A DNA stretch of 56,933 nt from NCBI GenBank assembly GCA_000697335.1, contig JNEM01010440.1, forward strand, positions 1-56,933. The letters run 5' to 3'. Position numbers and translations under genes: made by a program. The DNA is from Conidiobolus incongruus B7586 (lineage: Eukaryota). The notes beneath the pieces are model-generated. The model was given only the letters and a program-made list of their open reading frames with translations, did not search any database and had not been told where the DNA came from. Below are positions 1 through 56,933 of the stretch, piece by piece (within the stretch, counting starts at the first letter, position 1; every line of letters starts with the position of its first letter).

Positions 1-10745: not shown

Positions 10746-13700
10746 ATGGTTAAAAATAAACAAAAAGAAAATCAAACTGCACCAACTGGTAAATATGGTG
10801 GTTATAAAGGAAAATGGCAGAAGGAAAGAGAAGCTAAAAAAATAGATAGCACCAATAAAAAACCTACCACCACAAATACTAAAACCACTCAACACATTAA
10901 ATTTGATAAAGATAATACTGAAACTAAGACAAAATCACCATCCAAGCAAGCTTCAACTAATGACAAAATCACCACCTCAAAGACTGAAGCTCACGCTAAG
11001 ACATTTAGTAAGGGCAAGAATATTACACAAAATACACTCTATAAGGAAATTTTCAGTTTGGGAGGAAATAAAGAAGATTTTGATTTCTTGAATGATGTGG
11101 ATAACGACGATATCGACCCCGATGACGAAGGTTGGGAAGATGTTGAAGCCGATAACAAAAAGAAGAACTTCAAAGACAAAGAGACTTCTGAGGTAATTCA
11201 TAATATTATTTTAATTATTCATATTTATTAATATATTATTTCAGACTGATTTGTCTAAATTAGTTGCCAATATGATTGGAGAACTTGGATTAAAGGATTT
11301 TGCACTCTCTGACGATGAAGAGGAAGAAGCTCCCAAGCTCACTGAAAAGCAAAAAGCTAAGAATGCTGAAAATGAAAAACTCTCCAAAGAAGTAGCTAAA
11401 CTCCTTAAAAATCCATCTAAGTTTGATGATGAAAACGATGAGGAGATTGATGATGAGCAAGACGATGAAGTAAAGGATGATAATGAGGAAGAAATGCCAG
11501 CGTCAGTTGTTGTGAATCAAGAGGAAACAAGAGATTCCAATCATGATGCTAGTTTCAATCCTTCAGAAAAACTATTCCGTCCACTTAAAAAGGCCTTGTT
11601 TGATGCTAATCCCTTATGGTATGAACTTCCATTGGATCCCGTTGAAGAAGGTCCCAAGTTTAGTGATATTGTTCTCAGCCAATTGAAGACTCAAGCCAAG
11701 AAATTGATTGATGAAGATATCGCTATTAGGAAGAAAAAGGAAGCTGGTACTCAGGACAACTCATTCTACGATTCCATCATGGCTAAGGGTACTTTGGTTG
11801 ACAAAATTTCTGCTATCACTCTTCGCATTCAGGAATCACCATTCCATCATATAGAGGAATTAGAAACTCTTGTAGGAATGGTCAAGAGAAAGAACAAGAG
11901 AGAAGCTGCACTTGCAGTTGCTAGTTTCAAAGATCTTTGTCTCAATGGCTTACTCCCTGATGACCGTAAATTAAAATACTTTCAAGATCAACCTCTCTCA
12001 GGAGCCAATGTCACTAAAACTCATCTTGCCCTCTGGTACTTTGAAGATTTATTAAAGAGGGCTTATTTCGACTTCTTACTCGCTGCTGAATCTCTAAGTC
12101 ATGACCAAATTACTCATACTAAATTGTCCATGGTCACCTTATTTTTCGAATTACTCAAAGCTAAGCCTGAACAAGAGCAAAACTTACTCTCTTTATTGGT
12201 TAACAAATTGGGTGATCCTGAGAATAAGGTTGCTTCCAAATCCTCATACCTATTACTCCAATTACTCAATACTCACCCTTCTATGAAATCAGTCATTGCT
12301 CTTGAAATCAATCAATTGTTATCAAGACCCAAGATCTCTCTCAGAACCAAGGCCTACGCCGTCAATACTTTAAACCAATTTGTCCTAACTACTGGTGAAA
12401 GAGATTTGGCCAATTATCTCATTGAGCTCTACTTCAGCACTTTCAACCATCTCTTGGCCCTTTCAGCTCAACCTGTTGAAAAGAAAAAGCGCCTTCGCAA
12501 AGATCGTAAGAAAGGCAAACACAAGAAGAATAAGGTTCCTCCAGCTCTTCCCATCCCTGACGAAGAAGCCGAAACTGCTAAAGTCATTGCTGGCATTTTA
12601 ACTGGTGTCAATCGTGCTTTCCCCTTCGCTCATCTCGATCCCGCCACTTTACAAGGTCATGTTGACACTCTTTTCAAGATCACGCATACTTACAATTTGA
12701 ATACTGTTATTCAATCTTTAAATCTTATCTACCAGATCTCAGGCGTTAAAAAAGATATCAAAGACAGGTACTACAGGGTTCTCTATCAATCCTTATTGGA
12801 TTTCCGTTTAATTCACACTTCTAAACAAGCCATGTATGTCAATTTACTGTTTAAGAGTATGAAGAATGATGAAAAACCCAACAGAATATTATCATTTGTT
12901 AAGAGATTAATTCAAATCTGTCAATGGCACCAACCTCCTTTCATCTGTGGTATTTTGTATATGATTCATAAGCTCACCAACACCCATCCCATCATTACCG
13001 AATTTTTCAAGTACACATCAGAACAAGTTAAAGAAATCCGTAAGAATTTAGAAGAAAACGGACAAGAGGTTGGTGATTACGATGGATTGAAATTAGATCC
13101 TCAATACGCTCACTCTGAAACCTCTTTGTCCTATGAAATCACATCTTTGATCAACCACTTCCATCCTACCGTTGCTGTATTTGCTAACAAGCTCCTCAAC
13201 AATGAGTCTATCGAAGACAACTCCCATCTCCATCTCCACTCACTCATGCACTTCTTAGATCGCTTCGTCTTCAGAAACCCCAAGAAGGTCAACGAAGACG
13301 GATCTATCCAAGCCAAGGGTTCATCCATTATGCAACCTATCATCAATCCTTACCAAAAACAAGATATGCTCTCCATGGATCGTGCCGTCACCTGGACCAA
13401 GGGCGCTCACACTGGTCTACCCGTCAATTCCAAAGAATTTATGGAACAGGATCCCAACCAAATTGCTGCAGATCAACAATTCTTCTACAAATATTTCTCA
13501 CTTGTCAAGAAGGCTAAGCCCATGCTTTCTACCAAGTCCAAGCGTGCTGACAGCGACGAAGAAGATTTCTTGGGTTCTGATATTGACGAAGATGAAGCTT
13601 GGGATGTTATTCGTAGCACTAATCCCGACGGCGATGGCGAAGAAGATAATTACGATGATGAAGATGTTGATATGGATGGTTATTTCGATGATGATGATGA

Positions 13701-14180
13701 TCTTGATATGGATCAAGACGATGAAGCTGATGATGATGACGAGTCAGGATTGAAGAATACTTCTAAGGCTTTATCTTTTGATGATTTGGCTGGTGATGCT
13801 GAAGATGAAGAAGCTGAAGATGACGATGAAATTGATGGAGAATTAGATGAAGATGGAGATGAAATTGATGGAGAATCAGATGAAGATGAAGATGAAGATG
13901 GAGATGAAGTTGATGACGAAGAAGTTGAAGATGACCAAGATTTTGACTCAGAAGAAGAAGATTTACCATTCAATTTAGCATCCGACGATTCCGACGACGA
14001 TTCTCGTGGTAATACTAATTATAATACATATTAACATCAAATACTAATACCTTTAAATTAGGTACTAAACGTAAACAACCACCTACTAAATCCCAGAGTA
14101 AATTCAAGAAACATAAAAACAAATTCAAAGATTTGCCCATGTTTGCATCCGCCGACGAATATAGTCATATGTTAGATTAA
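10746..14180 (+). CDS. MAK21: 60S ribosome biogenesis factor Mak21/Noc1 (CEBPZ/CBF family)
   Basis: Exons 10746-11192, 11245-14008, 14062-14180. Motifs GTLVDKISA, KPEQEQNLLSLLVNKLGDP, ILTGVNRAFPF, HFHPTV and LMHFLDRFVFRNPK, then an acidic tail and the family C-terminus LPMFASADEYSHMLD*. Confidence 0.95.
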
Positions 14181-14995
14181 TTTTATATTAATATTTTAGA
14201 TTTAGATTTCAAATTAATAAAATCATTATAGATAATTTATAATCATGTATTAAAAAATTGATTTTTCAATTTAATATTGAGTTTGCAATTATATTTTTTA
14301 GTATAACAAATGAGTTAAAATATTTTAAGAATCAAACCAATTCAGTGGAATAAATATAATTATAATTGCTTTAATCTATTTATAATTGATATTAGGATAT
14401 TAAAATTTATTTGGGTATTTAATTTAAACTGAATCTATGTGATAAACGATAAATTTGCTAGTAGTTAAAATAAATATAAAAATATATGAATCAAAACAAA
14501 TTCAAAGCTATGGTAAAATTACTATTTAAGAGCCATAATTAGAATTATAACTGAATTTCATTTAAGCAAAATTGCAAATAATTGAGCAGAATTTGAATAG
14601 TTCAATAGGATTATTGAAATTATCATAAAAAGAATTTCAAAGTTTTTAAATTTTGATATATAATATAGTATAATTTTTATTAACAATACATAAATGCAAA
14701 TCGATACAATATTTATTTTGATAACGTATTAAAATAACAAATAAAATAATTGACTCCAAGGCTATTCAATTAAATAATCTCAAATTAAATATTTATGATT
14801 TTATAAACATTGATAATTAAAGAATATTGATTTAATAAAAATAAAAAAGTTTGAAAATGTGGTAATACATAAATTATGAAAATATATATATTTAAAAGTA
14901 TAGAAATAAAGAATATATATAGTAGTATGAATTATTGTAATAATATGAATAAAGAATAAAAATAAAGTGTTTAGATAAGTGAAAAAATAAAGAAT

Positions 14996-15068
14996 CACCC
15001 CTACTGGGGATCGAACCCAGAATCCCCGGATTAGAAGTCCGATGCCTTATCCATTGGGCCATAGGGGC
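14996..15068 (-). tRNA. tRNA-Arg, anticodon UCU, intronless
   Basis: Minus strand reads GCCCCTATGGCCCAATGGATAAGGCATCGGACTTCTAATCCGGGGATTCTGGGTTCGATCCCCAGTAGGGGTG. Acceptor stem GCCCCTA/TAGGGGT, anticodon arm TCGGA-CT TCT AA-TCCGG, T-arm CTGGG-TTCGATC-CCCAG; a T-run Pol III terminator lies just downstream. Confidence 0.97.
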
Positions 15069-15474
15069 TTATTAAAAAAATTCAATTAAAATTTATTCCT
15101 TTTCCATATTCATAGTATTATGGATTTATAATATTTCATTATATCAGATATTTCATCTATTTTATTTTATTTTATTTTTTACTCTATCAAATCAATTTCT
15201 TTAATACATATCAGGCAATATTTTTCTATATATCATTTTTTTTTTAATTTTTTAATTATCGAATTAATTATAATTAAATTCTCAATCCCATAAACACAAA
15301 TCTGAAGATATTTCTATAAGTTTTATCAATACAAGATGATGATTTTTTTTATTGTATAACACATTTATTAATTAAATTAAAGATATTAAATTATTAATTA
15401 TTAAAAAATTTTTAAATATATTTAATTATCAATTACCTTTCATATTTATATTGATATATTAAAATTTTTAAATA

Positions 15475-15900
15475 ATGTCTTCAGTAAGTCAATATAAATA
15501 TTAATTTTACTTAAATATTAATTGTGCTATAGTTTGAACCTGTTAATCCCAAGCCCTTTTTACAAAGTTTAATAGGAGAAACAGTTAATGTAAAATTAAA
15601 GTGGGGTACTGAATATAAGGGAACTTTACAATCCGTTGATTCTTATATGAACATTCATGTAATTTATTAATTTCAAGAACAATATATTTTTACTTATTAA
15701 TATTTTAATATAGTTAATTCAAGCTGTTGAATACGTCGATGGAACTTACGCTGGTACTTTGGGTGAAATTCTTATCAGGTTATTTATATTCTTATATTTA
15801 ATATAGTCATTTTTATTAATTTGATTTTAGATGTAATAATGTTCTCTATTTGAGAGGTGCACAAGGAGAAGACGAAGAAAAACAAAATGAAGAAGATTAA
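15475..15900 (+). CDS. SMX3: Small nuclear ribonucleoprotein Sm F (absent from ORF track)
   Basis: Exons 15475-15483, 15533-15658, 15714-15778, 15831-15900 give [102 protein letters not shown] and IRCNNVLY are diagnostic of SmF. Confidence 0.95.
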
Positions 15901-16028
15901 TCTTTTTTATTTATATCATTGAAATAATCAAAATTTATCTTAATACATCTTTATATTATTTTTTTTAATTTTATTGATATTTATTGTATTGATTTTTATG
16001 TTATTTAATTCAGTATTATACAGCTTAA

Positions 16029-16794
16029 TTATTTACATTTATTCAGGTTTTCAAATCTTGTTTGTTTTAAATTATCAACTAAATAACCGATTTCTAAATT
16101 TTTCAATTCCAAGTAGTTGTTTGGGGAGAGTAACAGGTATGAGTGGTTCCTAAGTAATTGAGCAAGTTCATAAGTTATCAAGTGATACTTTTCTCATTTT
16201 AAATTCACAGTAATCGTCTTCTTAATCAAACCATCAATCTTGGGAATAAAATTGCCTTTTTGATTATTGATCCAAAATCTCTTAGAAATAGTCCCTAGTT
16301 TATTACTATTACTTTGACTCATTCCATCATACTCTTCCATCTCTGCCACATTCTTTGGATGATATTGCAAGTCATGGAGAATAGGCTTGTAGTTAGCGAT
16401 TAATTAGCAATAAATTTAAAAATTTTCATATATTTGCTAGGTGACCATAGTTTACCGTCTGTCCATCTTTGAATTCCCTCCACATTACTTACAATCGAAT
16501 CTGCATCGTTCGCTTTGAATACGAATACACAGACTCCAGCTATTTCATTCCTTTAAGATTCTTTTAACCTTGACGTGATCATTGGCAATTTGGATTGAAT
16601 ACATCCTTCTTTATAGTTCATAAGTATTGCATTCTCAAATCTAAGTAATATTTTATTTACCAATTACTCTTGAAGCATCTTCATAATTCTTAATAAATCC
16701 TAATCAACATTAAATTATATATTGAATATACATAAATAAACCTTAATAGAATAAGTCCCAAAATACCTTCAGTAATATTTTGTTTAATATTCAT
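16029..16794 (-). pseudogene. Gti1/Pac2 (WOPR domain; Wor1/Ryp1/Mit1 family) transcription factor pseudogene
   Basis: Removing introns 16766-16700 and 16660-16609 gives MNIKQNITEGFIKNYEDASRVIEGCIQSKLPMITSRLKES*RNEIAGVCVFVFK...EGIQRWTDGKLWSPSK. After a 1-nt frameshift it continues NF*IYC*L...FIPKIDGLIKKTITVNLK*EKYHLITY...SPNNYLELKNLEI. Both WOPR boxes are recognisable; there are four in-frame stops and one frameshift. Confidence 0.88.
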
Positions 16795-19648
16795 TATTAA
16801 ATTATATAATAATATTAATGAAACGATATGTATACTTTAATATACACGAATCAAGATATAGGTTCTGTATAATTTAAATTTTATTCAAATTTATATAAAT
16901 ACTATTTATGAATACCATTCCTAAAAAATGATATTCTTTTTGAGTTTTTATTTTAATGAATAACTTATAATTTTTATGAAATTTGTAATTAATATGAACC
17001 AATTACTTATCTAATACAATGTTATTCTTACCTAATTCATTTATTAAATTTTTAACTGATTAGTTATATTTAAAGTTTATAAAATTCAATTAAAATTTTG
17101 AATTATTTAAACTATTATATATTAAAATATTTAAGATTTTTTTAATCAGTGCCAAAAATATTCTAATTTACTTAACTATTAAATTTAGATAAATCTAGGG
17201 TTGAATATTAAAAAATTTCAATTGTGAATGTATAATTTTAAAATTCAAATTATCATTAAAGTATTCTAATATTCGCTAAAATTACAATATATTTGAAGAT
17301 ATATTGTAATTGTAACTAATTAGGTCATAATATTTATGAATTTGAAAAAAAAATTCAATACTGTACTTTATAAATCATTTTTTACAGTAAATTTTGATCT
17401 GATTATTTTAACAAAGCTTTAGATTTTATGATCAAATTATTAATTGTAAGTCTTAAAAATGTTCGATTCAATACTGCCCATTGGAAATGGAATAAGTCAT
17501 ATCTAGTGCATTATATATATTGCTGGTTTATGGCATATCAGTCATTTAATCAAATTATAGTGAATTTTTTATATAAAATCAATACATCATTGGCATTGAT
17601 GTAAAAATATTCAAAAATTCGAATAATTCATCATTATTTTTACAGTTTATCTAACAAAATTTATTAGTTAATTTTATATATATTAATTCTTTTTATTTGA
17701 TTTAGTATTTATAATACAATTTTAAATCACACAATATAAATTATTAACTGTTTAATACCTGACAATTTTGAATTATACTTTTAATCGATATTCCATTGTC
17801 AATTACTCTCACTTGTCAATAATTAACAGTAACTTAAATAATGATCACTCATTATGCCTGAATAATTTTTATCATTTTTATTTTAATTATAATCAGTCAC
17901 ATTTTTCAACTATTTTCATCCAATAGAAATTGAGAATATCATATATATGAAAATTAGAGTTAATCAATTTGTGATAGAAATTAGTAATCCTATTTTTAAG
18001 GGAGTTGATATTTGATTTCATTAATATTGATCACTTATAACCATTGATGAAATGTTATAATGATATTGAATTTGATTTTATTTGATTTGATAGTTCGATT
18101 ATTTCTGAGATTGATTTTGAATTACTAAATGAAATGTATTTGAGTATTATTTGTTTTTTTTATAATGGTTTATACATTTACAGCAGCGTTGCATTATTTT
18201 TGATTATTGTAGATGCAATGAATTTGATTCTATATTTTTATGCAGTTACCAAAATAGATAATGACAAGTATAGACGATATACAATATAGCTTGAAATCAA
18301 TCCCAATTCAAATGGAGAGAAGGGAGTAAATTAAAAAAGCGTTCAGAGAATTGGACGAAGGAGATTATTAAGGAGATTAATTATATATATCACCTACCTC
18401 AACCTAGTTAAATCCAAGTTAGTTATCACTGTGAGTCATAGAATCATCTATCATAATAAAATATGTTACTTGGTTAGTTATTCACCCTACCTTGCTTTGT
18501 CAAATTTAGTTAATAGTTTGTCATTTCTTAAATTTATATTATCAAGTATTTAATTTTCGGTTGTTTACCTTTATTATATATTTGTTTCAATGACAGCTTC
18601 TTTTTAACTAACGCATTTTTATTTTTTGTATTAATTATTGAATATTAATTCTTGTTTAATATAATTTTTATACTATACTTTATAATTACTTATATATATA
18701 TATATTTTAATATTATTATGATTATTTTATTATTTTATTATTAATATTGAAGATATATCTAAACTTTTTAAAAATTTAAATAAAAGGAAGTTATATATAT
18801 ACCAAATTTTATTATTTTATATAATATATCCTTATTCAATTTGACAAATTCCTTAATAATCAATTTTATGGTATGATTTAATAACCTTTTTAAGCCACTT
18901 AAATCAAGTTTAATATGTTAGGGATTTATGAAATAATTTTGATTTAAAATATTGATGACATATGTCACTAATTTGAATGAGGTTAATGGTGTTGACATCA
19001 TTTGTTGATTTTTTGTTTTATTTGACTTAATGCTATCTTACAATGTTATCTATTACTCTTATTAAAATGGCATATGCTTCAGGTGCTAAGATTATTCTCT
19101 AATGTATTAAGGAATCAACAAGTTGATTTTTACCAGTAATAATTGTTATATATTGATGTGGTTTTCTGACTTGCAATAGGTACCTTAATATATTTCATAT
19201 ACTAATATATAGATACTATGGAAAGTTCACTATCTAAATGACTAGTACAAGGAATGATCCATTCGAGAATTATTATGTATCATTTTTTAAATAAAATTTT
19301 CTACGGATATAAAATTATATATTTATATATATTTATATATCAAGTTATATAAAACTAAATAATTCAATATGTTTTTCTATTTATTAGCTTTTATATTTAA
19401 ATAAATTTTGTATATTTTTAATATTAAGAAGCTATGATTAATGTTAATATTTCAAATTGAATTTCAAACTATAATAATTCAAATTTCAAAAAATAATATA
19501 CATATATATAAAGTACAAGTTAACCAAAGAGTAATACCTTAACGTTGTTGTAAGTATATCTTAATTATCAAATCAATCCCTTCAATTATAATAATGTATC
19601 AAGTTTATTGGAATATCATATACTAATCTTTTGAATAATTAGTTGAAT

Positions 19649-20377
19649 TTAGCACATACCACCAAATCTCATATTCATCATCATGCATTTTTGGCTTTGT
19701 TGAATGCATTTTTGAGCGCAAGTTTGAATCAAACGCTGGAGCTCGCAAGCTTGACGAAGGTTATCGCACATCATACGGTAGTTCATGGTACAGTTGGAAG
19801 CTTGATTGATGCATTGACGGCATTGTTGCATTAATTGGATCATTTCCATCATATCGCGATGCATTTCACGGCACAACATACACTCACAGCTCATCATCTT
19901 GTTCTGGTTCATGGATTCACACATCATTTGGATCATACGGCACATTTGATCCTTTTCGATGCGGCATTGCTCCAAGCATTGCTGGGCCATCATAGGGTTG
20001 GTCATGCACTGGGCGAGCATGGTGCTCCATTGGTTGCAACGCTGGGCAACCATGGCCATCATGCTACAAATTCTCTGACGCATCATGCCAAAATTGTTGG
20101 TCATCATTCCATTCCAAGCCATATTGTTCATCATCATAGAGTTTTGCATGTTTCCGTGCATATCGCATGAGCAGATACCAGTCATAGCACAGTTACAACC
20201 AGCACAACCACAGCACATTGAGCCCATTGTTCCAGTCATGGACATAGGACCAAAGCTCATCATAGGGGACATAGGACCACAGTTCATCATAGGGGACATA
20301 GGACCACAGTTCATCATAGGAGACATGGGGGTAGAGCAATTCATCATGGGAGACATGTTTCCGCAGTTGTTCATCAT
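19649..20377 (-). CDS. Orphan Met/Cys-rich protein (242 aa; 57 Met, 30 Cys by hand count), intronless, no signal peptide
   Basis: Long ORF forming a GC-rich island in very AT-rich DNA. AAAAATG start context, TATAAATA about 75 nt upstream, TAA stop. Differences between repeat units are often synonymous in this frame (CCT/CCC, TCC/TCT, AAC/AAT, TGT/TGC). Confidence 0.88.
   Translation of the reverse strand: MMNNCGNMSPMMNCSTPMSPMMNCGPMSPMMNCGPMSPMMSFGPMSMTGTMGSMCCGCAGCNCAMTGICSCDMHGNMQNSMMMNNMAWNGMMTNNFGMMRQRICSMMAMVAQRCNQWSTMLAQCMTNPMMAQQCLEQCRIEKDQMCRMIQMMCESMNQNKMMSCECMLCREMHRDMMEMIQLMQQCRQCINQASNCTMNYRMMCDNLRQACELQRLIQTCAQKCIQQSQKCMMMNMRFGGMC
20240..20377 (-). repeat. Coding tandem repeat, 27-30 nt unit, ~5 copies encoding MMNCGPMSP-like units
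   Basis: The plus-strand unit ggacataggaccacagttcatcatagg occurs in two near-identical copies plus three degenerate copies. Confidence 0.9.
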
Positions 20378-20450
20378 TTTTGATAGCTTAAAATTGTTGA
20401 TTCAAATTAATATCAGTTATTATGAATTGAAGGCTGAGATCAAGTTTGAG

Positions 20451-20458
20451 TATTTATA
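20451..20458 (-). promoter_or_regulatory. TATA box of the Met/Cys-rich gene
   Basis: Plus-strand tatttata = TATAAATA on the minus strand, ~75 nt upstream of the ATG. The same motif precedes the Sis1 and 50946 genes. AT-rich background lowers specificity. Confidence 0.5.
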
Positions 20459-22089
20459 ATAACAGAAATGGTGCTAATTTAAAAACCAAGTTAGGCAAAT
20501 CTCGAAATGGAAAATGAATATGTATCCTTATACATTCATCAATTGAATAACACAAATAGACTTTTCCACAATTAATCTGAATATGTATTGACAAGTGAGG
20601 GGGTTTTATCTATAATCTTTATCCCAATCTAATTAATGGATATTGACTGATTAATTAAGTACCCTTTATTGAATAAGGAAATTATATCACAATTGATATT
20701 GAAATTTAGCTTGTTTAATAGTTAGACACGTCATCAACTTTGGATTAATATTTTCCCCTTGTTGATAAGATTTTCATATAACTTGAATAACTTTGACATT
20801 TGAATATTATAGATGTAAAATTCCACTAATATTCATTTTGAGGACTAATTTATTAAATCAATTATCAAATATTGCATAGATTACAAGTTAATGAAAATAT
20901 GCAATAATAACTCAATTAATTTAGAAATTAAAATATAATTTTATAATATCAATTACTATAATATTAAATTTATATTACTTAAACTAAAAAAAGGATTTTA
21001 AACAAATTGAAATTTTTTATTAAAAATAATTCGCTCAACAATTGACTGACTTTAAAGGATAAATTATCATTATATTATGAAATATTCTTTGATAAATATT
21101 ATAAACCTAATTTCATAATTTCTAAGCCATTAAAATATAAAGAAGTCAATGTTCTTTATGTAATTGTTTTTATAAAAATAGCATGATATATATATATTTG
21201 TATAAAATTTTGAAAGTTAAAATTTGTTTTCAAAACCAGAATTTGTGAATCAGATGATATTAATATATTAGTTGGAAACAAAGTTTGACCTTCTTAATAA
21301 ATTGGATTATTAATTGAATGATATCTTTATAATCCAGCTATATGTTTTAAAATGTATATATGTATTTATATATTAATTAGTTTGTATTTTAAGCCTCTCA
21401 GCTATTATTTATATATAATTCATAAATTTAAGAATGTACTGATTTCGTCATTTATATCAATTTATTTTATCAATCAGTTAAGCTTTTTTTTAAATTTTAT
21501 TACTTTAAATTATCAGGAATATTCTTAAATTTTTTTTTCATTTAATAATTAAAATTTAATATTTTGATATTTGATTAACCTTTTATAATTAAATATAGCT
21601 TTAATTTTTAAAGAAATTATATCAATATATAATAGAATAATTCATATTAATAACCAAATATCTATGCTAATTATTAAGTAGAAATAATTTGAAAATATTT
21701 TATATGTCGAAATTATAATCATTTTTAAGTGGCTTTTTAATATTCTTAAAACTTGAGTTATTAAAATAATGGTTATTCAATTGATTAATAACTTCAAGTT
21801 GAGTTTAGTCTATCTACTATGAATAATATAACTACGATATATATATATATTATTCAATCTTTGAAAAAATTGATTTATTTTAAATATCAATTGTAATAAT
21901 ATCACATTTTTATCAATATTACACAATATAATCTATATAAATCAAGTGGAAAACTATAGTTTAGATCTTTTTAGTATAGATATAATGAATAATATCTTTT
22001 TTCTATAAAAATTTTATAAAAATATTTTTCAAATAATACTCTAATTTGTGGTTTAATTTATGGCAACAAAATTTAAAAATATCAGTGTT

Positions 22090-22091
<2 letters not shown>

Positions 22092-22121
<30 letters not shown>
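22092..22121. repeat. (AT)n microsatellite, ~15 units
   Basis: Direct reading. Confidence 0.95.
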
Positions 22122-22123
<2 letters not shown>

Positions 22124-24643
22124 AAAGTATAAATTTAAACATTTTTTTAATTTATTAATTAAAATTTTGAACGTTATTTTATAATAGACCAATCATGATA
22201 ATATAAATATCATTAAATTTTAGTTTTTAAAAGATCTTTTTTTTCATTAATATCAGAGTATTAAAAAATCACACGAACTTGTATAATGATATCTTTTAGA
22301 AAACTAAATATTTTAATATAATTGGTGTTCCTTGTGAAATTATTATATTAATGAAAAAATTAGTAAAGACAGAAATACATATATTATTGGAATGTATTAA
22401 TTTGTATCAAGATATCATTATATCCAAACCCCAATTATTGATAATTTATTATTATAGTTTAATTATATCTAATAATAAATAATAAATTTTATCAAAAACC
22501 ATTATCTTAAATACAGAATTATACACATATATATTATCAGTGTTATAATACTATTCAGTCATCCCTATTTATATTTGATGAGAATAATTATTTTTAATTC
22601 TTTTAAAAATTAAAATTTCATAAATTATAGATATTTTGAAAATAATCATCTTTGAAGTATATAATGTCAATAAGTAACTCTGATATATGTATGATTTTCG
22701 GAAATATATATAATGAAAACAAAAATAATATATTACTAATTATAATATATCTTTAACAGATAATCCTTCAATATATATATATATATATATATTTCAAATA
22801 TTATGGATAAGAATATAAGAATATGATTTAATATTATATAATAATTTTTTAAAATATAAAATGTTATCGAATATAAGGTTGATGAAACTCAATATCAAAA
22901 CTTATAAATATTTAATATATAATATATGTGTAGATAATTTTCTATTTTTACCTTAAATACTTTGATTTCTATTATAAATTATAAAAAATAAAGACAAGAA
23001 ATTCAAGTAAAAGATAAAAAGAACTCTATCTTCAATTAATATAAAACTTATATAAATAATATATTTTATCTTTTCAAAGTTTAATATCTCTTTTTTACAT
23101 ATATAACTCATATAAGTCATCTGGGAATGGTAAGAATGAAATAATTCCCACAAAGTTCTTAGCTAAGCCTAGCCCAAGTTTATTCCAGTTTCGAAAAGTG
23201 TCTAATTCAGGTGTTCTTATATTTGATGACCATTCAGAATGCCATATTTTTGTTACTTTTATTAAAAAGTTACCACTCCCTTGAAAAGATAGCTGTGTAC
23301 ATAAAATGATTTTCTAATCTACGAATAAAATAGATTGTTATCACTGTGAGAAATGAAAAATATTGGTAAACAAAATGTATTAATAAAAATTTCTATTTTA
23401 TAATTTTATTTTGAAAAAACAATTACACTTTTATAGTCAAATTCAATTATTGTTAATTTTTTATGCATTATTTTTTTCAATATTGATAATTCTCATATAT
23501 ATTTACTTTAGGGTTGTGATTTTTATGATAAAAATTTTATAGCCAAGAGTAAAATTTAAATTTATTATTATAATATATATATATATGTGTGTGTGTGTGA
23601 TAATACCAATGAATTATCAGTGACCATTTGGAAGCAAATATAACCAAATCCAATTATCACATATTTAATTTGAAAAATAATCAATTCAAATTATTAATAT
23701 AACTAATGTAAATATAGTTTAAATTTTGATAGAGATAAATAATTTAATTTATATAAAGATTAATTTTAATATTTTTTTAAAATATATTAATAGAATAATA
23801 ATTATACTTTATGATATTCAAACACAATTATTTCATATTTTTATCAGTAATTTAAATTATGAAATATTTAAGTAAAAATAGTGTTTAAGTTGCAAGTTTT
23901 TGATAAAGTTAATTATAGAATAAATTTATAATAACAATAGTTAATCAATTTTTCTATATATTATAAGATCTTGTGGTATTACATTTGATTATTCAAATAT
24001 ATTGGTCAAATTAGAATTTGGAAAAATTGATTGATATTTTTTGAAGATTAAATTGAGTATATTATGTGAAAAAAAGTTAAAAATAATAGCTGAAACAAAA
24101 CCAAGTACCTTTTTTATGACGTTTTCATCATTTTTATACAAATAAACTCAATTCGATCACAAATTATCCTTTACTCATTGTTTAATGGACTGTCACTAAG
24201 TGTTTAAACAGTAGTTAAGTATAATCCAGTTAGGTTAGTTTTATCTATGGACATTTTATATCATAATAAAAGCAATTGTATTTTTTGATAAACATCTCAA
24301 GATGATTAAAGAATCATTTTTAATTATAATCATTTGATAATAAATTTATTAAGTCAAAATCCTTATCTAAAACTTTTTGATTAGTATTTGATCCATACAT
24401 AGATTAAATTATCATTATTTGTGATTATATGGTATATATTATCTGTTTTGACTAATGCTAAAACATTACATAATTCTAAACTGATTTATATCATTTGAAA
24501 GACATTTTTAGGACCTGGATTTTATCGATAACCCATAATAATATTTTATCATCATTCTATGCAAACATGAATTATATAATATAATATTACAACTTAATCA
24601 ATTTTAATTTTATAAAAAAATTTGGGTTAAGAGATTTTAAATA

Positions 24644-25223
24644 ATGGTAATTTAAAATAATAATTTTCTGTATATTTTTTTTATTTTGTTATACCAAAGT
24701 TAAACTGAAATATGTGATTACTTTATTAACAAGTTTTGTTACACCATCTGTAGTCACCATCTAACAGTCCTAGCATTAACACCTTACTTCAATCTGAAGA
24801 AGATGCCAGTAAAATTGTTGCCAAAGCTCGTCAATGTAAACCAAAATTTAATACTATTCATTTATTTAATAACATTAAATATATTTAATTAGACCGTACT
24901 CAAAGATTGAAGGATGCTCGTAGTGAAGCCGCTAAAGAGATTGAAGAATTGAGAAAGAAAAAGCAAGCTGAATATGAAGCTTATGAAAAACAAGTAAAGC
25001 ATTTATTTGTTAATTAATTTGCTTGATTCTAATTTGAATATAGAATATTGGTTCTAATGATGAAGTATCCAAATCTATTCAACAAGATACTCAGGCTAAA
25101 GTAGCTGAAATTGAAGCTAACTTTGCCAAGAACAAAGACCAAGTAGTTCAATCATTAATTGATGCTATTATTAATGTTAAACCAGTTCCTCATCGTAATG
25201 CTAAAGTCAACTCTTCTGCTTAA
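24644..25223 (+). CDS. VMA10: V-type proton ATPase subunit G (absent from ORF track)
   Basis: Exons 24644-24646 (ATG only), 24754-24835, 24893-24993, 25044-25223 give MSPSNSPSINTLLQSEEDASKIVAKARQYRTQRLKDARSEAAKEIEELRKKKQAEYEAYEKQNIGSNDEVSKSIQQDTQAKVAEIEANFAKNKDQVVQSLIDAIINVKPVPHRNAKVNSSA*, a typical Vma10 pattern. Confidence 0.93.
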
Positions 25224-26378
25224 TAATTGGATTTTTTACACAATATCACACATACCTTCAATTTTCAATAATACTTCTTTTCGATTTTCTTTCTAGTTAA
25301 TGATATATTTAATATTTTTATTTTTACTTGGCATTTGCTTATATACTTTGTCAACAATTTTGATCATTTTCTAATACCTATTTATTTTTAAATTTTATTA
25401 TTATATTTTCAAAATTTGATTTAAATCAAACCAATATTTTATAACTTGAATGGTCTTGAAGAGCTATGCTTACATCAATTACAAACATCTTAAAATCAAA
25501 TATTATATAAATTATTATTAAATAACTCAATATTAATCAAAAAAAAAAACCACTAATCAAAACTAAACTATGCAAACTATTATTTTAATATAAAAAATAT
25601 GTTAGATATAAATAAGAATGCTAGTCTTTTGAGAGTATTAATATATGAATAATATTTACAATTTATTACTATAATCTAGTTATAATACCAGACTCTAATG
25701 AATAATTGACTGTTATGTATCATATATATATTAACCAAGTATTATGAATTTAAAATTTTATTCAGAATCAAAGAACAATCCATCGATTGTTTCACGGTAC
25801 TACATCTCAGTTAATATAATGTTTTCTGCCTGGGGATTTGAAATTGATATATTCAACACTACTCAATATATATCATAGCCGTATCTTTGAATAAGCTATA
25901 ATTAAATGAATTATAATTTAATTATTTTTCTTTATATGATTTAAGCATGATATCATTAATTTCATTATATATATATATATAACTCAACAAGTAATTCGTC
26001 ATAAATTGGTGCTTATAATAATTTCTTAAAAATCATAAATTATACTAATTTTGAGTCGTACAAGCTAGGTATTTATCTATACTCAATATTATATTTTTAT
26101 TAATATAAAGAAATTATTCACATCATTCAATTATTTGATAATTCAAGTAAAAATAATGCTGAATCACAACATGAAATGATAATTTTTTGTGTATATTAGA
26201 AATTAAAAGGACTCAATTTCTACAAAACAGGTTCACCAGTCTATTGTTTTAAAAATTATTAAAATATAGAAAAGCCATATATTTTTGCATCTGTTCAATA
26301 TTAGACGGAATTTATAAAAAGATTGAACAAATCAAATTAAAATTCCCTAATACAGTAGTTCCACGAATCAAACTTAGA

Positions 26379-26459
26379 ATTCTCCAAGATTCGAGATTAA
26401 TCTGGAAAATTTCAATTTAAAAATTTAACAAATTTAGATTTAATTTGGTGGTATAAATA
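26379..26459 (+). promoter_or_regulatory. Degenerate heat-shock element array plus TATA box upstream of the Hsp40 gene
   Basis: In-phase 5-bp units TTC-CAA-TTC-GAT-ATC-GAA-TTT at 26380-26412 (3 perfect, 4 single-mismatch nGAAn/nTTCn), then TATAAATA at 26452-26459. Sis1-type genes are known Hsf1 targets. Confidence 0.5.
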
Positions 26460-26553
26460 TGAGTGTTAGTCCAAGATCAATAGCGAATTTTTCACCTTGA
26501 CTTTTAACAGTTAAGTTTAATTAAATTAATATATATATAAATATATATACGTA

Positions 26554-27543
26554 ATGGGTAAAGATTATTATAGCATCCTTGGTGTCTCTAAATCTGCTAC
26601 CGAAGATGAAATTAAGAAAGCTTATAAGAAAGCTGCTTTAAAATACCACCCCGATCGTAACCCAAACGATAAAGAGAATGCGAATAAAAAATTCAAAGAA
26701 GTTTCCGAAGCATATGAAGTATTAAGTGATTCTAACAAACGTGAAATATTCGATCAATATGGCGAAGAAGGTCTTAAAGGCGGTGCTGGTGCTGGCCCTC
26801 AGTTCCATGCCAACGGATTCCCTGGAGGTTTTGGAGGTGGTCGCGGCTTCCAATCTTTCAACTTCACTCCCTCTTCCGCTGATGACATCTTTCGCGCTTT
26901 CTTTAGCGGTGGTGGTGGTTTTGATATGGGTGGCATGGGCGGTATGGGCGGAATGGGTGGAGGTGGTGATCCATTCGGATTCAGCTCTCATTCACGCTCT
27001 TCTGGACCCCGTAAACCTGCCCCTGTAACAAGAAAAATTCCTTTGTCTTTGGAAGATTTATACTCCGGCGTTACCAAGAAGCTCAAGGTTACTCGATCAT
27101 CTGTCACCTCTGGTAGAAGCAATGAGACTATTCTTACGCTCAACGTTAAGCCTGGTTGGAAGGCTGGTACTAAAATTACATTCGGCAATGAAGGTGATGA
27201 AGTTGCTCCTGGCGTTGCTCAAGACGTTGAATTCATTATTGACGAAAAACCCCATCCTACGTTTACTAGAACCGATAATGATCTTAACACTACTGTCAAG
27301 TTGAGCCTTAAGGAAGCTTTATGCGGATTCAAGAGAACCATCCAGACCCTTGATAACCGTGAACTCCCTATTCAAAACAGCGGTATCACTAAACCTGGTC
27401 AAACTTTCCAAGTTCCTGGTGAAGGTATGCCTATATCTAAATATCCTGGTCAAAAAGGTCGTCTCTATGTTAAAACTGATATCCAATTCCCTACAAGCTT
27501 AACCGCTGAACAAAAGAAAGCTTTGGCTAATATTCTTCCTTGA
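26554..27543 (+). CDS. SIS1: Class B cytosolic Hsp40/DnaJ, Sis1/Psi1/DNAJB1-like, intronless
   Basis: J domain with HPD ([11 protein letters not shown]...LKYHPDRN), G/F- and G/M-rich linker, no zinc finger, and a C-terminal domain with [22 protein letters not shown] and LKEALCG. Confidence 0.93.
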
Positions 27544-29471
27544 GAATCTTTGCTCAAATATCATTCCCATCTTTCCAAATACTAACAGTTTTGAGTATTG
27601 TGTTATAGTTTGAAATAGCTTCAATATTTAAAATTAGATTTTTATCAAAATAAATGTAATATATTCTATAATTCATATTTTTATCAAATATTTTCACCAT
27701 GATGTTAGATTTTATTAATATTATTGAATAATAAATTCAAATAATTATATCCTTATTATATAAAATTTATTATTTGAATTGATTTTTTCAATTCAGATCA
27801 TATACAATTTTATTTGTCATTTTAATATATTATATGGTCTGAACCAATTATTACTAAATATAGAAATATTTAGTTTACATTCTATTCAATAACAATTTAA
27901 AATATAACAAATATTATTACGCGTATTTTTTTAGCCAATCAAACCTTTGAATACTAAAATTTCTGAATTTGAATTAATGTGATCTAATGAAAGTACTTTA
28001 AGTTTTCTTGAACTGATATCCCTTTTTATTACTATTATTATTATTATTATTATTATTTATCCTATGTAATTTATGTATATTATTTCTTAAAAATATTTAG
28101 CTATACCACTTAAACTTTTAAATTATCTGTTTAATATTTAAGGTATAAGAATTTTAATGTTGTTATTCTTATTAAATTGATATTTATATTATTTTTACAA
28201 TTTTTGAATCTATTTTCAAACTTTAAAATTGTTTTAATACTTAATAATATTTTCTTGTAATTGTATTATATTAAACTTTATAAATATTTTTAGCATAAAA
28301 TTTAGTGATCATATTAATTTATATATCAATTTCAATGTATTTTTCATATTTTTATTATCAACATTTAAATTATTATTATGATTCATTGTTGATCATAATA
28401 AATAATTTTTTTATCTTCGATTATATTAAAATCAACACCATGTGTCAATTGCAGTGAATCTAAGTTGGTGACGAGGATTTTTCTATTAGAAATTGCATAA
28501 TTTAAAACTAACATCGTTAAAGTATAAACATGCTTTGGATGATTATTTATAAAATATAGTGTGCTTTGAATTAATTGATATAATATAATATCAAATATTT
28601 TAATATATAATATATGCATATAAACTAAACCGAACTATATAGGATAATATATTTTAATTTTTATAAATCTACCATATATTAAAATCTATATAGTTAAAAT
28701 ATTACATACGAATACAAATAGAAAAAATGATCATATTTCCAAATAAAAACTTAATATAAAAAGCTCATTTATTAAATGTTATTAATTATTATAAATTCAA
28801 ATTGTAATTCTGATTGAACCAAAATTTAAATTGAAAATTAAAAATTATTAAATTCAAGTTTAAAATAATGAATTAAATCAATAATCATAGTACTAAAATA
28901 TCAAAGATAATATATTACTTATCGTTTTATATTCTATAATTGGATAAAAGTTTCTCAAAATTTTGTTGAGTTTATATTTGAATTTCCAGTTCAGTATTTA
29001 ATTCTAAATCTGAATTGAAATTAGAATTCAAGTATTAATTTGATTGGATAAATATTTCAATGAATTGATTTAAAGATGAAGTCAATTGCTGATTGGATAA
29101 ACCAAGTCGAGAGTTTGATGGTGGGGTGAAGAAAGAAGGAAGTATTGGTAATGGATTTTGATTGAGCTATGGACATGCCTAAGATAGCTTTTATTATTGC
29201 ATGTGAATCACTAAATCATTGGAATTTTAATACCCATATATAAATTTAATTATTTTTGCTGTTATAAAACAATTTAACTATCTTAGCTTTATAATTTCAA
29301 TAATTAGAAAAATAGTTTAAATAGAATATAAATTATTTATGAATTATACATATTAACCCTTTTTAATTCAACATTCAATTATATTTTTGTTTACGTCTAA
29401 AAATATTACGTTTTTTCCGTCTTTTTTAAGTCCATTTTATTCACTTTTTTGATCATATTCATCATCAATTA

Positions 29472-32400
29472 ATGTCACAATATTTTTTTCCAAACCAGAC
29501 AGGAAATAATTCGCTTTATCCTAACCAATCGACCCAAAACAACAATTTTCAAAATAAAGATTCATATGAAGGAACAAGATTTCCCCCGAATCAAAATTTT
29601 GACGCAAATTCTTTTGGACAGATGAATTTTCCTCCTATGTCTGCGCCTTATCTCAATGCAAGTAATGCGAATTCGAATTTATATCAGCAAAATGCTTGGT
29701 CTCAGCCTTCTTTAAACCAGCCTTCATATGTTGTTCCGAATCAACAAGACAACTTCAATCCAACTGCTTTTCCTGGAAATAATATTCCTCAAATTAATAT
29801 TACTAACATCTTTAGCCATGCTAATCCTAACAGCTTTCCTCACAACTTTAATTCACAAGGCATTGCTCCTAAATTGGATCAATTTCCGATGAATGTTAAT
29901 ACATTCCCTAATGATAACGGTCAAGCTTGGTTAAATTCTGATCTAAGTGCTACCAATCCTAACATTCTAAACAATAATAGAATGAACTTCCTCCAGCAAT
30001 TCCAGCAGCACCAGCAGCACCAGCAGTTTCAGTTACAGCAATTCCAGCAAAACCAACAGTTTCAACCGCCGCAGCAGCAGCAGCAGCAACAACAACAACA
30101 ACAACAGCAGCAGCAGCAGCAGCAGTTTCAGCAAAATCAGCAGTTGCCTCAGCAACAACAGAAAATACCTCTGGGGACACAACCATCAAATGTTATGGAT
30201 GGGTTTATGAACACTCAAAGTCTTAGCTCTGCTAACATAATAAATCCCGAAACATTTAGCTCCTCACAAAATCAGGCTAATAACAAGAATTCTACTTCTC
30301 AAGCCGATCAATTTAGCAACATTAGTCAAGCTACTCCCGCTGTTTCCAATCCTTCCTCTCTTCCTAGCACACTAAATCAAACTACGAAATTGCCACAGTC
30401 TTTTCCACAAGCATCGATGCCTGGGTATATTCCAATTCAGCCTCACCCCAATGCCAATATAACTAGTTCATCTTTACCCAACTTTTCAAACAGCCAACAG
30501 CTTAATCAATTCTATCCTACAAGTAATCAGATGGCTCCCAATTCATCTTTTTCTAACACCGCAACTGTCCAATCTATGGCTAATATACAGCCACTCCCTA
30601 ATCCATCCAGTCAACAGATTGCCAATGCCCAAAATAATCAATCTGCATCTCCTTCCCCATTGAAGCCAACATTCCCATCACTTGCGCCCAAAATTAACGA
30701 TTTAAACCAGAGCCCTGCTCAAACACCAGTAGGAGTATACCCTAATATCCCCACAATCAAGCCGCAGACGATACAACAATCAACTCTACAGACTGCGAAG
30801 CCAATTATGCCAGCCATTTCTCAAAATAACGCAAGCACACCTCAAAGAGATTTATCTCCCAGACCTGCGTCAAATGGATCAGGACAAACACCGATATCTG
30901 TATATTACTCTATGACCTATGAAGAGCTAAGATCCAAAGTAGGATGGACGAATAGCCAGGAGCTTGAGACAATCCGAAATGAATGCTTGCAGTCTGAGCA
31001 GAAGTTTTATGAGCATTTTAACAAATTTTGGAAAGCGTTCAAAAAAGATCCACCCCAATATGCTATCATTGCTGGTCAAAATCTATCACTTTATCATTTT
31101 TGGTGTAAGGTTCAGAGTACTGGGGGTTCTGCTGAGGTATTTAATATAATTTTCATGTTATTTGATATCGTATAAACTTTACCATAAATTTGTAATAGGT
31201 TACAAAAAGGAAATTATGGAAGGAGCTTGCTTTTGAAATTGGATTGGCTAAGGACACCAAAGCTCCTCCTTCAATGATTAAGGTCCGCTGGGAAAGGACA
31301 TTAGATCTTTTTGAATATTGTTTATATGGTGATATTAGTAATCGACTTCCACCAAATGTCCCGGCGAAAAGTATTAACAAAGGCAATTTTTCAGGTAATC
31401 TTGGAATAATTTAAGCTGATTATATACTTCATTTCTCTTAATATTTTTAATTCTTCAAAACACTAATAATGAATATTGATTTTGTTTTTAGTTTCTAAGG
31501 AATCTTCAGTCAATCCAGATTTCAGTGATCAGAGCATTGGTACTAATCCAAATCAAAGTGTTATCTTACCATCCCCATCCCCTTCAAATTTTAAATCCTC
31601 AATGTCCAAGGTATTTTTAACAATTTTTGCATCATCTTAAATGATCTGACATTAATAATTTTAGGATCTTACGAGTGCAACTCCCCAATCCAATCTTATC
31701 AATAACTCTCAAATGATTGATTCTAAGCTTCAAGTTAATAATGTGGAATCTTTAGTCTCTCCGACACTTATCAATCAGATGAATACTATCCCAATGAATG
31801 ATGCGATAGTTAAAACAGAATCACAGGTACAATCTCCAATCAGCTCTATTTCAAAAGCTACCACTCCCCCACCAAAACCTTATATTCCTTTTGCGAGAGT
31901 ACTTGATACCTACGGTGGTTTAGATCTGAAATCACTCAAACCCTTTCTTTATTCTTCTGCATACCCATCATACCCTTCTCCAAAGGTAGAGTGGCATGAT
32001 CTTATAATGAGTCTTAAATCTTCATCTGTTTTTCATTTAACCAATGCGATAAATATTCTGTTGTCTGCTTCGGGTTCTAATAATCAGGTGATTTCTTTAT
32101 CTGATCATGAAACTGTCTACGATGCTTTGATGTCCCTCATAGATGAAGCTTTGTTACAAATAGACCAAAGCTATAGTAATGATACCCAAAATTCCAAAGA
32201 ACTCAAGTTTTCGCATCAGATTATCTCAAGTTATTATCATGAAAACGATGTTAACATCAAACCAGCTGAAGACAGTCAGAGCTTTCATTTGCAAGATCAA
32301 GTCATTCACTCAATTCCAAGCATATTTATAATCTTTCGAAATCTCTCCTTCTTTCCTGAGAATCAAAAATATCTCTCGAAAGATTCTGATTTCGTTAGTA

Positions 32401-33266
32401 CCGTATTGCCTTTGATTACCAAAACACAAGATTTTAAAGTGTTTTCCAATTCCATTTGGTTAGAACTGAGAAGAAATTTTTTGATCATTATATCCAATAT
32501 TATGGAGCATTATCGTCTTTCAACGGTTGATGAATCTAATTTCCAATTAATTGAGTTTATATCTCAATGCTCTCAAGATGACAGTGACTATTATAGTAAA
32601 CTGGCACTTGAATCTTTAATTAAATTGGCTGTACAAGATATCAACCAGTCGTTTTTTAACAGTCCAAGATCTCATGCTATTTTGAGTCCTCTTTATCTAT
32701 TTTTGACGGAACAGCTGACAAATCTCCCTTGTGGGACTCATTCATCATCTGCTCCTAATCCCAACTTTTTGATGGAAGACACCGTTTTAACCTTTTATTA
32801 TTATTTAGCATCCATACATTTACTCTCGAAGCTAATTCTAGACTCAAATTATGAAGTAATCGGTTGTGTTATATCTTTAGTGTCATACTTGACGAATCTA
32901 TTACGCTGGTTCACTCAATTGGAGATGCAGGATCGAGTCATGCAACATATGGCAACTAAGCCTCAATTTTCATACAACCATTCGTTTCCAATGAATCGAT
33001 CCATTCATATTACTTCATTAGATCCTAAAGATATAAGCGAATTTATGATTAGTTTGATCACTCGAATCACCCAAATCATACAGTATTTAGAGAGATACTA
33101 CATCTTAATCGATGAGAAGCATGACGCCGAAAAATCTAGACTGGGCTATAACTTTTCTAAATCCAAGAAACATTTACTCGAAACATTTGGCATTATGAAC
33201 ATTCATCCTAGCATTGCTTATTTAATCGATGAAATCATCAAAACTTTAAATAGTTTAAAATTGTAA
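29472..33266 (+). CDS. SWI/SNF ARID subunit, Swi1/Sol1/ARID1-like
   Basis: Exons 29472-31136, 31199-31394, 31492-31610, 31665-33266. Q/N/P-rich N-terminus; spliced ARID domain LSLYHFWCKVQSTGGSAEVTKRKLWKELAFEIGL...IKVRWERTLDLFE; then RVLDTYGGLDL...DLIMSLKSS...NAINIL and IFRNLSFFPENQKYL, as in the Swi1/BAF250 armadillo region. Confidence 0.85.
29994..30161 (+). repeat. CAG/CAA poly-glutamine region within the Swi1-like gene
   Basis: Encodes QQFQQHQQHQQFQLQQFQQNQQFQPP followed by a pure Q run (30072-30125) and FQQNQQLPQQQQ. Confidence 0.9.
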
Positions 33267-33999
33267 ACTAAATTTAACATTAATCTCCAATCTTTAAATT
33301 TGTATGTATTTAAATTTGATTCATTCATTCTTTTTAATTTAAAAAATAAAGTATTTCTTAATATTTATATCAATATTATTTTACGTTATATTCAATTCAT
33401 TGTGGTTTACATGGATGTTTATTTCTTTCTTTGAGTTGGTTTAACAAAGAATGCCAATAATTTTCAGAATATTCAATAATCAAAAAAATGAATCAATCAA
33501 ATTATTTGATATTTATTTGATGCTAATTATACTATTTTTTTTATTTCGAATAATACTAATAATTTTCTAATATATAATTTAACTTAGCATTCTTATGTAA
33601 TATATTCTTTTCCACTCTATAGAATAAATATTCAAACCTACAAATTCATACTCTATGTATTCTATCTCAATATTTGATTTTAAAATAATAAAATCAAAAA
33701 GTGAGTATTATTTTCATAATTATTAGTAAGTTTAGTATATTTAGACAGAGTATTATCAAAGAGTCACACATATTATCTTTTTTGAATCATTACTAATATT
33801 ATACTTTTTTTCGTTGTATTATATTATTATTAAGTTTTTATAATATGGTAGGAATAAATATTATTACCCAATCAAAATCAATTATTATAAAATTTTGAAT
33901 TTTAATTAAAAAATCATTTTTATCCATTTATCAAATGAATCTGAAAATTTTAAATATCTAACTCTTTTTACATTAAAAATTTTCAATACAAAAAGTGAA

Positions 34000-35533
34000 A
34001 TGAGTGAAAGTGAACCTCTATACAATTCAGAAGATGAAAGAGAATCTTTAATTCAATACACGAATCAAACCACACTCATTAAATTTACACAGCTTCACTG
34101 CTTTACGGGCGAAGAGATGTCCACTCCGCTTCAATATCATACCCCTATATTTGGCAATTGCTCTGATTTGGCCAATTATAAAAAAATCTGTAGTATCAAT
34201 GAAGGTGTTTACGGTCCAGTTTAGTAATATCACAATATTAATACCAAAATTTAAAATTCTAATTTCTAATTTTTATAGTAAAGTTCAAGATAAAAAAACG
34301 AAACAAATTAAAGCCATAAAAAAGATAATTATTGGAAATTTAAAGGGAGGTATTTCGGATTGCAGTTTGAGAGAGTTGCAAATTTTGCAACAGTGTCAAA
34401 ATGATAATATTTTGAACTTGCAGGATATTGCAGTCAGTAAAGCTATGGAGGAGTGTTACCTAGTTATGGAGTATTGTCAATATGTAAGTAATTTTAATTT
34501 TCCAATTTTTTTGATATTAATTTTGTTTTAGGATTTAGGTACTGTTATGTATTATAACGATAATAAGGAGCCTTTTACTCTCCCAGAAGGTAATTCTAAT
34601 TAATTTTCTTAATTGATATTTTTTTAATATTACAATAGTAAAGTGTATCTTTAAACAAATTTTACAAGGTTTAAAATATTTACATCAAAGAAAAATCATC
34701 CACAGGTATTTTCGTGATAGTTATTCATGTTATTAAATATTCGTATTAAATGGTGATTTTAGAGATTTGAAACCTGATAATATTTTGATCACATCAGAGG
34801 GAATCATCAAACTTGGTACATAATAATTATCTTGTTTAAATATACTTTCATTGTGATTAACATTAAGTTATAGCTGATTTTGGTTTAGCCAAAGTCAACA
34901 AGCAAGATAGTCACGTACCACTAACACCTGACATGGTAACGCTTTGGTATCGCAGTCCTGAAATATTACTCAAAGCTCACTATTATACAACAAAAGCAGA
35001 TATATGGTAAATATGAAAGAGTTTTTGATATTCCGATTTTTTAATTATATGTTAGGTCTGCTGGATGCATTTTTGCTGAACTCCTTCAACATAATCCACT
35101 ATTTACTGGCGATACCGAATTAAATCAATATTTACAAATATGTGAATTATTGGGTACTCCTAATGATGAAACATGGCCCGATTTCCCAAATTTAACCAAA
35201 GCGATCATGTTTCCGGATATCGATCAACCGTAATAATTTCACAATTACTTTAATGATAATTTGTTTACCATATTTTTAGATATTGTTATTTGGGAGATAT
35301 TTTTGAATTTGAATCACCAAATACTGTCGACTTATTATACTGTATGTTAACGATGAATCCTGAATGGAGAAGTGATGCTAATCACTGTTTAAATCATGAA
35401 TATTTTAACGAAGCTCCAGAAGGTAAATAATATATTTGATTTTATAAGTAATTTTACTAAGCATTATCATTTAGCTTGCGAACCATCTGACCTTGTTAAC
35501 AGTGCCATTCTCAAAGCATATCCTGTAAAATAA
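34000..35533 (+). CDS. Cyclin-dependent kinase, divergent CDK10/CDK11 (PISSLRE/PITSLRE) family
   Basis: Nine exons: 34000-34223, 34279-34483, 34532-34589, 34639-34705, 34763-34815, 34874-35006, 35056-35229, 35280-35422, 35475-35533. Motifs [98 protein letters not shown] and YFNEAPEACEP. Confidence 0.88.
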
Positions 35534-38500
35534 TCACCTAATTTCAATCTATTATATGATATTTATATTACTGTTGATTATATGTAATTGACGATTTGAT
35601 ATAGTTTCTCAGTAATATGCATTTAAAATTTAAAAATAGTAACTTATTTTGAGTTAATCACTACATATTTAAAATGATATTTAAAAATATAATTAGTCTA
35701 TTTTATTTTGTTGCCATCTCTCAATTTTTACATTATAGTTAATGGATATCTTAATAATCTAAGTTATACCTTGAATGAGATTATATATCAATTCTCTAAA
35801 ATGAGTATTTGAATAAAAATATACAACTAGTTTATAACCAAATAATGTATTGTATTTATAATAACGCTTGTGGTTCATTTATTTATATATTTATATATTA
35901 CAATACCACTTTATTCTTTTATTTTTTACATCTTTTATAAGAGCTGAGTTTAGAGCTTGATTTGAAATCTTTTTTAAATTTCGATACTCATCATTCTTAC
36001 GTAACTTTCTAGGCAAATATATATCATTTTTGAGATACTTTTTTTACTCGCATTTGCTCTTTAATGAATAAACATATCACCAGTAACTAATTGTTTTACC
36101 TTTGAAACATTCATATTTAATGATGTTTCCAAATAATAGTCAAGTCATCACTGAATCTGATTAGATCTACGAATAAATAATATCAAAGTAATAATTTAAT
36201 TATAAAATTGATAAGCTTACTATGATAGCACTTTTCTATTTCACATACATAATCAGTTTAATTAACGAAATTTTCAATAATATAAAATACTTGATTTTAC
36301 AATATCTCTAAAATTTATAATTTTTTCTTTTAAACTATCAAATATAATCAAACATAATTTCTTTATTTCATTTTGATTAAAATAAATTTTTATTATCGAA
36401 TCTAATACTTTGGTTAATTATCATTATATCAAATTAAACATAAAATATATCATACCTTACCATAACAAATTATACAATATTTTTCGGAGCTAATTTAACA
36501 TTTTAACAAAGAGTTATCGTTTAAATATTATGTAGTTAATTTTAATATTTTAAATATATTTTAGATCAATTATAAGTATATATTTAATTATCGTATAATG
36601 ATTATTTAATATTTATCAATTAACTTTTCATTTAAGATACATTATATATATATTGAACTATCCCAATTTGGAATTGATTTGAATTGATATTATTAGTATT
36701 ATAAAAAATATATAGTATTGGTGATAATTTGAATTAAATTATCTCAAAGTTTATTCGTAATTCACCCGTTTTCAAAAATTACTATATTTACAAAATTTTG
36801 CTATCAATATTTTTCATCAATAACATCATATTATTTCAATGAACTATTATATCACGTGTTAAAACCATATTAACTCTTTTTCTTGACTTAAATTTAGATT
36901 ATTGTTTTATTCAATAGTTTGAGATTAACGTATTATATATGCCTAAGCTTATATTACTTTTAATTGAATTGATTTCAATTTAAAATGTTATTTTGTAATT
37001 TGGATTAATTTTAGAAATAATTGATTCAATATAATATGAAATTAATAAATATATTTATCATACAAAACTAACGTTATAGTAATCTATATAATTATTAATC
37101 ATTATACATATCAACTATCATATTAAAAAAATTTATTTATCAATATGTTATGTTTAATATTTGATCAATTTATAGTTTAAAAATTTATATATAGACCCAA
37201 AAGATATTGATTTGAATTCCTTGAATTGATTCTTCTATACTATTCAAATAGAGGCAACTTCTAAATTTGGTTAGTTTGAGGGATTTTGATTACTTTATTA
37301 AGAATTATACTGGTAAATACTGATCAATAATTGTAATACTATTGTTTAATTTTATATATTTCTAATTTTTATTAATTGAGTAATTACAGAAATTTAGTGA
37401 TTTATTATGATATAATATATTATTAAATAAGATTATATATTTAAACTTTATGGAAGCTATTATACATTGTGATATATTTTCAAAACAATTCCGATTTCAA
37501 AATATTAATAACTCTGAGGTAGAAAACTTAACCGGAACTTAATTGTTACAGGTATTTGTATAGCTTAAAATTTGTACTATTGATTAAATCTAGTATTTTT
37601 CATATTATAATGAGATAAAGAATTTACAAAAGTGGATGAAAATCAATTGATAGTTTAGTAGTATCAACAATTCAAAAATACAGTTTATTTAGACTGTAAA
37701 TTTATAATCAACCCAAATAAATAACAATACACTTATCATGTGTTTTACAATAGTTATAATATTAGAAAAATGATAAATATAATATAATTAGAGAAAATTA
37801 GGAACATTTTAAAATGAAGAAGAATTAAAAAATTTTGAAACTTAACTTCCTTTAACTAAATTTTTAAAAGGAAATTTTATACTTGAAATTTCACTCTAAA
37901 AATTGCATTTCAAACAAATTCACCTATATTAACCCAATTGGGAGAGTGTAGTTTATGTTATAATATTGAATTCATTATAAAGATTTTCTAACGGAGATCG
38001 GCATACACCATTTATGTTTTAATTGATCAGTTAATTTAATCTGTTGAATAATTATATCGAATAAACGATTTGATTTCACTGATGCGAGTGATCTTATCAG
38101 TGTCAACACTATTCAAGCCCAGCTATTCATAAAATTCTAACGAACTTATAATTTTTTTTCAAATTAACCTAATTGAGACTAGTATAACTTAAATTATTGA
38201 TTAATTAAAAAAGTTCCTTTAAAATATTCTGTGTTGTTATAATACAAGATATTGAGTATAATTCTTTGTGACTTTGAGATTAAATGAAGTCATGTTTGAT
38301 TTAACTTGAATTAATTGGCTTAATATGGTCCAATTAACCAATCACAATGAAATATACTGGTACTAATATAGATTTAGCTAATTCAAGTTATAAATCTAAA
38401 TAATTATTAAAGAATAAAAATTTATAAATATGAAACAAATCTAATAGTAACATGATTATCATATTTTCATAATAAGCAGTTTCAGCCTAGAGAATAAGGA

Positions 38501-38942
38501 TAGCTTTGGGAAGAATATGTTTAAATCAGTTGATAATCGTTCGAGAGTCTGCTTTTAGTAAGTGCAATTCCAAGTAGTGTGGATTGGAAGAGATTCGGGA
38601 AATTTTTGGCCTTACAGATTGGCTTGAAAACTTCCTTGTACGTTGAATTTTCAAATTAGTTAAACTTTACAATTAATTCAAAGCCGTTAAAATTTTTTAC
38701 TCAATCGGGATTAAAATAACGGATATAAATCTAGTATATAAACACACAAGCTGTTTTCTTTGACTCAAGTTATATTTCCTACTCGAATTGGGCTCTGCGT
38801 ATACTATTGCAATTGATTCCTCTGGTTTGATTTTGCCTCCTACCCTACTACTCGCCACACTCTTTACCTATTTATATACTTGACCAAAAAGTGTTTTTAG
38901 ATTATAGATTTTTATAGATTTATTTTAATTTTAATAGTTATA

Positions 38943-40313
38943 ATGGAATCTTTGAAAGAGTTTTTATTGACTGGGCCAAGCCATTGGGATCCTGAGCAAC
39001 CTATTCAACGGTTTCAGTTAAACAATGGAGAGCAAATCTCTTGTATTTTATGGAATCATCTGTTTTTTATGACGGGGACTGACATTGTTCGCACTTTAAT
39101 GTATCGTTTCCAGTTATATGGTCGTCAGGTGAAAAATTTGAAAAAGTTTGAGGAAGGTGTTTTTAGTGATTTACGCAATTTAAAACCTGGCATTGATGCG
39201 GTTTTGGAAGAGCCTAGATCAGAATTCTTGGAAATGTTATACAGAAATAACTGTATCAGAACTCAAAAGAAACAAAAAGTATTCTTTTGGTACTCTGTGC
39301 CTCATGATAGATTATTCCTTGATGCTTTAGAAAGAGATGTCAAAAGAGAAGCTGCAGGAATTGAACCAGCAACCATTGTCATTCCTGGACGTGAAAATGA
39401 AGATAACACCCCCATTTCTGAGCTTGCTAAGGTTAAGAACGAATCCACAAATGAGACTACTTCTGATGATTCAGTAGAGTCAAAAGATTCAAGCTCGTCA
39501 GAAAGCGAAGATATCTCACAAGGCGAAGATACCGCTAACAAAAAAACAGATCCCATCTTGGATCACCCACTTGCACATCCAGGTATCCCTGCCAGAGCCT
39601 ACAAATTCCTCGTTGATGATCTTGCCTCACTTTCTCAAAATCAACCTGCACCTGCTCCACGCCCAATGGCTCAAATGGACTATCACTCAATGATGGCACC
39701 AATGCACCTTCAACAACAACACCACCTCTCCAGCTATGGCCATTCTACTCATTTCCACCCTCAAATGAACATGTCCTCTTTCCTTCCTCCCCAGCAAGCC
39801 CTCTTCAATGACCTTCTCAATGACCCATTAACTTCTGCCTATAGTCACAATAATTCTCAACTATTTAATCTCGATGAAACACAAAGACAAGTAAATTACT
39901 CTGTACCTATTCCCCAATCTGCTCAGTTCCCCAATATTATTGACTACTCCTCCAATTCGACACCTATGTTCCAGTCCCCTCCACTTTCCGATGACCATCG
40001 CAATCAAACTCCTCAGCCCACAGCGTATCCAGATCTCTTAAACTTGGATTTTGCTACCCCATACACCTCACTCCTCCACTCTAATCCCATATATGGTCAA
40101 GATTTTGACAGTGTGCGCCATCATGCTAATGGCAAAATACAGCGTAAAAAACAGAGAATGGATTGGCCCACTCCCTCGCCGTATCCTTTCCCAGCACCAA
40201 AAGCTCGTCCCTACTCCACTCAACCTCCAACCAACCAACAACCAGGTACGCTGGATGAAGCATTCGATCCTGCTCAGCTAAGTATGTTCCTATGCAATCC
40301 TAGCGAATTTTAA
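38943..40313 (+). CDS. STE12: Ste12-like transcription factor (STE domain)
   Basis: LKEFLLTGP...RFQLNNGEQISCILWNHLFFMTGTDIVR...KKFEEGVFSDLRNLKPGIDAVLEEPRSEFLEMLYRNNCIRTQKKQKVFFWYSVPHDRLFLDALERD is the STE domain, followed by a P/Q/S-rich tail. The 3' end is slightly uncertain because of a GTATGT donor-like site at 40282. Confidence 0.92.
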   Translation: MESLKEFLLTGPSHWDPEQPIQRFQLNNGEQISCILWNHLFFMTGTDIVRTLMYRFQLYGRQVKNLKKFEEGVFSDLRNLKPGIDAVLEEPRSEFLEMLYRNNCIRTQKKQKVFFWYSVPHDRLFLDALERDVKREAAGIEPATIVIPGRENEDNTPISELAKVKNESTNETTSDDSVESKDSSSSESEDISQGEDTANKKTDPILDHPLAHPGIPARAYKFLVDDLASLSQNQPAPAPRPMAQMDYHSMMAPMHLQQQHHLSSYGHSTHFHPQMNMSSFLPPQQALFNDLLNDPLTSAYSHNNSQLFNLDETQRQVNYSVPIPQSAQFPNIIDYSSNSTPMFQSPPLSDDHRNQTPQPTAYPDLLNLDFATPYTSLLHSNPIYGQDFDSVRHHANGKIQRKKQRMDWPTPSPYPFPAPKARPYSTQPPTNQQPGTLDEAFDPAQLSMFLCNPSEF

Positions 40314-41733
40314 ATTTTCTCCGCCGAATTTTATCCTTAATTATTATTTGACTAATCAATTTTTTATTCCACCAATTGTAAACTTTCCTTCCAAACTAAT
40401 TAATCTGAACGAGTTAAAAAATGGTATTGGGCTTTTTCATGCTCGAAAATGAGCAAAAAATACCTTTAAACTCTAATAATATTTTAATAAATTATGAAAA
40501 AATCACTCGAGCGTTTACTTAAAGATAAGGCCTTTTTTCTCAATTACCCAAAGTTTCCGACCAAATTTCATGATGTAATCACAGTGACAATTAACTTGAC
40601 CAAATTTCAAAACTTTCTGAAATTGATCACTTGCCTATTTTGATTAATTCAGATGGTATTAGAAAAATTTCCATAGTAAAAATTAAAAATTAATTGAATC
40701 AATATATTCCTCATTCTTGATTAACAATTTTCCATTAATAATCATATAAAAGCATTTCATTTTATATTATTTCAATAATATTCCATTAAATGTTAATTTA
40801 TTTTAGATATTATTATATTAACCGTTTAATAATACATATTTTCATTTTATATTTTTTTTGAATTCAACATAAATTAAATATCTTTATTCCAAAATTGAAA
40901 TATTTGATATTTAGCAGCCTTAATAATTATTTACAATATCCATAATTCAGTTTAATATTAAAGTTTAAATTAATATTTTCAAAATATTAAAAACTATTAA
41001 TATTATGGTTTGATTAATATGTTTGCTATACTTTAAATACGGGTATAGCTAATGAATATGTATTTTAGATATTCTAGTATTCCAAAATTTAATTTGAATT
41101 AGTACTTGGAATTATTGATTCAATTTTTAAACATTTTGTCAATTATAATACGATTTCAAATGTTACTATTTAGTCTATAATGTACTAAATATTTTCCTAT
41201 TTTAAATATTATATTAATTTAATAAAGTCATTTGAATGTAAATTTTACATAAATATAGATATAACTTAAACTAAGATACAAATCCACAATCCAAATTTAA
41301 TCACATATATATAATATCCAATATGAGAGTATATTTAAATTTTAAGATGACAACAGATTATTCAATTATTTTGCTGATTAAATAGATTATAGATAATCAC
41401 ATTGTTATAAAAATATTTATGTTTTATTTAATAATAACAATAATAATCATTTAATCTTGCAATAATATATTCATTTATTATTAATTTAAAATTGCATTCA
41501 TAAAATGTGATTAATTCAATTGATCCCATAAATTAATTATTCACAACTCCGAATTAAATATTGCTAACCACCACTTTATAGTTTTTACACCAATCAAATA
41601 ATATTAATACAATATCTTATAATATATAAAACAATATAAATATCATAAAATACTTAAATCCTATTCAAAGCTAATTTATATCCTCCTTATATATATATTT
41701 TTCGGAATTTCTATACTTTAAACTCGAGTCCAT

Positions 41734-44700
41734 ATGTATATTGAAGAAGTAATTTTAGACGGATTCAAATCTTATGCATCCCGTACACATATAAAAGCTT
41801 GGGATCCAGAATTTACGGCTATTACTGGACTTAATGGATCTGGGAAGTCTAATATCCTTGACGCAATTTGCTTCGTTTTAGGAATCTCAAACCTTACACA
41901 CGTAATCAACAAATATTAATTTTTTCACTTTTGAAATTCTAATTTCTTTTTAGGTCAGAGTAAATAACTTACAAGAATTAATTTACAAAAGAGGTCAAGC
42001 TGGTATTACCAAGGCATCAGTCACTATTGTATTTAATAATAATGATACATCTAAGAGTCCAGTCGGTTATGAGCAATACAAACAAATTACAGTGACTCGC
42101 CAAGTATTCACATCTTTATATTAGTTTAATAATAGTACTTATTTGTGATCTTTAGATTATGGTTGGTGGTCGCAACAAATACATTGTCAATGGCCATAAC
42201 GCCCAACAGCAAGCAGTTACGAATCTTTTTCAATCTGTTCAACTTAACGTCAATAATCCTCACTTTTTAATCATGCAAGGAAAAATTACCAAAGTTCTGA
42301 ATATGAAACCACCTGAAATTCTAGCAATGATTGAAGAAGCTGCTGGTACTAGAATGTTTGAAGAGCGTAAAGAGAAGGCGTTTAAGACTATTTTGAAAAA
42401 AGAGAAAAAACTTCAAGAAATTTCAACTATTTTAAATGAAGAAATAGGGCCCAAACTGGAAAAGCTTCGAGCTGAAAAGAGAGCGTATTTAGATTATCAG
42501 AAAATCGAAATCGAATACGACAGAATGAAACGATTAGTTGTTGCTCATCAATACTATGCTAATACCCAGCTTATTCAGTCTAATGAAAGCGACCATGCCA
42601 ATAATATTCGTCTAGCTGAAAAGCTTAAAGCAGAGCTAGATATGGTTCAAAAACAAATTCCATCAATCGAATCTGAAATTCAACGCCTTTCAGATCAATT
42701 AAATAGCAAGAGTTCAAATACATCACAAGTTCACTCAAAAATCAAGCAACTTTCAAACGAAATTGTCAGATTACAAGCTCAAATAGATATTAAATCTTCC
42801 ACTTTGAAAGAAGAAAGTAGCAATCTTTCTCAGATGAAATCAAGTGTATCTGAAATTAGATCAGTTTTGGAAGAAAAATCTAATATAAAGCAAAGTCAAC
42901 AAGTAGAATACGAAAAGATTAAAACGAATTATGATCTCCAATTTCAAAAGGTTCAAAATATGGAAGACTTATTACAATCTCTCAAGACTGGGGTTTCAAG
43001 TAAAGAAGGCCAAGGTACTGGTTTTATGGAACAGATTCGTTTAGCACAAGGTGAAGCCATTCAAGCTGAGACTCAAATCCAACAAGCTAAAATTAAAGAT
43101 TCTCATCTTGCTTCCGAGTTGGAAAAGTGTCAAAGAAATGTCCAAAATGCACTTAATGAAAATCAAGTTACAATGACTAAAAGGGAGCAAGCAATATCTG
43201 AACTGGATCGATTGCAAGAAAATTTAAATTCTTTAAATTTTCAACCTGACATTGAAAAACAATTAATTGAATCTAAATTATCTATGCAATCCCAGTTGAA
43301 ATGTTTACAAAAAGATTACAACACTATTTCTTCTAAAATATCTAATTTGGAGTTTACTTACCAAGATCCTCACCCCAATTTTGATCGTGATCAAGTTAGA
43401 GGTTTAGTTGCAGAGTTGATTCATTTAGATTCTGACCATTCTCAGTTTTCTACTGCTTTGGAAGTTTGTGCAGGTGGTCGTCTGTATAATGTTGTTGTTG
43501 AAAACGAAAATGTCGGTGCTTTGTTACTTGAAAAGGGAAAGCTCAGAAAAAAGGTCACTATTATTCCCTTAAACAAAATCAACCCACACATTGCTTCTGA
43601 CCAAGTTGTCAATACAGCTACCAGTTTAGCCCCTGGAAAGGTGCACCTTGCTCTCACTTTGGTTGGATATAACGATGATGTGTCAAAGGCTCTCGAATAT
43701 GTTTTTGGAAATACTTTCATTTGTGACGATCCTAGTACTGCTAATTTAGTTACATTTAATGAACGAATTCGAACTAAATCTGTAACCCTTGATGGTGATG
43801 TTTACGACCCTTCAGGAACCCTTCAAGGTGGATCCAAGCCTCAATCATCCGGAATTTTGATTAAGATTAATGAAATGAACGAAATCAAGAAAAAGATCAC
43901 CCACCTTACAAAGGAGATTGAAAAGACTACTGATCAAATCAACCAACTACACCAAGTTTCTTCTCATTACAAGTCACTTTCCCAAAAAATTGATTTAAAG
44001 AAACACGAAATCGCACTTTACGACAAACAAATTAGTACCTCTTCTCATTCCACTATTGAAAACCGTATTAAATCGATTATTGAAGAACGCCAAAGCCTAT
44101 CTTTGCAGATACAATCCCTTGAAACTAAAAGGCAGGCTGCAATTCAAGAAACTAGTCGTTTGGAGTCTGAGATGAATGATTTTAACGCAAATAAAACCAT
44201 TAAGCTGAAAGACATGGAACACCAACTATCTCAAGAAAGAATAATCTTAGATACGATAACAAAAACTTATAAAGAATCCGAGGTCGCTTACACGACCTTA
44301 CAACTCGAAATTGAACAGTTACAGTCTGATTTAACTAATGGTGAAGCACAATTATCTGAAGCTGAGGCAAATTTAGTTATTCTAGAGTCAGAGCATCAAG
44401 AAATTCAAAATAAGATTCAAGCATACCAGAGTCAACATAGTTCATTAAAATCGGAACTTCAAACATTGAATGCTGCTAGAAAGCAAGAAGATCAAGAAAT
44501 TAAGGAGTTAGAACAACTTAAGCATACTCGTATCAACGAAGAAGCGGAATTACAAGTTCGAATCAAAAAAATTACCTATACTATTGATCGTACATGTCAA
44601 CAAGAACAGCAAGCCCAAAGGACGATTCAGCAACTTGATGCTGAATACGATTGGATTGCTGCTCAAAAAGATCAATTTGGACAACCAAATACTCAATATG

Positions 44701-45487
44701 ATTTCTCCAAATTTGATATTGAAGACTGCGCGCAGAAGCTACAAGTTTTAGAAGAGCGATATACTTTACTGAGGAAGAAGATCAATGCTAAAGTCATGAA
44801 CACTATCGATAGTGTAGAGAAGCAAGAATCTACGTTGAAACAGATGTTAAATACTATCAAGAGAGATAAGAAGAAAATTGAAGATACTATTCATTCACTT
44901 GATGACTATAAGAAAGAAGCTCTTCAGAATACTTGGACCAAAGTTAGCAGGTAATATTAATATATTCCTCATTAATATGAAAATCCCACAGAATTTATTT
45001 TAGTGATTTTGGTATGATTTTCTCTGAGCTATTACCTGGAAATCTAGCCAAATTAGAACCACCTCCGGGTCAGACATTAATGGAAGGACTAGAAGTTCGC
45101 GTAAATTTAGGCGGTGTTTGGAAACAATCTTTAACCGAACTTTCTGGAGGTCAGCGATCTCTCATTGCCCTATCTTTGATTTTATCACTTCTTCAATTTA
45201 AACCTGCGCCTATGTATATTCTCGATGAAATCGATGCCGCCTTAGATTTATCCCATACTCAGAATATTGGTCAACTGTTAAGAACACGATTCAAAGGATC
45301 ACAATTTATTGTCGTTTCCTTGAAGGATGGTATGTTTAATAATGCCAATGTTTTATTTAAGGCTAAGTTTAAAGATGGAATTTCAGTCGTCGAGGTAAGA
45401 AAAATGATTTTTGCATTATTCTTGAGATTAACTATTTGAATATAGCGAAATTCTCAACATAAATTCGACAAGATCAAATCAAGATAA
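41734..45487 (+). CDS. SMC2: Condensin subunit Smc2
   Basis: Exons 41734-41901, 41954-42103, 42156-44950, 45004-45394, 45446-45487. Walker [33 protein letters not shown], hinge [10 protein letters not shown] and [17 protein letters not shown], signature ELSGGQRSL, Walker [20 protein letters not shown]. Confidence 0.97.
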
Positions 45488-48400
45488 TATTTATTTTTAA
45501 ATATTGCTCCAATGTACTTACAATATAAATTTACCTATTAATTGTGATTTTATTTAATTTTTGATATATCTTTATCTATTTGATTTTATGATCTAATTTT
45601 CAATTGTTTATTAATATTAACTAATCAATATAATCAAAAGTATATGTTCATCCAAAAAGGCATTTCAATAATATTAAAACTCTATTTGATTTTATGTTCA
45701 ATATTTTTATTTCTAAATTTGTATAATTCAGTATTCGTTTGATATTTCACATATTGAATCAACAATTATTATATGATAAAAATTTTTGATAAAATGCAAT
45801 TTAAATGGTCATAAAAACATGAACTACAATTTGTATATGAAGTGATAGTTAAATTTTAAAATGAGATATAGGTATCATATTGAAAGATTTACTAATCAAT
45901 ATATTTAATTAGATAAATAAACTTGAAAGAAAACTTAATATATAAACATGAATTGTATAAATGATATAATGCATTTTTTCTACTCAATATTATTGATTCA
46001 AAGTGCAATAAATGATTTTTATTTAATTTCAGCAAAATTCATACTAAATTATTAGATTATAATTGATAATTTTAATGAAATTGAGGAGAAATAATACATT
46101 ATTATTACCTATATTATATTTGATTTCACATTTATTTAGTTATTTGTTAGATAAATAATGAATTTTATATAATTTGAATAAACTTGTATGTCTTTAATAA
46201 TAATAGAAATCGAAATATATTTTTGTTTATATTCGATTTTTTAGTTTAAGATATAATATATTAATTAACATTATTAAAGCACTCATATATTGCTAAATTA
46301 TGGTTAAAATACTTTTAGTCATTAAATCCATAGTAAAATATTTGAAATTGTAAATAAAATTTTTAAATTTGTAATCATTTTTATATACATTAAAATCAAA
46401 TGCAATTTTTAAAAATATAATTTAAATTATTTTATTGAATGGTTTGTTTGGTATTTATTACCTGAGGCTAATTATAAATATTTTGAACAGTTGAATCTAT
46501 TTTGAATATAGGAATTTCATCGATTTTGGTTTAATTTAACCTGATTTTTTACTTTATATACATATTAATTTTTCATTGAGATTTATTAATATTTTCATGC
46601 AAAATGAATATTGTACAATTTATGCTTTTCTATTAATTTGAATATATATTATTAACTGAATATATATTTCAAAGTATATATAATAATTCAAGGATGTAGA
46701 TAACCGATTAACCCTAAATATATAGAAAAAAATATTCAATGAAATATGAGCTTGGTTGATAATGTTAACCATTTTAATAGTAATAAACCCGGCATAACAT
46801 AATTTAATAATATTTGGATAATAATTTTTAGTTCATAGATTCAATAATATACTTTTTTCTTGAAAATTAGACATAATTTCTTAAGTGTAACGACATTAAT
46901 ATAAAAATGTTTCATTTAAACTTGACATTAAGTTATATTGAACTTATATAAAAAATGATCAAGTAAAACAAAACAAAACAAAATATATACAAAATTGAAA
47001 AATTATGATTCAATATAGAATTTTAAGAAAAAAAAAGTATAATAAAATTGGATCTAATTCTAAAATAATTGATGTAAATATAAATATTAAATATTGACAT
47101 ATCTCATATAATTACATGGATAATTTTATTACACAATAATGAGATTGTGAATATAAATAGTAATGCTTTAAATAGTTATAAGAATAAAAATGATGGATGA
47201 AGTAAATTAAGAAGATTAGTACTCGAAATTTATATTAGAATAAGAAAATATTCATATAATAGCAATATTAAATACAATAAATGTATTTTCTTAATTTCAA
47301 TTTTGCCGTTATCCAAAATTTGCTTAATATTCTTAATTTTTCCAAGTTTCACAACACAAGCATTTTTGACATCATGAAAAATTTAGATTTAATACTTGCT
47401 TCATTATAATCTAAAAATTCGCTATTGTTTATTAAAGTAACTTAAGTTCCTACCAAATAATTTGAAAAATACTTGAACATATCAATATAAATATTTGAAT
47501 TCGAAATCAAATTATTTGAATAATTTTATATAGTGAATTCACTAGCATTCTTGTAATTATAATCGGATAAAAATAAGTACATAATAATAGAAATGCTTTG
47601 TGTCAATAAGAATATAACTCTGTAAGGGTAAGTATAGAGAATATTATTTTTAGTGCTTTGTGATTTAAAGAAATAAAATTTTGAATGCGTGTGTATATAA
47701 ATTATAGAGTATTGTGTATTTATCCATAGCAACAAAATTTGAATTTGTAATAGAGAAAATGTGACTTAAACTCAATAAAATGAGAAAATTAAGTTATTAA
47801 CTGTTTTGGATGTTTTGTATTCGAACACAAAATTCATAGCTTAATTATTTTTAATTACCAAAATTGACTTTATATTCGAAAATAAAATAATCGATAAGTG
47901 ATAAATTTAAATGATATAAGCGAAATAAATATTATAAACTTTAAACAAGTTAATATAATTTCATTATGAGTATCAATTTAATTAAGTGATTTTTAGATAA
48001 TATTTTTGAAAACTGAGAATGAATAATCTGAATGATTTCATAAAGAGTAAATAAAAAATTTAGTGAAATGAATCATTATATTATAATGATAATAATATTC
48101 TTTAAAATATATAAATAATAACAAATGATAATGACTATTTCTATAAATTAAAATAATAATCATAATCATAATATTTTTAATGCTAAATTAAATCAAAACA
48201 TTATCCAATTGATCATTATGTCATAATTATTAAATCAACACTTGTTTGTATATTAAATCGGATTTACAATTAATTAAAATAAATAATATTGAATTATTTA
48301 ATATAAATCTATGTATTAGGGTTGGTTTTAATGGTTTTTAATTATATTATATATAATGGTATATATCTGAATGAAGAGTACAAATTTGTGACTTAATAAA

Positions 48401-50795
48401 TTTAAATAATAGATTTTTGGGGGTGTCAAAAAGGTGCTAAATTCAAATCATTCCAAAATTTGATAACTCCTTTAATTATCAATTAAATTATTAAGGCTAA
48501 AAACTCAATAATCGTCTTGATTCAGCTAATTCATTTTATAATACAATCCTGAAATCCTATATTTATTGTAAATATCAATGTTCTTTGACTGTTTTAGGTT
48601 TCAGGAATTCATTTCATTATGAAATTTACCCCAATTTCAATTTTATTACAACTTAATTCGATTTAACGTTGATTCGAATCATTACTCGTTGAATAAAATT
48701 GTATCGAATGGATCTATATCATTGACCCCATTTGGCTATCTCTCAAATCTAATTTGATTAACTCTATTGTTATTGATATTCGTGATTTTTAATTAATTTA
48801 AAATTTTTTGTATTGATTTTTGAAATTGTTTAAAAAAGAGTTATCCTTATCAATACAATAAAAACTTTTAATTATTTCTAATAATGATTAATATCAAACT
48901 TAATATTAATTATTTTATGGAATGATTTATAAAATAATTTATCATCTAATATCAAATTCATATATTTATCATTAAACTATATAGCAATATATTGATAAAA
49001 CCATTATTTAGTATAAATCCAAATGCTTGAGCATATATATCATTATACATTTCATCAAAGAACAAATATTCTGCCATTTTAAAATCATATCAACAAATAA
49101 TTTCACATAAATTGCAATTAAATGTAAAATTTATGCAATTAAAATTAAATAATTCTTCTTGATTGACTCACTTTAATTAATACTTACAAATATATCTCTC
49201 AACTTGAACTTCTTTTGCTTAATTTGCTAGTTGAATTGTTCTGCCGTGAAAAATGTTAATTATTTCTACCTTACTATTGGATTTAATATCAAAGTCAATT
49301 GTTATTTTATATACTATAGCTAAACCCGATTCTTGTTTTTGTCAATAATATCACCGTTTTCACTACCTTGTGTAATTTAGGTATAACTTTCTATACGATA
49401 TAAAGTCCGTAATCATCTAGTTCAATATAATGTACTGTTAAGCAATTAGACTTTGCTTGAATAGTTCAGTATGTAGATACTTAGTGAATTTTACATTTAA
49501 AATAAATTGATTATTATATGAAAGTATTATAATTGTATTGTAAATCATTTTTATTAGTTTTTCATTATATTTCTCATAAAATTGTAAAGTTAAAGAAAAC
49601 GTGTAAAATATCAATATAGAAATCTCAAGTTCACGGGTCAAAATTCACGAAAATAGATTATAAGATGATGATTTGTTGATTGGCTAATATTTAAGCTCGC
49701 ATATAATTGAATTCTATTATGAAAAAATAATATCTTCATGTCTCTTTTCAAATCAAACTTGTATGTTACCATATAAGGATAACAGACACCCCAAAACTTC
49801 TATTCTAAGTATTTTGTCTCAAACTTAATTCAATTGACCCGGGTTTAAAAGTTAAACCACAAATTATTTAACCATATAATTTGGAACTTTGAAAAAATTT
49901 GATAACTTATAATATAATTGATAATTATCTAAAGGAACAGGTATTTAAGTAGGATTTGTTTATAATGACTTCTAGATTCTAAATTGAGATTATTTTTAGA
50001 ATTTAATATGGCTATATCTGCGATTTAATTATCTGATGAATTGATTATAATGTAATTTAATCATTTGTTTAAATGTTATATACCCCTTCACATTTTCGAT
50101 TGGATTTTTTCGGATCAGATATCAAAAAAGACAATGTTATCTTGTGTGATAATTGATATCTAACATGAACAGATTAATTCCTGAACTTCCAGGGTTAAAA
50201 GTGCTCCTCGTTTCTCAATCTCTGGAGTTGAGCTTATAGGTTAGATGTATTACAGGTTTATGTCATATCGACTGGAGATTGATTTAGTGGACACGGAAAA
50301 TGTGGTTTGGTGTATTAGAAATTCCATACAAGTCGATTAAAAATCCGAAATTGATCCAATGAATTATCCAACTTCTAGACAATAGTGTCCTTTGAAATTG
50401 TATTAAGTCAATTTGGGAAGGAAGGGGTTTGAATGCGCTGTTTTGTAGTAATGGACCTACTTAATTCTATCCCTTACCGCCTATACTTTTAGTTGAATCG
50501 GGGTTTTAATAGTATCATTTCTCTTCAATCTTGTACTCACATCTATCCATAAATTGATTTGATTTAGACTGGTTGAAATGGATTCGATATTCGAATCCAT
50601 CTGATTATGGTATAAATCTCACTTAACTTTCATTATAATCCATTAATGTCGCTCAAATTCATTTTTAAATTTACCACCCATCTCAATATATGCCATATTG
50701 GGAATATATACTTTTGATTGGTTAATTAGGATTCAGTATTAGGGTTTAATCAACTCATGCAATCACTCAATTCTCACCCACTCTATCTGGTTCCC

Positions 50796-50803
50796 TATAA
50801 ATA
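50796..50803 (+). promoter_or_regulatory. TATA box of the 50946 gene
   Basis: TATAAATA in a C-rich context ~145 nt upstream of the ATG. Confidence 0.5.
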
Positions 50804-50945
50804 CCACTCACTCCTTTTGTTCTCACTCAGAGATTTATGAATACCACCTAAATCAACTCCACCATTTCTCTGTTGTAAATATTTAATACTTGTACATTAT
50901 ATTACCAACCATTCACATCCACCACATATTATAATTATTTTCAAA

Positions 50946-51875
50946 ATGGCTGACACTGCTGTACTTACTCAAATCACAAAACGCTTTCCTTCAGTACGTT
51001 TATCACAATGTCCTAATCTTTCTATAAAAAGACGAATTAGCAAATTCCATCTCACTTTACCATCATCATCAGAACCCATAACACAAGACCTCCATAGTCC
51101 CACTAAAATCTATGAGCTTAACTCTTTCAAAGCATTTAATGAGAACTTACAAAATCACAAAAGGAAATCTAACTCCACCTCCGCTTCCCATGCTTCATCT
51201 ACTACCCTTAGTAGTGACAAGGAGTCTTCATCAGGATTCGACTACTGGATCCCTCCGAAAATAATCCAAAAGAGATATATTATGCGTAAAGGCAAATTTT
51301 TCAGCAACTCGTGGTATTTAACCAACGAGGATGGTGAATTATGCTATCGCTTCTATCCAACCAGTAATGAGCAAGCCTTACTTACCACAGATCGCAAGCT
51401 GCAGATTGGCAAAGTTTATCAGCCACCAGTAGGCGATCTCACAATAACCCTGCAAGTCCCCTCATCAAAGTCCATTTACAAATGGGTCACTTTGACTCCT
51501 ATTGATGCTTCTTTAGGAAATTACAATGTCAATCTCTGCAAGCGCCGCGTATCTTCTCCCAATCAATCTCAAGAGAAAACTACCCAATCTCATCAAATCC
51601 AGACATTCAGCTGGAACTATGATGCTTCTCGCAATGGCTGGATCCTCTTTGATGACCTGTATTTCACTCATGGCAGATTTTCTCTCACCAACTCTAATGA
51701 GCAGTTTGGCGACTTAGAATTCTTAACCAACCGTCTAGAATCCCAACAAGTATTGTATCTGATGATAGCTTTGAATATTATTCTCTATCGTCACAGTAAC
51801 TGGCTGCTGGGTGGCAAGTTGCTATGTCGTCAAAGCAGCATTAAGAGTAATTCAAGTAGTGAATTGTATATATAA
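50946..51875 (+). CDS. Hypothetical protein (309 aa), possibly tubby-C/LURP-one/scramblase-like beta-barrel
   Basis: Intronless ORF in a GC-elevated island with AAAATGG context and a TATA box. A Ser-rich disordered N-terminus is followed by beta-strand-like segments (KRYIMRKGKFFSNSWYLTNEDGELCYRF...FSWNY...GWILFD...GRF) and a single hydrophobic helix VLYLMIALNIILY. The fold call is inference. Confidence 0.8.
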   Translation: MADTAVLTQITKRFPSVRLSQCPNLSIKRRISKFHLTLPSSSEPITQDLHSPTKIYELNSFKAFNENLQNHKRKSNSTSASHASSTTLSSDKESSSGFDYWIPPKIIQKRYIMRKGKFFSNSWYLTNEDGELCYRFYPTSNEQALLTTDRKLQIGKVYQPPVGDLTITLQVPSSKSIYKWVTLTPIDASLGNYNVNLCKRRVSSPNQSQEKTTQSHQIQTFSWNYDASRNGWILFDDLYFTHGRFSLTNSNEQFGDLEFLTNRLESQQVLYLMIALNIILYRHSNWLLGGKLLCRQSSIKSNSSSELYI

Positions 51876-54800
51876 GTTTATAACACCAATCCTACATCTT
51901 CCCCATCATCAATCACACAGTTTATTATTTCAATTGTACATAATGATATTATGTACTACCTCCATCTTCAACTCCTTCCAAAATAATTATTTAAATTATC
52001 TTCAATATCTTGAAGACCCATTTATTGACTGAGTTCAGTGATATATATTATATATTTAACAAAAAATTAATTAATAGTCACACCTTAATTAAATTACAAT
52101 AAAATCCCTTTTCAATATCACAAATCGTATAATATTTGGTTATTATATTCTTATTTAAAAAAATAAATAATAACCCAATAGATGTATAATTGTATTTCCA
52201 CTATTCATATTGGATATAACTACAATAACAACCAAATTTAGATAATTCCATAAGTTATTGCCAAATAATTATAATTTAAGCCTTCTGAATTGTTAAACTT
52301 TAATAAAATTTTCGAAGTGTTAAATATTCAATACCATTATTATTTATTAACAATATCCAGGGTCAGTTAAACTTTTCTATTCCATTTTAGAATTTCATGA
52401 ATTTTGGATTAAAATAATAATTTCATTACCTTAATCATTAATTATGAATTTTAAATTCTGAATAACTGATGAGGAAAAAATTTTAATTTGTAGTCTCCAC
52501 ATTAATAATTATAAAAATTCTCATTTATGAAATTACATATGAGATTTCAATAATGTTATCATCTTTGAAAAGATTTAAAATTGGCAGTAAGTAATGATAT
52601 CATCATTAGTTAAAATATTTCACATATTTAAATATGATCCAAAGCATTGTGATGTCTTATTATTTTGAACCCATTTAAATATATTGGCCACCATTGCATT
52701 ATGATATACTAATGATTTTCGACACATGTATGATGATATGATACTATATATTTTAGGAATTAAATATATTGATTTTGATTGAAATTGATAAGGTAAAATA
52801 TACCTTCAAATTATAAAATCAAATTATCATAATTTTATCATTATTATCACTATTTTGAATCAAATTATAGCTATATTGTACATATGTATATGTTATTCGA
52901 TAAAAATAGTATAATCATTCATATGAATATTAGAGTAAGATTAATAATCCATTCCTATTATAAAAATACATATAAAGAATATTATAAAGATTTAATATTA
53001 TTGATTAAAAATGATTAAAAATTGTGAAATTTGTTTAAATATAATTTAAATGTTTTATTTCAATTTTTAAAACCAGTTTTAATTAAAATTTTAAAATGAT
53101 TTTTTTCTATATGTCATCCTTGTTAACAGCGATATATCAGAATCAATGTTTTCAAATTCTAACTGTAAAAATATTACTGGATTTTGATGATATAATTTTA
53201 TTGATTATATTTCACATATTTCTTAGTAATAATTATCTTTTGAAATTCATTGCCTATATTCAAAATTTAAGGAAACAATCATTTACAAAACCATTTCTTA
53301 TCCAACTTGAGTTTATCTTACTATTTTAAAACTAATCTTTGTTTATTATTAATAATTATAATATCTAGCACTAATGCCAGCGATTTTAATAACGAAAATT
53401 TAATTATCAGTAACTTTCAGATTATAATTGGATATAAGGAAATATCCACTAGTTCTTTTATTAAAATTTAGGCACTGAATAAATAATAACTTTGAATAAA
53501 ATGTAATTAGTATTCTTTAACTAAGGTGAAGGAAAAAAATACCCTATCACGTGCTATTCAAAATTATTACTTCTTATAAATTTATTGATCCAATCATTGT
53601 GGCTTTTTCAATTGATTTATGGGGTTTAAATAATTATTGGATCAAATAAATCCTGAATAATGATTTAAAATCAGTTTTAAGTGTAAGAACTTAAAATATT
53701 AGTTCTAATAATAAGATGCAAAAATTGATATAAAATATTATATTATTAATATTAATCATTATTTAACAGTTTCTAATAGATTAATTAAATAGCTCTAAAT
53801 AGGATATAAGATCAATTTTATTTTCTATATTTTTATACAATATATTAATTGATTTAAAATATGACGGTTCAAAATTCTGGAAAAAATCCTGTCAGTGAGT
53901 ACTAATTTCCAAATATTCAAAACCAATATTTAACTCAAAACCTCCCTAAACCTTTTTTATTCAAAATTAAAAATGAGTTAAGCGGTTTCAAACGATGATT
54001 TAATGCTGATAATCATTTCATTATGTTAGCTTCAACCTTGTTCTTACAATGTTATTTATGTGTGTTTTTGGATGATATTCTCTATATTTAAAATTATTCC
54101 CAATCTATTTTTTTCAACTTTAATCTCTGTTTTATAATTTCTTCATCATTGTTCACTCTTCTGCATGGTATCATAATATTTCTTTAATACAAAAGATAAG
54201 AATTATAGTTTGATATTATTTTCAATTGTTGATATATATATATATTTGAAATAATTAATTATATATTAATTTTGATATCATTCATTTTTTTATATTGAGT
54301 CAATTAATCGATTAAACTTAACAGTAATCCTTTAAAAGGTTGGTTGAATATTTTTGGGTAGTAAATTTCAGCTAGACGGTTGGAATATATTGAAATATTA
54401 AACTTATTAATTAGTTTATTAATTACATGGAGTTACAAAATCGGAACAATCAGGTTACATTTATATTTTCTTATGTTCAATTATTATTAATTTTGCATTA
54501 TAATAGAACTAATTTAATATTTTTCACATTTGTCAAATTTATCATATATATATATTATTGATAATAATTTAAATTCAAGAATTTAAAATTGGATTTAATA
54601 TACAAGCATATATTTTCAATTATGAAATCTACGGCCAATTTTTTAATTATTACAATGACTAAAAGTTTAAAATGTATATCAAAAATTGTTAACAATATAG
54701 ATCAGACTTGAAAATTATATTTATTAGTGTGATTTGGATGTTATTTATATTAATCATATATTTCGAATGCAAATAGAACTTTAGAGAATATCCCATATTT

Positions 54801-55743
54801 TGTAATCGTTGATATCTAAATGTAAATTTGTATCGATTTGAATATAATCGTAATAAAATTATCATCAAATCACGATAAATAATAGTTAATATAGAAAAAA
54901 GTTATAAATCTAATTAAACATTATGTAGCAAGTAAATCTTATACATAATGATATTATATTGGAAAATACTGCTTTATGCCAGCAATGGCAGTTTTCTATA
55001 TAATTTATCTTTAAAATATAGGTAAACAGTGTAATTACGTAATAGGTGAATAATGGGTATAAGGTTGGCTAGTAAAGATTTAATATAGAATCATAAGTAA
55101 TAATTGGAAGTTTAAAATATGATATTCAAAATTAATTTCTTGATTTGAAAATATTTAATTGTAGATAAATTGATTAGTAACTTGGTTTTGCTATATTTCG
55201 CTTAAAAATTAAGTAGTTGGTTAATAAGGTATAAGGACTATTATCACTAAGTTTTATCACTGTAAAAAACTAACAAATATATTTATAACTCTTTTAATAA
55301 CAGTCTCTTCAAAATTAATAATTAAAACATGAAATATCAAATTATTATCATTGTTATTAATTCTGATGAGAATAATATTAATAAATGACTTTATTTTAAT
55401 AAGTCAAATAATACATATATATAGTATTTAATTAATTGAAATAATACTTATTTATTTTTAACTATTTATTATTTTTATTATTTGTTTCAATTATAATATT
55501 CCAATAATATTATTTCATATTAATATATCCTCTTATTTATTTTATTATAGTGATATTATATAATACCTAAATAAATATCTTTTAAATTTTATATATAAAT
55601 ATATTATTTTTTAAATATATAATTAAAATATTATTATAAAATTAAAGAAATGGGAAATTTTTTAATTTCTGATTTTTCAAATATATTATTAATTTCAAAT
55701 AAAATAAATATATACAAAATAAATAAGAAAATAAATAGTTTTA

Positions 55744-55746
<3 letters not shown>

Positions 55747-55774
<28 letters not shown>
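55747..55774. repeat. (TA)n microsatellite, ~14 units, at the apparent start of the right terminal repeat
   Basis: Direct reading. Confidence 0.95.
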
Positions 55775-55777
<3 letters not shown>

Positions 55778-56933
55778 ACTTATTTGATTAAAAAAATAAT
55801 TTTTTAAAATTAGTTGTTTAATTTAATTATATTTAAACTAATTAGTAATTATCAAAAGTTTTTTATTTTAGTATTAATAAAACTTAACCATAAATCTTTT
55901 AAAATCATTTAAAATTTATAAGCAACTTTTAATAATAAAATATTATTTAAATTAACAATTTATCACTAAGTAAATTACTTTAAAATTAAAAAAAATTACC
56001 TAAAACCTATTAAAATCTAAAAAACTAATTTCAACTATTATTTTTTTAATTGTTAATAAAGTAAAAAAATATATTAAAAAGTACCTTTTTATTTCAGCTA
56101 AAAAATTATTAAGATACTTTAATATTAGTTACATAAGTATTTTATATAAATTAAAATTTAAAATTAATTAATAAAAATGTAAAATAAATATCTTATAATT
56201 TAACTAAAACTTAAAAAAAAGTTAGAATAGCTATTATTAAATAAAACTTATTAAGGTATAATTAAAAACCAAGGCTTTTACAGTAAATTATTATAATTAA
56301 TAAATCTTAGATTTTTTTGTATAATCTTTTATTAAAACATAAATCAAAGTTTTAAATTAAGTTAAATCAACCCCTTTTATAAATTTCTTTAAATAAACAT
56401 TTTATTAATAAGTGAATGTTAATTATTATAATAAATTATAATAGCATATATAATTCTTATTTAGTTTTTAAAAGAAAATTAATTAATAATAAACTTTATA
56501 TTTTTTTAAATAAAACTATTTTTAATTAGTATTCTTAATATAATTTGAGAAAATCTATTATTTTATATGATAATTATAAAATATATAAATCTAAAGTTAT
56601 AAAAAACTTTTTAATTAAAAATAACTAGAAAAAACTACTATATCTAATATATTCTTTAGGTTATAACTTATGTAATTATAATTGTTTTAGGTAATTAAAA
56701 AACTAGTTTACAAGAAAGAAAATTTTTATAAAAAAATTTAATTAGTTTATAAAATATTAAATTTCAGTCTTTAATAAAAAAAATTATTTTTTAGGTATTA
56801 GATTTTTGTTAAAAATATAGTAAAAAATTATTAGAAATAAAAGAAATTATTAATTTTATATTATATATTTATTTTTACTTTTTATATATTAAAATGTTTA
56901 TTTTTTTTTTAATCACAAAAAATTCTTATTATT
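55775..56933. repeat. Degenerate AT-rich dispersed repeat, right copy; 56208-56933 is homologous to 1-683
   Basis: Colinear similarity to the left window end. The same CpA/TpG-poor composition extends back to about the (TA)n tract; the left boundary is approximate. Confidence 0.8.

Follow-up and report, generated by a model that had tools for sequence, protein, structure and literature searches.

The window analysed here, a stretch of 56,933 nucleotides from Conidiobolus incongruus B7586 (contig JNEM01010440.1 of assembly GCA_000697335.1, positions 1 to 56,933), encodes on its minus strand (19649–20377) a protein of 242 amino acids (27.6 kDa, pI 8.2) with 57 methionines (23.6%) and 30 cysteines (12.4%), together 36% of all residues, in which sulfur accounts for 10.1% of the mass. 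As judged from the sequence, the open reading frame (ORF) is very probably a genuine gene with high expression, and the Met/Cys protein is probably abundant and cytosolic. Our preferred interpretation, put forward tentatively, is that it serves as a reserve of sulfur amino acids in the cytosol and that a box of seven cysteines probably also binds Cu(I), be it as a side role or as a second one. Of the functions that we infer, this one is favoured over that of a Cu(I) store. No described family fits the protein; its architecture is new, each of the proposed roles being known from elsewhere.

An earlier note on this DNA, also made from the sequence, had described an intronless ORF of this length with these numbers of methionines and cysteines. 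The counts were confirmed, and there is no AT-rich dip inside the ORF: its GC content is between 0.35 and 0.58 in every 60-nt window and falls only in the flanks (0.10–0.32), which argues against an AT-rich intron. At the ATG the GC content steps up from about 0.23 to 0.47, and at the stop codon it drops back to 0.22. The remaining five frames over the ORF contain 3–36 stops, and only 6 of 5000 base shuffles of the ORF had a stop-free run of at least 200 codons. For comparison, Met contributes 1.0–3.1% and Cys 0.2–1.3% of the residues encoded by 8 other genes of the window. Leu (2.9%), Val (0.4%) and Phe (1.2%) are scarce in the Met/Cys protein, which has two His and, as aromatic residues, three Phe, two Trp and one Tyr. 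The nitrogen content is 1.38 per residue, which is about ordinary for proteins and from which many storage proteins differ. A hydropathy scan (not SignalP) found neither a signal peptide nor a membrane segment (best 19-residue average 1.18, best N-terminal 11-mer 0.37) and thus bears out what the earlier note had said on this point.

The codon bias of the ORF is the strongest among the 9 window genes compared, above even that of the Hsp40 gene. Four-fold degenerate codons end in a pyrimidine in 60 of 67 cases (0.90), versus 1368 of 1972 in the other genes pooled (Fisher p = 2e-4), and two-fold codons end in C in 43 of 68 cases versus 456 of 1328 (p = 3e-6); Asn, for example, is encoded by AAC 17 times out of 23. 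Because this codon use opposes the bias towards AT seen in non-coding DNA (about 20% GC in the window) and exceeds that of the Hsp40 gene, it points to selection for efficient translation and to high abundance. It is very unlikely that the ORF is non-functional, i.e., a repeat-derived or silent frame, or that a His-rich antisense frame is the true gene. Such an interpretation could appeal to the lack of homologs in the collections searched, to the fact that the ORF runs counter to every conserved neighbour and lies in a gap with a pseudogene, and to the low recognition by a language model (1436), but it is opposed by the optimal codons used against the mutational AT bias, by the sharp GC steps at both start and stop, by the 3 stops that interrupt the in-register antisense frame, by the confinement of the tandem repeats to aa 1–50 and by the amphipathic character of the helices. 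Two antisense frames, one rich in His (19835–20170, plus strand) and one with Ile/Gly/Pro repeats (20079–20459, plus strand), were dismissed as shadows of the ATG codons and of the 27-nt repeat; neither has a Pfam match.

The nearest intact genes are those for an Sm/LSm protein, ending near 15900, and for V-ATPase G, starting near 24.7 kb. The gap between them is 8.8 kb, in agreement with the roughly 8 kb without other intact genes reported earlier, but it is not empty, since it holds a broken Gti1/Pac2 gene (Table 1). A six-frame coding scan of the window likewise agrees that this is the sole intact protein gene on the minus strand, on which the tRNA-Arg gene also lies. There is no second copy of the ORF and no Msr gene within the window, and no gene of sulfur metabolism or copper handling in the neighbourhood; the word "system" in the earlier note overstates what is one gene without a linked partner. 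The ten other recognisable protein genes, between 3050 and 51875, are all on the plus strand. If each gene were oriented independently, the chance of this would be about 1 in 500. This bias may reflect co-directional gene runs in the lineage, of which a literature search found no report. A short coding-like remnant at 23095–23330 (minus strand) has no Pfam match and no significant similarity to the WOPR pseudogene. The two ends of the window (3–683 and 56210–56933) form an AT-rich direct repeat of about 700 nt (74% identical, E = 8e-121), possibly a dispersed repeat or a transposon end.

Table 1. Features of the Met/Cys gene and of the window around it (aa, residues of the Met/Cys protein; distances are from its ATG)
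Feature	Position	Strand	Remarks
Uncharged Met/Pro/Asn/Gly repeat tail, aa 1–54	20216..20377	-	18 Met, 4 Cys; five 27–30-nt copies
7-Cys box, aa 55–71	20165..20215	-	C-[CxC]-x2-[CxC]-x5-[CxC]; copper-thionein-like
Met/Asn-rich, almost uncharged linker, aa 72–100	20078..20164	-	10 Met in aa 73–100, no Cys
Four amphipathic helices, predicted up-down bundle, aa 93–237	19667..20101	-	low-confidence model, pLDDT ~55
TATAAA, candidate TATA box	20453..20458	-	81 nt before ATG
TGACGT, CRE-like bZIP site, weak candidate	20728..20733	-	-356
Broken Gti1/Pac2 (WOPR) transcription-factor gene	16029..16720	-	Pfam E = 7.7e-8; in-frame stops, frame change; inside 8.8-kb gap
tRNA-Arg(TCT)	14996..15068	-	only RNA gene found in window
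Plus-strand genes of window		+	RINGv ligase, Mak21/CBF, Sm/LSm, V-ATPase G, Hsp40
Plus-strand genes of window, rest		+	ARID/Swi1-like, CDK-like kinase, Ste12, SMC, unnamed 309-aa ORF

A homology search, which had been proposed with the earlier note, found no relative and no match to a characterised family in the collections searched. Pfam gave three weak rows (best E = 0.08) and NCBIfam one (E = 0.055), PHROGs gave no match, and none was found among PDB sequences at E ≤ 10. In a word-index search none of 90 candidates of 133–424 aa reached E ≤ 1e-3 and none of 38 candidates of 30–132 aa reached E ≤ 10, and the ESM Atlas had no usable match for the whole protein or for aa 93–242. Pattern scans of mostly prokaryotic collections returned three metagenome stretches, one viral stretch and no genome, none of them confirmed, and tblastn of plasmids and phages, again mostly prokaryotic collections, returned nothing. 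With phmmer two matches were obtained among 1,835,955,588 representatives of all lengths (E ≤ 0.001), and both were rejected on reading as tandem-repeat artefacts. The earlier statement that no known fungal family is recognisable has thus stood up in Pfam, NCBIfam, phmmer, word-index and ESM Atlas searches, and the Met/Cys protein is an orphan in the collections searched, where its lineage is thinly sampled. The Hsp40 of the window shares 77% identity with the Conidiobolus coronatus protein and 54% with its counterparts from Entomophthora muscae and Neoconidiobolus thromboides, which marks the host as Conidiobolus-like. An exact copy of this Hsp40 or of the Met/Cys protein was not found in the collection, so that the proteome of the host itself is probably missing from it. 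Since C. coronatus proteins were covered by the collection searched, an ortholog in this species is absent, unannotated or too diverged. Divergence beyond detection is plausible, because even the Hsp40 is only 77% identical and because the composition correction is large (the Met/Cys protein scores itself at 510 bits with a bias of 95). The open-access literature yielded, in titles and abstracts, no report of a comparable protein in Conidiobolus or other fungi, and a review that deals with the sulfur sources of fungi (PMC5857272, cited in part) does not mention one.

All three modules that had been distinguished in the protein, Met-rich repeats, a Cys cluster and a helical Cys/Met domain, are present, together with a fourth, the Met/Asn-rich linker, that had gone unnamed. 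CGP repeats occur in the protein, and the tail is predicted to be disordered. Over aa 1–100 there are only 2 charged residues, and 6 MxxM and 9 MM motifs are found. Three CxC within 18 residues arose in 293 of 20,000 shuffles and seven Cys within 17 residues in 2181 of 20,000; the order of the 7-Cys box exceeds chance via its CxC pairs, the density of Cys alone being not unusual, and the description of the cluster as metallothionein-like holds to this extent. For aa 93–237, two single-sequence AlphaFold2 runs predicted four long helices with low pLDDT (45.3 and 54.5). Because 27 Met and 18 Cys make up 45 of the 69 non-polar residues (65%) of aa 101–237, the core of any bundle would be largely sulfur. 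Polar residues lie on one face of each helix (p 0.004–0.049 at 100 degrees, with the helix bounds taken from the model), and the mean Cys direction is 135–206 degrees away from this face on all four helices. Neither Met (p 0.06–0.99 per helix at 100 degrees) nor Cys (p 0.12–0.82) has a significant helical face of its own on any helix, and internal repeats in the bundle are not significant (119 of 1000 shuffles). Fold searches led to generic up-down bundles (Z 12.6, rmsd 4.6 Å, 148 residues aligned; Z 12.2, rmsd 2.8 Å, 118 aligned), the best Z of 12.2–12.6 being, by the tool's own statement, within the range common for helical bundles. Foldseek, likewise proposed earlier, found no match at E ≤ 0.001 with the low-confidence models, and Csp was absent among the 50 matches listed in each of four fold searches, which leaves room for the Csp fold.

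A possible and only somewhat less probable function is that of a high-capacity cytosolic store for Cu(I) or another soft metal, a convergent fungal counterpart of the bacterial copper storage protein Csp3, in which the tail would gather Cu(I), the box would hold a Cu5S7-type cluster and the thiolate- and thioether-lined bundle would be filled as in Csp3. Like Csp3 and Csp1 (PF03860; PDB 5FIG, 5ARM, 6ZIF), the Met/Cys protein lacks a signal, is probably cytosolic and has a predicted four-helix bundle with 18 Cys and a sulfur-lined core, the number of Cys being 18 in MtCsp3 and 19 in BsCsp3 (PMC5171941, cited in part). Furthermore, Met serves as a ligand in the core of RkCsp3 (PMC10155185, cited in part), and BsCsp3 has a role in sporulation (PMC9484137, cited in part). 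The direction of the bundle Cys away from the polar faces and the MxxM and MM motifs of the first 100 residues would also suit a Cu(I) store, as would the arrangement of Cys in three layers about 10 residues apart on an idealised bundle, although this layering is not significant (equalled in 147–177 of 2000 shuffles) and becomes weaker under register shifts. In contrast to Csp, the protein is eukaryotic, has no His motif and carries a 100-residue Met-rich tail with the 7-Cys box; its bundle is longer (about 140 versus 107 aa) and richer in Met (20% versus a mean of 5% and a maximum of 6.7% in 83 Csp3), and its Cys are mostly 7–10 rather than 3–4 residues apart.

Sequence comparison speaks against membership in the Csp family. 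From 142 loci 140 Csp3 sequences were extracted, and a profile HMM was made from the 83 unique ones; of the control Csp3 genes two were confirmed by Pfam PF03860 (54.8 and 46.8 bits, the curated cut-off of this DUF326 profile being 20.4 bits) and one by a PDB match. PF03860 itself did not match the Met/Cys protein at E ≤ 10. The Csp3 HMM gave −9.3 bits with aa 93–242 and −15.6 bits with the reversed sequence, 13 of 500 shuffles reaching the former value, and with bias correction off 37.1 versus 34.9 bits; the hhalign probability was 0.2%. The mean pairwise score of the bundle against Csp3 was 61.3 versus 47.1 in shuffles, of which 2 of 200 reached it. This small excess would be explained by helical periodicity rather than by descent, with room for a very remote homology. 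Of the 17 gaps between Cys in the bundle, only 4 measure 3 or 4 residues, versus 78% in the 83 Csp3, and the autocorrelation z of Cys is −0.1 (lag 3) and −0.2 (lag 4) versus +2.1 and +3.1. On these grounds the Met/Cys protein is not a Csp member. It may be added that PF03860 was found in none of 151 genomes of one bacterial phylum and that 58 of 129 pattern-matched viral-contig stretches from IMG/VR encode a Csp3-like copper storage protein.

The box also speaks for a Cu(I) store. The fungal Cu-thionein unit X2-[CXC]-X5-[CXC]-X3-[CXC]-X2-C-X3 binds five Cu(I) (PMC4755600, cited in part), and the 17-residue box has the same inventory of three CxC and one Cys as the Cu-thioneins from Neurospora (MT), Cryptococcus (CnMT1/2) and Tremella (TmMT), with small residues spacing the Cys. 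It differs in the order and the spacers of the Cys and in being present only once. The protein as a whole is also unlike these thioneins, which consist of about 22–25% Cys, mostly in CXC, and contain no aromatic residues; TmMT, for example, has 57 Cys in 257 residues, 48 of them in CXC (cited in part). The Met/Cys protein has 12.4% Cys with 8 of 30 in its four CxC pairs, contains six aromatic residues and is predicted to have a helical domain.

The upstream DNA was scanned for 18 motifs, which are consensus sites of ascomycete and animal regulators. The earlier note had credited the gene with its own TATA box; a TATAAA is indeed present at −81, but alone it proves little, because the motif is common in AT-rich non-coding DNA (7.7 per kb in that of the window). 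The TGACGT site, picked post hoc as one of the 18 motifs tried, occurs twice in about 29 kb of non-coding background including the copy at −356. In 1.2 kb upstream there are no Mac1, MRE or Zap1 motifs, which are yeast or animal consensus sites and may not fit the lineage, and one Ace1-like site versus 0.59 expected, this yeast motif being subject to the same reservation. Full CYS3/MetR, Cbf1 or Met31 sites (ascomycete motifs) and a Yap1 or AP-1 consensus (from ascomycetes and animals) are likewise missing upstream, where two weak STRE-like sites are found; these motifs too may not fit the lineage. A perfect bacterial sigma-70 consensus (12/12) at 20588–20616 (plus strand), upstream of the Met/Cys gene but facing away from it, is probably a chance match, the total number of sigma-70 sites being at chance level (12 versus 10.6 expected).

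The earlier note had left it between a cytosolic metal or sulfur store and an antioxidant. What stands of this is a sulfur-saturated orphan that is probably abundant and cytosolic, and the tests lean to a sulfur reserve over a Csp-like store. The reserve is favoured, firstly, because it would need abundance and the codon bias ranks at the top; secondly, because Met replaces the ordinary hydrophobic residues in tail, linker and core alike, Leu, Val and Phe being nearly gone; and thirdly, because the ordered sulfur sites expected of a ligand model are found in the 7-Cys box and not in the rest. Indeed, Met has no significant helical face while the polar residues have one, 57 Met are far above the needs of ligand geometry, and the extreme Met content needs explaining because Met forms no disulfides. 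Over a Csp-like store the reserve is preferred because the bundle Cys do not have the i+3/i+4 spacing of Csp3 and because no copper-response motif is enriched upstream; the presence of only two His also favours it.

A precedent is found in plants, where delta-zein deposits accumulate in proportion to the sulfur supply (PMC4227475, cited in part). Delta-zeins and 2S albumins resemble the Met/Cys protein in extreme Met (and Cys) contents, in Met/Pro/Ser repeats and in signs of high expression. They enter the endoplasmic reticulum and form protein bodies derived from it, however, whereas the Met/Cys protein lacks a signal peptide, and no zein, prolamin or 2S albumin Pfam profile matched it at E ≤ 10. 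The reserve would be filled in times of ample sulfur; in times of shortage it would yield Met and Cys again, presumably by proteolysis. With Met and Cys in place of a Leu/Val/Phe core, the predicted four-helix bundle would form a compact soluble package with buried thiols; the uncharged Met/Asn-rich first 100 residues would remain disordered, and this N-terminal half may allow packing into cytosolic deposits, conceivably in conidia, resting spores or other storage stages.

Several findings fit less well with a sulfur reserve. There is neither a sulfur-metabolism gene nearby nor a full sulfur-regulatory site upstream, the 7-Cys box is ordered beyond chance, which a pure reserve would not need, and the similarity to Csp3 is slightly above that of shuffles. 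High codon bias would equally fit an inducible metal sink, the nitrogen content is not that of many storage proteins, the fold model is of low confidence, and there is a single orphan gene. A bolder version, which we consider doubtful, is that of a cytosolic protein devoted to sulfur storage that arose de novo in one lineage of fungi, with a Met/Cys-cored bundle, a self-packing tail and a copper-thionein box, and that would stock spores with both sulfur and copper.

It is improbable that the protein is a sacrificial antioxidant, the exposed Met and Cys of which would absorb H2O2 or HOCl, for example from host immune cells, and would be recycled via methionine sulfoxide reductases and thioredoxin. 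The 28 Met in the predicted-disordered segments aa 1–54 and 73–100 would indeed be solvent-exposed, the CRE-like and STRE-like sites upstream would be weakly in line with a stress response, and there is a precedent in MrpX, the hypochlorite scavenger of Azospira suillum, which has a Met-rich soluble region open to oxidation (PMC4436054, cited in part). But MrpX is periplasmic and belongs to a regulon with a methionine sulfoxide reductase (same source, cited in part), neither of which is seen for the Met/Cys protein, and the missing Yap1 and AP-1 sites also speak against this function. Moreover, oxidation would be expected to destabilise a folded Met-cored bundle.

Slightly less probable still is a structural or condensate-forming protein, in which the Met/Asn/Gly/Pro half would polymerise in a redox-sensitive manner and the Cys would cross-link it in dormant spores. 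Yeast Pbp1 is such a Met-rich redox-sensitive polymer. The near absence of charge from aa 1–100 and the CGP repeats are consistent with this, and Cys-rich low-complexity classes of eukaryotes are mostly structural (bioRxiv 10.1101/2023.07.24.550260, cited in part). However, the Met saturation of the folded bundle would be left unexplained, the cytosol is reducing, and a wall protein would require an export signal.

There are also four CX9C spacings in the protein (112 of 5000 shuffles), a CCxC motif and, at aa 117–124, one import-like motif of the form aromatic-x2-hydrophobic2-x2-Cys (449 of 5000 shuffles), as these motifs are generally defined. They could indicate a CX9C protein imported via Mia40 into the mitochondrial intermembrane space, such as a Cox17/CHCH-like copper chaperone. 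This is the least probable of the functions considered: no CHCH or COX17 Pfam profile matched, both low-confidence models place C104 and C124 on one long helix and not in a hairpin, and CHCH/Cox17-like proteins are far smaller and less rich in Met.

Eukaryotes store copper in unstructured metallothioneins (PMC5171941, cited in part). If the protein were a Cu(I) store, a eukaryote would have a folded store for copper akin to Csp, something of which no description was found in the literature searched. If the bolder version were true, the protein would parallel the zeins of seeds as a fungal, non-secretory counterpart and would have converged, in a eukaryote, on the bundle of the Csp type. With 24% Met, a protein that is soluble and does not come from a plant is in addition of interest for the engineering of feed and food proteins. 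In fungi, small molecules, among them glutathione and choline sulfate, are regarded as the form in which spare sulfur is kept; a cytosolic protein with high expression and with sulfur as one-tenth of its mass would extend the fungal sulfur economy by a store made of protein.

Follow-up and report, generated by a model that had tools for sequence, protein, structure and literature searches.

The minus strand of the 56,933-nt window (the whole stretch of DNA analysed here) carries an uninterrupted ORF at positions 19649..20377 that looks like a real orphan gene of extreme composition. It encodes a Met- and Cys-rich protein of 242 residues (27.6 kDa) with a predicted helical bundle, for which a copper-store-like function is plausible on the strength of its sequence. 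Identification of this protein as a bacterial copper storage protein (Csp) is not supported by our sequence comparisons. Met accounts for 57 residues (23.6%) and Cys for 30 (12.4%); together, these sulfur donors make up 87 of the 242 residues (36%). There are 23 Asn and 23 Gln (19% together), only 11 Asp or Glu, only six aromatic residues and just two histidines (His74 and His173). A signal-peptide-like hydrophobic stretch is absent: 9-mers that begin at residues 1–27 reach a Kyte-Doolittle value of 0.3 at most.

The protein is composed of four regions, the first three of which lie within a low-complexity segment (aa 1–96) that is predicted to be disordered. The first region (aa 1–54; 20216..20377, minus strand) is rich in Met, Asn, Pro and Gly, has a pLDDT of about 33 and contains approximately four 9-residue repeats of the MMNCGPMSP type, with 18 Met, 4 Cys and five MxxM motifs. 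At the DNA level, a 27-bp unit is repeated 3.2 times at 20240–20326 with 95% matches. The whole protein has 11 MxxM and six MxM motifs, the number of MxxM being that expected at 24% Met. This region is followed by a cluster of seven Cys in 17 residues (aa 55–71; 20165..20215, minus strand), with gaps of 1, 2, 3, 2, 6 and 2 and small residues as spacers. We take this CC/CxC/CxxC cluster to be metallothionein-like; its Cys density is within chance for the composition of the protein (p = 0.11), and no Pfam family matches it at E ≤ 10. A Met/Asn-rich linker devoid of Cys (aa 72–92; 20102..20164, minus strand) leads into the fourth region, a predicted up-down four-helix bundle with 18 Cys (aa 93–237; 19667..20101, minus strand).

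The bundle contains the feature singled out in the preliminary description of this DNA (19685..20086, aa 98–231), and the count of 18 Cys given there is confirmed. Those limits take in the bundle cysteines and omit the Met-rich repeats and the Cys cluster. The four helical segments described there also reappear in our analysis as four amphipathic helices, in a structure model that is of low confidence (pLDDT 45–60). The amphipathic periodicity of the region is significant, with apolar faces formed by Met, Cys and a few Ile and Leu. Cys residues are not significantly confined to one side of the helices (p = 0.19–0.66). Using a sequence proxy for the apolar half, 11 of 17 Cys are located there (0.65, p = 0.19), compared with a median of 89% (range 58–100%) in Csp3 proteins, and Met shows no bias (14 of 27). 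We also asked whether one half of the bundle is a duplicate of the other, and rejected this (p = 0.3).

The ORF has a GC content of 44% and is flanked by DNA of 22–25% GC, in a window that is AT-rich (15–40% GC per 2 kb). In two-fold pyrimidine boxes, 38 of its 63 codons end in C; the count for eight neighbouring ORFs taken together is 415 of 1276 (p = 1.4e-5, Fisher test). AAC is used for 17 of the 23 Asn codons (p = 2e-5). The next highest C-ending share belongs to a DnaJ/Sis1-type gene (31/67, 0.46). This codon bias, the strongest among the nine ORFs, suggests selection for high expression. A TATA-like element (TATAAAT; 20452..20458, minus strand) 81 nt upstream of the ATG, an A at position −3 and a polyadenylation-like AATAAA (19604..19609, minus strand) 40 nt past the stop codon fit a real gene, each being weak evidence in AT-rich DNA. 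The 1.5 kb upstream of the ORF contain no MacA, CuRE or MRE motif, and an Ace1-like 9-mer occurs once, at −966. Two STRE-like AGGGG/CCCCT pentamers lie 225 and 382 nt upstream in the AT-rich DNA, at approximately 20598–20602 and 20755–20759; they were noted post hoc, after eight motifs had been tried.

The segment from 14034 to 26554 holds the Met/Cys-rich ORF alone, besides a tRNA-Arg(TCT) gene (14996–15068, minus strand) and the antisense frames of the ORF itself. Elsewhere in the window, ORFs encode CBF/Mak21, DnaJ, ARID/BAF250-like, STE-type transcription factor and SMC proteins, several of them apparently cut by introns. The STE domain is indicative of a fungus, and the host is likely fungal. 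Two plus-strand ORFs at 29472–33266 with weak ARID and BAF250_C matches are probably exons of a single SWI1/ARID1-like gene. A 1223-residue multi-pass membrane protein with a long Pro/Asn-rich insert (3406–7077, plus strand) has no Pfam match and presumably resembles a Doa10/MARCH6-type ligase without its RING exon. A 309-residue ORF (50946–51875, plus strand) has neither a Pfam match at E ≤ 1 nor an exact match in the protein collection searched. No metal-related Pfam match was found in the 10 neighbouring ORFs scanned, and the window contains no paralogue of the Met/Cys-rich protein.

Our preferred reading, held tentatively and with a little less than even confidence, is that the protein may be an abundant cytosolic sponge for soft metals, chiefly Cu(I), with an origin independent of the bacterial Csps. 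Ligand sets that are rich in sulfur donors and poor in His, Asp and Glu favour soft metals, and such metals would be favoured here because 87 of the 242 residues are sulfur donors, set against so few His, acidic and aromatic residues. The lack of an N-terminal hydrophobic signal and the codon bias also speak for an abundant protein of the cytosol. In such a sponge, Cys thiols would be kept free in the reducing cytosol and the disordered MxxM repeats would capture Cu(I) weakly via their thioethers. The cluster at aa 55–71 would fold around a small Cu-thiolate cluster in metallothionein fashion, and additional ions would sit in the bundle, at sites that combine Cys with Met within and between helices, with no continuous CxxxC-lined channel of the Csp3 type. 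Folding of the bundle may be metal-assisted, as for SilE. In a more specific version, which is possible but on the doubtful side, the chain would combine Mets repeats with a metallothionein-like cluster and a Cys/Met-lined bundle, as a high-capacity Cu(I) store that arose independently in eukaryotes and came to resemble the Met-rich actinobacterial Csp3 proteins in composition.

Metallothioneins are short chains with approximately 20–33% Cys in CC, CxC and CxxC motifs and no regular secondary structure. Fungal copper metallothioneins such as Cup1 and Crs5 share with our protein a location in the cytosol, presumed for the latter, many Cys, few aromatics and a cluster like that at aa 55–71. Our protein differs from them in its length of 242 residues, its 12.4% Cys, the predominance of Met, the predicted helical domain and the lack of a metallothionein Pfam match; the resemblance is limited to aa 55–71 and does not extend to the protein as a whole. 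The MxxM and MxM ‘Mets’ motifs are described as copper-acquisition motifs of fungal Ctr proteins (PMC6981102, excerpt), and SilE as a Met/His sponge that folds upon metal binding (PMC5008109, excerpt). With Ctr1 and the SilE/PcoE sponges our protein has in common many such motifs in a disordered region and possible metal-induced folding; unlike them, it is neither secreted nor membrane-bound, has two His only and is rich in Cys. Two further leads are excerpts in which copper sequestration is given as the main role of fungal metallothioneins (PMC5812535) and a spore oxidase receives its copper from BsCsp3 (PMC9484137). Points against the sponge are the absence of homologues from the collections searched, the placement of Cys and Met without significant preference for one side of the helices, the chance-level density of the Cys cluster, a number of MxxM motifs no higher than the Met content leads one to expect, the absence of an upstream MacA, CuRE or MRE motif and the lack of metal-related Pfam matches among the neighbouring ORFs scanned.

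The composition would also suit a reserve of sulfur and amide nitrogen in spores or resting cells that is later degraded, the helices serving merely as compact packing, in the manner of Met/Cys-rich seed storage proteins. We regard this as unlikely, though well short of negligible. The 36% sulfur-containing residues and 19% Asn plus Gln agree with a reserve, and the metal-sponge reading fits them equally well; the short tandem repeats, the codon bias expected of high expression and an arrangement of Cys and Met other than that of a defined metal channel also speak for it. Sulfur-rich seed storage proteins include δ-zein and 2S albumin, and the prolamin/2S albumin superfamily is marked by a signal peptide and a conserved Cys skeleton. 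The protein described here has no N-terminal hydrophobic stretch and no prolamin or 2S-albumin Pfam match, and its genome context is of the fungal type. One parallel is the rice 10-kDa prolamin CysR10, a plain storage protein with 20% Met and 10% Cys (PMC3110882, excerpt), which shares with our protein both composition and implied high expression and thereby counts against the sponge. In the same excerpt, however, CysR10 goes to the ER lumen and carries disulfides, whereas our protein has no signal peptide. A literature search found no paper that brings together a Met-rich protein, fungal spores and storage.

Also unlikely is a redox role, in which reversible oxidation of Met and Cys would make the protein a redox sink or a redox-switched condensate or structural protein. 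The Met/Asn-rich disordered part would drive self-assembly, and the helical part would oligomerise or become cross-linked by disulfides. The predicted disorder and low complexity of aa 1–96 are in keeping with this role, as are the two STRE-like sites at −382 and −225, found post hoc. A precedent is Pbp1 of yeast, whose Met-rich domain of low complexity forms condensates that are dissolved by Met oxidation (PMC8394241, excerpt). Such a role would, however, leave the CC/CxC cluster unexplained and require fewer than the 30 Cys present, and the protein has no RNA-binding or other effector domain.

The preliminary description had likened the bundle to the bacterial Csps, and the likeness holds for its 18 Cys and four predicted helices but not for homology, Cys spacing or the His motif. 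Csp3 proteins carry 16–19 Cys (PMC10155185, Table 1), and Csps bind 13–20 Cu(I) per monomer with an affinity of ∼1e17 per M (Csp3, PMC10155185; Csp1, PMC5171941). Csps are homotetramers, and their Cys all face the core of the bundle and form no disulfides. With Csp1 and Csp3 (PDB 5fjd, 5arm, 5fig, 6q6b and 6zif), the protein has in common four helices of ∼30 residues, here predicted, and the bundle Cys; like Csp3, it has no export signal. It differs from them in being eukaryotic, in having an additional 92-residue Met/Cys-rich N-terminal part and in being rich in Met and Gln, with 4% Ala compared with 17.5% in Csps. The Csp3 His motif (α3–loop–α4) is absent, His74 and His173 being the only His of the protein; this motif is also missing in the RkCsp3 subgroup (PMC10155185).

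Profile comparisons give no significant link to PF03860. Neither the bundle nor the whole protein has a match at E ≤ 10 in Pfam, NCBIfam or PDB sequences, and hhalign assigned a probability of 0.26% (E = 0.24) to the pairing with Csp. In unfiltered hmmsearch runs, the bundle scored −10.3 bits against a classical Csp3 profile and −16.1 bits against a Met-rich Csp3 profile (corrected scores); the two Csp subfamilies detect each other at no less than 16 bits, with medians of 58 and 35. These scores lie slightly above those of shuffled sequences, 10–94 of 1000 shuffles reaching them in eight comparisons (p 0.01–0.09), and the reversed sequence likewise scores above the shuffle mean. The protein matches 11 of the 19 Csp Cys columns, as do 11 of 30 shuffles.

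The Csp-like i+3/i+4/i+7 spacing of Cys noted in the preliminary description does not exceed expectation: we count eight such pairs, compared with 6.6 by chance (p = 0.33) and a median of 25 in Csp3s. Gaps of 3 or 4 account for 4 of the 17 Cys gaps (24%), compared with a median of 78% and a minimum of 50% in 114 classical Csp3s; most gaps are of 7–11 residues, and no CxxC/CxxxC register is repeated along the helices. The corresponding share in Met-rich Csps goes down to 17%. For both the gap share of our protein (24%) and its apolar-Cys share (0.65), there is at least one Csp set whose range, starting at 0.17 and 0.58, respectively, includes the value in its lower part. One local agreement is C134–C138–C146–C153, spaced 4/8/7 like the Cys of the Csp α3–loop–α4 segment, in a stretch chosen by both HMMER and hhalign. 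Fold searches with the low-confidence model returned no Csp among the matches listed, and a viral library gave no clear match. PF03860 was found in none of 301 genomes of one phylum; five IMG/VR viral contigs (L002–L006) carry classical Csp3 genes, possibly as phage cargo or in host flanks.

A composition-matched control is provided by a Met-rich Csp3 subfamily (L071:160-549, plus strand; P0003–P0103), on which our literature search found no paper. Its named members are actinobacterial (Pseudolysinimonas, Schumannella, Georgenia, Agromyces and Gryllotalpicola), and several are annotated as ‘aldehyde dehydrogenase’. The composition of the subfamily is 24.6% Met with 9.1% Cys, and the median number of Cys is 12. 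Eight of the 19 classical Cys columns are replaced (by Ala in three, Met in two, and Asp, Thr and Gly in one each), and the remaining 11 are kept together with invariant His. Met may serve as a ligand in such proteins, or their copper capacity may be lower. Their existence means that a composition like that of our protein occurs within the Csp family. The protein and these Csp3s are near-equal in composition and share a Met-rich N-terminal extension and a four-helix bundle. However, the control is identified as Csp by both sequence and fold, with Csp entries at ranks 1–5 of its fold search, whereas our protein is not so identified and has no significant link to the subfamily. The top-50 fold-search lists of the two share one entry (2yfa), which hints at a difference in bundle handedness, though the model of our protein is too weak for a conclusion.

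We consider it very unlikely that the protein is a highly diverged Csp3 homologue, acquired for example by horizontal transfer, extended at its N-terminus and holding Cu(I) in a Cys-lined core. The Cys count, the helices of like length, the spacing at C134–C153, scores marginally above shuffles and values that overlap those of the most degenerate Csps are set against strongly negative bit scores, Cys-column matches that 11 of 30 shuffles attain, few spaced Cys pairs and the missing His motif.

No relatives were found in broader collections. A word-indexed search of 5.8 billion proteins in the length class of the protein returned 90 candidates for the full length, none at E ≤ 0.001, and none at all for the bundle alone. 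Two phmmer matches among 1.84 billion representatives were unrelated repeat proteins that aligned with the N-terminal or repeat part only, and were rejected. The ESM Atlas, genome, metagenome and viral contigs, and plasmids contained no homologue, and an exact look-up matched none of five sequences. The literature records screened pointed to no fungal or eukaryotic Csp and to no fungal Met/Cys-rich protein of this kind. Orphan status is provisional because the collections searched are not fungal genome collections and three neighbouring ORFs likewise lack an exact match; the low complexity of the protein makes such searches less sensitive and the coverage of fungal assemblies is poor, for which reason the empty searches are no proof of uniqueness. 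It is nevertheless highly improbable that the ORF is non-functional or spurious, or that the true gene lies on the plus strand (His-rich ORF at 19835–20170 or Ile/Phe-rich ORF at 20085–20459): the lack of homologues would agree with this, but the ORF is a 242-codon GC island with strong codon bias and significant amphipathic periodicity, its codon adaptation is 0.66 compared with 0.62 and 0.52 for the plus-strand ORFs, and the His (CAT) runs of the latter arise as the antisense shadow of ATG codons.

Copper stores of the bundle type are described from bacteria, and metallothioneins, which are unstructured, chiefly from eukaryotes (PMC10155185, PMC5171941). The present basis for adding to this picture is one orphan protein known from sequence alone. 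Should it instead serve as a reserve of sulfur, it would parallel, in a fungus, the Met-rich storage proteins of seeds. If our preferred reading is true, a helical-bundle store that arose separately in a fungus would represent a further eukaryotic way of holding copper, and nature would have supplied a comparison of Met with Cys as ligands in bundles.
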